Positions 1-64,000 of a stretch of DNA of 64,000 bases are shown piece after piece. The stretch spans positions 1,471 to 65,470 of the forward strand of contig CANFJV010000001.1 in NCBI GenBank assembly GCA_947447225.1. The letters are read 5' to 3'. The DNA comes from Acidimicrobiaceae bacterium. Its GTDB lineage: Bacteria; Actinomycetota; Acidimicrobiia; Acidimicrobiales; RAAP-2. The translations under genes and the position numbers were made by a program. The notes below the pieces were generated by a model. That model saw nothing but the letters and a program-made list of their open reading frames with translations. It was not told where the DNA came from and made no database searches. The first letter of the stretch is position 1. Every line of letters starts with the position of its first letter.

Positions 1-2412
1 GTTTCGGCAGAAACCATTGTCCGAAATCTCCAACTCGGCATCGACAAAGGTGCGCGCTTTGGTGGCGTCACCAACGTGGGCTATCTGCCTGACATGTTCG
101 GCCATATTGCCCAGATGCCCCAGATCCTCCGTCAAGCAGGGTTTCACGACACGGTGCTGTGGCGAGGAGTACCAAGCGCAATTACCAAAGATGGATTCAC
201 CTGGGTAGCACCTGATGGATCGTCAGTTCGAGCCGAGTACCTGCCCGTTGGTTATGGCAATGGCGCGAATCTGCCAAAGACTGCGTCGGCACTGGTCCAG
301 CGGGCCAACGATCACATGGAAGAAATTGGCAGTTTCGTGCAAGGCACCATGCTGTGGATGAACGGCTCCGATCATTTGATGCCACAAGAACACCTTGGAC
401 GCGTTCTTCGCGAAGCAAACGAACTCCAAGACGACTACGAATTCATCATCATGTCACTTGCTGAATATTTGAGCGACGTGCCAAGAGTTGAGCTTGAGAC
501 CTGGCATGGCGAGATGCGTTCGGGTGCTCGGTCGAATGTGCTCATGGGCGTCACATCGAATCGAGTGGATGTGAAACTCGCAGCAGCGCGGACCGAACAT
601 CTCCTCGAGCGACGTGCAGAACCACTTGCTGCGCTGTTTAAAGAACCAAGCGAATGGCCGAAGGAACTCTTCGATCTTGCCTGGCTTGAGGTCATCCGCA
701 ACAGCGCCCATGACTCCATTTGTGCCTGCAGCGTTGACGAAGTGGTTGATGCTGTCCTCCATCGCTTTCACGAAGCATCAAGCATTGCGCGATCAATCAG
801 TGACCAGACGATCTATAACTTCACCGCTTCACTTCGTGAACCAGGCGACTACGTCATCAACACCTCACAATTTTCTCGTGGCGGTGTGGCGGAACTCTTG
901 GTGACCGGTGATGAGCTCGATGAATCAGCCATGCAGGTCCTTGCAGAGTCAACCCGCTATCCCGCGAACATGGACGTCGATGGAGAGACACTTCGAACCA
1001 TTGTCGGGCTCCTCAATGGACCTCGCATCGCCGATGACGTATGGATTCGTAGTGCGTCAGCGACCGACATTGACGAGAACAACATTGCGCTGCAAATCTC
1101 CATTGGACCAAGCCAAGTCGTTGGCGTGGAACTCGAAGAGTTGCGTCGAGACCTTGCGTCACGCATTGCGGCAAATCCAACACTTCGGGCAAACATTGCC
1201 ATTGATCAGCCTCGAATTCGTCGAGTTGCCACCACCGTTGCCGAAGTTCCCGGCTACAGCTGGGCACCGCTTCAGTCAGTTGCCCCATCGCACCCCGTGT
1301 CCGTTGATGCTTGTGAGGTAGGTGGCGTTCAGTCCTGGTCAATGAGCAATGGACTCGTCAGCCTCATTATCGACCCGAGCAATGGCACGTTCTCACTCAA
1401 TGGGATTGCTGGCTTCAATACGTTGGTTGATGGAGGAGACCTCGGCGACTCGTATAACTACTCGCCTCCGGCAACCGATTCCATCGTCGACCATCCAACT
1501 GCAGTATTGGTGTCGGCAACTGAGCGCGGGCCTATTCGTGGAAGCATCAAAATTTCTGCAACCTATGACCTCCCCACGCACATCGACCCCATGCGTCACC
1601 GACGCACCGGATCAGTGTCAACCACCGTCAACACCACGGTGACCCTTGTTGCCGACTCGCCGAGCGTGTCGGTCGAAGTTTCCTTCGTCAACCCTGCTCG
1701 GGACCATCGATTGCGGATTCACCTTCCGCTGCCTAATCCCGCTTCGGCATCAGTTGCAGAGTGTGCATTCGGCACCGTGACCCGTGGGCTCATCGCTGAA
1801 GGTCGACCCGAGGAACTTGGTCTCCCCACCTTCCCATCTCGTCGTTTCGTCATGGCCGGTGGACTGACGGTTGTCCATGAAGGGCTCAATGAGTACGAAC
1901 TCATCGAGTTGAATGATGAGGGCACAGCAGCCGCATCGCTTGCACTCACCCTCGTTCGTTGTACTGGCATGCTCTCTCGCCTAGGTATGGCCTATCGACC
2001 ATTCCCCGCCGGCCCACTGACGCCGGTAGAGGGTCTTCAGATGGTGGGCTCAACGGTGACGGCTCGCTATGTGCTTGGCCTTGGCCTCGATCCCTACGAA
2101 CTCGCCGATCAGGTTTTTTCCCCACTCGACGTTGTAAAGGCTGAAGGCGGCGGGTCCACCCCACCGTCAGGTACGCAACTTGAAGTCCAAGGAGCGATCG
2201 TTTCCTCCATCCGGAGCGTTGCTGGTCAACTCGAACTTCGACTCTTCAATCCCACTTCGGCGCCGTGTACCGTCGGCCTTGGCACGGCCGAAGGCGTTGA
2301 AATTGATCTTCGAGGCGCCCCAGGTCGAGAATTCTCAAAGACCATCGACCTTGCTCCCCATCGCTTCTCAACGCTGCGACTCACCTCGACTGGCAAGCCC
2401 CATTCACACTGA
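1..2412 (+). CDS. alpha-mannosidase, glycoside hydrolase family 38 (5' end cut by window edge)
   Basis: Frame 1 is open from nt 1, so GTG at 76 is internal. GH38-like N-terminal segment GYLPDMFGH and central NSAHDSICACS. About 800 aa are visible. Confidence 0.8.
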   Translation, partial: VSAETIVRNLQLGIDKGARFGGVTNVGYLPDMFGHIAQMPQILRQAGFHDTVLWRGVPSAITKDGFTWVAPDGSSVRAEYLPVGYGNGANLPKTASALVQRANDHMEEIGSFVQGTMLWMNGSDHLMPQEHLGRVLREANELQDDYEFIIMSLAEYLSDVPRVELETWHGEMRSGARSNVLMGVTSNRVDVKLAAARTEHLLERRAEPLAALFKEPSEWPKELFDLAWLEVIRNSAHDSICACSVDEVVDAVLHRFHEASSIARSISDQTIYNFTASLREPGDYVINTSQFSRGGVAELLVTGDELDESAMQVLAESTRYPANMDVDGETLRTIVGLLNGPRIADDVWIRSASATDIDENNIALQISIGPSQVVGVELEELRRDLASRIAANPTLRANIAIDQPRIRRVATTVAEVPGYSWAPLQSVAPSHPVSVDACEVGGVQSWSMSNGLVSLIIDPSNGTFSLNGIAGFNTLVDGGDLGDSYNYSPPATDSIVDHPTAVLVSATERGPIRGSIKISATYDLPTHIDPMRHRRTGSVSTTVNTTVTLVADSPSVSVEVSFVNPARDHRLRIHLPLPNPASASVAECAFGTVTRGLIAEGRPEELGLPTFPSRRFVMAGGLTVVHEGLNEYELIELNDEGTAAASLALTLVRCTGMLSRLGMAYRPFPAGPLTPVEGLQMVGSTVTARYVLGLGLDPYELADQVFSPLDVVKAEGGGSTPPSGTQLEVQGAIVSSIRSVAGQLELRLFNPTSAPCTVGLGTAEGVEIDLRGAPGREFSKTIDLAPHRFSTLRLTSTGKPHSH

Positions 2413-2443
2413 CCCGACGTGGCAACTGAGCCCAACCGCAGTC

Positions 2444-3001
2444 TTGGTTCCGGTAAAAGCATTTGCCGATGCCAAAGGACGCTTGGCATCCGTGTTGTCT
2501 GAGCAAGAACGCGTTGTGCTCATCAAGAATTTGACCGCCCGAGTGATCGCTGCAGCACAACCATTTGACGTTGCCGTGGTCTGTGATGACGATGAGGTGG
2601 CCGAGTGGTCACGAAACCTCGGGGCTCAGGTGATTTGGACACCGACTCGCGGACTGAATGGTGCCGTCCGTGATGGAGTGGACGCACTTGGCGAGCGTGG
2701 AGTTGAACGAGTGATCATTGCCCACGGCGACCTCGTTGCTCCCGAGGGGCTCGCAGACCTACCGCACGCGGCCGATGTTGTCGTCATCCCTGATGCACGA
2801 CGAGATGGCACCAATGTCTTGATTGTCCCCGCGGCGGTGGCGTTCAACTTTTGCTACGGGCCACAATCATTTACCGCGCATCTTGAAGAAGCAACACGTC
2901 GCGGACTTTCAGTGCACATCATCACCAACAGTGCACTGCAGCACGATGTCGACGAACCAAGCGACCTCGAAGGTCTTGATCTTTCGACACTTTTGAACTG
3001 A
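2444..3001 (+). CDS. cofC: 2-phospho-L-lactate / phosphoenolpyruvate guanylyltransferase (CofC/FbiD, F420 biosynthesis)
   Basis: Family-typical N-terminus VLVPVKAFADAKGRL, then HGDLV and IPDARRDGTN. The ORF-track start at 2180 overlaps the mannosidase by 230 nt. TTG 2444 is the only canonical start after the upstream stop, it has no clear SD, and the start is uncertain. Confidence 0.7.
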   Translation: MVPVKAFADAKGRLASVLSEQERVVLIKNLTARVIAAAQPFDVAVVCDDDEVAEWSRNLGAQVIWTPTRGLNGAVRDGVDALGERGVERVIIAHGDLVAPEGLADLPHAADVVVIPDARRDGTNVLIVPAAVAFNFCYGPQSFTAHLEEATRRGLSVHIITNSALQHDVDEPSDLEGLDLSTLLN

Positions 3002-3065
3002 GCTTGGACGCGACTCGAGGCGGGGACAAGCCCCGCCTCGAGTATGCGTACTGCGTGCAAATGGC

Positions 3066-3284
3066 TTAGCGCTTTGCAGCGGCCTTCTTGGCAACGGCCT
3101 TCTTTGCCGGAGCCTTCTTGGCAACGGCCTTCTTTGCAGGAGCCTTCTTGGCGACTGCCTTCTTTGCCGGGGCCTTCTTCGCTACGGCCTTCTTTGCAGG
3201 GGCCTTCTTCGCTACGGCCTTCTTCGCCGGAGCCTTCTTCGCTGCTGCCTTCTTAGGAGCAGCCTTCTTTGCGGCTGTTGCCAC
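3066..3284 (-). CDS. 72-aa Ala/Lys-repeat basic protein (histone H1 / Hlp C-terminal-tail-like), no globular domain
   Basis: Reads [27 protein letters not shown]([10 protein letters not shown])n..AAAKR. GTG at 3284 lies 7 nt after AAGGAGG (3292-3298, minus strand). The ORF-track start at 3365 adds 27 non-repeat residues and has no SD. Confidence 0.7.
3081..3270. repeat. about 6 tandem copies of a 30-nt unit (15-nt sub-period), coding for the [10 protein letters not shown] repeats
   Basis: The unit gcaacggccttctttgccggagccttcttg recurs at 3091, 3121, 3151, 3181 and 3211 with point differences. Flanking copies are degenerate. Confidence 0.9.
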
Positions 3285-3291
3285 TTGCGCA

Positions 3292-3298
3292 CCTCCTT
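3292..3298 (-). promoter_or_regulatory. Shine-Dalgarno AAGGAGG for the Ala/Lys-repeat gene
   Basis: The plus strand reads cctcctt. It sits 7 nt upstream of GTG 3284. Confidence 0.7.
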
Positions 3299-3725
3299 GG
3301 GGTGTCGATGCATCGTGCTGTTGAAGGTGTCCGAGCCATGCGAACTCCATGCCTTCGTACGCCACTCAACAGGTTGTCGGTCGCAACGATGTTCGAGTTC
3401 TTTCGCGTCACCACGAAAGAAGTTGACCTCGTTGTCGTTGCCACCCAGCACGATGTCGATGGAGAGTCACACAGCATCACCGTCAACGGTCGACTGAGTT
3501 CGGTGAAGAACTCGGTCCTCTCGCCGTTGTTGATGTTCACGATGCGTTCCTCATCTCAGCACTGGGCTACTACTAGTTGACTCGCGTCAACGCTCTACGT
3601 CAAGCATTTACGAATTGCATCATCATCATGATCGTCCAGACGACTTCTCCACGCGAAGAAAGATTGTGCGCGAAGTCGCCAGTGCATGTTGTGGCGTGCC
3701 CATTGCGCGTGAACACCGAGACGTG

Positions 3726-5036
3726 ATGAACGCACATTCGCGCGGTGGAGGGATCTACTTAGGACGCGTTGGTCACACGTGGACCTACACCGGCCACGGT
3801 CGATCAGCGCTCGTGCTCGGACCAACACGTTCGGGGAAAACCACCTCGCTCATCATCCCCAATGTTCTTTCACATCCAGGCCCCGTGGTCTCGACGTCAA
3901 CCAAAACTGAACTCGTTGAGGTCACCTCACCTGCACGTGCAGAACTTGGTGATGTCGCTGTCTTTGATCCGACCGGAACAGCTGAAATCCCAAGGAATGT
4001 CTGGAGAATTGGCTGGAATCCCATTACCGGCTGTGACGACTGGGACCGTGCGATGCTGACGGCTGTATCGATGGTTGAAGCCACCTCGGGCGGTCGTGAA
4101 CTCGATCACTGGACCGAACGTGCCGGCGCCCTTCTTGCCACGTTGCTGCATGCCGCAGGACTCGACGAGGTTCCACTTCGACGCGTGGTCGACTGGATTG
4201 ATCGTCGAGATGCACGCGAGGCGCGAGGCATTCTCGAAGACAATGCTGTTGCCTCGCCGAGGGCGCACGCACTTCTTGAGGGAATCTGCGTAACCGAAGA
4301 GCGCGAGCAGTCATCGATTTGGTCAAGCACGTCCGGCGCACTTCGCGCCTACCGAAGTGAAGCAGCATTGACCTCATCTGAAGGAATCCAACTTGATCCA
4401 GACGCGTTCATGAGTGAGAGCAATACGCTGTACTTGTGCGGCGCGAGTCGCCAACAGTCGCTCCTTGCTCCGTTGTTTGTTGGCGTGCTCTCGCAACTTC
4501 GCGACACCGCGTATGACCATCACGCGATGGGACTCGAATCACCAGGTGCACTTTTTGCACTTGATGAGGTGGCCAATATCGCTCCATTTCCTGATCTGCC
4601 AAATCTGATCAGTGAAGGCGGGGGGCAAGGAATCGTGACGTTGGCATGCCTTCAAGACTTAAGCCAAGCGCGCCGACGTTGGGGAGACCAAGCACGAGGA
4701 TTTCTCTCGTTGTTTCCCGTCACGGTGTTATTGCCAGGTATTGCCGATGGCGAGACACTGAAACTCGTCCGCGATCTGTCGGGGGAAGTCCTTCATCCAA
4801 TGCAAACGTTCAGCCAAAGCGGACCATGGTGGAAGCATTCGACCAGCGTTAGCGTGTCGCACACATGGCGACCGCAGTGGACCATTGACCAAGTGGCACA
4901 AGGCACAACCGATACGGCCTTGGTCCTTACCCCGACGAATCAACTCCAAGAAATCTCGTTGACTCCGAGTCACCGCGACCATCCTTGGTCACTTCTCCGC
5001 AGTTCTCGAGATCGAACGTCACTGAGATCAAGGTGA
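3726..5036 (+). CDS. type IV secretion coupling-protein-like ATPase (VirD4/TraG/TraD family), no N-terminal membrane anchor
   Basis: Walker A LGPTRSGKTTSLIIPN, Walker B-like ALFALDEVANI, and ACLQDLSQ. The N-terminus is hydrophilic from every possible start. ATG 3726 was chosen; the ORF is open from 3615. Confidence 0.75.
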   Translation: MNAHSRGGGIYLGRVGHTWTYTGHGRSALVLGPTRSGKTTSLIIPNVLSHPGPVVSTSTKTELVEVTSPARAELGDVAVFDPTGTAEIPRNVWRIGWNPITGCDDWDRAMLTAVSMVEATSGGRELDHWTERAGALLATLLHAAGLDEVPLRRVVDWIDRRDAREARGILEDNAVASPRAHALLEGICVTEEREQSSIWSSTSGALRAYRSEAALTSSEGIQLDPDAFMSESNTLYLCGASRQQSLLAPLFVGVLSQLRDTAYDHHAMGLESPGALFALDEVANIAPFPDLPNLISEGGGQGIVTLACLQDLSQARRRWGDQARGFLSLFPVTVLLPGIADGETLKLVRDLSGEVLHPMQTFSQSGPWWKHSTSVSVSHTWRPQWTIDQVAQGTTDTALVLTPTNQLQEISLTPSHRDHPWSLLRSSRDRTSLRSR

Positions 5037-6172
5037 CGAAGCGGTGCGCTGTATTCACGGTGCCGTGCGGCGGTGAGCCATCGTCTGAGTTCTTCAGCAT
5101 CAAGCGGTCGGTTCCCAAAAACTCGACGTTCACGAGCCGTCGTCAAGACATCGGCCTCTCGAAGTTCTTGTTCAAAACGCGTTGGTGGCCGATCGACAAA
5201 GAGATTGATCGCGGCATCGACGTCTCGAGCCGCTGCACCTCCACTGGCCCAACCCCATGCCTCGACCACTTTGCGTCGAGTGATTCGCCGATCATCGCTC
5301 AACAGCATCTGCGCAAAATGCTGCTCATCAAGGCGACGTTGTGGGGGTCGCTGTTCATGCACTGGTTGAACAAGGTCGTCGCGAGCGAGGCCGACGATGC
5401 GCAGTTGGTGTTCCCATCGCAACAGAAGGTTTCCTCGCGTGGTGGGCTGCTTCTGAGCGTCGTCACCAAATGCGCGTCGGTGCACCGCTCCTCGCTCGAA
5501 GCGAAGTTGCCGCGCCTCGGCCTGACGAGTTGAAAACACTGCTTGGGCGAGCGGGGTGAGTTCGGTTGGCAGGCCAAGTGCGCAAACGCGACCAGACAAG
5601 TGTGCGTCATAGAGCGCACTTGCTGCATCGAGATGTGCTCGAAATCCACGCTGATCAAGCGCCCCGAAGCGGCCGGATTCAGCTCGACCGAGATTTGCAA
5701 TGACGACATGAGAATGCAGGTGCGGATCAAGGCTTCTCGAAACACCATGGGTGAAGCGGACGCCACTGATGGCATCGACTCTCTCGTTTTCGTGATGTCT
5801 TGTTGCCACTGCGTGTTGTTCGAGATAGGCAATCGCCCCATGAAGGGCATCATGGTGGGCGATGACAATCTGCTGCGCGTGCGCATCGTCACCGAGGAGC
5901 GCCATCACACTGATGGGTTTTGGCGCTACTGCGAGAAGTTCAAAGGTGGCAACTTCTCGACGGGCTGAGGCGAGCGTATGGAGAGCGCCTATGGGCTGGC
6001 CAAGTATGAGCCGATGAAATCCCGCTTCGTCGACGATTCCCGACGGGAAATAGGCAAACGATGCGGCGCCAAGCGGAGCTCGCTGAGGTTCACCGAGGTG
6101 AGCGAGCTCAACCCCATCATCACGAAGGTAATAGTCAGGATCAAGCGACTTCGCCGCTCGGAAAAAGAGCAC
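4970..6172 (-). CDS. TrwC/MOBF-type HUH relaxase domain protein (about 400 aa, no helicase domain)
   Basis: N-terminal (M)LFFRAAKSLDPDYYL and histidine triad HGVSRSLDPHLHSHVVIANL. GTG 6172 gives a family-typical N-terminus. The alternative ATG 6253 would overlap the upstream gene by 49 nt. Confidence 0.75.
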   Translation of the reverse strand: MLFFRAAKSLDPDYYLRDDGVELAHLGEPQRAPLGAASFAYFPSGIVDEAGFHRLILGQPIGALHTLASARREVATFELLAVAPKPISVMALLGDDAHAQQIVIAHHDALHGAIAYLEQHAVATRHHENERVDAISGVRFTHGVSRSLDPHLHSHVVIANLGRAESGRFGALDQRGFRAHLDAASALYDAHLSGRVCALGLPTELTPLAQAVFSTRQAEARQLRFERGAVHRRAFGDDAQKQPTTRGNLLLRWEHQLRIVGLARDDLVQPVHEQRPPQRRLDEQHFAQMLLSDDRRITRRKVVEAWGWASGGAAARDVDAAINLFVDRPPTRFEQELREADVLTTARERRVFGNRPLDAEELRRWLTAARHREYSAPLRHLDLSDVRSRELRRSDQGWSR

Positions 6173-6204
6173 CAACGCAGCATGCGTGGCGGCGTTTCCT
6201 GGCG

Positions 6205-8145
6205 CTATGCGTCGTAGTTGGCCAGGATCTTTGCCGCTGCGGTTTTTGACCATCCGACCATGGTGGAAGGCTCAAGCACCGAAACCGCCGGACCTCCCTG
6301 CAGCAGCAAGATCTCAAGCCACGCCGGCGATGCGGCAGCCACTTCAATGAAGAGCACATCATCGTCATCGTGGACTACTCGAGATGGAACCGAATCCGCA
6401 ATCCACCTCGCGCCTGGGCCAACACGAAGGACGACTGCAGGTGCGTCATCTAAGAATTGACCAACTCGTCCGGGGCCACTCACAGGAGGAGGAAGTTCAC
6501 TCAAGCATTCGCCGGCATCTTCCATGTAGGCAATGCGATCAACTCGAAACAGGCGAAGTGCATTCGCCTTCTCACAAAACGCCTCGACGTAGCCACGTCC
6601 ACCATCAACAAAGGCCTGAATGGGGTGAATGGTGCGCTCGGTCATCTCATCTCGACTCGCAACGTAATAGGCAATATCGAGCTTTCGACTCTGTTCAATC
6701 GCCTCACGGAGTGCTTGAAGGTCATCACCGTGTTCCACATCAACCACCAAGACTTCGGAGGTTCCAAGGACCTGGTCAAGTTTGGCTAACGCAGTCGACA
6801 ATGGAGAACTTGGGTCTGCTTCGATCTCGGCGATGAGGTGACCTGCGGCCGATAAGGCAAAGCCTTCTTTGCGATTGAGGCGTCGAGGCAGTGCCATGGC
6901 TTCGGGCAGTGACGCCACGACTCGATCGTCATCAACCAAGATGTCAAGCAGCATGTCTGGGGTGTAGGGCGGCCGACCGCAGCACGCCGCAAGTTCAAGT
7001 TCGGCGACGACTTCCTCTTCACTCAGACCAAAGCGCTCTGCGAGTTCTTCGAGTGAGGCTTCACCTACTTGCGCCAAGAAGGTCATGATGGCGAGAAGGC
7101 GACGAAAACGGACTTCCCCCCTCGTCTTGCCACCTGCGTGCTCGCCACCTGGTGCCCACTCGGCTGGAGGTACTTCGAGCGACAACGCGTCGTCCATGGC
7201 CATGATGGTTTCGGGTTCTTCAACCGCAACAATGGCCTTCAACCATGACACCAGCGAAGCCCGCATTGATGCTGGTGCAAGCAATTCGGCCCGGTCGCGA
7301 AGGCTCAACACCCAATTGCGCGCAAAGACGTCATTGCCGCACATCAGCGACACTTGGAGGCGACCGTCTGGGAGTTCTCCGAGTTGCACCTCTTCGCCGA
7401 GTTCGGCACGAACGCGACCTGCCGCCACCTTGTCGACAGCGACGACCATGGTCGGTTCTTCATCACTTGATGCGGGTTCAACGGCCATATCGGCCAGTTC
7501 TGCCCCACGGTCATAGCCCTCAGGGAGCAGTCCCGACTCAGGTGCGCCGATTATTGGTTCGTCATCGAAACGATCAATCCGAAAAATTCGAGGTGCTTGA
7601 CGTTCAACCGAATACCCAGTCAAGTACCAGCGGCCGTTCGCAGAGCGAAGTGACGCAGGGCACAATTCACGTTGCTTGCCGTCATAGGTAAAGGTCACCA
7701 GTGCGTGCGTGCGACACGCATCAAAGAGTTCACCGAAGTACAGCGGTGGTTCAATGAGCGCAAGTGGCGCAGCGACCGACACGTTCGGCGCACCAAACTT
7801 CGCTAATGCGCCACGGCCAAATCCGGTGACGTCACCAGTACCAGCAATTGCAATCGCAAGTGCACGTTGTTCGCGCTCGGTGAAATCAAGAGATGGCAAG
7901 TAAAACTGCTCTTCGGTGATTCGGTAGCCAGTTTGCGCTTCTCCGCCAATTTCAACGGTTTCAATCTCAATGCCTTCTTCGCGCAGAAGCTTCTTGTCGC
8001 GCTCAAAGGCTCCACGGTAGGCCGTCTTGTTCGGGCTATAGCCAGGCACCTCCGCCACAATCTCGGCGAGCGACAAGGGGCGTTTTGTTCCAAGCAGTAC
8101 CAAAACCAAGTCGGTCAAGCGCTCAAGTTGGTCAGTTTTCGACAT
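6205..8145 (-). CDS. fused PafB-PafC-like transcriptional regulator (two HTH-WYL modules in one 646-aa chain)
   Basis: The first half starts MSKTDQLERLTDLVLVLLGTKRPLSLAEI...FERDKKLLREEGIEIE and contains RWYLTGY. The second half starts RFRRLLAIMTFLAQVGEASLEELAERFGLSEEEV and contains the WYL-like region GYVEAFC...LRLFRVDRI. Confidence 0.7.
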   Translation of the reverse strand: MSKTDQLERLTDLVLVLLGTKRPLSLAEIVAEVPGYSPNKTAYRGAFERDKKLLREEGIEIETVEIGGEAQTGYRITEEQFYLPSLDFTEREQRALAIAIAGTGDVTGFGRGALAKFGAPNVSVAAPLALIEPPLYFGELFDACRTHALVTFTYDGKQRELCPASLRSANGRWYLTGYSVERQAPRIFRIDRFDDEPIIGAPESGLLPEGYDRGAELADMAVEPASSDEEPTMVVAVDKVAAGRVRAELGEEVQLGELPDGRLQVSLMCGNDVFARNWVLSLRDRAELLAPASMRASLVSWLKAIVAVEEPETIMAMDDALSLEVPPAEWAPGGEHAGGKTRGEVRFRRLLAIMTFLAQVGEASLEELAERFGLSEEEVVAELELAACCGRPPYTPDMLLDILVDDDRVVASLPEAMALPRRLNRKEGFALSAAGHLIAEIEADPSSPLSTALAKLDQVLGTSEVLVVDVEHGDDLQALREAIEQSRKLDIAYYVASRDEMTERTIHPIQAFVDGGRGYVEAFCEKANALRLFRVDRIAYMEDAGECLSELPPPVSGPGRVGQFLDDAPAVVLRVGPGARWIADSVPSRVVHDDDDVLFIEVAAASPAWLEILLLQGGPAVSVLEPSTMVGWSKTAAAKILANYDA

Positions 8146-8168
8146 GCAAGGTCTCCGAATTGGCGTAG

Positions 8169-8669
8169 TTAGTTGAGTTCGTCGAGATCAAGGTCGTCGT
8201 CACGGCGCCACGCGCCAGAACGTCCACCTGATTTCTCCCACAGCTGGACTCGCTCGATGGACATCGAACGATCGCCGCTTTTACACATGTCGTAAATGGT
8301 CAGTGCGGCAACAGTGCACGCCGTCATTGCTTCCATCTCCACCCCGGTGCGGTCAACGGTATGGACTTCGACCTCGACTTCAATGTAGGTGTCGGCAAAG
8401 TGAAACTGGACCGTGGTGTTGCCCACCGACACCATCTGACACATTGGCAACAGGTCGGCGGTTCGCTTGGCTGCTTGGATCGCCGCAGTGCGCGCGGTCG
8501 CAAGCACATCACCTTTGGCATTGGCGTTTTGTGCCACTTTGTCGGTCGTCTCTGGCGCCATCATGACCCGACAACGAGCAAGTGCACGTCGAGTGGTGGT
8601 TTCTCGAGGAGACGATGCCGACAGTCCGCCTTGGACAGGGTCGAACTCCAAGTGATGCTGACTTGCCAT
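8169..8669 (-). CDS. moaC: cyclic pyranopterin monophosphate synthase MoaC
   Basis: GDVLATARTAAIQAAKRTADLLPMCQ and VDRTGVEMEAMTACTVAALTIYDMCK. ATG 8669 was chosen; the ORF is open to 8714. Confidence 0.9.
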   Translation of the reverse strand: MASQHHLEFDPVQGGLSASSPRETTTRRALARCRVMMAPETTDKVAQNANAKGDVLATARTAAIQAAKRTADLLPMCQMVSVGNTTVQFHFADTYIEVEVEVHTVDRTGVEMEAMTACTVAALTIYDMCKSGDRSMSIERVQLWEKSGGRSGAWRRDDDLDLDELN

Positions 8670-8781
8670 GGACCTAGTGTACGGCGCGCAACGTGGTATT
8701 GCTCGAGTGCTCAAGCGATAGGATTAGCAGTCGCTCCTTGTGAGTGCCAAGTCAAAGTTCCCGGCCCATGAACGAGGTCTT

Positions 8782-8988
8782 ATGCCAACGTACGACTACC
8801 TGTGCACGGCCTGCAGTCACCGATTTGAAGCCGTGCAATCCATCAAAGACGATGCCTTGACCACGTGCCCACAATGTGGTGGCACGCTGCGCAAAGTGTT
8901 TGGACTCCCCGGAATTGTGCTGAAAGGTGGCGGTTTCTACAAAACCGACAACCGCTCAGGTGGGGATTCGTCGTCGAGCTCGGACTAG
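8782..8988 (+). CDS. FmdB-family zinc-ribbon protein
   Basis: MPTYDYLCTACSHRFEAVQSI...CPQCGG with a Gly/Ser-rich tail. ATG 8782 follows cgagg. Confidence 0.85.
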   Translation: MPTYDYLCTACSHRFEAVQSIKDDALTTCPQCGGTLRKVFGLPGIVLKGGGFYKTDNRSGGDSSSSSD

Positions 8989-10340
8989 TTCCCCGACAGC
9001 GACATCTCCGCAATCGCCAGGCTCTGGCCCGCGGCGTTGCCGGGCAAGAACTCAAGGTCCTTGCCAATAGCCACAATATTGGTGAGCATTTTTTGCAAGG
9101 TTGAGGCAATCGTGGCCTCACGAAATGGCTCGGCCAGCTTGCCGTCACGAATCATGAAACCTTCAGCGCCAACCGAGAAGTCGCCGCTTACGGGACTCAC
9201 ACCGGAGTGGACGCCAGAAATTCCTTGCACATAGACGCCGTTTTCAACCTGTGCCAATACTTCATCACGAGAAAGCGTTCCGCCTTCAAGGAGCAGTGCT
9301 CGGCAGCCAGGCTGTGGCGTTCCGGCAAATCCACCTCGCACTGCGGAACCCGTTGACACGGTTCCCGCCCGACGAGCAGACACGGTGTCGTAGACGAAGC
9401 CTTGGAGTTGGCCATTTGCAACCAGTACATTTCGGCGACAAGCGAGCCCTTCGCCGTCAACCGCTGCTGCGCCATAGGCCCGAGGATCGGTCGGGTCATC
9501 AACCAAGGTGACTTGTGGGTGCGCCACCATCTCACCAATGCGACCAGCAAAAAATGATCGTCCTTTCACGACGGCCTCTCCCGAAAGTGCAGACGCAATG
9601 ATGGACAACAGCTGTGCAGTGATGCGAGCGTCAAACACGACGGTCGTCGTCATTGACTTCGGCTTCGTTGCCCCAAGCATCGACACGGCTCGCTCGATGC
9701 CGTCAGCAGCAATCTTTTCGAGGCTGAGGCTTGAAAATCCACGACCAGCGTCATAGCCGTATCCGGTTTGCACGAGGTCGCCATCAGCAGCAATGACTTC
9801 AACCGAAGCTCCAGCCGAGGAACGTCTCGTCGAGGTCAAAATGCCTGCGGTTGAGGCAAGCGCCATTTCAACTTCAGCATCGCCATAACTCGATGAGCGA
9901 ACGCCTCGGACTTTGTCGGCCGCTCTGACCTGTCGCTCGAGTTCAAGCGCAAAGGCAATCTTTTGATCGGTGGTGACGGTCCGCACCGAGTCATCAAACA
10001 AGTTCACGTCAACTTGGGCAACTCCATCAGGCGTTGCGAGCACCATGTCTGGGTCGGGCGAGCCAAACGTTGCGTTGTCGCGTGCTTCGGCCACCGTTGC
10101 CGCAATCACATCGTCATCGAGCGATCCAGCCCAGGCAAAGCCCACCCGCTGGCCTTCGGGCGTTTCTTGAAGGATGCGCACCCCAATTCCGGCCGATGTT
10201 GCCGCAGCGAGCGATTCGATTTCTCCGTCGTAGGCCGACACTTCAGTCTCGCTACCTCGAGTGACGTAGACCTCCATTGCTTCACCAGGCTGTGCGGTTG
10301 CCAAGACCTTTGAGGCCAAGTGTTCAAGTTCACTTGTCAT
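8985..10340 (-). CDS. pmbA: TldE/PmbA metalloprotease partner protein
   Basis: TldD/PmbA-family sequence throughout. ATG 10340 overlaps the tldD stop as ATGA. Confidence 0.85.
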   Translation of the reverse strand: MTSELEHLASKVLATAQPGEAMEVYVTRGSETEVSAYDGEIESLAAATSAGIGVRILQETPEGQRVGFAWAGSLDDDVIAATVAEARDNATFGSPDPDMVLATPDGVAQVDVNLFDDSVRTVTTDQKIAFALELERQVRAADKVRGVRSSSYGDAEVEMALASTAGILTSTRRSSAGASVEVIAADGDLVQTGYGYDAGRGFSSLSLEKIAADGIERAVSMLGATKPKSMTTTVVFDARITAQLLSIIASALSGEAVVKGRSFFAGRIGEMVAHPQVTLVDDPTDPRAYGAAAVDGEGLACRRNVLVANGQLQGFVYDTVSARRAGTVSTGSAVRGGFAGTPQPGCRALLLEGGTLSRDEVLAQVENGVYVQGISGVHSGVSPVSGDFSVGAEGFMIRDGKLAEPFREATIASTLQKMLTNIVAIGKDLEFLPGNAAGQSLAIAEMSLSGN

Positions 10341-11734
10341 GCCGTACCTCCAACGGTGCACGAAGTAATGCGAAGCGTGGGCTGGCCGCACCCAACGGGC
10401 ACCGACTGGCCATCTTTGCCACAGGTTCCCGTCGTCATGGAGAAGTCATCGGCAACCGCATCGATTCGACTCAAGATTTCGGGGCCGTTGCCGATGAGGT
10501 TGGCATCGCGCAGCGGCACCGTGATTTCGCCGTTTTCAATGAGGTAGGACTCCGACGTACCAAAGACGAAATCGCCAGTCGCCGTGTCCACTTGGCCGCC
10601 ACCGAGTTGCTGGACATAGATGCCGCGTTCGGTACTCGCCACAATGTCGTCGGCATTTTCGGTTCCTGCAAGCAGATAGGTGTTGGTCATGCGCACCATG
10701 GGTAGGTGCGCATAGGACTGACGACGACCATTGCCTGACGACGCTCCCCGACCGGTCTTGCGGGCTCGAAGAAAGTCCCACATGTAGTCCGTCAACACGC
10801 CATCTTCAATGAGCGTGGTGGAACTCGCCTGCGCACCTTCATCGTCAATGCGGGTGGTTCCCCATTCGCCCGCCATGGTCGAGTCATCGACCAAAGTGAT
10901 GCCTTTACTCGCCACCTGTGTACCCACACGGCCGGCATACAGCGATGTGTCTTTCACAATGAGGTCAGCTTCAAGGCCGTGTCCACAGGCCTCGTGAAAC
11001 AACATGCCGCCTGATCCGCCGGCGAGCACGATGGGCAATTCGCCAGAAGGTGCCGGCCGAGCACTGAGCTTCGTAATGGCTTGCTGTGCCGCTTTGCCGG
11101 CGAGTTCTCGGAGCAAGTCTTCGCTCAGCGCTTCGAATCCTTCAGTGCGACGAAACACTTGGAAACCGGTTTGCAGTCCCGTGTCACCATTGGCAACGGC
11201 CATCACCATGAAACCAATTCGCACTTGGTCATCTTCTTCAAAGATGCCGTCGGAGTTCGCCACCACAATGCGGCGACGAGCGTCGTTGTATTGCACCGTG
11301 ACTTGGGCAATTTCTGAACCAGTGGCGCGAGCTGCATCGTCAGCGGCAAACAACAAGTCGAGCTTTCGCTGCTTGCCAATCGACGAGGGAAGAACCGACA
11401 CCGTGGTCGGATATGCACCACCAGGGGTCAAATTGATTGCTGCGCTTGAGCCCTGCCGACCGGTTGCAACTGAGGCCGCTGCAGCAACTGCATTGAGCAG
11501 CGAAGCTTCAGAGAGGTCTGCGGTGTGGGCAAAGCCAACTGTTTCGCCAACGAGGACGCGAATACCCGCTCCACGGCTTCGTCCTGAAGCGAGTTCTTCG
11601 ACTCGACCATCGTCCAACGACGCACCAACATTGGCCCGGTCCTCGACAAAGATTTCGGCCCATTCCCCGCCATGGCCCGCAGCGGCTTGAAGGACTCGTT
11701 GTGCCACATCTGGTGTGAGAAGCGCGTTCGACAT
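10337..11734 (-). CDS. tldD: TldD metalloprotease
   Basis: HExxxH motif in MLFHEACGHGLEADL. Adjacent to and coupled with pmbA. Confidence 0.9.
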   Translation of the reverse strand: MSNALLTPDVAQRVLQAAAGHGGEWAEIFVEDRANVGASLDDGRVEELASGRSRGAGIRVLVGETVGFAHTADLSEASLLNAVAAAASVATGRQGSSAAINLTPGGAYPTTVSVLPSSIGKQRKLDLLFAADDAARATGSEIAQVTVQYNDARRRIVVANSDGIFEEDDQVRIGFMVMAVANGDTGLQTGFQVFRRTEGFEALSEDLLRELAGKAAQQAITKLSARPAPSGELPIVLAGGSGGMLFHEACGHGLEADLIVKDTSLYAGRVGTQVASKGITLVDDSTMAGEWGTTRIDDEGAQASSTTLIEDGVLTDYMWDFLRARKTGRGASSGNGRRQSYAHLPMVRMTNTYLLAGTENADDIVASTERGIYVQQLGGGQVDTATGDFVFGTSESYLIENGEITVPLRDANLIGNGPEILSRIDAVADDFSMTTGTCGKDGQSVPVGCGQPTLRITSCTVGGTA

Positions 11735-11752
11735 GCCCGGTAGCGTAGTGCC

Positions 11753-13003
11753 ATGAGTGAGCGGAATCAGCGAACCGCTCGGTCATCTCTTTTGAGATCC
11801 ACCCCATGGATTATCACCTTTGCCTTCATCGCTTTGGGGTCATTTTGGGGATCGTGGAACGCTGTGCTTGCCTCAGTGCAGCAGGCCTTTGGGCTCTCCA
11901 ACACGAGTCTTGGCGTGCTGCTTGCCATTGGCGTGACCGCAGGTGCTGGTGCCGGGGCCGCAATTGGCCATCTTGGGCGACGGCGTCGACCCCTGCACCT
12001 TTTGTGCGCCATCTTGGCGGCCTGGGGAGTGTTGCTGATCCCCCTCGTTTCGCTCTCCGGCTTTGTTGGGTTCGCCATTTCGTTCAGCGCCGTTCAAATC
12101 GTCATGGGCGCTGTCGATGCACAGATGAATGTGGGGGCAACTGCGGCGCTGTTCACGCAACCTGGCGCACTCGTCAGATTTCATGGGCTCTTCAATGTGG
12201 GCTGCATTGCTGGCGCCCTCGGCACGGCAACCTTTGGCGTCACGAGTATCGGAGGAGCGCGGGTCTGGCCCGTGCTTTCGGTGGTGCTGTTGTTGGCAAC
12301 GCTGTTGTGGTGGGTGAGGAATCGCTCGCAGCCCGATGAGGCCCTGTCTGATGAGGTTCACCTCACGCTGGCGAGCCCCTCTGGCGATGCGGCAGTAACG
12401 ACATCGACGCACGACGAGGCGGGGATTTTGGCCATTTTGCGTCGCGATTCCATGGTGGGATTTCTGGTTGTCTTTGCCACCGCCGCACTGGTGGAAGGAG
12501 GCGTGTTCACCTGGGGCGTGCTCTACCTACGCCGAGAGCTCCACATTGGCCTTTTTGTTGGCGCTTCGGCCTACGCCCTCGGCAATGTCATTGCCGGTGT
12601 TGGGAGATTCTTCGGTGGTCCGTTGATCTCTTCTGTGGCCCCTCTTCGCGCCTTGGCTATTGGCAGCTCACTGACTGCGATTGGCCTCATGGTTGAAGCA
12701 AGCACGCACCATGGTGTGGTGGCGGTCGTCGTGTTCGTCATTGCTGCGGCTGGCGTCAGTCTCAACTGGCCACTCCTCATGGCCGATGTTGGCAATCGAT
12801 CATCAAGTCCTGGTTCTGCCGTTGGCGCCTTCACCGCTGCGGGTTACCTCGGCTGGGTGGCGGGAGCGCCGCTTATTGGCATCGTGGCCGATAGCTGGTC
12901 GTTGGCGGCTGGGCTCGTCAGTCTCGGCGCACTCGCGTTCATGGTTGCGGTGGCCGCGGTAGTCCTCAAACGGGTGAACCCAGGAAAAGTTCAGTCACGG
13001 TAG
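11753..13003 (+). CDS. MFS-type transporter
   Basis: About 12 hydrophobic segments in 416 aa. No substrate assignment is possible. Confidence 0.7.
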   Translation: MSERNQRTARSSLLRSTPWIITFAFIALGSFWGSWNAVLASVQQAFGLSNTSLGVLLAIGVTAGAGAGAAIGHLGRRRRPLHLLCAILAAWGVLLIPLVSLSGFVGFAISFSAVQIVMGAVDAQMNVGATAALFTQPGALVRFHGLFNVGCIAGALGTATFGVTSIGGARVWPVLSVVLLLATLLWWVRNRSQPDEALSDEVHLTLASPSGDAAVTTSTHDEAGILAILRRDSMVGFLVVFATAALVEGGVFTWGVLYLRRELHIGLFVGASAYALGNVIAGVGRFFGGPLISSVAPLRALAIGSSLTAIGLMVEASTHHGVVAVVVFVIAAAGVSLNWPLLMADVGNRSSSPGSAVGAFTAAGYLGWVAGAPLIGIVADSWSLAAGLVSLGALAFMVAVAAVVLKRVNPGKVQSR

Positions 13004-13031
13004 CCTGCTAGGTACTCGGAGGGAGCCCCAG

Positions 13032-14981
13032 ATGCTGTTAGCGAAGATCGAGACACCCGAAGATCTCCGCGGCCTCTCCTACGAAGAACTTGATCAGCTG
13101 AGTGCCGAGATTCGAGAGTTCATCGTGGCAACCGTGACGACGACCGGTGGCCACCTTGGCTCAAACCTCGGTGTTGTCGAATTGACCTTGGCACTGCATC
13201 GCAGTTTCTCGAGTCCAAAAGATGCGATTTTGTGGGACACCGGCCATCAGGCGTACGTCCACAAGCTCGTCACTGGTCGTCGGTACGGCTTTAAAGACCT
13301 CCGTCAGGCTGGTGGCCTGTCGGGCTATCCCAACCGAGATGAATCTGAACATGACTGGATTGAGAATTCGCACGCTTCACCAGTGCTCTCCTATGCCCAT
13401 GGACTTGCAACGGCATGGCAGCTCGACGGTTCTTCCTCGCCTACTGGAGGCAACCGACGAGTAGTCGCCGTCATTGGTGATGGTGCCTTGACCGGCGGTA
13501 TGGCCTACGAGGCGCTCAATAACTTGGGGCACTCCGGGACCAAGGTGCTCGTCGTGCTCAACGACAATGGTCGAAGCTACGCCCCGACGGTGTCGCAGTT
13601 GTCGAACTCACTTACGCAAATTCGCCTGAATCACACCTACCTGCAGACCAGAGACAAGCTTCGAACCTTGCTCAAGGAGATCCCAAAGGTTGGCGATCTC
13701 GCCTATTCATCGGTCTCAGGACTGACGACGGCTATTCGCGAGGCCATTACGCCTCGTACCTTTTTTGAGGCATTGGGTGTGCGCTACGCCGGACCGATTG
13801 ACGGCCATGACCTCAAAGCACTTGAACAAGCCATCAAAGGCGCCCAAGAATGGGACGGCCCAATGGTGCTGCATGTACTTACCCAAAAGGGTCGTGGCTA
13901 CGGGCCAGCCGAGCAAGATGATCTTCAGCGACTCCATGACTACAAAGTTGGGCGCACGCAAGTGGCACTCAATGATGAAGCCGAAGGCATTGCTCCAACA
14001 CCAATTGCGCAAACCTATACCGATGCATTTTCTCAAGCGCTCGTTCGCGCCGGGGCGGCCGATGATCGTGTGGTCGCGCTGACCGCAGCCATGATGGGTC
14101 CAACCGGGCTCTTGCCCTTCCAAAGTGCGTTCCCAACTCGATGTTTTGACGTTGGCATTGCCGAAAGTCATGCCTTCACTGCAGCGGCTGGAATGGCCAT
14201 GGGAGGACTTCGTCCAGTTGTTGCGGTGTATTCGACCTTTTTCACTCGAGCCTTCGACCAAGCGAACTTAGATGTGGCCCTCCATGACCAGCCGGTCGTG
14301 ATGGTGTTTGACCGAGCCGGCATCACTGGTGACGACGGTGCGTCCCACCACGGCGTGCTGGATTTGGCCCTCAGTTTGGCCATCCCTCAGGTAACGGTTT
14401 TTGCCCCTTCTTCGGCGGAAGAAATCGGCCCGATGCTCGAAACCGCGCTCAGCCTCGGTGGCCCCGCCACCATCCGCTTTCCAAAAACCCCAGCTCGTCA
14501 TGTCGCTCCCGAAGAAGTTGGTCACGGGCTGTCGGCTCGTCGAGTGCGCGAGGGAGATGGCACCGTGTGTCTACTTGGCGTCGGCAAGATGCTTGCAGCA
14601 TGTGTTGAAGCGGCCGACCTACTCGCGCACCACGGTGTGACCGTAACGGTGTGGGACCCAAGAGTGATCGCCCCGGCCGATGTCGCCATGGTGAGCGATG
14701 CCGCGTCACACGATCTTGTCGTTACCGCTGAAGACGGCATTCGCCTCGGTGGTGCAGGCACACACCTCATTGACGCCATTGAACAGCGAGCTCGCCTCCT
14801 TGGCCGCAACGTGCCAACCTCAATCACTCTTGGCATTCCAAAGACATTCCTGGCGCACGGAAAGCCGGACGCGATCTTGGCTGGACTTGGTCTCGATGGC
14901 CCTGGCATTGCCGCGAGCGTTTTGGCCGGACTTTCCGGATCTGCGCTTCCCGGTCAGCGAGTTGACGCCCTCGAGCATTAA
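13032..14981 (+). CDS. dxs: 1-deoxy-D-xylulose-5-phosphate synthase
   Basis: GGHLGSNLGVVELT and the ThDP motif GDGALTGGMAYEALN. The 649-aa length is typical. Confidence 0.95.
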   Translation: MLLAKIETPEDLRGLSYEELDQLSAEIREFIVATVTTTGGHLGSNLGVVELTLALHRSFSSPKDAILWDTGHQAYVHKLVTGRRYGFKDLRQAGGLSGYPNRDESEHDWIENSHASPVLSYAHGLATAWQLDGSSSPTGGNRRVVAVIGDGALTGGMAYEALNNLGHSGTKVLVVLNDNGRSYAPTVSQLSNSLTQIRLNHTYLQTRDKLRTLLKEIPKVGDLAYSSVSGLTTAIREAITPRTFFEALGVRYAGPIDGHDLKALEQAIKGAQEWDGPMVLHVLTQKGRGYGPAEQDDLQRLHDYKVGRTQVALNDEAEGIAPTPIAQTYTDAFSQALVRAGAADDRVVALTAAMMGPTGLLPFQSAFPTRCFDVGIAESHAFTAAAGMAMGGLRPVVAVYSTFFTRAFDQANLDVALHDQPVVMVFDRAGITGDDGASHHGVLDLALSLAIPQVTVFAPSSAEEIGPMLETALSLGGPATIRFPKTPARHVAPEEVGHGLSARRVREGDGTVCLLGVGKMLAACVEAADLLAHHGVTVTVWDPRVIAPADVAMVSDAASHDLVVTAEDGIRLGGAGTHLIDAIEQRARLLGRNVPTSITLGIPKTFLAHGKPDAILAGLGLDGPGIAASVLAGLSGSALPGQRVDALEH

Positions 14982-15019
14982 GTCGACGTCACGTCGAGAA
15001 TCGTTCTCGAGTGATTCTG

Positions 15020-15940
15020 CTAAACCGCCGGCAAGCCTTCAATAAGGCGCCCCTCGGCAAAATCCTGCTCGAACTTCGAGACATCATCGCGCACTAAGGC
15101 CTCAAATTGTTCTCGAAGCATGGGGGGCATCTGCAAGTTCGAAGTGGAACCGCCACCTGGTTCGCTTGTTTTGACGGCCCTTGATCGCACGTCGATGTGA
15201 TAGCGAATCGATTTTGGTAACACTTTGGCGACGAGTGAGCGGAGTTTCGATCCTCGACCAAACATCAACAAGCGGTGCAACAAGCTTTCTCGGCCAACCG
15301 CCGTATTGAAGCGAAATTCCAAATTCTCAATCTCGATGGTTGCATCCACACCAAGGCGGGTAAAGATATCTGCAACGACCTCATGTCGACGAGTATCGAG
15401 ATCACGTTGGCGATACCGGAGTATTTGCTCCGGCCGAAAGCGTTCATAGAACGGAACAAGACACTCGTGATATCGACTCATCTCGACGTATTTGGAATGT
15501 GGGTCACGCAAGGCCTCTTCAAGGGTGCGACCTTCTCGGCCTCGCGAGGCCTCGTGGTGAAAGTGCGAGACCGCTCGATCAAAGGGATCTCGGGTGAGCA
15601 CAATGAGCGTTGCCGAAGGAACAATTTTCACCATGCGTTCGGCAGCACCGGCATGCCCAGGGTCCATATACGCCGGTGATGACTCGCCACGAACAGGCAT
15701 GGCTGCATCAAAGTGCTTTCGATACCACTCGAGCCCTCGGTCATAATTGCGACCCTGGACGCCCTTATGTACTGGGTCATCGACGTCCGACACAAAGAAA
15801 TTGAGTTCCTTTGGTTGGGACATCTGCACCTGCGGGTGTTGTCCGAGGTAATTGTGGAGCGAGGAGGTTCCCGACTTCATCACACCAATAATGATGACGG
15901 TCGGGAGGTCGCCGCGAACAAAAAGGTCTTCTTCTGGCAC
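15020..15940 (-). CDS. sulfotransferase family protein
   Basis: PAPS 5'-phosphosulfate-binding loop IIIGVMKSGTSSL, and a later RDP..R..S segment. Confidence 0.75.
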   Translation of the reverse strand: MPEEDLFVRGDLPTVIIIGVMKSGTSSLHNYLGQHPQVQMSQPKELNFFVSDVDDPVHKGVQGRNYDRGLEWYRKHFDAAMPVRGESSPAYMDPGHAGAAERMVKIVPSATLIVLTRDPFDRAVSHFHHEASRGREGRTLEEALRDPHSKYVEMSRYHECLVPFYERFRPEQILRYRQRDLDTRRHEVVADIFTRLGVDATIEIENLEFRFNTAVGRESLLHRLLMFGRGSKLRSLVAKVLPKSIRYHIDVRSRAVKTSEPGGGSTSNLQMPPMLREQFEALVRDDVSKFEQDFAEGRLIEGLPAV

Positions 15941-16019
15941 GTGAAGCCTTTCAGGTCAATGTGCGGAGTTGAGCGCTTCACACCCTACTGATTACTGAGG
16001 GGAGGGTTGCGCATTTGTC

Positions 16020-16241
16020 CTACTCAACCATGGTGTCGAGATTGCCGTCGCGCGTGAACACCTTGACCGACATCTGCTCGTGCCCTGTTCGATCTGGCAA
16101 GTTCTGATCGAAGATTGCCCGATGTTGGTGGCGGTAGACGACCTTGTCGCAACGCACGGCCACTTCACCTGATCGAAAAACCAGAACCCGCATGAGCAGC
16201 ATTTGCTCCCACAACCGAACTACCGTGGCAGCCTGTTGCAC
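16020..16241 (-). CDS. hypothetical small protein (57-73 aa)
   Basis: It is the only ORF in a 330-nt gap. No recognisable motif and poorly placed SD candidates. Confidence 0.3.
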   Translation of the reverse strand: MQQAATVVRLWEQMLLMRVLVFRSGEVAVRCDKVVYRHQHRAIFDQNLPDRTGHEQMSVKVFTRDGNLDTMVE

Positions 16242-16268
16242 TCGTGCAAGATCTCATTTCACGTGACC

Positions 16269-17372
16269 ATGAAGGGGGCATGCGTGAGGACTCAATCTTC
16301 GCTTCTTGGCAAGGTAGCCGTTGCGCTGTTGTTCAGTCTTGTGCTCTCCTTTCTGGCACTACCGGTGGCGCACACCAACGCGGCCACTTCCTCTCCGACG
16401 CTGACGGCACTTCCACAACTCACCCAAATTCAGCAGTGGCTAAAAACCGGTTCGCAGAAGGCGCCGTTGCCATCAGCCCTCGCCCGTCAGCTTGGATCGG
16501 TCACCCAGTCAAATTTCCAAAGTGACGCGTGTCGCGAGATGCCATCGGCTGAACCAGTAGCGCGCGGCTGCAATTTCGGCGATCTTTCGAGCTCCAAAGT
16601 CGTGGTGTTATACGGCGATTCCTTCGCCGAGCAACTGATTCCGGCGTTGTCTGCACTCGGTACGAAGAACCACTTTCGAGTGGTCGCCTATGCACGATTG
16701 GGCTGTCCATTTGCCAATATTGCAATCTCAAACTGGCTTGGCACGGTCGACCAAGGTTGTGCGACCTTTCGCAAGAACGTCATTACCGAAGTGAAGACAA
16801 TGTCACCAAAGCCAGTGCTCGTGTTACTGAGTGAGTTCATTCAGCTGAATTCGCCCACCAATCACTTGGCCCTTGTTCCGGTTGCCAACTTTGTCAACGG
16901 GGTGACCAAGACAATGCAAGACATTGGGTCAACAGGCCTCGTCACCCGCGTCATCCTTGGCGTTCCTCAAACAAACGGGCTTCCAGCAACCTGCTTGGCC
17001 AAGAACTTGAGCAATGTTTCGGCCTGTGCCCTTTCGACCGCAACTGCCTTCAAGCGCGTCCATGACCTCGAGATCAAGACTGCACTCACCAAAATTGGCG
17101 TGAAGACGGTCAACATGAGCACGTTGTTCTGCAACAACATGTGCCCGGTCGTTGCTGGAAACTACTTCGTGCACTCCGACACTGTGCACATGAATGCTGC
17201 CTACGCAACGGTAACGGCGACTGGACTCGGGACCCTGATTGGGTGCTCCTCGGTGGGCTACTCCAAGGCCTGGCTGTCGGCGAATCCAATCTTTTCGACA
17301 CTGCTGCCAACGCTCAGTTCTGCCAACGTTCAGGCGCAATGCCAAGTAGCCAACAACGCACCTTTGGCCTAG
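16269..17372 (+). CDS. secreted stand-alone SGNH-hydrolase-domain protein (like the C-terminal domain of OafA/acyltransferase-3 proteins)
   Basis: Signal-peptide-like LLGKVAVALLFSLVLSFLALPVAHTNA, the GDS block VVVLYGDSFAEQ, and many paired Cys. Confidence 0.7.
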   Translation: MKGACVRTQSSLLGKVAVALLFSLVLSFLALPVAHTNAATSSPTLTALPQLTQIQQWLKTGSQKAPLPSALARQLGSVTQSNFQSDACREMPSAEPVARGCNFGDLSSSKVVVLYGDSFAEQLIPALSALGTKNHFRVVAYARLGCPFANIAISNWLGTVDQGCATFRKNVITEVKTMSPKPVLVLLSEFIQLNSPTNHLALVPVANFVNGVTKTMQDIGSTGLVTRVILGVPQTNGLPATCLAKNLSNVSACALSTATAFKRVHDLEIKTALTKIGVKTVNMSTLFCNNMCPVVAGNYFVHSDTVHMNAAYATVTATGLGTLIGCSSVGYSKAWLSANPIFSTLLPTLSSANVQAQCQVANNAPLA

Positions 17373-17410
17373 GTCGAACTGAAACGGCCTCCGGCGGAAG
17401 ATAAAGAAAC

Positions 17411-17444
17411 AAGAGCCCTTCACGCTGCAGCATGAAGGGCTCTT
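17411..17444. terminator. perfect 12-bp stem, 10-nt loop hairpin between convergent genes
   Basis: aagagcccttca-cgctgcagca-tgaagggctctt, followed on the plus strand by ggaggcgttgtttt. Confidence 0.7.
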
Positions 17445-17463
17445 GGAGGCGTTGTTTTACTGC

Positions 17464-18573
17464 TTAGAACGTGAGCACACCTCGTGCGACGGTTCCTGAG
17501 TGCATGGCGTCAACGACATCTCGGAACTGCTCAAGCGGCGTCGTGAGCGACACGAGCTCGTCAAGCTTTAATTGGCCGGACTGATAAAGATCAACCATGA
17601 GCTTCACGTCGTGATGCGGACGAGCTGATCCGTAGCGGCAACCAAGCAGACCACGGTCAACGTAGGCCAAGCTGTTGATGTCAACGCTGACTTCAGTACC
17701 ACGTGGCGGAATGCCAATGGCAACTGCATTGCCACCCCAGTCAAGGCAGTCAAGCGCACTCTTCAGCACTGCTGGGTGGCCAACGCAGTCAAAGGCCCAT
17801 GTCACGCCACCAAGTGGGAAAAGTGCTCCCCACGCGTGTTCGTTCGACATCGGCACTGCTTCTCGAACCGCTTTAGCTGAGTCAATGCCTTCGCCGGCAA
17901 GCACAAAGTCCGTTGCGCCAAACTGGCGTGCAAGTGCTTCTTTGCCAGGTTGGTTGTCCACCGCGACGATCTTGGTTGCACCGGCAATCTTGAGGCCTTG
18001 GATAACGTTCAATCCAACGCCACCAACGCCAAATACGGCCGAGGTCTCGCCCGGGCGAACCTTCGCACGGTTGAGGACGGCGCCGACGCCGGTCAACACA
18101 CCACAGCCAATGAGGCACGCCGAGGTGAACGGAATCGAATCAGGAATCTTGACCACTTGGACTTCGGCGACAATCGTCTGCTCGGCAAATACCGACACGG
18201 CGGCAAAATTCGAGGCTGGCTCGCCCTTATAGGTAAAGGGAAACGAGATGTTGCCAAGTGTCGACAAGCACCACGATGGGTGGCCAGTTGAACAGGCTCG
18301 GCACACGCCACAGCTGGCCAAGGTCGCAATGACCACGTGGTCACCAACTTTGACAGAGCGCACCTCAGAGCCAACCGCTTCCACAATGCCGGCACCTTCG
18401 TGTCCGAGCACTGCTGGCGGCTTCCATGGAATGGTGCCGTTAATGACCGAAAGGTCCGAGTGACACACGCCCGCTGCTTGGATTGACACCTTGACCTGCG
18501 TTGGCCCTGGGTCGCCGATTCCAAGTTCGTCGGTGACCTCTGCCCCATCACCGGTGTAGACAATGCCGCGCAT
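17464..18573 (-). CDS. zinc-dependent alcohol dehydrogenase family protein
   Basis: GVCHSDL, GHEGAGIVEAVG and structural-zinc Cys cluster CGVCRAC. Confidence 0.85.
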   Translation of the reverse strand: MRGIVYTGDGAEVTDELGIGDPGPTQVKVSIQAAGVCHSDLSVINGTIPWKPPAVLGHEGAGIVEAVGSEVRSVKVGDHVVIATLASCGVCRACSTGHPSWCLSTLGNISFPFTYKGEPASNFAAVSVFAEQTIVAEVQVVKIPDSIPFTSACLIGCGVLTGVGAVLNRAKVRPGETSAVFGVGGVGLNVIQGLKIAGATKIVAVDNQPGKEALARQFGATDFVLAGEGIDSAKAVREAVPMSNEHAWGALFPLGGVTWAFDCVGHPAVLKSALDCLDWGGNAVAIGIPPRGTEVSVDINSLAYVDRGLLGCRYGSARPHHDVKLMVDLYQSGQLKLDELVSLTTPLEQFRDVVDAMHSGTVARGVLTF

Positions 18574-18581
18574 GATTCCCC

Positions 18582-20282
18582 CTACTTCGTGACAACTGGG
18601 TCGGTCCCAGCTGCGAACTGCACTCGTAATTCTCGCTTCAGTACTTTCCCACTTGCATTGAGTGGCAAGGCGTCAATAAACACAAGGTAGCGGGGCACCT
18701 TGTAGTTCGCCAGATTGGTTGCGGCATAGGCAAGTAACTCTTTGCCAAGTTCATCACAAGGCGCAGAAGCGGCCACCACATAGGCGCAGCCCACTTCACC
18801 CATTCGCTCATCAGGCACTCCAATGACGGCGACTTGAGCAATGCCCGCGTGCTGGCGTAGCTGCGCCTCAATCTCCGCTGGATAGGCATTGAACCCACCA
18901 ACGACATACATATCTTTCAGGCGGTCAGTGATGATGATGTTGCCAGCGTCGTCCATGACGGCAATATCACCGGTGTGCAAGAAGCCTTGGTCGTCAATGG
19001 TCTCTTTGGTTGCGGCTTCATTGGCAAAGTACTCCAGCAACACGTTGTAACCACGGAGCACGACTTCTCCCGCTTCGCCACGTGGGACTTCGATGTTGTC
19101 CTTGTCAACAATGCGCACCTCGACGTTCGGAATTGCCCGACCTGAGGTCTTGGCAATCACCTCTGGGGCATCACCTTGACGACACATGGTGACGACGCCG
19201 GTTGATTCGGTGAGCCCATAGGCCGTCAACACCGTTTCGACGCCGAGATCATCTTGCAGTGTCTTCACCAGTTCAACCGGGACGAGGGCCGCTCCGGTGA
19301 CGACTAAGCGAAGTGACGCCATTGTTGTGGCAGGGTCTTCGCCCGTGAGCAGGGATTGAAACAGCGTTGGTGGCCCAGGCAGGACGGAGATTTGCTCGTC
19401 GACCAAGTACCGACTCACGAGGCCCACGTCGAACACCGCAACTGGATACATTGTTGCCCCAGCCATCAGCGATGCCAACAAGCCCGACTTATAGCCAAAG
19501 GTATGAAAGAACGGATTGACGATCAGGTAACGGTCACCGTGTCGAAGTCCAACAAGGTTCGCCCACGTGGCAAAAGTCCGCAGCGTTTGAGCGTGAGAGG
19601 TGACGACGCCCTTTGGCTTGCCAGTTGTGCCAGACGTAAAGATGATGTCAGCCATATCCGTTGGTGCAACAGCGGCGCGAGCCGCAGCCAAGTCCTCGTC
19701 GAGAACACGTGCACCACCGGCCAACACGTCATGCCAAGTGATGGCCGCAACTCCATGAGGGAGTGTCGATGCTGAGCCCTTCAGCATCACAATGGTCGAA
19801 AGTGGCCCAACGTCTTCACCAATGAGTTGCGCTGGATAATCGGCACCTAAGAACCCTTCAACTGTGCAAAGGACCTTGGCTTGAGCATTGCTGATGATGT
19901 ACGCCGCTTCGGCGCCTTTGAACCGGGTGTTCAACGTGACGACAACACCGCCAACCGACGTGACGCCAAGAGCGGCAACAATCCACTCCAGGCAGTTCGG
20001 TGCCCAAAGTGCGACACGGTCTCCTCGAGCAACACCGAGGGCCAAAAAGCCCCGAGCAGCCTCGGCCACCGCTTCGCCGAGTTCAGCAAAGGTGAGGCGT
20101 GCCGTGTGGTCGGGATCGTCAAGACCGTCGACGACGGCAATGTCGTTTCCATATTCACGAACGGCGTAGTCAACAAGTCCCGGCAAGGTGACGAACCTCA
20201 AATCACCTCGTGGGTCTTCGTCGCTTCCAAAGGGGAATCGTGCTCCCCCGGCGGCGTCGAGATCTTGGCCAACGATGCTCAT
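18582..20282 (-). CDS. AMP-dependent acyl-CoA synthetase/ligase
   Basis: AMP-binding motif IIFTSGTTGKPKGV, and YGLTE. Confidence 0.85.
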   Translation of the reverse strand: MSIVGQDLDAAGGARFPFGSDEDPRGDLRFVTLPGLVDYAVREYGNDIAVVDGLDDPDHTARLTFAELGEAVAEAARGFLALGVARGDRVALWAPNCLEWIVAALGVTSVGGVVVTLNTRFKGAEAAYIISNAQAKVLCTVEGFLGADYPAQLIGEDVGPLSTIVMLKGSASTLPHGVAAITWHDVLAGGARVLDEDLAAARAAVAPTDMADIIFTSGTTGKPKGVVTSHAQTLRTFATWANLVGLRHGDRYLIVNPFFHTFGYKSGLLASLMAGATMYPVAVFDVGLVSRYLVDEQISVLPGPPTLFQSLLTGEDPATTMASLRLVVTGAALVPVELVKTLQDDLGVETVLTAYGLTESTGVVTMCRQGDAPEVIAKTSGRAIPNVEVRIVDKDNIEVPRGEAGEVVLRGYNVLLEYFANEAATKETIDDQGFLHTGDIAVMDDAGNIIITDRLKDMYVVGGFNAYPAEIEAQLRQHAGIAQVAVIGVPDERMGEVGCAYVVAASAPCDELGKELLAYAATNLANYKVPRYLVFIDALPLNASGKVLKRELRVQFAAGTDPVVTK

Positions 20283-21082
20283 GGGTGCTGGCTCGAGGTC
20301 GAAATAACTTCGCCCGACAAATACGACGAGTAGTTCGATGCCAAGAAGATGATGACGTTCGCAACTTCCCAGGTTTCAGCACCTCGGCCGAAGAGCTCGC
20401 GGCTGCGAAGCAGATCAAGGCTCTCTTGGTCAATCACTTTGTTCAAAAACGCATGTTCGGCAAGTGACGGCGACACGGCGTTCACACGCACATTGTGCTG
20501 GGCTGCTTCAGCCGCTGCACATCGAGTGAGGGCCATCACACCGGCTTTGGCCGCGGCATAGTGCGCTTGGCCAGGTTGCGCACGCCATCCAAGCACTGAA
20601 GCGTTGTTCACAATTGCACCCGACTTCTGCGCATACATGTGCGTGAGCGCTGCTCTTGTGCAGCGAAACGTGCCGTTGAGCGTCACGTCGAGCACCTTCA
20701 ACCATTGCTCATCAGTCATGTCGACGAGATCAACCGTGCCACCAAGGCCAGCATTATTCACCGCCACATCAATGCGCCCGTAGGCCTTTTTTGTTTCGGC
20801 ATAGAGATTCTGGACTTCTTCTTCATTGGTCACATCGCAGGCAATGCCAAGTACCGACGTGGAAAATTGCGCACTCAGTTGTTCTGCAGTTTCGGCCGTG
20901 CGGCGTGGGTGTGCATCAGATACGACAACAATCGCACCTTCTTCCAAACACCGACGTGCGGTTGTTTGACCTATGCCGGTGCCAGCTGCGGCCGTGACAA
21001 CGACCACTTTGTCGGCCAAGAGACCGTGGCCACCAGTTTCTGGCGGTACCGGTGTTGCTTTTGGGCGTTCAGTGAGACTCAC
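20279..21082 (-). CDS. short-chain dehydrogenase/reductase (SDR)
   Basis: VTAAAGTGIGQ cofactor motif and YAAAKAG (YxxxK). ATGA overlap with the downstream ligase gene. Confidence 0.85.
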   Translation of the reverse strand: MSLTERPKATPVPPETGGHGLLADKVVVVTAAAGTGIGQTTARRCLEEGAIVVVSDAHPRRTAETAEQLSAQFSTSVLGIACDVTNEEEVQNLYAETKKAYGRIDVAVNNAGLGGTVDLVDMTDEQWLKVLDVTLNGTFRCTRAALTHMYAQKSGAIVNNASVLGWRAQPGQAHYAAAKAGVMALTRCAAAEAAQHNVRVNAVSPSLAEHAFLNKVIDQESLDLLRSRELFGRGAETWEVANVIIFLASNYSSYLSGEVISTSSQHP

Positions 21083-21097
21083 GAGGTGCTCTTTCGC

Positions 21098-22285
21098 TTA
21101 GGGCTGTTGTGGTTTAGGTTCGGCCGGCAGCCCGAGAACTCGCTCGCCGACAATATTGCGTTGAATCTGGTTTGACCCACCGTAGATGGTCTCTGAACGG
21201 GAGAACAAGAACGTGCGGTGAAAGTCTCCAAGGTCGTAGTCCTCACCAACAATGGTGGCACCTGGTCCTTCAATATCCATCATGAGTTCACCCAGGTTTC
21301 GGTGCCAGGTGGCCCAGAACAACTTGGCAATTGACGCCTCTGGTGGAGCGGCAGGGCCATCAACGCCAGTTAGCGAGCGGACCGTGTTCATGCGCAGGAT
21401 CTCAAGCTCGACATAGGCCTTGGCCAGCCGCTGGCGCCAGACGGGATTGTTGGTTAGTCCACGCTCGGTTGCCCGCTCGACCACTGCGTCAAATTCGCGG
21501 CGGAAACCGAGGAGGTGGCCGAGCAGGCCAACGCCGCGTTCAAAGGCAAGGGTGGCAAGCGCCACGGTCCAACCTTGTCCCGGCGCGCCAACAACGAGGT
21601 CAGCCTTCGTGCGCGCGCCATCGAAGAACACTTCATTGAACTCAGAGGTCTTCGTGATCTGGGTGATGGGGCGAATCTCCACCCCTTCTTGACGCATTGG
21701 CACAAGGAGGTAGCTCAGGCCCTTGTGGCGGAGTGAGCCTTGCTCAGTTCGCGCCACGACAAAGCACCAGTCAGCTTGGTGGGCAAGACTCGTCCACACC
21801 TTTTGCCCAGTGATGACCCACTCATCACCGTCTAACTCGGCCTTGGTTTGCACATTGGCCAAGTCCGACCCGGCATTCGGCTCGGAATAGCCCTGACACC
21901 ACAGCTCGGTTCCGGCAACAACATTTGGCAAGAATCGCTGTTGTTGGGCTTGTGTTCCATGGTGAATGAGCGTCGGACCAAGGAGCCCTTCGCCGAGAAT
22001 CGAAACTCGTCCCGGCGCCTTAGCTCGGACGTACTCTTCGGCAAAGATGACCTGTTCGGTCATTGATGCCCCACGGCCACCAAATGCCGTTGGCCAACCA
22101 ATGCACGTCCAGCCTCCCGCTGCGAGTTCATACTCCCAGGCTTGACGGACCTCGAAACCAAAGGTCTCGTCACCTGAGCCACCTCGACCGCCGAGCGCGG
22201 CGAACTCGCCCACGTTGTGTTCGGCCATCCAGGTCGCCACTTCTTCACGGAATGCTGCTTGGGATGCTGAGTCAGTCGAGACCAT
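21098..22285 (-). CDS. acyl-CoA dehydrogenase
   Basis: Family-typical length and C-terminus IYGGSNQIQRNIVGERVLGLP. Confidence 0.85.
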   Translation of the reverse strand: MVSTDSASQAAFREEVATWMAEHNVGEFAALGGRGGSGDETFGFEVRQAWEYELAAGGWTCIGWPTAFGGRGASMTEQVIFAEEYVRAKAPGRVSILGEGLLGPTLIHHGTQAQQQRFLPNVVAGTELWCQGYSEPNAGSDLANVQTKAELDGDEWVITGQKVWTSLAHQADWCFVVARTEQGSLRHKGLSYLLVPMRQEGVEIRPITQITKTSEFNEVFFDGARTKADLVVGAPGQGWTVALATLAFERGVGLLGHLLGFRREFDAVVERATERGLTNNPVWRQRLAKAYVELEILRMNTVRSLTGVDGPAAPPEASIAKLFWATWHRNLGELMMDIEGPGATIVGEDYDLGDFHRTFLFSRSETIYGGSNQIQRNIVGERVLGLPAEPKPQQP

Positions 22286-22334
22286 AGACCGGTAGCGTAC
22301 CGACTAATCAGTCGTTTTAGCCAAGTGAGGATTC

Positions 22335-22760
22335 ATGGAGTCAAACCAACCCCTCGAGCGAACCGAACAAGAGTGGCGCGAAGTGCTCTCGCCAGAGCGC
22401 TATGCCATTCTCCGACAAGCTGGAACGGAAGCTCCTTGGTCGGGAAGTTTGCTCGACATGAAGGCAGACGGCACCTACATCTGCGGCGGTTGCGGCACGG
22501 CACTTTTTGAAAGCTCCGGCAAGTTCGATTCGGGCTGTGGCTGGCCGAGCTTTGATCGCGCCATTGGCGGAGATCCCATTACCTACCGCGAAGACCGCAG
22601 CCTCGGTCGGGTACGCACAGAGATTTTGTGCACCGCGTGTGGCGGCCACTTGGGCCACGTCTTCAACGACGGTCCGACCGAGACTGGGCTTCGCTACTGC
22701 GTGAACTCGCTCTCGATTGATTTCGAATCGGCTGAGGCCGACACGTCAGCCGAGGCCTAG
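22335..22760 (+). CDS. msrB: peptide-methionine (R)-S-oxide reductase
   Basis: Two CxxC pairs (CGGCG, CTACGG), GCGWPSF and RYCVNS. Confidence 0.95.
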   Translation: MESNQPLERTEQEWREVLSPERYAILRQAGTEAPWSGSLLDMKADGTYICGGCGTALFESSGKFDSGCGWPSFDRAIGGDPITYREDRSLGRVRTEILCTACGGHLGHVFNDGPTETGLRYCVNSLSIDFESAEADTSAEA

Positions 22761-23158
22761 AACGGATTGACGTCGCCGAGGCCGAAAGAAGCGTCCTCAC
22801 TCCGACTAAGGCGCGCGACTTCAGCAGTGGCGTAGCGAAGTGACGGACCCAAGTCTTGGGCCACGATCTCCACTTTGGTGCGCTTGGCCCCATCGTCATC
22901 GGCCCATTGGCGCATGCTGAGACGACCCGTCACGACAACTCGCATGCCCTTCGTGCACGTCAGTGCAACGTTTTCGGCCAACTCCTTAAAACACACGACA
23001 TCGAAGTACGACGTTTCTTCTTCCCAGGCGTCAGTGGCCTGGTTCTTCCAGCGACGGTTCACTGCAACGCCAAGGGTGGTGGTTGCGAGGCCAGTCGTTG
23101 AGTAACGGATCTCCGGCTCTCGAGTGAGGTTGCCTTCAATGGTGGTGGTCGTTGCCAT
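22757..23158 (-). CDS. ssb: single-stranded DNA-binding protein, short form (133 aa)
   Basis: OB-fold sequence IEGNLTREPEIRY...GPSLRYATA and acidic tail ending GDVNPF. ATG 23158 was chosen. Confidence 0.85.
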   Translation of the reverse strand: MATTTTIEGNLTREPEIRYSTTGLATTTLGVAVNRRWKNQATDAWEEETSYFDVVCFKELAENVALTCTKGMRVVVTGRLSMRQWADDDGAKRTKVEIVAQDLGPSLRYATAEVARLSRSEDASFGLGDVNPF

Positions 23159-23227
23159 AGTGCTCCTTTGTTGTCGGAGTACCACCATGCGCAATCTCGC
23201 GGCACGCAAGTTTGCTGCGTTGCTTGC

Positions 23228-24112
23228 TTACACGTCCAAGAAGCGGCGGATCGCAATGGCTGAGCCAATCGAGCCAATCACCATGCCTAAAAAGATGACA
23301 ATGAGTTCACACCAGATGAGTTGCCACGTGCTGAGCAGCATTTGGCTTCCTAAGGTGTCAGGAGCCCATGAGGCGGCTCGAGAATGCCAGAACCACTCAC
23401 CGGTCCACAGAAGGCCCCCAGCCATGAGCGAGCCAATGAGGCCTTGGATCAGGCCTTCAAAGATGAACGGGATCCGGATGAACCAGTTGGTCGCACCCAC
23501 AAGCTTCATGACCGCCACTTCACGCTTTCGAGCGAAAATCGCCATACGGATGGTGTTCAAAATCAGCACTGCTGAAGAAACAAGGAGCACACTGGCAATG
23601 ATGAGAACTGACCACTGCGCAATGGCAATCGTGCGCTGTTGATTTTTCAGTGCTTGTGTTGGCGCCGTCACGTATTGCACACCGGGCTGGCCAGTGAACT
23701 TTTGAATCACAAGGCGCGCATCTTGCGGCTGATTCGGCACGCAACGAAGTGACGAAGGTATGAGTTCGGGTTTGAGCACTGACAACTCGGTTGGAGTCAA
23801 CAGATGTTTCGCCTCTTCGTAGTCCTGCAACTGGGTTTGGTAATAGCAGTCATGGACATAGGGGTAGGCGTTCAGTTGCGAGCGAATAGCGTCAATTTCC
23901 TGTGTGGTGGCATTGGGTGCCATCCACACCGTCACGAGCGTTCCTTGTTGCCACTTGATCTCAGCGTTTGATGCCCCTTGGCCGAGAATCAAACTTCCAC
24001 CCACGAGGAACAGCGACACCATGACCGTGAAGATGGCGGCAACAGTGGTCACTCGGTTGCGCCAAAGGTTCGTGGTGGTCTCTTTCACCACATATTGCGA
24101 GAACGAGGCCAC
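23228..24112 (-). CDS. ftsX: cell-division ABC permease-like protein FtsX
   Basis: Four-TM topology with a large first extracytoplasmic loop. It lies directly after ftsE with a 1-nt overlap. Confidence 0.9.
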   Translation of the reverse strand: MASFSQYVVKETTTNLWRNRVTTVAAIFTVMVSLFLVGGSLILGQGASNAEIKWQQGTLVTVWMAPNATTQEIDAIRSQLNAYPYVHDCYYQTQLQDYEEAKHLLTPTELSVLKPELIPSSLRCVPNQPQDARLVIQKFTGQPGVQYVTAPTQALKNQQRTIAIAQWSVLIIASVLLVSSAVLILNTIRMAIFARKREVAVMKLVGATNWFIRIPFIFEGLIQGLIGSLMAGGLLWTGEWFWHSRAASWAPDTLGSQMLLSTWQLIWCELIVIFLGMVIGSIGSAIAIRRFLDV

Positions 24113-24816
24113 TAGCGAGGTGCTCCTGCGTCGGCTTCGATGCCGTAGACACCGCGCTGCTGGTCACGGATGAGATGTCCGCGGTCAAGTTCAATCACGC
24201 GCAGACGCATCCGGTCGACGAGCGCTTTGTCGTGCGTTGCCATCACGACCGTTGTGCCGGTCTTATTGATGCGATCAAGCAAACTCATAATGCCTTCAGA
24301 AATCTTCGGGTCCAAGTTTCCAGTTGGTTCGTCGGCAAGGAGAATAAGTGGCCGGTTCACAAAGGCTCGGGCAATAGCCACGCGTTGTTGTTCGCCACCG
24401 GAGAGCTCGGTTGGCAGGTTGTCGCGCTTGTGCGAGAGGCCAACGAGGTCGAGGACTTGCGGGACTTGGGACTCAATGACGGACTTCGGACGGCCAATGA
24501 CCTCTAAGGCAAACGCAACATTCTCAAACACGGTCTTGTTCTGCAACAACCGAAAGTCTTGAAAGACACAGCCAAGGTTGCGCCGCAAGTAGGGAACGCG
24601 CCACTTTGGCAGATTGACAATGTCGCGACCCGCTTCCCAGATGGTGCCACGGTCAGGCAGCTCTTCTCTCAGTAGCAACCGCAAAAAGGTGGTTTTGCCA
24701 GAGCCTGAGGAGCCAACGAGAAAGACGAATTCACCCTTTTCAATTTCAAGTGAGACGTCATCAAGGGCAATGGTGCCGTTTTTGTAGGTCTTCGTAACGT
24801 GGTCAAGTTTGATCAT
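24112..24816 (-). CDS. ftsE: cell-division ATP-binding protein FtsE
   Basis: Walker [10 protein letters not shown] and ABC signature [14 protein letters not shown]. Confidence 0.95.
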
Positions 24817-24892
24817 TCAACTTCTCCCCTTCCTCGTCGCGAATCGAGCCTCTGCCACCCTACCGGTGAGGTGCAGCAAAACCTTGGAGGCC

Positions 24893-26041
24893 TCACGACT
24901 CACCGAGACGTTGCCGTCGAAGCTCCGCCTCCATAAAGGCATCGAGGTCGCCGTCAAGCACCGCATCAACATTGCCCGTTTCTTCACCTGAGCGAAGATC
25001 TTTCACGAGTTGATACGGCGCCATAACATACGAGCGAATTTGGTTGCCCCAGGCATTCTCGGTCCGCTTTCCCGCCAACGCATCAAGTTCAGCTTGGCGT
25101 TCAGCACGCTGCAATTCGGCCAATTTGTTGGCCAGAATCTGCATGGCGCGAGCCTTGTTTTGGTGCTGGCTCCGCTCATTTTGGCAACTGACCACGACGC
25201 CCGATGGCAAGTGGGTCAAGCGAACCGCAGAGTCCGTTTTATTGATGTGCTGACCACCGGCACCCGAAGCGCGATAGGTATCAATTCGAAGGTCCTTCTC
25301 ATCAATTTCGATTTCACTGACGTCTTCCAAAAATGGGGTGACGTCAATGGAGGCAAACGAGGTTTGTCGTCGGTGTTGAGAGTCAAATGGACTCATCCGC
25401 ACGAGGCGGTGCACGCCGCGCTCTGCAGCCATCAGGCCATAGGCAAATCGGCCCTTGACAATGAACGTTGCCGAGAGCAACCCGGCTTCGCCGCCTTCTG
25501 TTGCTTCATCAAGTTCAACGGAGAACCCTCGTCGCTCGGCCCATCGTTGATACATCCGAAGCAGCATCTCGGCCCAGTCTTGAGCGTCAGTTCCACCAGC
25601 GCCGGCATGGACTTCACAAATCGCGTCATACTCGTCGTATTGGCCAGCAAACAAGCTCCGAAGTTCAAGGCTCGACAGTTGTCGTTCAAGGTCAGCAACC
25701 GACGAATTGAATTCCGCCTCAAGTGACGCGTCTGCTTCGCCAGATGCCTCTGCTTCGGCAATGAGTTCCCGAAGCACTTGTGCGTCTTCCAATGCGGCGC
25801 CAAGGGTATTGAAGTCTTGGAGGTCGGAATTCACCCGACCGAGTTCGGTCGTAATTGCTCGAGCAGCATCAGCGTCATTCCATAAATCAGGATTGGCGGC
25901 CAACGCATCAAGTTCGGCTTTGCGCGACTGTTGTTCAGCGACCTTTAAATACTGCTTGGCTTCGGCAAGTCGACCAATGAGCTCCAAGAGCACGGCTCCT
26001 GAGTCACGGACGACTGCCTGGCTATCGACCGGCTGCGCCAT
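24893..26041 (-). CDS. prfB: peptide chain release factor 2 (single uninterrupted frame)
   Basis: SPF motif in RMSPFDS and GGQ motif in SGAGGQHINKTDSAVRLTH. ATG 26041 overlaps the secA 3' end by 20 nt, so the start is uncertain. Confidence 0.9.
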   Translation of the reverse strand: MAQPVDSQAVVRDSGAVLLELIGRLAEAKQYLKVAEQQSRKAELDALAANPDLWNDADAARAITTELGRVNSDLQDFNTLGAALEDAQVLRELIAEAEASGEADASLEAEFNSSVADLERQLSSLELRSLFAGQYDEYDAICEVHAGAGGTDAQDWAEMLLRMYQRWAERRGFSVELDEATEGGEAGLLSATFIVKGRFAYGLMAAERGVHRLVRMSPFDSQHRRQTSFASIDVTPFLEDVSEIEIDEKDLRIDTYRASGAGGQHINKTDSAVRLTHLPSGVVVSCQNERSQHQNKARAMQILANKLAELQRAERQAELDALAGKRTENAWGNQIRSYVMAPYQLVKDLRSGEETGNVDAVLDGDLDAFMEAELRRQRLGES

Positions 26042-28766
26042 GGCAGAACTTGAACTTTCGACCGCTACCGCAGAAGCATGGCTCATTGCGACCAAGCTTT
26101 TCTTCCGGGGCTTTGACAATGGGCTGGATCACGGCGTCGAAATCCGCTGGATTAAACGGTGCTTGTGGCTTTTCCGTCGCGTCAATCATCTGGCCGCCAT
26201 CAGGAGCAAGCTGCGCAAGCATCGAGCTGTCAGAAACCGGGTCGTCGGCTGCGACATAGACCGCTCGGTTGAGGTCAACTTCTGCGGCATCATCAGGGGC
26301 TGCCTCGACGTGCAGCACGTAGCGCAGATAGTCGTCTTCAATGGCTTCAATCATGGTGCCAAACATCGAGAAACCTTCTCGCTGCCAGGCAACAAGAGGG
26401 TCTTGTTGGGCGACGGCACGAAGATTGATGCCTTCACGCAAGTAGTCCATTTCGGCCAAGTGTTCTTGCCATCGTTGGTCGATGATCTGCAACATGATGT
26501 CGCGCTCAATCATGCGAGCCGTCTCAACGCCACCGGGCAACTCTTCCGCGTGACGCTCGTAGTAATCAAGCGCTTCTTCGACCACTGAGTCAATAACTTG
26601 AGCTTGGCTTGAGGCTTGCCCCAAGTCCTCAACCGAAAAACGTGTTGGGTAGTACTGGTGGAGTTCAACAAGGAGTTGCTCCACGTCCCAGGCTTCTGGG
26701 TAATCCCCAGGACAGCACTGCTTGACCAATGCTTCCGCGGTTTCTTCCAAAAGCTCAGTCGTGCGCTCTTCTAAGTTTTCGCCATCCATGATGCGCAGGC
26801 GCCAGCCATAGATGACCTTTCGCTGCTCATTCATCACGGCGTCGTACTTGAGCACATCTTTACGAATCTCTGCGTTTCGGCCTTCAACCGTGTTTTGCGC
26901 CCGCTCAATGGCCTTGGAGACCATCTTGGCTTCAATGGGTTGGTCGTCAGGCAGGGTGCGCCCCATGACCCAACTGAGCGCACCGGTCGCGAACAGGCGC
27001 AAGAGTTCGTCTTCTAGGGACAAAAAGAAGCGGCTCTCACCGGCATCGCCTTGACGGCCCGCACGACCACGCAACTGATTGTCGATGCGACGCGACTCGT
27101 GGCGCTCGGAACCAAGCACGTAGAGACCACCCGCGTCGCGGACTTGTTCGCCTTCGAGTTCACATTGCGCAGTGGCGACGTTCAGCGCTTCGAGGTAGGC
27201 GGCTTGGCCCTCTTCGCTGGCAAGGTCAAGACCACGCGACAGCACCTCACGTTGCGCCAAGAGTTCCGCGTTTCCACCGAGCAAGATGTCCACACCACGA
27301 CCAGCCATGTTGGTGGCAACGGTGACTGCGCCGAGACGCCCGGCTTGGGCAACCACTTCAGCCTCACGGAAGTGTTGCTTTGCGTTCAAGACTTCGTGTG
27401 GAATTCCTCGTCGGGTCATCATGGCCGACAAGATTTCGGATTTCGCCACCGAGGCGGTTCCAATGAGGACGGGTTGCCCCTTCTCGCGACGCAGCAACAC
27501 ATCGTCAATGATGGCGGTGAACTTCACCTGTTCGTTCTTGTAGATCACGTCGGGCTGGTCAAGGCGCTGCGGAACGCGATGTGTCGGGATCGGCACAACG
27601 GCCAAGTTGTAGGTCGAACCGAATTCGCCGGCTTCAGTTTCTGCCGTTCCGGTCATGCCGGACAACTTGTCGTACATCTTGAAATAGTTCTGCAAGGTGA
27701 CGGTTGCCCAGGTGTGGTTCTCGTCGTTGACCTTGACGCGTTCTTTCGCTTCGACGGCTTGGTGGAGCCCATCAGACCAACGGCGACCTTCCAAGGTGCG
27801 GCCGGTGTTCTCGTCGATGATGTGCACCTCGCCACCACGCACGAGGTAGTCCTTATCGCGGTGGTAGAGCTCTTTGGCTCGAAGTGCTTGGGTTAATTGG
27901 TGCACGTAATTGGTTGAGACCGCTTCGTACATGTTCTCAACGCCAAGGGCGCGTTCGACTTTGCCAATGCCTTCATCGGTCGGTACGACCGTCTTTTTCT
28001 CTTCGTCGACTTCGTAATCAACCTCGGCGGTGAGGGTGCGAGCAATGGAAGCGAACTGGCCGTAGAGCTTGGCGGTTTCTGACGCTGGACCAGAAATGAT
28101 GAGTGGCGTTCTTGCTTCGTCAATCAGAATCGAGTCAACTTCGTCAATGATGGCGAAGTGGTGGCCACGCTGGACCATCGAGTCTCTTGAACGAGCCATG
28201 TTGTCCCGCAAATAGTCAAAACCAAGTTCAGTATTGGTCCCATAGGTGATGTCGCAGGCATAGGCCTGACGCTTCAACTCTGCATCAGTGATGTCTGGTC
28301 CAACCCGCCCAACCGAGAGCCCCAAGAACTGGTGCAATCGGCCCATCCACTGGCTGTCACGAGTGGCCAAATAATCGTTCACGGTGACGACGTGGACGCC
28401 TTTTCCGGCCAATGCGTTCAAGTACACCGGCAAGGTCGACACCAAAGTCTTGCCTTCACCGGTCTTCATTTCGGCAATCCAGCCAAAGTGGAGGGCCATG
28501 CCACCCATGAGCTGTACGTCGAAGTGCCGCTGACCAAGAACGCGCTTTGCTCCTTCTCGAACGACGGCGTAGGCCTCAACGAGAAGGTCGTCCAAGGTTT
28601 CGCCTTCGTCAAGGCGGGCACGGAACTCCACCGACTTGGCGGCGAGTTCGGTGTCGCTGAGTGCCACCATCTCGTCTTCAAGATCGTTGATGAGCGGGAC
28701 AATCTCCGCAAGGCGGCGAACCTTCTTGCCTTCACCGGCGCGCAGGACTTTTGAAAGGATGCTCAT
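26022..28766 (-). CDS. secA: preprotein translocase ATPase SecA
   Basis: MSILSKVLRAGEGKK N-terminus, DEVDSILIDEARTPLIISG, and C-terminal zinc motif CFCGSGRKFKFCHG. Confidence 0.97.
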   Translation of the reverse strand: MSILSKVLRAGEGKKVRRLAEIVPLINDLEDEMVALSDTELAAKSVEFRARLDEGETLDDLLVEAYAVVREGAKRVLGQRHFDVQLMGGMALHFGWIAEMKTGEGKTLVSTLPVYLNALAGKGVHVVTVNDYLATRDSQWMGRLHQFLGLSVGRVGPDITDAELKRQAYACDITYGTNTELGFDYLRDNMARSRDSMVQRGHHFAIIDEVDSILIDEARTPLIISGPASETAKLYGQFASIARTLTAEVDYEVDEEKKTVVPTDEGIGKVERALGVENMYEAVSTNYVHQLTQALRAKELYHRDKDYLVRGGEVHIIDENTGRTLEGRRWSDGLHQAVEAKERVKVNDENHTWATVTLQNYFKMYDKLSGMTGTAETEAGEFGSTYNLAVVPIPTHRVPQRLDQPDVIYKNEQVKFTAIIDDVLLRREKGQPVLIGTASVAKSEILSAMMTRRGIPHEVLNAKQHFREAEVVAQAGRLGAVTVATNMAGRGVDILLGGNAELLAQREVLSRGLDLASEEGQAAYLEALNVATAQCELEGEQVRDAGGLYVLGSERHESRRIDNQLRGRAGRQGDAGESRFFLSLEDELLRLFATGALSWVMGRTLPDDQPIEAKMVSKAIERAQNTVEGRNAEIRKDVLKYDAVMNEQRKVIYGWRLRIMDGENLEERTTELLEETAEALVKQCCPGDYPEAWDVEQLLVELHQYYPTRFSVEDLGQASSQAQVIDSVVEEALDYYERHAEELPGGVETARMIERDIMLQIIDQRWQEHLAEMDYLREGINLRAVAQQDPLVAWQREGFSMFGTMIEAIEDDYLRYVLHVEAAPDDAAEVDLNRAVYVAADDPVSDSSMLAQLAPDGGQMIDATEKPQAPFNPADFDAVIQPIVKAPEEKLGRNEPCFCGSGRKFKFCHGAAGR

Positions 28767-28930
28767 GGTGCCACAAGCCTACCGGCTGGCTTCTCGTCAA
28801 GGGTTCCAGCACCAGTGAAATGGTTGTGTGCGGCTGACCTGGTCTTTGACCCCACACTCGCCTGCAGCAGGGCTTCCTCAGCGATTCTCGTGACACAAGT
28901 GCCACGCGACCCGCCTCAGTCCTCCCGTCT

Positions 28931-28960
28931 CGATCTCGCCTCGGTCGAGGTCTGAGATCG
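28931..28960. terminator. interrupted hairpin (7-bp outer and 5-bp inner stem) in the gap between the MFS gene and secA
   Basis: cgatctc-g-cctcg-gt-cgagg-tct-gagatcg. No T-tract, so the function is uncertain. Confidence 0.3.
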
Positions 28961-29078
28961 GCAGGGCTTACTTCTAAACCGCTCCATGCTCAGCGACCAC
29001 AAGTCGCCTTACGTGGGTCGTTTTGCCTGCGACTGGCATCGACTTGCAACCACAGACCCGCACACAACCACCTTTAGC

Positions 29079-30281
29079 CTAGGGCGTCTCGGCGGTGCCA
29101 TCTTGTCGGTGACGAAGCACAGGCCGAGCAGTAACCCCAAGCAACAGCCCACTGCCGAGCCCTCCAGCAAGGAGCACCACCCGTGGGTCAAACGTGGTGG
29201 CGGCGAGGCCACCGGCAATCATGCCGACCACGCTGGCCGCTGAAATCAACGCCCCAACAGCAGCCAAGGCTCGCCCGCGCAACTCCTCGGCAACTTGGCG
29301 AATCATGAGTACCCCAACGTGAACATTGGCCAATCCATTGCCGAGACCGGCAATGAAAAATCCCACCATGGCTTGAGTAATCGACGAGGAGAATCCCTCA
29401 ATGGCAACGCCAATTGACAACAAGGCGCAGCCAATGATTGTCCATCGCTCATGGCTTTGCTCTAGGCGAAGTTGGCGCGACACCGTTGCCGACGTCAGCA
29501 ACATGCCAATGCCAAATAACGCACCCGTGAGGCCAAAGGCGCCAGGAGAACCGCCCAAGGTGTCGGTAATGAAAAACAGGTCAACGACATTGATGAGTGA
29601 AATCGCAAGTACAAACGCGCACAACGTGATCATGAGCGCACGCAGGAATCTGTCCTTCCACAGCACCACCATCCCGGCAAAGGCATCACCACGTGGGCGT
29701 TTTCCCACTCGCTGTACCGGGACCCGATCGAGCCGGAGGAACACCACCACCAGCACCAGCGCAGCGAAACTTATGGCGTCGATGACCAGTGGCGTGGAAA
29801 ACCCACTCCACTCGACGAGCAGTCCACCAACAAATGGCCCCGCAATTTGAGCCAAGGTTGACCACGACTGTTGGAGACCCGACGCTCGTGGCAGTTGCTC
29901 ATCACTTACAAGACTTGGCACAAGTGCCGACCAGGCAGGATTGAGTACTGCCGTTCCGGCCGCCAACAAGGCAATGCATACGAGCGAGAAGTACCCGCGG
30001 CTCGCGATCAGCGTGAGACACAAGCCAAACTGCGCGAGGAGCGCACCCAACAGGATCGGCCGTGTCCTTACTGAATCGACGAGCTGTCCTGCCCACGGTG
30101 CAAGAACCACCAGCGGGACGGTTCCGGCCAAAATCACCAGTGCTACCCCAATGTGGCCAATATCGTGCTTTGCTCGAAACAACAGCGCATACAGCGCCAC
30201 TTGGTCACCAAGGACCGAGATCCCTCGCCCAACGCTGACCGCGACGACTGCACGTGGGAGTCGCTGATCAATCTCGCTCAT
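29079..30281 (-). CDS. MFS-type membrane transporter
   Basis: Hydrophobic multi-TM protein. ATG 30281 forms an ATGA overlap with the upstream GT2 stop. The ORF-track N-terminal 83 aa (to 30530) are rejected. Confidence 0.7.
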   Translation of the reverse strand: MSEIDQRLPRAVVAVSVGRGISVLGDQVALYALLFRAKHDIGHIGVALVILAGTVPLVVLAPWAGQLVDSVRTRPILLGALLAQFGLCLTLIASRGYFSLVCIALLAAGTAVLNPAWSALVPSLVSDEQLPRASGLQQSWSTLAQIAGPFVGGLLVEWSGFSTPLVIDAISFAALVLVVVFLRLDRVPVQRVGKRPRGDAFAGMVVLWKDRFLRALMITLCAFVLAISLINVVDLFFITDTLGGSPGAFGLTGALFGIGMLLTSATVSRQLRLEQSHERWTIIGCALLSIGVAIEGFSSSITQAMVGFFIAGLGNGLANVHVGVLMIRQVAEELRGRALAAVGALISAASVVGMIAGGLAATTFDPRVVLLAGGLGSGLLLGVTARPVLRHRQDGTAETP

Positions 30282-31150
30282 TCGCTTGCGCGGGCTCGAA
30301 ATTCTGTTCCGACCGCTATCGAAAATCTGATGGCCAAGACCAGTGCAGCAACAGGCAGCAAGAGTCGTTTCAATCCGGTTGCATGCTTGGCTTGAAAGCG
30401 AAACGCAGAGCGATGGTGTGCCACCAGCATTTTGTAGGGCTGGCGACGACGTGACACCCCTTCGACATGGGTTACGACGGCCGTTGCCGTATAGCCAATG
30501 CCAAAACCAAGGCCGTGGGCACGAAAACACAAGTCCAGGTCTTCGGCAAACATAAAGAATCCCTCGTCAAACCCACCTAGTGCCTCAAAAGCCTCTCGGC
30601 GAATGAGAAAGCAAGCTCCAGAGATCCAGTCCACTCCCCACCTAGGTTTCGTGGCATAGCCCGAGCGATAGCGAGCAGTGAAGGGATTCTTTGGCCAAAG
30701 TGGCGCAAGCAGCGCATGGCCAGCAGCATCAGCGAGCGAGGGGAATCTCCGCACCGATGGGTAGGTCTCCCCCGACATGTCCAAAATCTTCGGACCAACA
30801 AGTGCCCAGTCGCGCTCTTGTTCGAGCGCGTCAACGAGCGCCGCTACTGCGCCGTCATGCACCACGAGGTCTGGATTGCACACGAGCACATAGGGCGTCG
30901 ATGCGGCGGCAACACCACGATTCACTCCCCCGCCAAAACCCAGATTGACCCCAGTTTCAATCAAGGTGACCGAGGCCACGAGATCGCCCAATATTGCCGC
31001 ACTCGTCCCCACTGGAGCGTTGTCGACCACCACGACGTCGCAACCTTCGCTGAGCAGTGATGCACAGCACGCACGTACGTCGTCGCCACTATGAAAGTCG
31101 ACAACGACCGCAGTCACCGCACCTAGGCCATAGGCCTTGGAGCTTTGCAC
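30278..31150 (-). CDS. family 2 glycosyltransferase, WbbL (rhamnosyltransferase)-like
   Basis: VVVVDNAP, GFGGGVNRG, and ISGACFLIRREAFEALGGFDEGFFMFAEDLDLCFR. Confidence 0.75.
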   Translation of the reverse strand: MQSSKAYGLGAVTAVVVDFHSGDDVRACCASLLSEGCDVVVVDNAPVGTSAAILGDLVASVTLIETGVNLGFGGGVNRGVAAASTPYVLVCNPDLVVHDGAVAALVDALEQERDWALVGPKILDMSGETYPSVRRFPSLADAAGHALLAPLWPKNPFTARYRSGYATKPRWGVDWISGACFLIRREAFEALGGFDEGFFMFAEDLDLCFRAHGLGFGIGYTATAVVTHVEGVSRRRQPYKMLVAHHRSAFRFQAKHATGLKRLLLPVAALVLAIRFSIAVGTEFRARASE

Positions 31151-31873
31151 TTAGAAGTCCTTCGTAAACCGGAATTTCACGAGGGCTTTAAGGGCGCCAA
31201 CGCCATCGCGCCAGGTGATCTTTTTGCCTTCGTCGAACTCACGTCCGGCGTAGCTAATTGGAACTTCGTAGATCCGGTATCCACGGCGCAAGACCTTGGC
31301 AGTGATTTCAGGTTCAAAGTCAAAACGATTGGACACGACGGTCAGATCCTTTAAGACACGTCGGTCAAATGCTTTGTAGCAGGTCTCCATGTCGGACAGG
31401 GTCGACGAGTACAGCACGTTCGTGACGAGTGATAATAAGCGGTTTCCAGCCCAGTGGAGCGGCAACATGTTCTTGCGCTGACCAGTGAAGCGACTGCCGT
31501 AGACAACCGAGGCCTTCCCCTTCAAGATCGGCGCAAGCAGGGCCGGCCAGTCATCAGGGTCATATTCCAAGTCCGCATCTTGGATCACGACAATGTCCCC
31601 ACTTGCATGAGCGAGGCCCGTTCGTAGTGCAGCGCCTTTGCCCTGGTTCTTTTGGTGCGCGATGACCCGAACGGTCGAGTCTTCAAGGGTCCGAAGAATC
31701 TTGTTGGTGCCATCACTTGACCCATCGTCAACAATGATGAGCTCAAGCGTGAGGCCCAGATCGACTTGGCGAACGCGTCGAATGATTTCTGCCAAGGTGG
31801 CTTGCTCGTTAAACACCGGCATGAGCACCGTCAAGGTGCGGTACTCCATCGGTTCGAGCTTGGTCTCTGCCAC
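31151..31873 (-). CDS. family 2 glycosyltransferase, polyprenyl-phosphate sugar synthase-like (Ppm1/ArnC/GtrB type)
   Basis: VLMPVFNE, IIVDDGSSDGT and VIQDADLEYDP. 240 aa without TM segments. Confidence 0.75.
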   Translation of the reverse strand: MAETKLEPMEYRTLTVLMPVFNEQATLAEIIRRVRQVDLGLTLELIIVDDGSSDGTNKILRTLEDSTVRVIAHQKNQGKGAALRTGLAHASGDIVVIQDADLEYDPDDWPALLAPILKGKASVVYGSRFTGQRKNMLPLHWAGNRLLSLVTNVLYSSTLSDMETCYKAFDRRVLKDLTVVSNRFDFEPEITAKVLRRGYRIYEVPISYAGREFDEGKKITWRDGVGALKALVKFRFTKDF

Positions 31874-31875
31874 AG

Positions 31876-32814
31876 CTACTCCTTGCTCAGCGCTTGAGAA
31901 GAAAAGTACTCCACCAGTTGAATGAGCCCGTCACGAAGACTTACCGTTGGCTTCCACGACAGCACCGCTGTCGCCAAGGTGATGTCGGGACAACGCCTCA
32001 TTGGGTCATCGGTCGGAAGCGGTAAAAACACAATTTCTGATTGCGATCCGGTCACGGCCAAGACTTCTGCCGCGAGCTCAAGCATGGTCCGCTCGTCAGG
32101 GTTGCCGAGATTGATCGGTCCGACCTCTTCAGTTGCCGCCATCTTCATGAGTCCATCAACAAGGTCAGCGACATAGCAAAGTGACCGAGTCTGTTCACCC
32201 GTGCCATAGACCGTTAGTGGTTCGCCGGCGAGCGCTTGTCGCACGAAATTCGACACCACGCGCCCATCGCCTGGGTCAAGGCGAGGCCCATAGGTGTTGA
32301 AGATTCGAACAAGCCCAACGCGAACTCCACGTTGTTGGCCATAGGCAACCGTCAACGCTTCCGCAAATCGCTTTGCTTCGTCATAGACACTTCTTGGCCC
32401 AACGGGGTTGACATTTCCCCAGTAGGTCTCGGGTTGTGGGTGCACGGTTGGGTCGCCGTAGACCTCAGAGGTAGACGCGTGCACGAACCGTGCGCCGCTG
32501 CGCTCGGCCAACTCCAACAACCGCCGCGTACCTTCACTGCCTACCGCAAGGGTTTCTAAGGGACGTTCCAGGTAAAACGGCGGCGACGCCGGTGATGCCA
32601 TATTGAACACGAGATCCACGTGGCCCTCAACGGGGACAGCCTTTGATACATCGGCTTCGTGGAACTCGTGGCCGGCAGCAAGCAGTTGTTCGATGTTGGC
32701 CAGGCTTCCAGACGACAGATCATCAACAATGACCACGTCGCAACCAGACGCTGCATAGGCGTCTGCGAGATGCGATCCCAAAAATCCGGCACCGCCAGCA
32801 ACAACGACTCTCAT
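31876..32814 (-). CDS. UDP-glucuronate decarboxylase (UDP-xylose synthase)
   Basis: GGAGFLGSHL, STSEVYGDP, YWGNVNPVGPRSVYDEAKR, and RIFNTYGPR..DGRVVSNF. Confidence 0.85.
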   Translation of the reverse strand: MRVVVAGGAGFLGSHLADAYAASGCDVVIVDDLSSGSLANIEQLLAAGHEFHEADVSKAVPVEGHVDLVFNMASPASPPFYLERPLETLAVGSEGTRRLLELAERSGARFVHASTSEVYGDPTVHPQPETYWGNVNPVGPRSVYDEAKRFAEALTVAYGQQRGVRVGLVRIFNTYGPRLDPGDGRVVSNFVRQALAGEPLTVYGTGEQTRSLCYVADLVDGLMKMAATEEVGPINLGNPDERTMLELAAEVLAVTGSQSEIVFLPLPTDDPMRRCPDITLATAVLSWKPTVSLRDGLIQLVEYFSSQALSKE

Positions 32815-34124
32815 GGTCGACCAATGCCGACGTAGGTAAATCCAATCTTGCGCATTGCGGATGGGTCAAGGAGATTTCGGGCATCGACCATCGATGGCGT
32901 TGCCATTTGTTCGAAGACTTTTTGATAATCGAGCCAACGGAACTCGCGCCATTCGGTGAGGAGTACCACCGTCGCCGCACCGTTGACGGCTGCATACGGA
33001 TCGTCAAAAAGCGCAATGTTGGAAAGATCTTCCGACGTGTCGCCCGGCGACACGGTGGGGTCAAACGCACTGAGTACCGCACCGCGAGCTTGCAAGCGAT
33101 GCGCAATGTCAATGGCCGGTGAACAGCGCCGGTCATCGGTGCCGGCTTTGAAGGTCAGCCCCCACAACGCCACCTTCTTGCCCGCCAAGCCCGAAACAGC
33201 GGCATCAACTTTGTTCACGATGCGCTCAATTTGCGCTTCGTTGGTTGCAACCGCTCCACGCAGCAGCGAGAAGTCATAGCCGTGATCGGCCGCAATGGAA
33301 ATGAGTGCTGCGGTGTCTTTCGGAAGACATGACCCACCCCATCCTGGACCGGGATTCATGAACTCAAAACCAATGCGCTTGTCATATCCAAGTCCGAGGG
33401 TCAGGTCACGAACATCAGCCCCAACGGCTTCGCAAAGTCCCGCAATGGCGTTCATGAAACTGAGTTTCGTGGCGAGAAACGCATTCGAGGCGTACTTAAT
33501 GGTCTCTGCCGTTGCCGTGTCGGTGATGACGACCGGGGCTTTGGTTTCTGAAAACAACTCGCCAACCGTGCTCGCCGCCGAGGCATTATCGGAACCAATC
33601 ACGATGCGGTCTGGATGAAAACTGTCCGAAACTGCCGTTCCCTCTCGTAAGAACTCAGGGTTCGACACCACTGAAACATCGGCGCGCCCCAAGGCTTCTT
33701 CGACCAGTGCGGCGGTGCCAACTGGAACCGTTGATTTGTCCACAACGATGGCGCCGGACTTGAGTGATGGGGCAATTTCACGGGCGGCTGCCAAGACATA
33801 GGACAAATCTGCCGAACCATCATCGCCTTGTGGGGTTGGCACGCAAAGAAAAATGACATCGGCATTGACCGAGGCTTGTGCAGCATCTGGTGAAAACGTC
33901 AGGCGGCGAGAGGAAACGCCTGCGGCCAACAACTCGGCAAGGCCCTCTTCCACAATGGGCGACTCGCCAGCACGAAGGGTGGCAAGACGGCGTTCATCGC
34001 GCTCGGCCAAGATGACCTGATGGCCAAAGTGCGCGAGCACTGCAGCAGTTGGGAGGCCGACGTACCCCGCGCCAATGACCGTCACGCGCTTTGGGTTTTC
34101 CGTAAGCGAGGTTGAACTTTTCAT
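32811..34124 (-). CDS. ugd: UDP-glucose 6-dehydrogenase
   Basis: VIGAGYVGLPTA Rossmann motif and catalytic region GWGGSCLPKD. Confidence 0.9.
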   Translation of the reverse strand: MKSSTSLTENPKRVTVIGAGYVGLPTAAVLAHFGHQVILAERDERRLATLRAGESPIVEEGLAELLAAGVSSRRLTFSPDAAQASVNADVIFLCVPTPQGDDGSADLSYVLAAAREIAPSLKSGAIVVDKSTVPVGTAALVEEALGRADVSVVSNPEFLREGTAVSDSFHPDRIVIGSDNASAASTVGELFSETKAPVVITDTATAETIKYASNAFLATKLSFMNAIAGLCEAVGADVRDLTLGLGYDKRIGFEFMNPGPGWGGSCLPKDTAALISIAADHGYDFSLLRGAVATNEAQIERIVNKVDAAVSGLAGKKVALWGLTFKAGTDDRRCSPAIDIAHRLQARGAVLSAFDPTVSPGDTSEDLSNIALFDDPYAAVNGAATVVLLTEWREFRWLDYQKVFEQMATPSMVDARNLLDPSAMRKIGFTYVGIGRP

Positions 34125-35032
34125 GAAGAAGTCGAGCTTTCTGCAACGAGGAGATGAACAAGACGATCAAGCGCTTCTTCCCAAGGCGGAAGTGGGCCAA
34201 CACCGGTGGCCGCAAGTGCTGCGCCATCAAGGACTGAATACATTGGTCGCTGTGCCGGTGGAGCGGGCAGGCGATCAATCGTGCGAACCGGGGTCACCAT
34301 ATCTGGATCAAGCCCGGCACTTGCGACGACTCGTCGAGCGAGGGAAAACCAAGTCGTTGGTCCGAAGTTCGTGGCATGAACAATTCCGCCAGGGCAACTT
34401 TTCGCGAGGCCGACGAGCGCAACCGCCAAGTCCGCACTGAGCGTCGGGCACCCAAACTGATCATCAACAAAGGTCATGGGTGTTCCGGCCTGCGCCAAGC
34501 GAAGAATCGTCTTGACAATGTTGTTGCCGTGAAAACCAGCCACCCAACTGGTGCGCACAATGGTTGACTCATCGCCACAGGCTTGTTCGCCTGCGAGCTT
34601 CGTGACGCCATAGACCGAAAGTGGATTCGGCACATCGCTCGGCAAGTACGGCGTCGACGCAGTGCCATCAAAGACGTAGTCGGTCGACACGGCCAACACC
34701 TTTGCCCCAATAGCGCGCGCTGCGGCAACCACATTGGCCGTGCCATCTCGATTGACCGCCATAGCGACGTCGGGCTCTGCTTCAGCCTTGTCAACCGCGG
34801 TGTAGGCCGCACCGTGCACGATCACTTCTGGGCGAAAGTCTCGGACAAAGTCCATCGTTGCCGCTGCATCCGTCAGCGAAAAGTCCGCAAGATCGCAACC
34901 TTTCACGTCATGTGCGGTCGTCAAAAATCGTGCTGCATACGCAGGAGAACCTGCGGCAGGGACGTTGCCGGAAAAAGCATCAAGCAAGTCATGTCCAAGT
35001 TGACCCTCAGCTCCGGTGATGAGCACGCGCAT
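34121..35032 (-). CDS. rfbD: dTDP-4-dehydrorhamnose reductase
   Basis: MRVLITGAEGQLG and a family-typical STDYVFDG segment. ATGA-coupled to ugd. Confidence 0.85.
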   Translation of the reverse strand: MRVLITGAEGQLGHDLLDAFSGNVPAAGSPAYAARFLTTAHDVKGCDLADFSLTDAAATMDFVRDFRPEVIVHGAAYTAVDKAEAEPDVAMAVNRDGTANVVAAARAIGAKVLAVSTDYVFDGTASTPYLPSDVPNPLSVYGVTKLAGEQACGDESTIVRTSWVAGFHGNNIVKTILRLAQAGTPMTFVDDQFGCPTLSADLAVALVGLAKSCPGGIVHATNFGPTTWFSLARRVVASAGLDPDMVTPVRTIDRLPAPPAQRPMYSVLDGAALAATGVGPLPPWEEALDRLVHLLVAESSTSS

Positions 35033-35069
35033 GGCCCTAGCCTACTTGCGCGCCTTCAGTGACCTGGTG

Positions 35070-35825
35070 TCACGTTGTTGGTCGAAGATGCACTACATCT
35101 CCTGCATGGAACCACAAAAGCTCCCCATCAACTTCGACACCAAGCTCTCCAGATGCACCAATGGTTGATGCTTGTCCAACGAGGGACGTGTCGGCGAGTT
35201 CAACGCGCACTTCACGACCCAAGGTCGACAGCACCCCTTTGTATTCAGCGAGCAAGGTGGTGCGACCGGATTGGTTGTTGAGCAGTGACTGACGGTTCCC
35301 AAGTTCTTCGAGCAAAAGATGAAGAAACGCGTCTCGCTCGATGATGCGGCCCGTTGCTTTTTCAAGTGAGGTTGCCTCGGATTCTGGAGGCCCGCTGAAG
35401 GTCAAATTGATCCCAATGCCGACCACGAGCGCTACTTGTTGAGACCCAGGTGACGACTGCGGGACCACTTCAGCCAAGATTCCACCGAACTTTGCTCCGT
35501 CAAAGAGCAGATCATTTGGCCACTTGAGCAGTGGCGCCTTCGTTGTTGCTCGCTCCACTGCCGTTTGAGCCGCCAGCGCCATGGCAATCGTGGCGAGATG
35601 GGCTTCGGCCAAAGAAATTGTTGGGCGAAGCAACACGGAACACAGCAGCGAGGACTTTGGCGGGGCTTCCCATGTGCGGTCCCGTCGACCGCGTCCAGCA
35701 GTTTGGAAGTCGGCAACATAGACCGTCCCAGCCGGTGCGCCGTTGGTGGCATCTGCCACCAGCGAGGTATTGGTTGATCCAAGTGATTCGAAGTGGTGGA
35801 TGGTTGGATTCCAAGGTTCGGCCAT
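35070..35825 (-). CDS. birA: biotin-[acetyl-CoA-carboxylase] ligase (no DNA-binding domain)
   Basis: Biotin-binding motif QTAGRGRRDRTWEAP. At 251 aa there is no room for an N-terminal HTH. Confidence 0.85.
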   Translation of the reverse strand: MAEPWNPTIHHFESLGSTNTSLVADATNGAPAGTVYVADFQTAGRGRRDRTWEAPPKSSLLCSVLLRPTISLAEAHLATIAMALAAQTAVERATTKAPLLKWPNDLLFDGAKFGGILAEVVPQSSPGSQQVALVVGIGINLTFSGPPESEATSLEKATGRIIERDAFLHLLLEELGNRQSLLNNQSGRTTLLAEYKGVLSTLGREVRVELADTSLVGQASTIGASGELGVEVDGELLWFHAGDVVHLRPTT

Positions 35826-35920
35826 CTACAAGACGCTAGACACTGAAACAGAGGCAATGTCGCGTGAGCGTGGTGGTCTGGTCGTCTACCGTAAGGGGGA
35901 ACTACGAAGGGGACACTCAG

Positions 35921-37669
35921 GTGCTGAAGAAGGTTCTGGTCGCTAACCGAGGTGAAATTGCCGTGCGCGTGCTGCGGACGTGTAGGGAGATGGGTATCGC
36001 CACCGTTGCGGTGTACTCAGAACTCGACCGTGACGCACTCCATGTTCGCTTGGCCGATGAGGCCTACGCCTTGGGTGGGCAAACTGCTGCTGAGAGTTAC
36101 CTCAACACCGAAGCAATTCTCGATGCCATTGAGAAGTCTGGGGCCGACGCGGTTCACCCTGGCTATGGCTTCTTCTCTGAGAACACTGACTTTGCTCGAG
36201 CGATTACCGCTCGTGGTGTGACCTTTATTGGACCACCTCCAGAGGCAATCGAAGTCATGGGTGACAAGATCAGTTCTCGCATTGCTGCCGAAGCTGCGGG
36301 CGTGTCGGGTGTGCCAGGTCGTTCGCAGACCCTGGTCGATGCCAGCGAAATTGTCGCCTTTGGTGAAGAGTTCGGTTGGCCGGTTGCCATCAAGGCTGCC
36401 TACGGCGGTGGTGGACGAGGCATGAAGGTCGTCCACAGTGCCGATGAAGCCGCAGCTGCGTTTGAATCCGCCCAACGTGAATCTCTGGCCTACTTCGGTC
36501 GCGACGAGTGCTACGTCGAGCGCTACCTGACCTGGCCTCGCCACATTGAGATGCAGGTCTTGGCTGACGCGCACGGCAACACCTTGTGGCTTGGTGAGCG
36601 CGACTGCTCGTGTCAACGTCGCCACCAAAAGCTCGTTGAAGAATCTCCTGCGGCAAACTTCCCCGACGAGGTTCGTCAAGCCATGGGTGAAGCAGCGGTC
36701 AAGGTCTCCAAGGCCTGCGGTTACGTCAATGCAGGAACGGTCGAGTTCTTGTACCAAGACGGTGAGTTCTACTTCCTCGAAATGAACACCCGACTTCAGG
36801 TCGAGCACCCTGTTACTGAACTCGTGACCGGTCTTGACTTGGTCGAATGGCAACTTCGTATTGCTGCTGGCGAAGCCCTCACCTTTGGCCAAAACGACGT
36901 TCGCCGCCAAGGCCACTCCATTGAGGTTCGTATCAACGCCGAAGACCCCTCAGGTGGTCGATTCACTCCAAGTCCTGGAACCCTCACCAAGTTCACGCAA
37001 GCCAGTGGCCCCGGTGTGCGCATGGATGCCGGGTACATGGAAGGCGACACGGTCTCGCAGTACTACGACAACTTGATTGGCAAGTTGGTGGTGTGGGCTG
37101 ATGACCGCGAGCACGCTCGTCGTCGCATGCTCCGTGCCCTTGAAGAGACCGTCATTGAAGGTGTTGCAACCACGATTCCTGCCGCGCAGCGCATCTTGGA
37201 ACACCAGGACTTCGCCGATGGCATCCACTCCACCAAATGGGTCGAAGAGCGCCTCGATCTGTCCGACCTCGTCGTCTCCGTCGTCGCTGGTGACACCGAT
37301 GACCAAGGCCGGGTGGCGAAGGCCGTCACTGCAGAAGTCAATGGTCAGCGCTACGAGATGACCTTGTACCTCCCAGAGACACAAGCCGTTGTCGGCGCTG
37401 CTCCGGCCACAAAGAAGGCTCGCCGCAGTGGTGGCGCAAGTGCCGTGATTGGTCAAGCAGGGGCGGTGACCGTTCCGATGCAAGGAACCATCGTCAAGGT
37501 CATGGTCGAAGTCGGTGACGCCGTTGAAGCTGGACAGACCATCTGCATCTTGGAAGCCATGAAGATGGAGAACCCCATCACCGCCGGTGCAGCAGGAACC
37601 GTGACCGAGTTGAAGGTCGCAGCCGGAGACAGCGTTGCCAACGGCGACGTCGTCGCCATTGTTGAATAA
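35921..37669 (+). CDS. accA: acyl-CoA carboxylase alpha subunit (biotin carboxylase plus BCCP domain)
   Basis: GTG 35921 after gaagggga gives (M)[16 protein letters not shown]. The biotinylation motif EAMKME lies near the C-terminus. Confidence 0.92.
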
Positions 37670-37671
37670 CG

Positions 37672-38850
37672 GTGTCAGCCCCTCACGACGCAGCGCGTGC
37701 AGCAATTGCAAACGCAAACAGCACCCTGCTTGCGGTCAATCGTTTCGTCCACGCACACCCCGAACTCAACTTCCACGAAGTAGAGAGTTCTCGTCGCGTC
37801 GCTGATGCACTTGACGCCGAAGGCTTCTCGGTTGAGCGAGGGGCCTTTGATCTTGAGACCTCCTTTCGGGCCACCTTTGGTTCAGGAAGCCTCGTCATTG
37901 GCATCTGCGCTGAATACGATGCGCTGCCTGAAGTTGGTCATGCATGTGGCCACAACATCATCGCGAGTGCCGCGGTTGGTGCAGCCATTGGGTTGAAAGC
38001 CGTTGCCAACGAACTCGATCTCACCATCGTCGTCCTCGGCACTCCAGCCGAAGAGGGCGGGGGCGGCAAAGTGATGATGTTAGAGCGCGGAGCGTTTGAC
38101 GACCTTCACTTGGCGATGATGATTCACCCATGGGCGGCAGAGCGCCTCGAAGCGACCTGCCTTGCCGTCAGCCACTTTGACGTGACCTTCACCGGAAAGG
38201 CAGCGCATGCTTCAGGTGCGCCGTGGAAGGGCCGTAACGCTGCCGACGCCATGGTGATCGCCCAAGTGGCAATTGGCTTATTGCGTCAAGAGCTTCCGCC
38301 CGGTGAACAGATCCACGGCATTGTGACCGCTGGCGGCGAAGCTGCCAATGTGATTCCCGAACTTGTGACGGGCCGCTTTATGTGCAGGACCCATCGCGTT
38401 GAAGCATTAGATGAGCTGCTTCGGCGGGTGCGCCAATGTTTTGAAGCCGGTGCCCTTGCGACCGACACCGAGTTCTCCATGGCCTTTCGAATGCCGAACT
38501 ACTCGCACATGGAATCTGACCAGCGGCTACTTGCCGCTTACCGCACCCATGCGGAAGCGCTTGGCCGTTCGTTTGCCGATGATGATGCCGGCGTGGCGAA
38601 GCCAACCCTTTCAACCGACATGGCCAATATTTCTCTCGCCGTGCCTTCCATTCACCCTCTCGTGAAAGTTGACGCTGGCGGTGCATCGAACCATCAGTAT
38701 GAATTCGCCGCAGCGTGCATCACTGCCTCGGCAGATCAAGCCATGGTCGATGGAGCGCTGCTCATGGCACTCACTGCCATTGATGTCGCGCTCAGCGATG
38801 ATTGGCGTCATGATCTTGATCTTTTGCGTCAGGCTCGAGCAGGAAACTAA
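37672..38850 (+). CDS. M20-family amidohydrolase/peptidase
   Basis: HACGHN and GTPAEEGGGGK. Confidence 0.8.
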   Translation: MSAPHDAARAAIANANSTLLAVNRFVHAHPELNFHEVESSRRVADALDAEGFSVERGAFDLETSFRATFGSGSLVIGICAEYDALPEVGHACGHNIIASAAVGAAIGLKAVANELDLTIVVLGTPAEEGGGGKVMMLERGAFDDLHLAMMIHPWAAERLEATCLAVSHFDVTFTGKAAHASGAPWKGRNAADAMVIAQVAIGLLRQELPPGEQIHGIVTAGGEAANVIPELVTGRFMCRTHRVEALDELLRRVRQCFEAGALATDTEFSMAFRMPNYSHMESDQRLLAAYRTHAEALGRSFADDDAGVAKPTLSTDMANISLAVPSIHPLVKVDAGGASNHQYEFAAACITASADQAMVDGALLMALTAIDVALSDDWRHDLDLLRQARAGN

Positions 38851-38859
38851 GGAGCACTC

Positions 38860-39156
38860 ATGGTTCTCGAACACGCCTACTTAGAAGTCATCGAAGGTCA
38901 AGAAGAACACTTCTTGGCCGCCCTAGCCTCGGTCAAGCACTTGATTGCCCGAACCGACGGGTTCTTAGGCCTCGAGGTTTCTCGATGCATGGAGCAGCCA
39001 TCGAATTTCCTCCTCCTCGTTGAGTGGGAGTCACTCGAAGCGCACACGGTCAACTTCCGCGGCGGTCCGGACTTTGACGCGTGGCGTGACGCACTCCATC
39101 ACTTCTACGTCAACAAACCGACCGTCGAGCACTTCGACGTGGTTGAGGTCGCCTGA
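38860..39156 (+). CDS. antibiotic-biosynthesis-monooxygenase (ABM) domain protein
   Basis: 98 aa with a ferredoxin-like pattern, LLLVEWESLEAH..FR. Confidence 0.7.
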   Translation: MVLEHAYLEVIEGQEEHFLAALASVKHLIARTDGFLGLEVSRCMEQPSNFLLLVEWESLEAHTVNFRGGPDFDAWRDALHHFYVNKPTVEHFDVVEVA

Positions 39157-39221
39157 GAAACTTGCGTCGTTGCAGGTCGAATTGCCGCGAAGTTGCAAGC
39201 GGAAGTTCCTAAGGTTGGGGC

Positions 39222-40166
39222 GTGGCCCGCTACCAACCCGTTCACGGTCGGAAATCACCTCCACGCCCGCTGCCTCGACGGAATCTGTTCTTTGCTGTTG
39301 GCGGAGCAAGTATTGTTGCGCTCTCCACCTTGGTACTACTCAATCTTTCCTCGTCACCAACGTCGACCCAAGTCGCTGGCGCTGCAGTCACAACCAAGAT
39401 CACGACGACCACCGTCGTTGTATCCAATCCGTTTGCGGCACCAATTTCGGCCTATCTCGCCACTCGAAACAACACCGTGTCGGTGGCGTTTCAAGATCTT
39501 CAAACCGGCCAGATCACCCTGCTCGGAAGCCAAGCCCCGCAATTCACGGCGTCAATGTCCAAACTCGATATTGCCGAGACCTTGGTCCACCAACAACCAC
39601 CTGGTGCGCCAATTGTGCCTGAGCACCTGAAAACGACGCTTGCTTCCATGCTGGAGTGGAGTGACAATGACGCCGCCGTCAGGCTCTGGAAAGCCGTTGG
39701 TAATGGTCCGGCCATCAGCGCCTTTAACGAAGCTATCGGCATGGAGTCAACCGAGGTCCCCCACTGGGAAGCCTTTGGTCGAGTGAAGACCACGCCGCAT
39801 GACCAACTCATCTTGCTCAATCAACTGCTGCCCAATTCAGTGAATTCGCTCCTGTCAAACGCACAGCGGCGGTATCTGTTGACGCTGCTTGACCATGTGG
39901 TCTCTGATCAGCGATGGGGGGTGAGCGGCGGCATGCCACCTGGGGCAACCGCAGACCTCAAAAATGGCTGGGTCCCCTTAGACGGCATGGGAGTTCCCGA
40001 CTGGCAAGTGAACAGTGCGGGTTGGGTCCACGGCGGTGGTGTCAACTTCCTGCTTGCCGTGATGACCACCGGCAACGCGAACAAAGAATATGGCGTTGCG
40101 ACAATTGATGGAGTGGCCAAGATTGTCGAACAGGTCCTCGCCCATCAAGCATCTCCTTCGGCCTAA
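39222..40166 (+). CDS. membrane-anchored/secreted serine hydrolase, class A beta-lactamase-like
   Basis: N-terminal hydrophobic anchor, the SxxK motif SMSK, and WSDNDAA (SDN-like). Confidence 0.7.
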   Translation: MARYQPVHGRKSPPRPLPRRNLFFAVGGASIVALSTLVLLNLSSSPTSTQVAGAAVTTKITTTTVVVSNPFAAPISAYLATRNNTVSVAFQDLQTGQITLLGSQAPQFTASMSKLDIAETLVHQQPPGAPIVPEHLKTTLASMLEWSDNDAAVRLWKAVGNGPAISAFNEAIGMESTEVPHWEAFGRVKTTPHDQLILLNQLLPNSVNSLLSNAQRRYLLTLLDHVVSDQRWGVSGGMPPGATADLKNGWVPLDGMGVPDWQVNSAGWVHGGGVNFLLAVMTTGNANKEYGVATIDGVAKIVEQVLAHQASPSA

Positions 40167-40203
40167 CTGCAACGTGGCCCGATCGATCTGCCTACCATGA
40201 GGT

Positions 40204-41001
40204 ATGCGCATTGTCTCGTGGAACGTCAACGGAATTCGAGCTGTTCACAAAAAGGACCTCTTCCACCCATTTCTTGACTCACTGAAGCCCGATGTGGTGT
40301 GTTTGCAAGAGATTAAGAGCCAAGAGCACGAATTTGATGGAGATCTCTCAGAGTTCGATGCCCACTGGCACCCAGCGGTGAAAAAGGGATACTCCGGCAC
40401 GGCAATCTTTTCGAAGCCTCAACCACTGTCAGTGGTGAAAGGACTGCCAGCGGCAATCGTTGACAAATATGACCTCACTAATGATGACTTTGGTGACGTG
40501 AGTAGCGAAGGTCGCGTCGTCACCGCTGAATACGACGACTTCTTCCTCGTCACGGTGTACACCCCAAATGCCAAGGGCGACCTTGGCCGCTTGAAGTTGC
40601 GTCATGAAAAGTGGGACCCAGCGTTTCTCGCCTACATGAAAAAACTTGAGAAAAAGAAGCCCGTCATTTTCTGTGGCGACTTGAACGTCGCCCATCAACC
40701 CGATGATCTCGCCAACCCAAAGCCCAATGAGGGAAAGGCTGGCTACACCGACGAAGAACGCTTTGGATTCGAGCAGTTCTTAGCCGCAGGCTTTGTCGAT
40801 ACGTTTCGAATGTTCACCGAAGGTAACGGCCACTACACCTGGTGGTCCTACGTCACTGGCGCCCGTGCCCGAAATGCCGGCTGGCGCATTGACTATTTTC
40901 TCGTTTCCGAGTCACTCAAAGACCGCGTGATCGCGGCAGAAATTCATGCCGACATCATGGGCAGCGATCATTGCCCGGTCTCCATCACCTTGGCTGACTA
41001 G
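40204..41001 (+). CDS. xthA: exodeoxyribonuclease III
   Basis: MRIVSWNVNGIRA, LQEIK and GSDHCPV. Confidence 0.93.
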   Translation: MRIVSWNVNGIRAVHKKDLFHPFLDSLKPDVVCLQEIKSQEHEFDGDLSEFDAHWHPAVKKGYSGTAIFSKPQPLSVVKGLPAAIVDKYDLTNDDFGDVSSEGRVVTAEYDDFFLVTVYTPNAKGDLGRLKLRHEKWDPAFLAYMKKLEKKKPVIFCGDLNVAHQPDDLANPKPNEGKAGYTDEERFGFEQFLAAGFVDTFRMFTEGNGHYTWWSYVTGARARNAGWRIDYFLVSESLKDRVIAAEIHADIMGSDHCPVSITLAD

Positions 41002-41054
41002 CAAACGATCAGCGCTACTTCGTTACCGGTCTTCCAAGTTGAGGGGAATGCGCA

Positions 41055-41096
41055 ATGCCGTCTTGCTCGACGAAAACGCGTCGAACAAGACGGCAT
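41055..41096. terminator. 18-bp stem (1 mismatch), 6-nt loop hairpin between convergent genes
   Basis: atgccgtcttgctcgacg-aaaacg-cgtcgaacaagacggcat. Confidence 0.7.
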
Positions 41097-41106
41097 GAGC
41101 AAATGC

Positions 41107-41577
41107 TCAGCGACAGGTTGACGTGAGCGAGGTGTTTGACACCGTGATGATGCCAGCCGCATTCGTGTGCACCATCATCGAGCCCGAGATGCGCTCGTTG
41201 AGGACCGAACCCTGACCGGTCAGTTGGCCGGTAAGTGTGATGGCGTAGGCGCCCTCGCCGTTATTCGCGTTCTGTCGCTCTCCGATAGACATCTTGAGAC
41301 CAACTTGGTACTTCGCACCCGTGGTCATGCCGACGCCGCTGAGGTTCTGTGAGGTGAGCTGAAGACGTGATTGTGCCATATTCGCATTCGAGGAAACCTC
41401 GATGAGGACGTGCAATGAGCCGAAAACGTTGACACTCTCGCCACTGCACCCTGAAATCGATACCGTGGAAATAGCGATATCGGTGTTGGTCACCACCACT
41501 CCAAAGGCGGGCGTGGCACTCAAGCCAAGGGCTAGTGCTGTGGTTGAGGTCGCTGCAAGGAGGCGTGAAAGCCGCAT
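41107..41577 (-). CDS. secreted hypothetical protein
   Basis: Signal peptide MRLSRLLAATSTTALALGLSATPAFG, a Ser/Thr/Gly/Asn-rich beta-like body, and two Cys (one is the penultimate residue). Confidence 0.6.
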   Translation of the reverse strand: MRLSRLLAATSTTALALGLSATPAFGVVVTNTDIAISTVSISGCSGESVNVFGSLHVLIEVSSNANMAQSRLQLTSQNLSGVGMTTGAKYQVGLKMSIGERQNANNGEGAYAITLTGQLTGQGSVLNERISGSMMVHTNAAGIITVSNTSLTSTCR

Positions 41578-41677
41578 GGAACATCACTTTCGTCTTCCAG
41601 GCAGGGAATCTGCTCTGGGGGTTGCATCCTTTCATGGAGAAAAGTCGCGGCCTTGGATGTTCCATGGCATTGGTCGA

Positions 41678-43783
41678 TTAGGGCAACTGCTGAACGACGA
41701 GTGGCATCACCGAAGATGCCCCCGCCCCTCGCAGCAGCGAAGCGGCCACCGTCATTGTCCAACCACTGCGGTAGGTGTCATCAACGAGGAGCAACGGTCC
41801 GTTCGACGGCACCATCGCCTCATTTCTCACCGTCATCGAGGACAACAGCTGTTCCACCTTTGCCTTTGACGCCGCTTGCGGATCAGGAGCAGGACCACTC
41901 ATCGCAAGGGCATCAACGAGCTCCAATTTGCCAGCGCGGGCAATGTGCTCGGCCATCTGCATGATGAGGCGGGGGTGGCGTCGTGAGGGCATTGGCACCA
42001 CTGCGATCGGTCTCGCATTCCAGGTGGTTCGCCACTTGGCGAGTACCGCGATCATCCCGTCCAAGACCTCATCGGTGGCCTTGTCATCTTCTAGAGCAAG
42101 CAGACGAGCCGCAGCACGCCAGGCTGGTGCATCAGCGAAGAACACCGCACGACCGTCGGCGGGGCCAACAATTCGACCTCGGTGGCCACTGCTCAACCCG
42201 CTTGGCCAAAGCTTTCGAGGCTCAAGGCTGACGACTTCTCCGCGCAAATATTCGGTTGCTGCGACCAGAGATTCTGCATCGATGGTTAGGCCATCAATTG
42301 GGGCATGTCCAGTGCACACGGAACAACGCCCACATGGAGCGGGGTCCAGATCATCTAAGGCGAGTTGCAAGAACTGCATCAGGCAGCCTTTGGCCGCCGC
42401 ATAGGAGCGCATGAGGTCGGCCTCGCACGCACGGGCTGCTTTGACGCTCTCCCACTTTTCATGGTCGTAGGTGTAGGCGACCCCGGTCCCGATCCAACCA
42501 CCTTCGACTCGCTCGACTGCACCTTCAACCGCAACAATGCGTAAGAGTGCTTCGAGGCGACTCCTTCGAATACCAGTATCTGACTCAAGTGCTGGAACCG
42601 ACAGTGGTTCCGTTCTGTTGCCGAGAATGTTGAGGGTCTTGACGATGTCACGTTCATCGGGGATTGAGGCGGTGGCGAAGTACTCCCACAGCCGCTCGTC
42701 GGTTTCTGCCGGCAACAGAATTGCGTCTGCTCGATCGAGCTTTCTTCCGGCTCGACCCACTTGTTGGTAGTAGGCAACGGGAGAATCGGGTGAGCCCACA
42801 TGGATGCAAAAGGAGAGGTCTGGCATGTCATAGCCCATTCCAAGTGCAGAGGTGGCTACGACCGCCTTTACGCCATGTGCTCGGAGTGCGTCTTCGACCT
42901 CCAAGCGACGCTCTGGCTCGAGCCGACCTGAATAGGCAACGACGTTGTGCCCAAGTTTCCTCAAGAACCCAGCTAGCCGATCGGTGTCGGCCACTGTTGG
43001 CACATAGATGATTCCTGAACCGTCGAGATGACCAAGTGCTTGATCGACCCAAACGAAGCGTTCAATGGGGCCGAGATGAGGAACAACGGAGAGGCGAAGT
43101 GACGAACGAGCCAGCGTGCCTCGCAGCACCACGGTGTCACTGCCAAGTTGGACAGCAACATCTGCGGTGACTCGACCATTGGCCGTGGCGGTCGTCGCGA
43201 GCACGGGTGTTGTTGGACTCTCTGCGAGAAGGTGTGCCACGCGTTGGTAGTCGGGTCGAAAGTCGAATCCCCAATCAGAAATGCAGTGTGCTTCGTCAAT
43301 CACGATGAGGCCAGCTCCGGCAATGAGTGGACCCATTCGATGAGCGAATTTTGGGTTGGAGAGTCTTTCGGGTGACACAAGCAACACGTCGATCTTGCCG
43401 TGCTCCACGCTCGCCATGAGGCGATCCCAATCATCGATATTGGTGGAATTGATCGTTGCAGCGGTGAGCCCCGCTCGCTCAGCTGCGCTCACCTGGTCTC
43501 GCATGAGCGCGAGCAGTGGCGACACGACGAGAGTCGGACCACGCCCAAGCGAGCGAAGTGCCGACGTCGCCGCCCAGTACACGAGCGACTTTCCCCAACC
43601 CGTTGCCTGCACCACTAGGACTCGAGCGCCGTCAACAACAAGAGCGCTCACTGCGGCAAGCTGATCTGCTCGAGGCGTCGCCTCAATGCCAGCAAGTGCG
43701 ATCACGACCCGTTCAGTATGAGTGTGCGCGAGTTTGACGAGCTCTTCATGGGTCGGTGCATTCATCTCATGGTTCGCCGTCAT
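41678..43783 (-). CDS. RecQ-family DNA helicase fused to a C-terminal ComF/phosphoribosyltransferase-like domain
   Basis: Helicase motifs VVQATGWGKSLVY, VIDEAHCISDWGFDFRPDY and ATTATA, plus the Zn-binding motif CGRCSVC. The C-terminus reads VVPMPSRRHPR...LLLVDDTYRSGWTMT (PRT-type loop). Confidence 0.8.
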   Translation of the reverse strand: MTANHEMNAPTHEELVKLAHTHTERVVIALAGIEATPRADQLAAVSALVVDGARVLVVQATGWGKSLVYWAATSALRSLGRGPTLVVSPLLALMRDQVSAAERAGLTAATINSTNIDDWDRLMASVEHGKIDVLLVSPERLSNPKFAHRMGPLIAGAGLIVIDEAHCISDWGFDFRPDYQRVAHLLAESPTTPVLATTATANGRVTADVAVQLGSDTVVLRGTLARSSLRLSVVPHLGPIERFVWVDQALGHLDGSGIIYVPTVADTDRLAGFLRKLGHNVVAYSGRLEPERRLEVEDALRAHGVKAVVATSALGMGYDMPDLSFCIHVGSPDSPVAYYQQVGRAGRKLDRADAILLPAETDERLWEYFATASIPDERDIVKTLNILGNRTEPLSVPALESDTGIRRSRLEALLRIVAVEGAVERVEGGWIGTGVAYTYDHEKWESVKAARACEADLMRSYAAAKGCLMQFLQLALDDLDPAPCGRCSVCTGHAPIDGLTIDAESLVAATEYLRGEVVSLEPRKLWPSGLSSGHRGRIVGPADGRAVFFADAPAWRAAARLLALEDDKATDEVLDGMIAVLAKWRTTWNARPIAVVPMPSRRHPRLIMQMAEHIARAGKLELVDALAMSGPAPDPQAASKAKVEQLLSSMTVRNEAMVPSNGPLLLVDDTYRSGWTMTVAASLLRGAGASSVMPLVVQQLP

Positions 43784-44066
43784 TGCAGCATCCTTTCAGC
43801 AGTTCAACGTTGCGTTGAAAAAGTCACCGACCCTACGTTTCGGGTGTCACCTATCCACCAAGGATTTGAGGACTCCAATCACCCTAGAGCCGAGATTTTT
43901 CGGTATTCACCCAGATAAAACAGGGTTTTTCGTTCTGTGGTCGATCGTCCAAATACCCCATGTTGTATGATGATTCCACCATCAAGAGCAGACGAGGGCC
44001 GTGGCCCGTTGACCCTGCCGCAACCGACCGAGAGGCACGGTGCGAATGCCACGCGATGGAGGAACA

Positions 44067-44387
44067 ATGCAAGTAACCATCGATCGAGGCATCCTCGGCT
44101 CGAGTGTTCACCCGCTCTCAAGGAATGTTGCAGCGTCAAATTTCCAGGTGTCCTCCTGGTTCTTTCGGCCATCGACCACCCTTCGATGCCTTTCACCTCA
44201 CGGCAACGAGCGCAAAGATCATCACGCTGTCGATCGCGTGAGTCGCGACTCGCACGTTTTCTCACCGCATCGACTGCTCGACAAATTCGCTTACCAAGGA
44301 GAGACGGCACGTGGCCTCGAGTCTGGCGAATCGCTCAGCACTCAATCGCTGAGCTTCGAGAGTCAACGAGCCCGCGCACCATCGTGA
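44067..44387 (+). CDS. hypothetical Ser/Arg-rich protein (106 aa), uncertain
   Basis: GGAGG lies 4 nt before ATG 44067. Third-position G+C is roughly genome-like by hand count. No motif recognised. Confidence 0.3.
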   Translation: MQVTIDRGILGSSVHPLSRNVAASNFQVSSWFFRPSTTLRCLSPHGNERKDHHAVDRVSRDSHVFSPHRLLDKFAYQGETARGLESGESLSTQSLSFESQRARAPS

Positions 44388-44425
44388 CGTTCCCACGAAC
44401 CACGCACCCCAAGAACCAAACAAAA

Positions 44426-44431
44426 AAGGAG
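44426..44431 (+). promoter_or_regulatory. Shine-Dalgarno AAGGAG for the first zinc-ribbon-like ORF
   Basis: caaaaaAGGAGatctaccaATG, with 8-nt spacing to ATG 44440. Confidence 0.75.
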
Positions 44432-44439
44432 ATCTACCA

Positions 44440-44733
44440 ATGCAGCCAGTTCCACCATCAGTATGGTGCCCCCACGTGTTCTCGAAAGAGGTTCCGAGAA
44501 CGTCAAAACCCCAGCTTCGGCACCCGAAGCAAGCTGAGATGTACTTGCGTTCAGTGAGGCCATGGGCACCGTACGGATTCGATACAGAGTTTACCAATCA
44601 GTGTCAATTGTGCGGGATGCCGATAGACCAATGGGTCATTCCTGAACACCTCCTCCCGAAGCCACCGGAAGCACCGCAACCACAAAAGAAGAAGCGCTGG
44701 TGGCAACTCCTTGGCAAGAAGTGGACGTCATGA
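44440..44733 (+). CDS. hypothetical 97-aa CPH...CxxC zinc-ribbon-like protein with a basic Trp-rich tail (paralog 1)
   Basis: Strong SD. C10-P-H12 ... C55-x-x-C58 and tail KKKRWWQLLGKKWTS. It aligns over its whole length with the ORF at 44837. Confidence 0.65.
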   Translation: MQPVPPSVWCPHVFSKEVPRTSKPQLRHPKQAEMYLRSVRPWAPYGFDTEFTNQCQLCGMPIDQWVIPEHLLPKPPEAPQPQKKKRWWQLLGKKWTS

Positions 44734-44840
44734 CCATGAAGGCGATAAGTCTCCGCCGTTTTCACGGCACGAAACCGGCTACTCCGTCCAACCAAGAGGT
44801 AGTCGACTCGAACACACAACCCCTCTGGGAACTGGCATGA
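44730..44840 (+). CDS. 36-codon bridging micro-ORF (MTMKAISLRRFHGTKPATPSNQEVVDSNTQPLWELA)
   Basis: Its ATG overlaps the upstream TGA (ATGA at 44730-33) and its TGA overlaps the downstream ATG (ATGA at 44837-40). It falls below the ORF-track length cutoff. Confidence 0.45.
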   Translation: MTMKAISLRRFHGTKPATPSNQEVVDSNTQPLWELA

Positions 44841-45268
44841 GCCCTTCTCCAAGAAACTACGAAGACCCTCTTGCGAAACACAAACGAGCCCAAGCAACCA
44901 GTGAATTCGCAGAACAGATTGCCAAAGGAATTGGAAAACGGCCCATGACCGGGAAAACAGCTTCAGCAACGCGAGGGCCGGAAGAAAAATGCCCTCATCT
45001 CTACAGCGTCGTTGTGCCTCGAACCTTTGAAGAACGCCTCTATCGGCCAAGCCCCCCAAGTCTTCGCGGCTCTAAATACGGCTGGATGACAGTCACGTTC
45101 AGATACTGCCCCTATTGCCGACTTGACCTCACAAAGCCCCTGCCCAGAGAGAGGCGTTGGCTGAGCAAATGGACGGGGTCGTGGTTCTCTACGCGGCCCG
45201 GGAGGGCCTACAGGAAGAAATTTCCGGAAAAGGTGATCGACCCCTATGGCCTCCACGATCTGTTCTGA
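44837..45268 (+). CDS. hypothetical 143-aa CPH...CxxC zinc-ribbon-like protein (paralog 2)
   Basis: C52-P-H54 ... C91-P-Y-C94 followed by RERRWLSKWTGSWFS. ATG 44837 was chosen for the ATGA coupling; the frame is open from TTG 44711. Confidence 0.6.
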   Translation: MSPSPRNYEDPLAKHKRAQATSEFAEQIAKGIGKRPMTGKTASATRGPEEKCPHLYSVVVPRTFEERLYRPSPPSLRGSKYGWMTVTFRYCPYCRLDLTKPLPRERRWLSKWTGSWFSTRPGRAYRKKFPEKVIDPYGLHDLF

Positions 45269-45290
45269 GACAACGTGCTAACACTTTCAG

Positions 45291-46181
45291 GTGGCTGAAC
45301 CCAAGGTTGTCCTCTTCTATTGCTTCACTCCTCTCGCTGATCCACCGGCCATTCGCCTTTGGCAGAAGACCCTGTGTGAGTCTTTAGATCTGCGAGGCCG
45401 CATCATCATTTCGCCGCATGGGATCAATGCCACCGTTGGTGGTGATCTGAAAGCGGTCAAACGCTATGTTCGCGACACCAAGTCCTACCTGCCGTTCAAG
45501 CACATTGATGTGAAGTGGTCAGTCGGGCGTGGTGATGATTTCCCGCGCCTATCGGTCAAGGTGCGCCCTGAGCTTGTGGCCTTTGGCGCACCAGAAGAAG
45601 TCTTGGTGAATGAAGATGGAGTCGTTGGTGGCGGCGTGCACCTAAGCCCAGCTGAGCTACACGCACTTGTCACAGCTCGTGGAGAAGAGGTTGTCTTCTT
45701 TGATGGGCGAAATGCCTTTGAGGCAGAAGTCGGCAAATTCAAAAATGCGATCGTTCCCAACATCAAGACCTCGCATGATTTCGTTGCCGAAATCGAAAGT
45801 GGCAAGTACGACGATTTGATGGACAAACCAGTTGTCACCTATTGCACCGGTGGCATTCGCTGCGAGGTTTTGAGTGCCGTGATGAAGCGTCGCGGCTTCA
45901 ACGAGGTATATCAACTCCATGGCGGCATCATCCGCTACGGCGAAGCTTTTGGTGACAAGGGTCTATGGGAAGGCTCGCTCGTCGTCTTTGATGAGCGCAT
46001 GGTGCAGACCTTTTCCGAGCATCCAAAGGTCATCAGCCACTGTGAATCGTGTGAGACGCCGACCACGAACTACATCAACTGCGGCAACCTTGCCTGCAGA
46101 GCACTGCTCCTGCTTTGCCCAACTTGCATTGAAAATGGCGCAGGAGCCACGTGTTCGCCCAGTCATAAAGGACGAAGGTAG
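45291..46181 (+). CDS. trhO: rhodanese-domain tRNA uridine(34) hydroxylase (TrhO/YceA, UPF0176)
   Basis: [14 protein letters not shown]-terminus, rhodanese loop YCTGGIRCE, and a Cys-rich C-terminus CESC...CGN..C...CPTC. Confidence 0.85.
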
Positions 46182-46273
46182 AACAAACCCAAAAGCGGAT
46201 TTGTCGTTGACAACAAGGGCGAGGAACACAAACTTCGCAACCTGCCATGAAAGAATGAAGCGGAGGAAACGCA

Positions 46274-46867
46274 ATGACGACTGCCACGCGAAACGTAGAA
46301 CCAGGGCGCCGGACGCGAATACTGAAAGACGAAGCTCGGGCGCGGTTGATTTCTGCAACGATCACACTGTGCGAGCGCCTGCCCTTTAACGAGGTCAGCA
46401 CTCGAATGATCTGCGCCGAGGCAGGACTGAACCCGTCAACCATCCTTCAACAGTTCGGAACCCTTGACGCTCTTCTTGCCGAGTCCGCCAAGGAACTTGT
46501 CCGTCGATATACCAGTGACCGGGACAACTGGAGTGGAGAACCCTCCGCGTTCAGCGACGACGGGATCGCACTGAGAAGTCGACTTGTCGCGTGGCTCCTT
46601 CTTAAAGGGTATGAGCCGCAGCAACTCCGAAGTGAACTCCTGACGGATGAAACAGTTATGGCCCGTCAGGTTGCTGTGCTTCACGTTGGCAACCGCATGG
46701 CAGCGGCATGGACCTCACTGACATCGATGATCGTCGAAGCCAACGCCATCTTCGGTCCAACACACCAGCTCAGCGAACAAGAAACCCAAGACGTCGTGCA
46801 ACTGGTCTTTGCCATGCGAGAGGCACTTCCCGCAATTGAAGAAAAAATGGGTTGGGAGGCGTCCTAG
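46274..46867 (+). CDS. TetR-family transcriptional regulator
   Basis: N-terminal HTH FNEVSTRMICAEAGLNPSTILQQFGT. Confidence 0.8.
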   Translation: MTTATRNVEPGRRTRILKDEARARLISATITLCERLPFNEVSTRMICAEAGLNPSTILQQFGTLDALLAESAKELVRRYTSDRDNWSGEPSAFSDDGIALRSRLVAWLLLKGYEPQQLRSELLTDETVMARQVAVLHVGNRMAAAWTSLTSMIVEANAIFGPTHQLSEQETQDVVQLVFAMREALPAIEEKMGWEAS

Positions 46868-46987
46868 GCGACGTCGCACACGACGACGCTGCAACCCTGT
46901 GCGCCGTTGGTCTCCACCAAGTCAGTGAACGTTGACCGCCAAGACATTGGACATCACTGAACGAACATCTTTGCTGCCAGCAGTTGC

Positions 46988-48598
46988 CTATGGCTGGTAG
47001 ACGCCAAACTCTCCGCGCAGCACGTCGGCAACTTCACCCAAGGTGGCGAGGTTGCGAAGCGCCTCTTTCATTGGGATGAGGAGGTTCTGCGTTCCGCGAG
47101 CAGCAGCTTCAACATCGGCCAACGCTGCATCGACTGCTGCTTGGTTACGCTTCTCCCGAACGGCCTTCACACTGGCAATTTGCGATCGCTGGAGCTCTGG
47201 GTCAATCGGGAAGACTTCCGTTGGCTCTGTTGCCTGGTCGGTGAACTTGTTCACACCAACAACGATTTGCTCACCGGAGTCAATTGCGCGAGCAACGGCA
47301 TAGGCCGCCGACTCGATTTCATCTTGCATGAAGTGCGCCTCAATGGCCGATACTGCGCCACCGAGTGCATCAATGCGCTCCAAGTACTCCCAAGCCGCAG
47401 CTTCAACTTCGTTCGTCAGTGATTCCACGAAATACGAACCTGCGAGTGGGTCGACGGTGTCAGCAACACCTGACTCATAGCCAATAATTTGCTGCGTGCG
47501 AAGGGCGAGTTTGGCTGCCTTCTCGGTCGGCAGACCAAGGGCTTCGTCAAAGCCATTGGTGTGCAGACTCTGCGTGCCGCCAAGCACTGCAGACAAGGCC
47601 TGGAGGGTCACGCGCACCAAGTTGTTCTCTGGCTGCTGTGCCGTAAGGGTCGAACCACCGGTTTGCGTGTGGAAGCGAAGTGTCTTGCTGCGCTCGTCTT
47701 TTGCCCCAAAACGCTCGGTCATAATCTTGGCCCACATGCGGCGAGCGGCACGATATTTCGCCACTTCTTCGAACACATTGTTGTGCGCGTTCCAAAAGAA
47801 GCTCAGGCGAGGTGCAAACGCATCGACGTCAAGACCTGCTGCTTGAGCAGCTTCCACATAGGCAATGCCATTGGCCAAGGTGAACGCAATTTCTTGCACT
47901 GCCGTCGATCCTGCTTCACGAATGTGATAGCCCGAAATCGAAATGGTGTTCCAGCTTGGGAGGTGCTCGGCGCAGTAGGCAAAGGTGTCGACGATGAGCC
48001 GCATGGACTGTCGAGGTGGGTAGATATACGTGCCGCGAGCGACGTATTCCTTCAAGATGTCGTTTTGGATCGTGCCGCGGATCTTCGGTCCAGGAACGCC
48101 TTGTTCTTCAGCAACCAACTGATACATGAGCAGCAATGTTGACGCCGTTGAGTTGATCGTCATTGACGTCGTCACGGTGTCAAGGGGAAGTCCGCCGAGC
48201 AAGATGCGCATGTCATCAAGCGAGTCAATGGCAACGCCAACCTTGCCCACTTCACCTTCGGCTCGAGCGTGGTCAGAGTCGTAACCCATTTGCGTTGGAA
48301 GATCGAAGGCGCAGCTCAAACCAGTTTGTCCAGCCCCGAGCAAGAACTTGAATCGCTCGTTGGTTGACGCGGCGGTACCAAAGCCGGCGTACTGGCGCAT
48401 GGTCCAAAGACGCTGGCGATACATTTCCGCGTGCACGCCGCGGGTGTAGGGGTAGCTGCCTGGGTTCCCTAAGGCAACACTTGGGTCGAAGCCTTCGAGG
48501 TCGGCTTGGGTATAGAGCTCGTTGACGGTGAGGTCAGAACTCGTGCGGCGAGAAGTCGGCTTGTCAGTCACACGAACAGGATAGGCGCAGTCGACCAA
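46988..48598 (-). CDS. methylmalonyl-CoA mutase family, large (substrate-binding) subunit without a B12-binding domain
   Basis: YPYTRGV, RQYAGFG and [21 protein letters not shown]. About 530 aa ends before any DxHxxG domain. The start is TTG 48598 or GTG 48571. Confidence 0.85.
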
Positions 48599-48641
48599 GT
48601 GCCCACTCGCCGAGTGCGCACTTGGTCAATTGGCAAAGGTC

Positions 48642-49799
48642 CTACCTCGCGTGCGGCATGCACAGATCGTCGTATTCGGCGATCACAATTGGCGGGGCAC
48701 CCTCGCCACAAGCCGGGCACTTCGGATCACGACGAACCTTGAAGGTCCTGAAAGACTCTTCAAGTGCATCAAAGGCAAGCAAGCGACCCACGAGCGGCTC
48801 ACCGAGGCCCAAGATGAGCTTCAGGGCTTCTAAGGCCTGGATCGATCCAACAATGCCTGGCAACACGCCAAGAACGCCAGCTTCTGCACACGATGGAGCG
48901 AGCTCCGCGGGAGGTGGCTCAGGGATGAGGCAGCGATAGCACGGTCCGTTATAGGGATCAAAAATCGTGACTTGACCCTCAAAACGGAAGATGGATCCGT
49001 GGACGACGGGGATCTTCTTGAGCAGCGCTGCATCATTCACGAGGTAGCGGGTTGGGAAGTTATCCGTGCCGTCGACGATGACGTCGTAGCCATCGATGAT
49101 GTCCAAGATATTGTCCGCACCAAGGCGAGTGTCATACGTCGTCACTTCCAAATCCGGGTTCATGCCAGTGAGTGCAGCCTTGGCTGAATCAACCTTTCGC
49201 ATGCCAACTCGGTCCAAATTGTGGAGAATCTGTCGCTGCAGGTTCGACTCATCCACAACGTCCATGTCAATGATGCCGAGGTGGCCAACGCCGGCTGCGG
49301 CCAGGTACAGCGCAGACGGCGAACCGAGTCCACCAGCACCAAGCATCAAGACCTTGGCGTCAAGCAACTTCTGCTGACCCTTTTCGCCAACTTCTGGCAG
49401 CAGCAAGTGCCGCTGGTAGCGGTTGCGCTGTGCTGGGGTCAACGTACGAGGCGTCGTCCACACAAGGCCGCTGTCTTTCCACTTATTGAAGCCACCAATG
49501 ACCGAAGTGACATCTTTGTAGCCCAAGTCTTGGAGCGTCTTTGCGGCAAACGCTGAGCGCACGCCACCAGCGCAGTACACAATGACCGGAGATTCTTTGT
49601 CCGGGAGCTTGCCTTCGACCTGGAATTCGAGGTGACCTCGAGGAAGGTGAATCGCACCAGGGACCGCGCCTTGCTCATACTCGTCGGGTTCACGAACGTC
49701 CAGGAACGTCGTTGAGCCGACGAGGTCGACAACATCAGCTGGTTCAGCTTCTTTGATCTCAGCTTTTGCGGCGTTTAACAGCTCACGGGGTGTTGACAT
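48642..49799 (-). CDS. ThiF/MoeB-family adenylyltransferase with an N-terminal rhodanese domain
   Basis: Rhodanese active-site loop YCAGGVRS at about residue 76. Then GAGGLGSP (E1 nucleotide loop) and the zinc pairs CYRC and CPAC. Confidence 0.85.
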   Translation of the reverse strand: MSTPRELLNAAKAEIKEAEPADVVDLVGSTTFLDVREPDEYEQGAVPGAIHLPRGHLEFQVEGKLPDKESPVIVYCAGGVRSAFAAKTLQDLGYKDVTSVIGGFNKWKDSGLVWTTPRTLTPAQRNRYQRHLLLPEVGEKGQQKLLDAKVLMLGAGGLGSPSALYLAAAGVGHLGIIDMDVVDESNLQRQILHNLDRVGMRKVDSAKAALTGMNPDLEVTTYDTRLGADNILDIIDGYDVIVDGTDNFPTRYLVNDAALLKKIPVVHGSIFRFEGQVTIFDPYNGPCYRCLIPEPPPAELAPSCAEAGVLGVLPGIVGSIQALEALKLILGLGEPLVGRLLAFDALEESFRTFKVRRDPKCPACGEGAPPIVIAEYDDLCMPHAR

Positions 49800-49873
49800 C
49801 TCGACTCCTCAACTGGATTGCGTAAAACCCTACCAGTTAGGTCAACAATCAAAACCGCGTCTAGAACGTAGGA

Positions 49874-50497
49874 GTGGACTTGCGAAAACTCCTTGCTGCT
49901 CGCCGGATGAATCGGAGTTTTTCTCTGGCGCCAGTTAACCCAAAGACGATGCTTCGCATCTTAGATGACGCACTTCGCAGCCCCACTGCGGGCAACGCTC
50001 AAGGAGTGTCATTTCTGGCACTCAGTGACCCACAAGATCGCGCCACCTACTGGGAGCGATCAACCGATGAGGTCTGGAGAAGCACCAGTGCGCGCTTCGA
50101 CGGGTTTTCTCGCGCACCGTTCATTGTGTTGGCATTGTGCGACCCAGCCGCCTACACGCAGCGCTACGCCGAGTCCGACAAGGCTGCGTCTGGTCTAGGC
50201 GAAGCTCCCGAGGTTTGGCCAGTGCCCTACTGGTTTGGCGATGCAGGTATGGCAACAATGGCCTTGCTACTTGGCGCGGAACACCAAGGCCTCGGGGCCG
50301 CGTTTATTGGAACCTTTCGGAACGAACAAGCCGTACTCGACGCCTTTGACGTTCCACGTGGGGTCAGGTTGTTTGGCACCATTCTCATTGGCCACAGCGA
50401 TGGTGAAGCCCATCGGTCGCGCTCTCTTAACCGACGAGTGCCACGAGGAAGCCGTCTTCACCTCGGCCGATTTGGCCAGCGCGTGGCTACCGAGTGA
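49874..50497 (+). CDS. nitroreductase family protein
   Basis: RRMNRSF...LRSPTAGNAQG N-terminal motif. 207 aa. Confidence 0.75.
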   Translation: MDLRKLLAARRMNRSFSLAPVNPKTMLRILDDALRSPTAGNAQGVSFLALSDPQDRATYWERSTDEVWRSTSARFDGFSRAPFIVLALCDPAAYTQRYAESDKAASGLGEAPEVWPVPYWFGDAGMATMALLLGAEHQGLGAAFIGTFRNEQAVLDAFDVPRGVRLFGTILIGHSDGEAHRSRSLNRRVPRGSRLHLGRFGQRVATE

Positions 50498-51961
50498 TTA
50501 AAGGTCGCGCAAGTAGCGAAGGATCGTGCGGAGACTGAAGGCTGTGCCACCTCGAGTGAGGTAGCCGCTATCGCCCGCTGCATCACTTGGGCCGGCAATG
50601 TCTAAGTGCGCCCACTGCGTGTCGCCAACGAATTCCTTCAAGAACAATGCCGCGGAAATGGAACCCGCTTCGCCGGACTTTCCCGTGTTTTTCATGTCGG
50701 CAATGTCGGAGTCAATGTGACTACGGAACTGTGCGGGAAGTGGCATTGGCCAGTTGGGCTCGCCTTCACGCTCACCGGCCTGAAACAAGGCGTCAGAGAG
50801 TTCCTTGGTCGTGGCAAAAGCTGCAGCAATGTCGCCAAGGGCAACAACTTGGGCGCCCGTCAACGTGGCCACATCAATCATGACCGTTGGCTTCAGTTCA
50901 GTGCCAAGACACAAGGCATCAGCCAGGATCAGGCGACCTTCTGCGTCAGTGTTCAGTACTTCCATGGTCTTGCCGTTGCGCGCAGTCAGCACATCGCTTG
51001 GGCGAATAGCAGTTCCAGAAGGCATGTTTTCTGTCATTGGGGCAAAGGCCGTGACTTTCACCTTGATCCCAAGGGACCCACATGCAGCAACGACGCCAAG
51101 AACAATGGCGGCTCCGGACATGTCGGTCTTCATCCGCATCATGGAACCTGGAGGCTTCAGCGACAAGCCGCCGGAGTCGAAGGTCACACCCTTGCCAACG
51201 AGCACGATGTGCGGGGTCTTGGCAGTGGACTTCGCTGGGGTGTAAGTGGCCTTGACGAGGCGCGGAGGCTCAATAGAGCCTTGAGCGACACCCAACAGGC
51301 CCCCGAGTCGCTCTTTTTGGATGCGAGCCTTTTCCCACACTTCGACCTTGGTCGAGGTGCCGACACCCTTCAACTTCGCTGCGGCCCGCGTTGCCAGCTC
51401 CGTTGGGGACAAGTGGCCCGGAGGTTCATTGATGAGGTCCTTGGCGAACGAGACCGCATCAGCGGTAGCTCTGGCTGCAGCGACGGCCTTATCGAGACCC
51501 GTCTTCGAAGAGCATGCCACGACAATCTTCGCTACTGACTCTGCCTTGTTTGACTTGTGGGTGGTGAACTTATACGTCGCAAGCAACGCACCTGTTGCTG
51601 CAGCTTCTTGGAGATCTGCATTTGCGGCAGGTACCACGATGCCAACGGCTTGCTTCGCACTGGCGCTGCGAACTGCTGCAGCACCAAACTTCCGCCAACC
51701 TTCGCTGTCGCCTGCGCCGATGCCAATGAGCAACAAGGTTGGCCCCGACAGGGATCGAAGAGCAAAGGTTTCACCTGCGCTGGCTGAGAAGTTGACCTTG
51801 GTCGCCCACTTCGCGTCAATACCGCTTGGGATTTCGAGGCCGGCAATGCGAGCAGCCACCTCGGCGGCAAAACCAATGGCGGGTTCGGCCGTCACGGGAA
51901 GTGCCACCACATCGGCGGTGCGGAGTTCGGTCAGTTTTGCTGCGGCAATTGTTACGCCCAT
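50498..51961 (-). CDS. pepA: leucyl aminopeptidase (M17)
   Basis: NTDAEGRLILADAL and VGKGVTFDSGG. Confidence 0.92.
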   Translation of the reverse strand: MGVTIAAAKLTELRTADVVALPVTAEPAIGFAAEVAARIAGLEIPSGIDAKWATKVNFSASAGETFALRSLSGPTLLLIGIGAGDSEGWRKFGAAAVRSASAKQAVGIVVPAANADLQEAAATGALLATYKFTTHKSNKAESVAKIVVACSSKTGLDKAVAAARATADAVSFAKDLINEPPGHLSPTELATRAAAKLKGVGTSTKVEVWEKARIQKERLGGLLGVAQGSIEPPRLVKATYTPAKSTAKTPHIVLVGKGVTFDSGGLSLKPPGSMMRMKTDMSGAAIVLGVVAACGSLGIKVKVTAFAPMTENMPSGTAIRPSDVLTARNGKTMEVLNTDAEGRLILADALCLGTELKPTVMIDVATLTGAQVVALGDIAAAFATTKELSDALFQAGEREGEPNWPMPLPAQFRSHIDSDIADMKNTGKSGEAGSISAALFLKEFVGDTQWAHLDIAGPSDAAGDSGYLTRGGTAFSLRTILRYLRDL

Positions 51962-52024
51962 GGTGGGTTTCCCTTCTTCTTGTTCATCTCAATACTGTTG
52001 CGCAGATTGCCCACAGGTGCTTAC

Positions 52025-52576
52025 TTAGTTCGCCGGGCCAACGCTTCGTGTGCGCAGCTGATGGTCGCCGTCTTGCCAGCGGGCAAGCGTCCATGCGAGA
52101 TCAGACAGCCGGTTGAGATAGGCCCGGACAAAGCTGCCATCTAGGTCAAGAGCGACCGCGTTTCGCTCAGCTCTGCGCACGACCGTCCGCACGACATCGA
52201 GCAGGGCCGACAAGCGATTGCCACCAGGCACCACAAACTCGGTCAACGGTTCGAAGCGTTCCGTATAGGTATCAATGTGGCCTTCAAGGCGGGCAACCAT
52301 TGCTTGTGTTACTCGACTCGTTCCATCAGTGAGCTTCGGCTGATTTTCTTTCTCGGTTGCAACTTCAGCCATGAGAACCCAAAGGTCACGCTCAAGTTCA
52401 ATCAGCAACTGGTCGAGCTCGGATCCTTCCCCGGTCTCTGCCCGGGCAAGGCCCAAGAAGGCCTGAGCTTCATCGACTGCTCCAAGTACTTCAATTGGCG
52501 CATCATCTTTTTGGACTCGGCCACCAAAAAGCAGCCCGGTCGTTCCATCATCGCCTTTGCGGGTGTAAATCGTCAC
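52025..52576 (-). CDS. ATP:cob(I)alamin adenosyltransferase, PduO type
   Basis: MTIYTRKGDDGTTGL N-terminus. 183 aa. Confidence 0.88.
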   Translation of the reverse strand: MTIYTRKGDDGTTGLLFGGRVQKDDAPIEVLGAVDEAQAFLGLARAETGEGSELDQLLIELERDLWVLMAEVATEKENQPKLTDGTSRVTQAMVARLEGHIDTYTERFEPLTEFVVPGGNRLSALLDVVRTVVRRAERNAVALDLDGSFVRAYLNRLSDLAWTLARWQDGDHQLRTRSVGPAN

Positions 52577-52665
52577 GAGCCAACCGTACCGGTAAGCGGA
52601 GATTCATGGAGCGCAATGGTTTTCCCGAAAGGGTGCGAATTTCCATCTCGTAGACTGGAGAAACC

Positions 52666-55600
52666 ATGTCGACCTCACCTTTTCTCGCTCAGCGTCTTGA
52701 CCCAAGTGCTTCGCCGTACTTGCGTGCCATGAAAGAGCGAGTGCTGTTCTTCGACGGCGCACTCGGCACCAACTTGCAGCTGCTCGATTTGAGTGCGGAG
52801 GACTTTGGTGGCGAGCACTTGGCTGGATGCAACGAATACCTCGTTGTCACCCGCCCCGACGTCATTACAAGACTCCATGAACAGTTCTTAAGTGTTGGCT
52901 GCGATGTCATTGAGACCGACACCTTTGGTTCGTTTTCCTTGGTCCTGGCCGAATACGGTCTCGAAGCCGAGGCATCATTAATCACGAGAACCGCCACTGA
53001 TTTGGCCCGTGCAGCGGCAGACAAATTCTCGACTGCCGACAAGCCTCGCTTTGTCGCCGGTTCCATTGGACCGGGAACCAAGTTTCCAACCTTGGGCCAG
53101 ATCTCCTATGTCGACTTGCGAGCAAGTTATGTCGAACAGGCCATTGCGCTACTCGAGGGAGGTTGCGATCTCTTCCTGGTCGAAACAATGTTCGACCTCC
53201 TTGGGGCAAAGGCCGCCATCAACGCCTGCAAAATGGCCATGGCACACGTCGGCAAGCACATCCCCATTCAGGTTCAAGTCACCATTGAACTCTCGGGGCG
53301 GATGTTGCCGGGAACCGAAATTGGTGCAGCGCTGACCTCACTTGAAGCCATGGGTATTGACGTCATTGGGCTCAACTGCGCAACCGGCCCTCAAGAGATG
53401 TTCGAGCCACTTCGCTACTTGGCCGAGCACACGAACTTGCCGATTTCTTGTTTGCCAAACGCTGGTCTGCCTTCAGTCGTTGACGGCAAAATGCACTACG
53501 ACCTAACCCCCGAACAACTCGCCACATTCCACCGCCAATTCATCACCGAAATTGGTGTGAACACCGTCGGCGGCTGCTGTGGAACGACCATTGAGCACTT
53601 GGCCGCAGTGGTTGACACCTGCGCTGGGGCGGTACCAGCGGAGCGGAACGCAACCATTGAGCCATCGCTTGCGTCGATCTATACCGCAGTGCCAATCGAG
53701 CAAGACAGTTCGTTTCTGATCATTGGCGAGCGAACCAATGCAAATGGTTCGAAGAAGTTTCGCGAAGCCATGTTGGACGGCGACTGGGACACGACCATTG
53801 CAATGGCGAAAGAGCAAGTCACCGAAGGCTCACATGTAATTGATGTCTGTGTCGACTACACCGGGGCTGACGGAGTGGCCGACATGGCCGAAATCATGAG
53901 TCGCTTGGCGACGCAATCAACCGTTCCCATCATGGTCGACACGACTGAAGGTCCCGTAGCTGGAACCGCACTTGCCTGGCTTGGTGGCAAGGCAATCCTC
54001 AACTCGGTGAACTTAGAAGAAGGAGCTGACGAGGGAACTCGTCTCGACACCTTCTTGCGACTTGCCCGCGAATTTGGTGCCTCGGTTGTTGCCACCTGTA
54101 TTGATGAAGAAGGTCAAGCGAGAACGGCTGACTGGAAAGTTCGATCTGCCAAGGCCATCTATGACTTGGCCACGCAGGTATATGGCTTGGCGCCAAGTGA
54201 CGTCATGGTGGACGCGCTTGCGCTTCCCTTGTCGACTGGCATGGAAGAGTCCCGCCGCGATGGCATCGAGACCATTGAAGGCATTCGTCGAATCAAAGCT
54301 GAACTACCTGGTGCGTCGACGGTACTTGGCCTTTCCAATGTGAGCTTCGGCCTCAATCCCGCTGCTCGCCAAGTTCTCAACTCGGTGTTCTTGCACGAAT
54401 GCATGGAGGCCGGACTTGATGCCGCCATTGTCCATGCGAGCAAGATCATGCCGCTGGCCAAAATTGATCCAGAAGCACGAGAGACCTGCCTCGATCTCAT
54501 TTACGACCGCCGCACCGCGGACTACGACCCACTGCAAAAACTGCTCCAACTCTTCGAAGGCAAAACCACGGCAAAGGCCGACACCGCCATGGATGCCAAC
54601 CTTCCCATCGAAGAGCGCCTCAAGCGTCGCATCATTGACGGCAATCGCGTCGGCTTGGAAGCGGACTTGGAAGCGGCTATCGACGCGGGCTATCCGCCCT
54701 TGGCAATCGTCAATGACTTGCTGCTCGAAGGCATGAAAGTCGTTGGAGAGCTCTTCGCCAGTGGCGAAATGCAGCTCCCCTTCGTGCTGTCGTCTGCCGA
54801 AACCATGAAGCAAGCAGTTGCCTACTTGGAACCCAAGATGGAAAAAGCGGACCAAGGCGGCAAGGGCACCATTGTGTTGGCAACGGTCAAGGGCGATGTC
54901 CACGACATTGGCAAAAACTTGGTCGACATCATCTTCACCAACAATGGTTATGAGGTCATCAACCTTGGCATCAAGATTGGCATTTCCGAGATGATTGAAG
55001 CAGTCGAGACCCACCAGGCTGATGCACTTGGCATGTCGGGACTCCTCGTCAAGTCAACTCTCATCATGCGCGAGAACTTAGAAGAGCTCAATTCTCGCGG
55101 CCTCAGCCACATCCCTGTGCTGCTTGGTGGCGCGGCACTCACGCGCACCTATGTCGAGCGCGACCTTCGCGAGACCTATCAAGGTCGCGTCTTTTATGGG
55201 CGCGACGCCTTTGAGGGTCTTCGCACCATGGATCGTCTCCAGGAGCTCAAAAAGACGGGGGAAGACGATCCGTTGTTCGGCCGAGAACTGTCGACCAAGA
55301 ACGTCAACCGCCGATTCAGAGAAGAACAAGAAGTCGGAACAGGGCCCACCGAGCGCTCGGCAGTCGTGGCAACAGATAATCCTTTGTTCACTCCCCCATT
55401 TGTGGGCAGTCGAGTAGCCAAGGGGATTGCCCTTGACGACATTGCGACGTATCTCAACGAGACGGCGCTGTTCCGCAACCAGTGGGGTTTTCGTCCCGAA
55501 GAAGGCGAAGATGACCCAGCGTTTAAAACTCGGGTTCGCGCCGTGCTCCGTGAGCAGTTGGCACTCGCCAAACAAGACGACCTGCTCATTCCACAAGTTG

Positions 55601-56169
55601 CCTATGGGCACTTCGCCGCCAACTCCGAGGGTCAAGACCTCATCATCTGGAGCGATGACACCCGGACAAATGAGCTCACGCGGTTCACCTTCCCTCGCCA
55701 AAAGGAAGAGCCAAACCTCTGCATCTCGGACTTCTTCCGTCCACGCGGCGATGACGAGGGGGACTATGCCTCGTTCATGGTGGTCACCATGGGTTCTCGC
55801 GTCTCAGAACGCGCCGCAGAGCTCTTTGCCGAGGATCGCTACCAGGAGTACTTGTTCTTGCACGGGCTTGGGGTCGAAATGGCCGAAGCCTTGGCCGAAT
55901 ACTGGCACCACCGCATACGCCAAGAACTTGGATTTGCTGAAGAAGATGGCCCAACGTTGACCGGCCTGTTCCGCCAGCAATACCGAGGTGGTCGCTATTC
56001 GTGGGGGTATCCGGCTTGTCCGAACTTGAACGACAACGAAAAAGTCGTTCAGTTGTTGGAAGCTGGTCGTATTGGCGTTGAAGTCTCTGAAGGCTTCCAA
56101 CTTCACCCAGAGCAAACAACGGACGCCATTATCTGCCACCACCCTCAGTCCAAATACTTCATCGCCTAA
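52666..56169 (+). CDS. metH: cobalamin-dependent methionine synthase
   Basis: 1167 aa with Hcy-binding, pterin-binding, B12 (GDVHDIGKN = DxHxxG) and AdoMet-activation regions in the canonical order. Confidence 0.96.
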   Translation: MSTSPFLAQRLDPSASPYLRAMKERVLFFDGALGTNLQLLDLSAEDFGGEHLAGCNEYLVVTRPDVITRLHEQFLSVGCDVIETDTFGSFSLVLAEYGLEAEASLITRTATDLARAAADKFSTADKPRFVAGSIGPGTKFPTLGQISYVDLRASYVEQAIALLEGGCDLFLVETMFDLLGAKAAINACKMAMAHVGKHIPIQVQVTIELSGRMLPGTEIGAALTSLEAMGIDVIGLNCATGPQEMFEPLRYLAEHTNLPISCLPNAGLPSVVDGKMHYDLTPEQLATFHRQFITEIGVNTVGGCCGTTIEHLAAVVDTCAGAVPAERNATIEPSLASIYTAVPIEQDSSFLIIGERTNANGSKKFREAMLDGDWDTTIAMAKEQVTEGSHVIDVCVDYTGADGVADMAEIMSRLATQSTVPIMVDTTEGPVAGTALAWLGGKAILNSVNLEEGADEGTRLDTFLRLAREFGASVVATCIDEEGQARTADWKVRSAKAIYDLATQVYGLAPSDVMVDALALPLSTGMEESRRDGIETIEGIRRIKAELPGASTVLGLSNVSFGLNPAARQVLNSVFLHECMEAGLDAAIVHASKIMPLAKIDPEARETCLDLIYDRRTADYDPLQKLLQLFEGKTTAKADTAMDANLPIEERLKRRIIDGNRVGLEADLEAAIDAGYPPLAIVNDLLLEGMKVVGELFASGEMQLPFVLSSAETMKQAVAYLEPKMEKADQGGKGTIVLATVKGDVHDIGKNLVDIIFTNNGYEVINLGIKIGISEMIEAVETHQADALGMSGLLVKSTLIMRENLEELNSRGLSHIPVLLGGAALTRTYVERDLRETYQGRVFYGRDAFEGLRTMDRLQELKKTGEDDPLFGRELSTKNVNRRFREEQEVGTGPTERSAVVATDNPLFTPPFVGSRVAKGIALDDIATYLNETALFRNQWGFRPEEGEDDPAFKTRVRAVLREQLALAKQDDLLIPQVAYGHFAANSEGQDLIIWSDDTRTNELTRFTFPRQKEEPNLCISDFFRPRGDDEGDYASFMVVTMGSRVSERAAELFAEDRYQEYLFLHGLGVEMAEALAEYWHHRIRQELGFAEEDGPTLTGLFRQQYRGGRYSWGYPACPNLNDNEKVVQLLEAGRIGVEVSEGFQLHPEQTTDAIICHHPQSKYFIA

Positions 56170-56240
56170 CCATCAGCGAGTGTGCGGGCCATCGCCCATC
56201 AACACGAAGTGAACGCAACGTTCACGAACTCCGTTGAGCA

Positions 56241-56594
56241 CTACCGGTTCTTGTTGTTCGAAAACAGCGCTCGGCGGTGCGCGGAGACCGTTTTCCCCCC
56301 TGCAGCCAAGCGCCTTCGGCGTTCAACCACTTCGCTTCGCCAGATCGGGTGGTGGTACCACTCATAGGCAATCGTTCCCGAAAGCGGGACGACGACGACG
56401 TGACAATCATCTCGGTCACACTCAAGGTCATCGCAGACAAGATGTGTGCATCGAGCGTGATCATGTGGTGCTTCGATGCACGCGTGCCCGTCTCTCCAGC
56501 GCTTGGTCTGACGACTTCCAAAGAAGAGGTAATACAACTCTTGGCCAACACGACCAACGAAGCCTCGTCGACGTGGAGGCTCTGAGACCTGCAC
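56241..56594 (-). CDS. hypothetical Cys/His-rich protein
   Basis: It fills the gap between the FAH gene and metH. GHACIEAPHDHARCTHLVCDDLECDRDDCH. Its GTG start abuts the upstream stop. No family recognised. Confidence 0.35.
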   Translation of the reverse strand: MQVSEPPRRRGFVGRVGQELYYLFFGSRQTKRWRDGHACIEAPHDHARCTHLVCDDLECDRDDCHVVVVPLSGTIAYEWYHHPIWRSEVVERRRRLAAGGKTVSAHRRALFSNNKNR

Positions 56595-57428
56595 TTACGG
56601 GGCGACGAAGACCGTCGTCAACGTGCCAATACCTTCAATGGTGCTGGTCAACACTTCGCCAGGCTTCAAGTAGCGAGGTGGGTTGAGGGCAGTTCCTGCA
56701 CCAGAAGGCGTTCCGGTGAAGATGACATCACCGCACTTGAGGGCCAAGTGCTTCGTCACGTCGACCAGCAAGGGCACGACGCCACGGATCATCGTTGAGG
56801 TCCGGCTGTCTTGGACAACGTGGCCATCAATGGCGCACGAAAGCTCAAGGTCGTCACGATTTGGCAATTCATCGGGCGTCACGAGCCATGGTCCAAGTGG
56901 GCCAAAGCCTGGGCAGGACTTGCCAAGTGAAAATTGACGACCAGCAGCAAATTGCAGTTCTCGATCAGACAGGTCTTGCCCAACGGTGACTGCGGCAACT
57001 GCGTCCCATGCCTCCTCGGCGGTCAGTTGGAACGCGTCGCGCCCCATGACAAGGACGAGCTCCACTTCCCAGTCAACCGTTGACGTCGGAAGGACCACCT
57101 TTTCATTCGGCCCAGCGAGGCAGGTCGGGAACTTGGCAAACGTGACCGGCTCCGGGGCGAGCTCAATGTGCATCTCTGCCGCGTGGTCGGCGTAGTTGAC
57201 CCCAATAGCGAGTGACTGCTTCGGGGCAGGGACAGGGTTCGTAAGGTCTGCTTCGTTGAAGGGTTTGCCTTGAGGAGCCTCTTGCGTGATGAAAGTAGCA
57301 ATGGCCGAGATGTTGGCAATCGCCTCCATTGGGTCGCTACTAAAGCGCCCACCACTGGCAACTTCCACATCAATGGCAAGGTCGCCAACAAGGACGTGGG
57401 CGCGGTGGTTGAGGGCACAAAGACGCAT
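56595..57428 (-). CDS. fumarylacetoacetate hydrolase (FAH) family protein
   Basis: Typical C-terminal half: WEVELVLVMG, GKS.PGFGPLGPWLVT, GDVIFTGTPSG. Confidence 0.85.
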   Translation of the reverse strand: MRLCALNHRAHVLVGDLAIDVEVASGGRFSSDPMEAIANISAIATFITQEAPQGKPFNEADLTNPVPAPKQSLAIGVNYADHAAEMHIELAPEPVTFAKFPTCLAGPNEKVVLPTSTVDWEVELVLVMGRDAFQLTAEEAWDAVAAVTVGQDLSDRELQFAAGRQFSLGKSCPGFGPLGPWLVTPDELPNRDDLELSCAIDGHVVQDSRTSTMIRGVVPLLVDVTKHLALKCGDVIFTGTPSGAGTALNPPRYLKPGEVLTSTIEGIGTLTTVFVAP

Positions 57429-59095
57429 CAGCGGGATTCCTTCAGTGAAAGTGAGACCCTCAGGGTAGTTGGCGCAGCCACCCCACTCGCGGCACGCTTG
57501 GCGTGATAACTCGATCGGGTCAGGGGCGACGACTCAACATGGCCAATGCCAAGTTGCCGACCCGTTTCGGCAATGAGGTCGAACTCTGCAGGCTCGTAGT
57601 AGCGGGCAACCGGCAAGTGAGCTGCCGTCGGGCGCAGATACTGCCCGACGGTGACAATCTTGACGCCAACTGCGGCCAAGTCGCTCAAGGTCTCGGCAAT
57701 TTCGTCCATGGACTCACCAAGTCCAACCATGAGGCCAGACTTTGTTACAAGGCCCTGCTGCTCGGCTCTGGCCAAGACGGCAAGACTTCGGGCATAGCCA
57801 GCTGACGGTCGAACCGCACGCTGAAGGCGGGCCACGGTTTCAATGTTGTGGTTGAGCACTTCGGGACGCTGATCAAAGATCACATCAAGCGAAGGTCCAT
57901 CGCCTTTGCAGTCCGAGATGAGCACCTCGACCTGGGTGGAAGGCGATGCACTGCGAATTGCGGCAATGGTGTTCGCAACCCCCGAGGCGCCGCCATCGTC
58001 GAGATCATCTCGAGCGACGCAGGTCACCACCGCATGGCTGAGTCCAAGCTCTGCAACCGCTTGTGCCACCCGACGAGGTTCATCAAGGTCAAGCGCAGTT
58101 GGCTTTGCCGTGCCAATTAAACAAAACCCACATCGCCTCGTGCAGTCAGCACCATTGACCATGAACGTTGCCGTGCCATCGGACCAGCACTCAGAAAGAT
58201 TTGGACAACCTGCTTCTTCGCACACCGTCACCAATCGATTCGACGCCACGGCCGTCCTCGTCGTTGCCACTGCATCAGAGAGTCGAACCATTGAGCGAAG
58301 CCATTCGGGCTTTCGCTGTGAAATGGAAAGCGCTGCCTCGTGATTCACGCCAGCTTGGGTCAAGCGTTTGAGGGAGACGGGCTGCGCCCCGGCAATACCT
58401 GTTGCCCCCGTCATTACCGCAACCTCACGAACGGGCAGGAGGGGACGAAGTTGTCGTGCCACTTCTTGTCCTACACGTTGCGCGACTTGCCGAGCACTGA
58501 GGTCGCAGCCAAGTTCTCGAAGTGAGGTCACCGGTCGGTTGAGCCCGCAAGGAACAATCGCTCCAAAGGCGGAGAGATCGCAATCCACATTGAGCGACAC
58601 GCCGTGCATCGAACGTCGTGTGCCGTGTGCATTGCGAACGGACCGCACCCCAACAGCGCCCACCTTTCGAGGCATTGCGGAATCGAGATTCACCCAGATT
58701 CCCGGGTGGCCCTCGAGCCGGCCTACCTCACCAATCAGGTCACTGCTTCCGAGTGTTCTCACCACATTGGCAATGGCAGTTTCCAATTTGCACACATGTG
58801 CCTTGGCTGCACCGGGATCTTCACCAAGATCAACAATCGGATAACACACCAGCTGACCTGGTCCATGCCAGGTGACGTCACCACCTCGGTCGGTAGCAAC
58901 CACTTCGGTCTCGCCGGCGTCGAGAATATTGGCCGCATCGCCTCGACGACCAATGGTGATCACCTCGGTGTGTTCCAACACCAACACCGTGGGATTCTTT
59001 GCGTGTTCAACCAGTCCGCGCTGGAGATCGACCGCCTCGCTGTAGCCAACCTTTCCAAGGAACCGAAGCTCAAGGAAGTTTTCGTTACTTGACAT
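57428..59095 (-). CDS. LipB-LipA fusion: octanoyltransferase joined in frame to lipoyl synthase
   Basis: LipB part: DRGGDVTWHGPGQLVCYP, KVGAVGVR, PCGL. LipA part: RKPEWLR, CEEAGCPNLSECW and the radical-SAM motif CTRRCGFC. There is no stop between the two parts. ATG 59095 was chosen. Confidence 0.8.
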   Translation of the reverse strand: MSSNENFLELRFLGKVGYSEAVDLQRGLVEHAKNPTVLVLEHTEVITIGRRGDAANILDAGETEVVATDRGGDVTWHGPGQLVCYPIVDLGEDPGAAKAHVCKLETAIANVVRTLGSSDLIGEVGRLEGHPGIWVNLDSAMPRKVGAVGVRSVRNAHGTRRSMHGVSLNVDCDLSAFGAIVPCGLNRPVTSLRELGCDLSARQVAQRVGQEVARQLRPLLPVREVAVMTGATGIAGAQPVSLKRLTQAGVNHEAALSISQRKPEWLRSMVRLSDAVATTRTAVASNRLVTVCEEAGCPNLSECWSDGTATFMVNGADCTRRCGFCLIGTAKPTALDLDEPRRVAQAVAELGLSHAVVTCVARDDLDDGGASGVANTIAAIRSASPSTQVEVLISDCKGDGPSLDVIFDQRPEVLNHNIETVARLQRAVRPSAGYARSLAVLARAEQQGLVTKSGLMVGLGESMDEIAETLSDLAAVGVKIVTVGQYLRPTAAHLPVARYYEPAEFDLIAETGRQLGIGHVESSPLTRSSYHAKRAASGVAAPTTLRVSLSLKESR

Positions 59096-60494
59096 GCATT
59101 CCTCGTCCAGCCAGTGAGAGCAGCGTTTCGCCGTAGTGCTCGGTGAGTGAGGGATGAGGCTGCAAGAACGACGCAACGGCATCGACGCAAAGTCCGAGGT
59201 TGACTGCCAACTCGCCATGTCCGAGTTGCTCAGTCGCCCAAGGGCCAACCAAGTGCACGCCAATAATGGCACCAGCCGACCCATCGGCGTTGGCTCGACA
59301 AATGACTTTCACCAAGCCCTCGGTCTCACCAATGATCTGCGCTCGACTATTGCCGCCAAGTGGTTCCCGCTTCACCACAACCTTCTCGCCGCGAGCAACC
59401 GCTTGCTCCTCAGTGAGCCCAACGAAGGCCACCTCGGGCCGGCAGTAAATCGCCCAGGGAACCCCATCGATATTCACCTCAGGTAGCGGGCTCCCAAGCG
59501 CATGCCCCACCGCAACTTGCGCCTCGGCAAAACCAACGTGTGCGAGTTGCGGTCGGCCTGCGACGAGATCACCAACGGCATAGACATCTTCAATCGAGGT
59601 CTGCTGCTGTCCGTTGGTGACGATTCCTCCAGACGGCACCCGGTCCACGGTGACCGAAGGTGCGGCAACGTCACCCACGGGTACTCGTCCAACGGCAACA
59701 ACGACAAGGTCTGCGTCAATGCTGGCGCCATTTGACAACGCAACCGACACGATTGTCTCGCCAAGGGTTCGCTCCGTCACCGAGACTCCCGTGGTGATGG
59801 CAATACCGCGCTTCGTAAACGATCGGTGCACCACCTTGGCAACGTCGGCATCACAACCCGCCAAGATGCGGCCTTCTCCTTCGACGAGATGAACCGCAAC
59901 GCCGAGGTCACTCAGCATTGAGGCAAACTCGCAACCAATGGCTCCCGCTCCGACCACTATGGCGCGTTGGGGCAACTCGGTGAGATTCAAAAAGCCATCG
60001 GAGTCAACAACTCGTTCTTGGTCAACGGGAAGGGCCGCCAACGCCCTCGGTCGACTTCCCGTTGCCAAAATGACGAATTTCGGATGGAAGACCGAGACGC
60101 CGTCGGCAGTGGTTGCGATCACCGACTTGTCTGCCTGAAGTTGGCCAATCCCAGAAATGACGTTGACCCCCCGAAGTTTGAGGAGCTTGCCGAGGCCCGT
60201 AGCAATTGAGGACACGAGTTCGCTCTTGCCAGCTTGGGTGATGGCGAAATCAATCGTCGGCTCCCCGACCGAGATGCCGAACCGGCTCGCCTGTTGCGCA
60301 CCATGGAACACAGAGGCCGCTTCTAGGAAATATTTCGCTGGGATGCACCCGCGCTGCAAGCAGGTCCCACCAAGACCTCCCGCATCAATGACCACCACCG
60401 ACGAACCAGCAGTTGCCGCCGTGAGTGCTGCGCCATAGCCAGCTGGTCCTCCACCAATGATGACAAAGTCGGGTTGCGAAGAAGCGTCGGCCAC
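59085..60494 (-). CDS. lpdA: dihydrolipoyl dehydrogenase
   Basis: IIGGGPAGYGAA and the redox disulfide GGTCLQRGCIPAK. Confidence 0.92.
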   Translation of the reverse strand: MADASSQPDFVIIGGGPAGYGAALTAATAGSSVVVIDAGGLGGTCLQRGCIPAKYFLEAASVFHGAQQASRFGISVGEPTIDFAITQAGKSELVSSIATGLGKLLKLRGVNVISGIGQLQADKSVIATTADGVSVFHPKFVILATGSRPRALAALPVDQERVVDSDGFLNLTELPQRAIVVGAGAIGCEFASMLSDLGVAVHLVEGEGRILAGCDADVAKVVHRSFTKRGIAITTGVSVTERTLGETIVSVALSNGASIDADLVVVAVGRVPVGDVAAPSVTVDRVPSGGIVTNGQQQTSIEDVYAVGDLVAGRPQLAHVGFAEAQVAVGHALGSPLPEVNIDGVPWAIYCRPEVAFVGLTEEQAVARGEKVVVKREPLGGNSRAQIIGETEGLVKVICRANADGSAGAIIGVHLVGPWATEQLGHGELAVNLGLCVDAVASFLQPHPSLTEHYGETLLSLAGRGMHVK

Positions 60495-60532
60495 GGACGA
60501 ATCCTACCGGGATGGTCCTTCGACCACTGTTG

Positions 60533-61006
60533 TCAGCGAGTGCCCGAACTTGGCTGCTGCGACGTTGCGGCGGTTAAGGCCAACTGGTCAACAACGTCAT
60601 TCCAAAAATCACCCGAGTGACCTTTCACCCACTTCCAGGTAATTGGCACAATTGGGTCGAGTGCCAGTGCGAACAGTCGTTCCCAAAGATCTCGATTCGC
60701 AACAGGCTGACCTTGGCTGTTCTTCCAACCCCGGCGAAGCCACCCGGCGTGCCACCGGTCTTGAAAGCACTTAATGACATAGGTCGAATCAGAAATCACC
60801 GTCAGCGTGGTTGGCAAGATTTCTTGGGCAAAGAGAAATTCGAGTGCCTCGATGACGGCAAGTACTTCCATGCGCTGATTGGTGGTGTGGGTATCGGGTC
60901 CGGCTCCGAATGGGCCATGCGGCACCGCCCACGCCCAGCCACCAGGGCCTGGGTTTCCAAGACAAGAACCATCGGTGTACACAATGACGTGTTCGGAGGC
61001 ACTCAT
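60533..61006 (-). CDS. rnhA: ribonuclease HI
   Basis: VIVYTDGSCLGNPGPGGWA, and WVKGHSG. ATG 61006 overlaps the Rrf2 stop as ATGA. Confidence 0.9.
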   Translation of the reverse strand: MSASEHVIVYTDGSCLGNPGPGGWAWAVPHGPFGAGPDTHTTNQRMEVLAVIEALEFLFAQEILPTTLTVISDSTYVIKCFQDRWHAGWLRRGWKNSQGQPVANRDLWERLFALALDPIVPITWKWVKGHSGDFWNDVVDQLALTAATSQQPSSGTR

Positions 61007-61461
61007 CCTCGAATGGAGATCCACGCTTGTGGATCCTTGGTGAGTTCCGTCACCGCAGTTGGGAGCTTCCCGGTTGCAATTTGCTCCAACGTCACGTGAT
61101 CAAGGACTTGGCGAAGTGCTGCTCGAGCAGCGATCCACACATCTTGCAAGTGCTTGGCTGAATCGGCGTAGGAGACCTGCTCGGGACGATCACCGCGCAC
61201 ACCAGCAAGTGGTCCATCAAGGGCACGCATGATCTCCGCCAAAAGAATTTGTCCAGCCGGTCGAGCAAGTCGGTAACCACCGGACACACCTCGCTGGCTG
61301 GCAACAAGTTCTGCCCGGCGGAGGTCAGTCATGATGGCGCCAAGGAAGCGGCTCGGCAGATCTTGTGCCTTTGCGATCTCATCGGTGGTCAGCGGCTTGT
61401 CCGCGGCAGCCAACACCAGCATGGCCCGAACGCCGTACTCCACTTTGGCTGCAATTTGCAT
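61003..61461 (-). CDS. Rrf2-family transcriptional regulator
   Basis: MQIAAKVEYGVRAMLVLA, and RGVSGGYRLAR. Confidence 0.88.
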   Translation of the reverse strand: MQIAAKVEYGVRAMLVLAAADKPLTTDEIAKAQDLPSRFLGAIMTDLRRAELVASQRGVSGGYRLARPAGQILLAEIMRALDGPLAGVRGDRPEQVSYADSAKHLQDVWIAARAALRQVLDHVTLEQIATGKLPTAVTELTKDPQAWISIRG

Positions 61462-61553
61462 GCTGCCATTCTGCCCTATTTCTCCATGTTCCCGCCATCA
61501 CCGACGTATTCGCCCGGCGAACTAGGAAAATGCAGAAGCGATAACAATGGGGC

Positions 61554-62177
61554 ATGGACTTTTCCGATCGACGCCTCTACCTCTGCATGAGCGACCGAGA
61601 GGACTTGGCCGACTTTTTAACGCAAGTATTGGACGGCGGTGTCGACATTGTGCAGTTACGCGACAAGGTCGCAGACGCTGCGTCACAACTCCGCCGAGCA
61701 GAGCTCGCCATGGAAATTTGTGCAAGATACAACGTGCCATTCATCATGAATGACCGCCCTGATCTCGCACTCCACCTTGGCGCCGATGGGGTCCATGTTG
61801 GACAAGATGATGCTCCGGTTTCGTTGTGTCGACGCCTCCTGGGCGAGGCGTCGATTATTGGGCTTTCCACCCACAGCAATGAAGAACTTGAGGTCGCCCT
61901 CACGCTTCCAGTGACCTATTTGTCGGCTGGACCTGTTGAAGCCACGCCGACCAAGCCTGGCCGACCAGGGGTTGGTGCCTCCTATGCAGCGCGCGCCTGC
62001 GCCGACGCAACGGTTCCAGTCTTCGTCACCGGAGGGGTGACTGCGGAGAAGGTTCGTGGCCTTGGTGACATTGGCGTTTCGCACTTCGTGGTCGTTCGGG
62101 CACTCACTGAGGCGAAGGAGCCCTTTCGCGCTGCGCAGGCCCTTCGCCTCGCCATTGACGCAGCGACGAAGGCCTAG
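61554..62177 (+). CDS. thiE: thiamine-phosphate synthase
   Basis: GGVDIVQLRDK, and DGVHVGQDD. Confidence 0.9.
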   Translation: MDFSDRRLYLCMSDREDLADFLTQVLDGGVDIVQLRDKVADAASQLRRAELAMEICARYNVPFIMNDRPDLALHLGADGVHVGQDDAPVSLCRRLLGEASIIGLSTHSNEELEVALTLPVTYLSAGPVEATPTKPGRPGVGASYAARACADATVPVFVTGGVTAEKVRGLGDIGVSHFVVVRALTEAKEPFRAAQALRLAIDAATKA

Positions 62178-62836
62178 GCCGTCCAGCCCGTCTTGGCCGC
62201 CTTGTCGCCAAAGAGTTGGACTTTGTAACCAGCCATGATTGGCCCAGCTTTATCTGCCATTGAGGCGGCGTAGGCAATCGAGCGCTCCACAACACCCTCA
62301 CCGTCAACGAGTTCGCTGGCAATGCCACTTGCGAGAGCTTGGGGACCATTGAATCTGCGGCCAGTCGTCATTGCTTCGACCAGGGTTTGTGTCGACAGGT
62401 GGGAAGAGAGCCCAGCAAAGAGCCCCTCGGTGAACGGCATCTTGAGGTCGGCCTCGGGCAGACACCAAAATCCACGATCAGCGCGCATGATGCGGTAGTT
62501 AAAGACCGACGACAGCAGCGCACCTCCGGCGAAGGCATGGCCATTGATGGCGGCAACGGTGACGCATGGCAACAACAAAAGGCGGCCAAAGAGGCGGCAC
62601 AAAAGGTCAACCGTGATGCCAAGTTCTTCAGGACTTTTTGCGAATCGATCGAGGTCAAGACCGTTGGAGAAAAACTTTCCCGAACCGGTTAACACGAGGG
62701 CCGCAGCACCCTCGCGTTGTTCAACTTGGGCGGCTGCGTCATGCAGCAACGCGACGCTGTCAGGATTGAGACGATTGTCACCGTCATTCATCGAAACAAC
62801 AAGTACGTCGCCGTGCCAATCGCTCGTTATTGCCAT
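62174..62836 (-). CDS. enoyl-CoA hydratase/isomerase (crotonase) family protein
   Basis: ATG 62836 lies 7 nt after AAGGAG. Crotonase-like INGHAFAGGALL. Confidence 0.75.
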   Translation of the reverse strand: MAITSDWHGDVLVVSMNDGDNRLNPDSVALLHDAAAQVEQREGAAALVLTGSGKFFSNGLDLDRFAKSPEELGITVDLLCRLFGRLLLLPCVTVAAINGHAFAGGALLSSVFNYRIMRADRGFWCLPEADLKMPFTEGLFAGLSSHLSTQTLVEAMTTGRRFNGPQALASGIASELVDGEGVVERSIAYAASMADKAGPIMAGYKVQLFGDKAAKTGWTA

Positions 62837-62916
62837 GTGATGCTCCTTTGTGACGTCGGAATGCAAAATGGCGCCGACCCGAAGGTCGGCGCCATTTTGA
62901 TTCAATCTGGTGTTCT

Positions 62917-64000
62917 CTACAGGCCGATTCGCTGCGCGAGCTGCTCACGGTGGAACGTTGGGTCACCGAAGAGCAATTCAGAGGACTTCGCCCGCTTGAA
63001 GTACAGGTGTGCGGGGTGCTCCCACGTAAAGCCAATACCACCGTGGATCTGAATGTTTTCTGCTGCTGCGTGGAAGTAGGCCTCCGAGCAGTAGGACTTC
63101 GCCAGCGAGGCGACAACCGGCAACTCATCGGAGTCCTCAGCTGCGGCGAATGCGGCGTAGTACGCGGCAGACTTGGCGGACTCAACTTCAAGCAGCATGT
63201 CGGCACACTTGTGCTTGATGGCCTGGAAGCTACCAATTGGTCGACCGAACTGGATGCGGTTCTTGGCGTAGTCAACCGAGGCATCGAGGCAGCGTTGTGC
63301 GCCACCAACTTGCTCAGCGGCCAAGCCAACGGCGATGAGGTCAAGCGCCTTCGACAGACCTGCGGCAGCGCCGCCATCAGTTCCAATGAGACGAGCTTCA
63401 ACGCCAGCGAACTCGAGACGAGCCTGCTTGCGGGTCTGGTCCATGGTTGGTAGTTGCGTCTTCGTAAGACCAGCAGCAGCACCATCAACGGCAAAGAGGC
63501 TGAGGCCATTGCTTGACTGTGCTGCGACGAGGATCAGGTTGGCCAGGTGGCCATCAATGACGTAGTTCTTGTGGCCAGTAAGGGTCCAGCTTCCACCATT
63601 GTTGGTGGCGGCGAGCTCAACGGCGTCGAGGCCGGGGCGACCATTGTCTTCGGCAATGGCCAAGGTGGCAATCGTCGATCCATCGGCGATGCCGGGCAAG
63701 TACTCGGCCTTGGCGGCGTCGTCACCACTGGTCAGTAGTGCTTGTGCGCCAAGAACGACGGTTGAGAAGAACGGTGCACACAACAGTGCAGCGCCCATTT
63801 CTTCCAACACAATGGCGGTCTCAACGAAGGTGAAGCCCACGCCACCGAACTCTTCAGGAATGGAAAGACTCTGCAGACCAAGCTGCTCGGCCATCTGCGT
63901 CCACACTGCGGTGTCGTAGCCGTCTGCCGTTTCCATCAGGCGACGAACTTCCGTCTCGGGTGACTTCTCAGCCAAGAACCGGTTGACGGACTTGCGGAGC
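62917..64000 (-). CDS. acyl-CoA dehydrogenase (N-terminus beyond the window edge)
   Basis: The frame stays open upstream of the track start (..LRKSVNRFLAEKSPE..). The C-terminus IHGGIGFTWEHPAHLYFKRA is ACAD-typical. Confidence 0.8.
   Translation of the reverse strand, partial: LRKSVNRFLAEKSPETEVRRLMETADGYDTAVWTQMAEQLGLQSLSIPEEFGGVGFTFVETAIVLEEMGAALLCAPFFSTVVLGAQALLTSGDDAAKAEYLPGIADGSTIATLAIAEDNGRPGLDAVELAATNNGGSWTLTGHKNYVIDGHLANLILVAAQSSNGLSLFAVDGAAAGLTKTQLPTMDQTRKQARLEFAGVEARLIGTDGGAAAGLSKALDLIAVGLAAEQVGGAQRCLDASVDYAKNRIQFGRPIGSFQAIKHKCADMLLEVESAKSAAYYAAFAAAEDSDELPVVASLAKSYCSEAYFHAAAENIQIHGGIGFTWEHPAHLYFKRAKSSELLFGDPTFHREQLAQRIGL

Follow-up and report, generated by a model that had tools for sequence, protein, structure and literature searches.

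SAM-I (S-box) regulons control the synthesis or transport of methionine and SAM. Base stems that overlap the translation start directly have been described as characteristic of actinobacterial riboswitches (PMC1262725). No paper was found in the literature searched that ties a SAM riboswitch to TrhO, UPF0176, a rhodanese, or the Acidimicrobiia.

ATGA stop-start overlaps are sites of termination-reinitiation in translationally coupled operons; we know of no described case in which two paralogues are joined by a dedicated spacer ORF of fixed length. Zinc ribbons and related small Cys4-type metal-binding proteins include, for example, small zinc-binding ribosomal proteins. For TrhO (YceA/UPF0176), the oxygen-dependent tRNA uridine(34) hydroxylase, no described accessory proteins are known to us. 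The rhodanese active-site motif of TrhO is CXGGXR (PMC12288880). In vitro, E. coli TrhO reached 75% ho5U only at ten-fold enzyme excess (PMC6599085), and ho5U is normally modified further with SAM-derived groups (PMC6599085, PMC12288880); neither of these two papers mentions accessory proteins for TrhO. Because so large an enzyme excess was needed, helper factors for TrhO are conceivable, a link that is drawn here and is not a claim of PMC6599085.

The locus considered here lies in a stretch of 64,000 nucleotides (the window) from an Acidimicrobiaceae bacterium (contig CANFJV010000001.1, assembly GCA_947447225.1). Its features, in order of position, are as follows.

41678-43783, minus strand: RecQ-PRT helicase, the divergent, upstream neighbour of the block
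43976-44062, plus strand: SAM-I riboswitch aptamer (RF00162), Rfam 53.5 bits
44058-44062, plus strand: Shine-Dalgarno sequence GGAGG of ORF0, inside the 3' strand of riboswitch stem P1 and 4 nt 5' of the AUG at 44067
44067-44387, plus strand: ORF0, 106 aa, the first frame 3' of the riboswitch, fast-evolving
44426-44431, plus strand: Shine-Dalgarno sequence AAGGAG of P1, 8 nt 5' of the ATG
44440-44733, plus strand: P1, 97 aa, basic (pI 9.7)
44730-44840, plus strand: ORFb, 36 codons, bridging P1 and P2
44837-45268, plus strand: P2, 143 aa, basic (pI 10.1)
45291-46181, plus strand: trhO (GTG start), for the oxygen-dependent tRNA uridine(34) hydroxylase; closes the putative operon

A preliminary description of this DNA had reported P1 and P2 as tandem small proteins between the helicase and trhO, and both ORFs and both neighbours stand where it placed them. 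P1 and P2 are not free-standing genes: they form the middle of a five-frame unit, in which the SAM-I riboswitch is followed by ORF0, P1, the 36-codon ORFb, P2, and trhO. The riboswitch, ORF0, ORFb, and the coupling architecture, which are absent from that description, tell more about the locus than any other feature. The slightly lower G+C content that it remarked on is real and trivial (0.545 for the region and 0.570 for the window; trhO itself has 0.538). We give about an even chance to the reading that the unit is an operon repressed by SAM, with coupling at the P1-ORFb-P2 junctions, and that its products P1 and P2 are basic nucleic-acid binders, probably stabilized by zinc and possibly acting with TrhO.

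The riboswitch is a full-length member of its family: the match to RF00162 covers model positions 1-108 and scores 53.5 bits against an Rfam gathering threshold of 44.4. RF00162 is also matched in L001, L002, L003, and L011, which are all of the related loci that were scanned with Rfam (55.7-56.3 bits at the related loci). The closing stem of the aptamer, stem P1, pairs 5' CCACCAUC (43976-43983) with 3' GAUGGAGG (44055-44062), and the same stem forms in the minimum free energy (MFE) fold. The aptamer is nearly invariant across five lineages, unlike the DNA 3' of it. Both the Rfam alignment and the sequence place the GGAGG of ORF0 inside the 3' strand of stem P1, as the expression platform of an actinobacterial SAM-I riboswitch would have it; intrinsic terminators that could serve as the platform were sought as well, and only weak, unconserved candidates at or below shuffle expectation appeared. 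The polarity would be OFF, with the SAM-bound stem shutting translation. The element differs from other SAM-I riboswitches in its P4, which is shortened to a stub, and from SAM-I regulons in what it precedes, three clade-specific small ORFs and trhO instead of genes for methionine or SAM synthesis or transport.

ORF0 begins with ATG in five lineages and with GTG in L011; every lineage has an open frame from this one start, with 106 aa in the window and 100-119 aa elsewhere. Its SD-to-AUG spacing of 4 nt is short, and this counts against the model. Within the subclade of L002, L009, and L011, ORF0 behaves as a coding sequence: at 56% DNA identity the differences by codon position are 36/38/58, and dN/dS is 0.25 in frame vs 1.34 and 0.94 out of frame. 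The window version has only about 20% identity to those of this subclade, and the in-frame dN/dS of the two closest lineage pairs is 0.46 and 1.07. A protein conserved throughout the clade was considered for ORF0 and rejected on these values, its support being limited to the L002/L009/L011 subclade. No homologues of ORF0 were found outside the clade, and searches of Pfam, NCBIfam, PHROGs, PADLOC, and, by sequence profile, PDB gave no match.

The pattern of substitutions identifies P1 and P2 as genuine protein-coding genes under selection. P1 has the textbook Shine-Dalgarno sequence that had been attributed to it (AAGGAG, 8 nt from the ATG), and (G)AGGAG is kept 5' of the P1 ATG in all lineages. 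The start of P2 is the ATG at 44837; all orthologues share the conserved N-terminus MSPS(P/A)R, and the assignment is further backed by an in-frame stop that L007 has 6 nt upstream of the start. P1 and P2 occur as a pair at the same place in five syntenic lineages. The P1 orthologues of five lineages share 38 invariant columns, which include all four putative metal ligands, and the P2 orthologues of the four complete lineages share 61. In P1 there are 26 columns in which the residue is invariant and the codon varies; such synonymous-only variation in P1 and P2 includes the Cys/His, PRT, and APYG positions. dN/dS is 0.14-0.27 for P1 and 0.26-0.45 for P2, with 0.09-0.22 in their cores, well below the value of 1 that neutral evolution would give; for trhO it is about 0.06, and the evolution of P1 and P2 is three to seven times faster than that of trhO. 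Gene callers disagree in this region; in L002, a minus-strand ORF is called across P1.

P1 and P2 are tandem paralogues whose cores of about 50 residues are homologous, judged by profile comparison. Pairwise BLASTP matches only the CPH..VPRT segment (E 2e-4), whereas hhalign, given profiles of five P1 and five P2 orthologues, aligns 50 columns (P1 6-61 with P2 48-97; probability 85%, E 6e-6). The hhalign score of 36.7 compares with a mean of 11.5 (sd 2.4) and a maximum of 24.1 over 300 column shuffles. Thirteen positions are invariant across both paralogues (P2 numbering): P48, C52, H54, R62, T63, Y81, G82, T85, C91, C94, P101, P103, and W116. The motifs quoted in the preliminary description are real and its paralogy holds for the core, but its end-to-end alignment was overstated, since the basic tails of the two proteins have in common only P..P and one W. 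P2 also carries a 47-residue N-terminal extension, with a helix predicted at residues 13-34, and about 25 C-terminal residues that P1 lacks.

The putative metal ligands of P1 are C10 (44467-44469), H12 (44473-44475), C55 (44602-44604), and C58 (44611-44613), and those of P2 are C52 (44990-44992), H54 (44996-44998), C91 (45107-45109), and C94 (45116-45118). C-x-H and C-x-x-C, for which conservation had been proposed, are invariant in every intact copy of P1 and P2 that was aligned, and a further P1-like protein, P0009, retains both pairs. Both ligands of the first pair are gone only in the truncated P2 of L011. None of the outcomes that the preliminary description named as refuting it was observed: homologues retain the Cys/His pattern, and dN/dS stays well below 1. 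In each protein, the four invariant residues most likely form the site of a single structural metal ion, probably zinc. The AF2 model of P1 has a pLDDT of 73 as a whole and of 81-87 in its core; C-x-H is followed by a strand (15-19), a helix spans 29-38, and a second strand (47-51) precedes CxxC. The model of P2 is poor (pLDDT 51). In a Foldseek search of PDB and BFVD, the P1 model found no match with E below 1, and no solved zinc ribbon was matched.

The zinc-ribbon-like nature of P1 and P2 is accordingly kept as a hypothesis. The two proteins share with the zinc-ribbon class their small size, their basic charge, two potential ligand pairs 35-45 residues apart, and predicted β strands flanking the pairs; the second pair forms a C-x-x-C-G knuckle in P1 and reads CPYC, lacking the glycine, in P2. 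Unlike zinc ribbons, they have C-x-H instead of C-x-x-C as the first pair, and P1 has a helix between its strands. The likeness is one of type and not of membership; no sequence or fold match to solved or viral predicted structures was found.

Nucleic acid is the most likely binding partner of P1 and P2, to judge from their high pI, their hydrophilicity, and their Trp/Arg/Lys-rich tails. The membrane contact offered as an alternative in the preliminary description is unlikely: pI is 9.6-10.2, GRAVY is -0.8 to -1.5, and no hydrophobic segment is seen. That P1 and P2 act on or with tRNA and TrhO is a guess.

The family itself has no detectable relatives beyond a few freshwater Acidimicrobiaceae genomes, and the sequence searches present it as an orphan. 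P1 and P2 have zero matches in Pfam and NCBIfam (E <= 1), PHROGs and PADLOC (E <= 0.1), and PDB sequences (E <= 10). Among 1.84 billion representative proteins, an exhaustive HMMER profile search recovered nothing but the two clusters of the family itself, and word-indexed searches for distant homologues returned only proteins of the same clade. With Foldseek empty as well, the earlier failure to assign the two proteins to any family is borne out. The restriction of the block to one narrow clade counts against its importance.

ORFb joins the two paralogues by its ends. Its ATG overlaps the stop of P1 and its TGA overlaps the ATG of P2, in each case as ATGA. The same 36 codons and both overlaps are present in L001, L002, and L007, and L009 keeps the ORF and the overlap on the P2 side. 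Between lineage groups the nucleotide identity of ORFb is only 43-48% and its amino-acid identity about 20%; when its interior is shuffled, the frame remains open in 23-29% of trials per lineage. From these overlaps we infer translational coupling at the P1-ORFb-P2 junctions. The arrangement is that of ATGA-coupled operons, except that the paralogues are joined by a dedicated 36-codon spacer ORF, fixed in length and free in sequence. A programmed frameshift through P1, ORFb, and P2 was also considered, and no slippery sequence is seen at the window's junction (ACG TCA TGA). In L001 and L007, the stop of ORF0 overlaps the ATG of P1 (TAATG). The frames do not overlap at the ORF0-P1 gap of the window and L002 (53-74 nt) or at the P2-trhO gap (22 nt), and coupling across these gaps is only assumed.

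The downstream gene is a bona fide trhO. Its product matches the NCBIfam equivalog NF001133 with 235.1 bits against a cut-off of 170, contains the Pfam domains UPF0176_N, Rhodanese, and Rhodanese_C, and carries CTGGIR, which fits the CXGGXR motif. The P2-trhO gap of 22 nt is identical in L001, L002, and L007, and no terminator-like site is predicted between P2 and trhO; we infer that P1 and P2 are co-transcribed with trhO.

One lineage shows what the locus can lose. In L011, a deletion removed P1, ORFb, and codons 1-47 of P2, while the riboswitch, ORF0, and trhO were kept; in the residual P2, R-x-R replaces C-x-H and the dN/dS of the core rises to about 0.5. The P1/P2 pair is dispensable in at least this lineage.

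It seems rather unlikely that the frames between riboswitch and trhO act as a ribosome relay, carrying the translational decision about 1.2 kb to trhO and shielding the RNA from Rho, with P1 and P2 as young, fast-evolving by-products of little function. ORF0 and ORFb keep frame and length and barely keep sequence, as the low identities of both and the dN/dS of the closest ORF0 pairs attest; the faster evolution of P1 and P2 relative to trhO, the confinement of the family to one narrow clade, and the deletion in L011 that spared riboswitch, ORF0, and trhO all point the same way. A pure relay, however, needs no such constraint as is found within P1 and P2: the 38 and 61 invariant columns, the synonymous-only variation at motif codons, the low dN/dS of the cores, and the same 13 positions retained in both paralogues since their duplication.

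A more specific form of the operon reading, in which P1 and P2 are a metal-stabilized, tRNA-binding helper pair of TrhO, made only at low SAM through a riboswitch-gated relay of frames (ORF0, P1, ORFb, P2, trhO), is distinctly improbable. Several points count against the operon reading in its broader form as well. Among 80 other trhO loci (identity 61-87%), surveyed for the riboswitch with a motif screen on all 80 and with Rfam on 12, the riboswitch is present only in L011 and the intact P1/P2 pair in none, and TrhO therefore clearly works without P1 and P2, of which no trhO locus outside this clade has a copy. A wider link between riboswitch and trhO was dropped on the same survey, with a riboswitch in 1 of 80 metagenomic trhO relatives and no intact pair. 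Two trhO relatives at 72-74% identity (L017 and L031) have a different divergent gene upstream. The linkage to trhO says little about function, since it is confined to a single narrow clade whose whole neighbourhood is syntenic. Nor is there an obvious logic in an OFF switch that raises TrhO at low SAM, given that the groups normally added to ho5U derive from SAM.

The helicase upstream suggests another partner. P1, P2, and perhaps ORF0 could be antitoxin-like or regulatory partners of a PsyrT-like RecQ-PRT helicase, as in PsyrTA, which we consider very improbable. The helicase has DEAD/Helicase_C and a weak PRT domain in Pfam; it fits the PADLOC PsyrT model PDLC03928 over its full length (624.6 bits, E 5e-188, residues 26-697 of 700), and in all lineages with the block it lies immediately upstream. 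This adjacency is explained by the general synteny of closely related genomes, and the helicase is conserved and syntenic here, with no obvious island. Unlike in PsyrTA, the helicase is divergent from its would-be partners: P1, P2, and ORF0 are encoded on the other strand, downstream of a SAM riboswitch, and it is trhO, not the helicase, to which they are tightly linked. A PADLOC scan of these three proteins gave no match, PsyrA included, and PHROGs gave none for them either. In L011, P1 and half of P2 are deleted with helicase-derived sequence still adjoining.

An origin of P1 and P2 as detached copies, by partial duplication of the Cys-rich C-terminal (Rhodanese_C) region of trhO, is extremely improbable. 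The P1 profile does align to TrhO 226-261, the start of Rhodanese_C with its first CxxC, with a score of 24.5 vs a maximum of 19.6 in 150 shuffles, and a weak alignment of the P2 profile to TrhO 157-220 scores 20.9, a value attained in 4 of 150 shuffles. Without the CxxC knuckle, the score of P1 falls to 12.2 against a null mean of 11.5, so the signal is gone and the proposed origin was rejected as unsupported; a CxxCGxP knuckle is easily convergent. The YG...CxxC module that P1 and P2 share falls at inconsistent positions of TrhO, a combined P1/P2 profile reaches a probability of 0.13% against a four-sequence TrhO alignment, and P1 and P2 have no Pfam match to Rhodanese_C.

Practically no chance is left to the reading that trhO simply has a long non-coding riboswitch leader in which the ORFs are spurious: the disagreement among gene callers, as in L002, and the poor conservation of the DNA from the aptamer to P1 would favor it, but the substitution pattern already rules it out, with dN/dS in both the P1 and the P2 frame well below 1, conserved starts, Shine-Dalgarno sequence, and motifs, synonymous-only variation at conserved residues, and conservation between the paralogues.

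In the SAM-repressed operon that we prefer, control would begin at ORF0. With SAM bound, the aptamer stem would form and ORF0 would go untranslated, its leader RNA presumably exposed to Rho or decay; when SAM is scarce, ORF0 would be translated. Expression would then pass along the transcript from ORF0 to P1, which has its own strong Shine-Dalgarno sequence, and the two ATGA overlaps that link P1, ORFb, and P2 suggest termination-reinitiation from one frame to the next, with trhO following 22 nt after P2. The net effect would be joint production of P1, P2, and TrhO when the methyl donor is limiting.

The practical reach of these findings is limited, the P1/P2 family being confined to a few uncultured freshwater Acidimicrobiaceae. 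If the helper-pair reading is true, methyl-donor status would be tied directly to wobble-uridine hydroxylation, and P1 and P2 would be the first known TrhO accessory factors in the first SAM-riboswitch-controlled tRNA-modification operon. If the operon reading is true, a SAM-I riboswitch would have been recruited outside sulfur and methionine metabolism, to a tRNA hydroxylase and an orphan metal-binding pair. The chain of frames would then suggest how the decision of a translational riboswitch can be relayed by simple means across more than 1 kb; two of these frames, ORF0 and ORFb, seem to be retained for the act of translation and not for their products. The locus would also be a recent case in which the birth, duplication, and loss of small proteins can be traced, half of the pair being already deleted in one lineage.

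A SAM-I riboswitch, not seen in the preliminary description, lies on the strand of P1 and P2, the two small Cys/His proteins, at the head of a series of reading frames (ORF0, P1, ORFb, P2, trhO) whose overlaps and spacings are conserved. The features of the block are:

41678-43783, minus strand: divergent helicase gene, DEAD/Helicase_C with a weak C-terminal phosphoribosyltransferase domain (Pfam)
43976-44062, plus strand: complete SAM-I riboswitch (Rfam, 53.5 bits; gathering score 44.4)
43976-43983 with 44055-44062: riboswitch closing stem, CCACCAUC pairing with GAUGGAGG (Rfam alignment)
44067-44387, plus strand: ORF0, the first frame 3' of the riboswitch, 106 aa in this copy
44440-44733, plus strand: P1, 97 aa (ORF list), with the Shine-Dalgarno (SD) sequence AAGGAG 8 nt 5' of its ATG
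44730-44840, plus strand: ORFb, 36 codons, filling the P1-P2 gap
44837-45268, plus strand: P2, 143 aa, from an internal ATG of a longer ORF ending at 45268
45291-46181, plus strand: trhO, for tRNA uridine(34) hydroxylase; UPF0176_N, Rhodanese and Rhodanese_C domains (Pfam)

The ORF list thus agrees with the preliminary description on the positions and lengths of P1 and P2 and on the textbook SD of P1. The neighbours named there, a RecQ-PRT helicase and trhO, were likewise recognized by their Pfam domains, and the trhO product scores 235 bits with the TrhO equivalog of NCBIfam (cut-off 170). The lower G+C content also noted is real (0.545 for the block, 0.570 for the window), but it is uninformative, since that of trhO is 0.538.

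The riboswitch is a bona fide SAM-I aptamer with an SD sequence inside its closing stem: GGAGG in the stem is followed by 4 nt and then an AUG at 44067 (Rfam alignment), and this stem is also closed in the minimum-free-energy fold. A base stem overlapping the translation start is reported to be typical of actinobacterial riboswitches (PMC1262725), and here too the closing stem carries the SD near the ORF0 start. From this placement we propose an OFF switch that would control translation from the AUG at 44067. The riboswitch was matched in all four related loci scanned with Rfam (L001, L002, L003, and L011); the aptamer is nearly invariant between lineages and the ~370 nt 3' of it are variable. 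No literature link was found between a SAM riboswitch and trhO/UPF0176. Elsewhere the window carries a full-length raiA RNA motif (28825-29066, minus strand; RF03072, 163 bits; gathering score 101).

ORF0 starts within the riboswitch expression platform, and its frame is open from the shared start codon in all lineages (100-119 aa). Between L002 (7135-7437) and L011 (~980-1282), which share 56% DNA identity, the substitution pattern points clearly to a coding frame: the differences split 36/38/58 over the three codon positions, and the in-frame dN/dS of 0.25 compares with 1.34 and 0.94 out of frame. The ORF0 versions of the window and L001/L007 have ~20% identity to the L002/L011 type, and the closest pairs give in-frame dN/dS values of 0.46 and 1.07. 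Homologues are confined to this clade, with no family match in NCBIfam, PADLOC, or PHROGs. ORF0 may encode a small protein that evolves very fast, or its frame may be retained mainly for translation itself.

The frames that follow are closely joined. ORF0 and P1 overlap at stop and start in L001/L007 (TAATG). In four lineages P1 and P2 are separated by exactly 103 nt, an interval bridged by ORFb, which overlaps both neighbours by an ATGA, at one end its own ATG with the P1 stop and at the other its TGA with the P2 ATG; in L009 P1 ends 7 codons early, and the 36-codon ORFb and the P2 overlap are retained. Between lineage groups ORFb has 43-48% DNA identity and about 20% protein identity, codon-position bias is absent, and shuffling of its interior leaves the frame open in just 23-29% of trials per lineage. 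Frame, length, and overlaps thus appear conserved while the peptide varies, and we read ORFb as a putative translational relay. The P2-trhO spacing is 22 nt in the window, L001, L002, and L007, with no terminator-like site in the interval. trhO has a GTG start and no clear SD. Between L011 and L002 the DNA is unusually conserved over the final ~100 nt of P2 and the 22 nt before trhO (45150-45290), which could reflect an expression signal of trhO that overlaps the P2 tail.

Among 5.8 billion proteins, word-indexed searches picked out no more than five clusters resembling P2 and three resembling P1. Every contig fetched for these clusters has the order helicase (minus strand), small ORFs, P2, trhO, and a DNA scan found both P1 and P2 in each. 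With identical loci merged, these represent five distinct lineages: the window; L001; L002 (= L003-L006); L007 (= L008, L010); and L009, in which P2 is interrupted by the contig end. One related locus is labelled as an Acidimicrobiaceae MAG. Homologues keep the Cys/His pattern, and dN/dS (Nei-Gojobori) is well under 1, against neutral evolution: 0.14-0.27 for P1, 0.26-0.45 for P2, and about 0.06 for trhO. The residue is fixed while the codon varies at 26 alignment columns in P1, including the Cys, PRT, APYG, and QCQ.CG positions, and at 28 in P2. P1 and P2 are real genes under protein-level constraint, clearly weaker than that on trhO.

The end-to-end alignment proposed for the pair holds for a core and not for the tails, which have little in common, the C-terminus being longer in P2. 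Pairwise BLASTP aligns only the CPH..VPRT segment (E 2e-4); between orthologue profiles the alignment extends to 50 columns (P1 6-61/P2 48-97; E 6e-6) and scores 36.7 versus a mean of 11.5 (sd 2.4, max 24.1) for 300 column shuffles. The N-terminal extension of P2, put at about 50 aa, is 47 residues, with a predicted helix at 13-34. Thirteen positions are fixed in both paralogues (P2 numbering: P48, C52, H54, R62, T63, Y81, G82, T85, C91, C94, P101, P103, and W116), among them all four proposed Cys-x-His and CxxC ligands. P1 and P2 are therefore small paralogous proteins under selection, and the C-x-H ... C-x-x-C set in them is invariant.

Neither protein has a match in Pfam, NCBIfam, PHROGs, PADLOC, or PDB sequence profiles, and a joint profile run against all 1.84 billion representative proteins recovered only the family's own clusters, one P2-like and one P1-like. 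As first suspected, the family belongs to none known and, to judge from these searches, is new in that no relatives can be detected. AlphaFold models P2 poorly (pLDDT 51); its model of P1 has a usable core (pLDDT 81-87), with a strand (15-19) right after C-x-H, a helix (29-38), and a strand (47-51) right before CxxC, and Foldseek found no match for it under E 1 in PDB or BFVD. 'Zinc-ribbon-like' is still reasonable as a label of type, not as proof of membership. Both proteins are basic (pI 9.6-10.2) and hydrophilic (GRAVY -0.8 to -1.5), a composition that argues for a soluble nucleic-acid binder over a membrane protein and against the membrane contact once suggested.

The distribution of the block is narrow. 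Among the 80 best metagenomic trhO relatives (motif screen of 80, Rfam of 12), the riboswitch occurs in L011 alone, whose TrhO is 87% identical; the others (<=74%) showed neither riboswitch nor P1/P2-like ORF in the screens, and the two inspected, L017 and L031, have an unrelated divergent gene upstream of trhO. L011 is a natural deletion variant, a natural experiment on P1/P2 loss: riboswitch and ORF0 are kept, and P1, ORFb, and the first 47 P2 codons are deleted (locus 889-1650). What remains of P2 is a frame of 97 codons that starts at a GTG; it has EQKRKRLPALVAPRTFEE in place of EKC.HLYSV.VPRTFEE of intact copies, so that both first-pair ligands (C-x-H) are lost; YGW has become YGP and CPYC CPSC, and the C-terminal tail is nearly unchanged (…TRLGKAYRKKFPEKVVDPYGLHDLF). 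Core dN/dS is 0.47-0.53 for the remnant versus 0.09-0.22 among intact lineages. These losses indicate that P1/P2 are dispensable in at least one lineage.

Downstream of trhO is a variable spot within an otherwise syntenic region: a TetR regulator gene follows in the window (46274-46867, plus strand), methylmalonyl-CoA mutase directly in L001, GH10 in L003, and GH1 in L007/L010. Sulfur/methionine-related neighbours of the SAM-controlled block are a MoeZ-like ThiF+rhodanese gene in the window (48642-49799, minus strand) and a B12-dependent methionine synthase gene in L001 (15106-16432), each a few kb past the riboswitch operon.

P1/P2 might be partners of the helicase, but the idea is unsupported. 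The helicase fits the PADLOC model of PsyrT, a RecQ-type helicase that is the toxin in the PsyrTA toxin-antitoxin/defence pair (PMC8790059), over its full length (624.6 bits, E 5e-188), and has the C-terminal PRT-like domain; unlike PsyrTA, however, the small genes lie on the opposite strand, behind a SAM riboswitch and joined to trhO, and P1, P2, and ORF0 have no PADLOC match. Since the helicase gene is conserved and syntenic at all related loci, it may be a relative with a housekeeping role and not one in defence. An origin of P1/P2 from trhO was not accepted: the P1 profile scores 24.5 against the start of the TrhO Rhodanese_C domain, above all 150 shuffles, but the signal vanishes once the CxxC knuckle is removed, and the P1-to-TrhO and P2-to-TrhO alignments contradict each other.

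Under the proposed OFF switch, SAM binding would hide the ORF0 ribosome-binding site; at low SAM, ORF0 would be translated, then P1, ORFb, and P2 in sequence, with trhO along with them, and untranslated RNA would presumably be exposed to Rho or be degraded. The four Cys/His residues probably hold one structural metal. A role of P1 and P2 as tRNA- or RNA-binding helpers of TrhO is a guess, and in that specific version an improbable one. E. coli TrhO requires a ten-fold enzyme excess in vitro for 75% modification of a tRNA (PMC6599085), so missing helper factors are conceivable; TrhO clearly works without P1/P2 in nearly all bacteria, and since groups derived from SAM are normally added to ho5U (PMC6599085, PMC12288880), induction at low SAM is hard to rationalize. 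The significance of P1/P2, whose roles are proposed from sequence, is tempered by their very narrow distribution and the evidence for dispensability; the riboswitch-plus-relay architecture is a more interesting finding than the orphan family itself.
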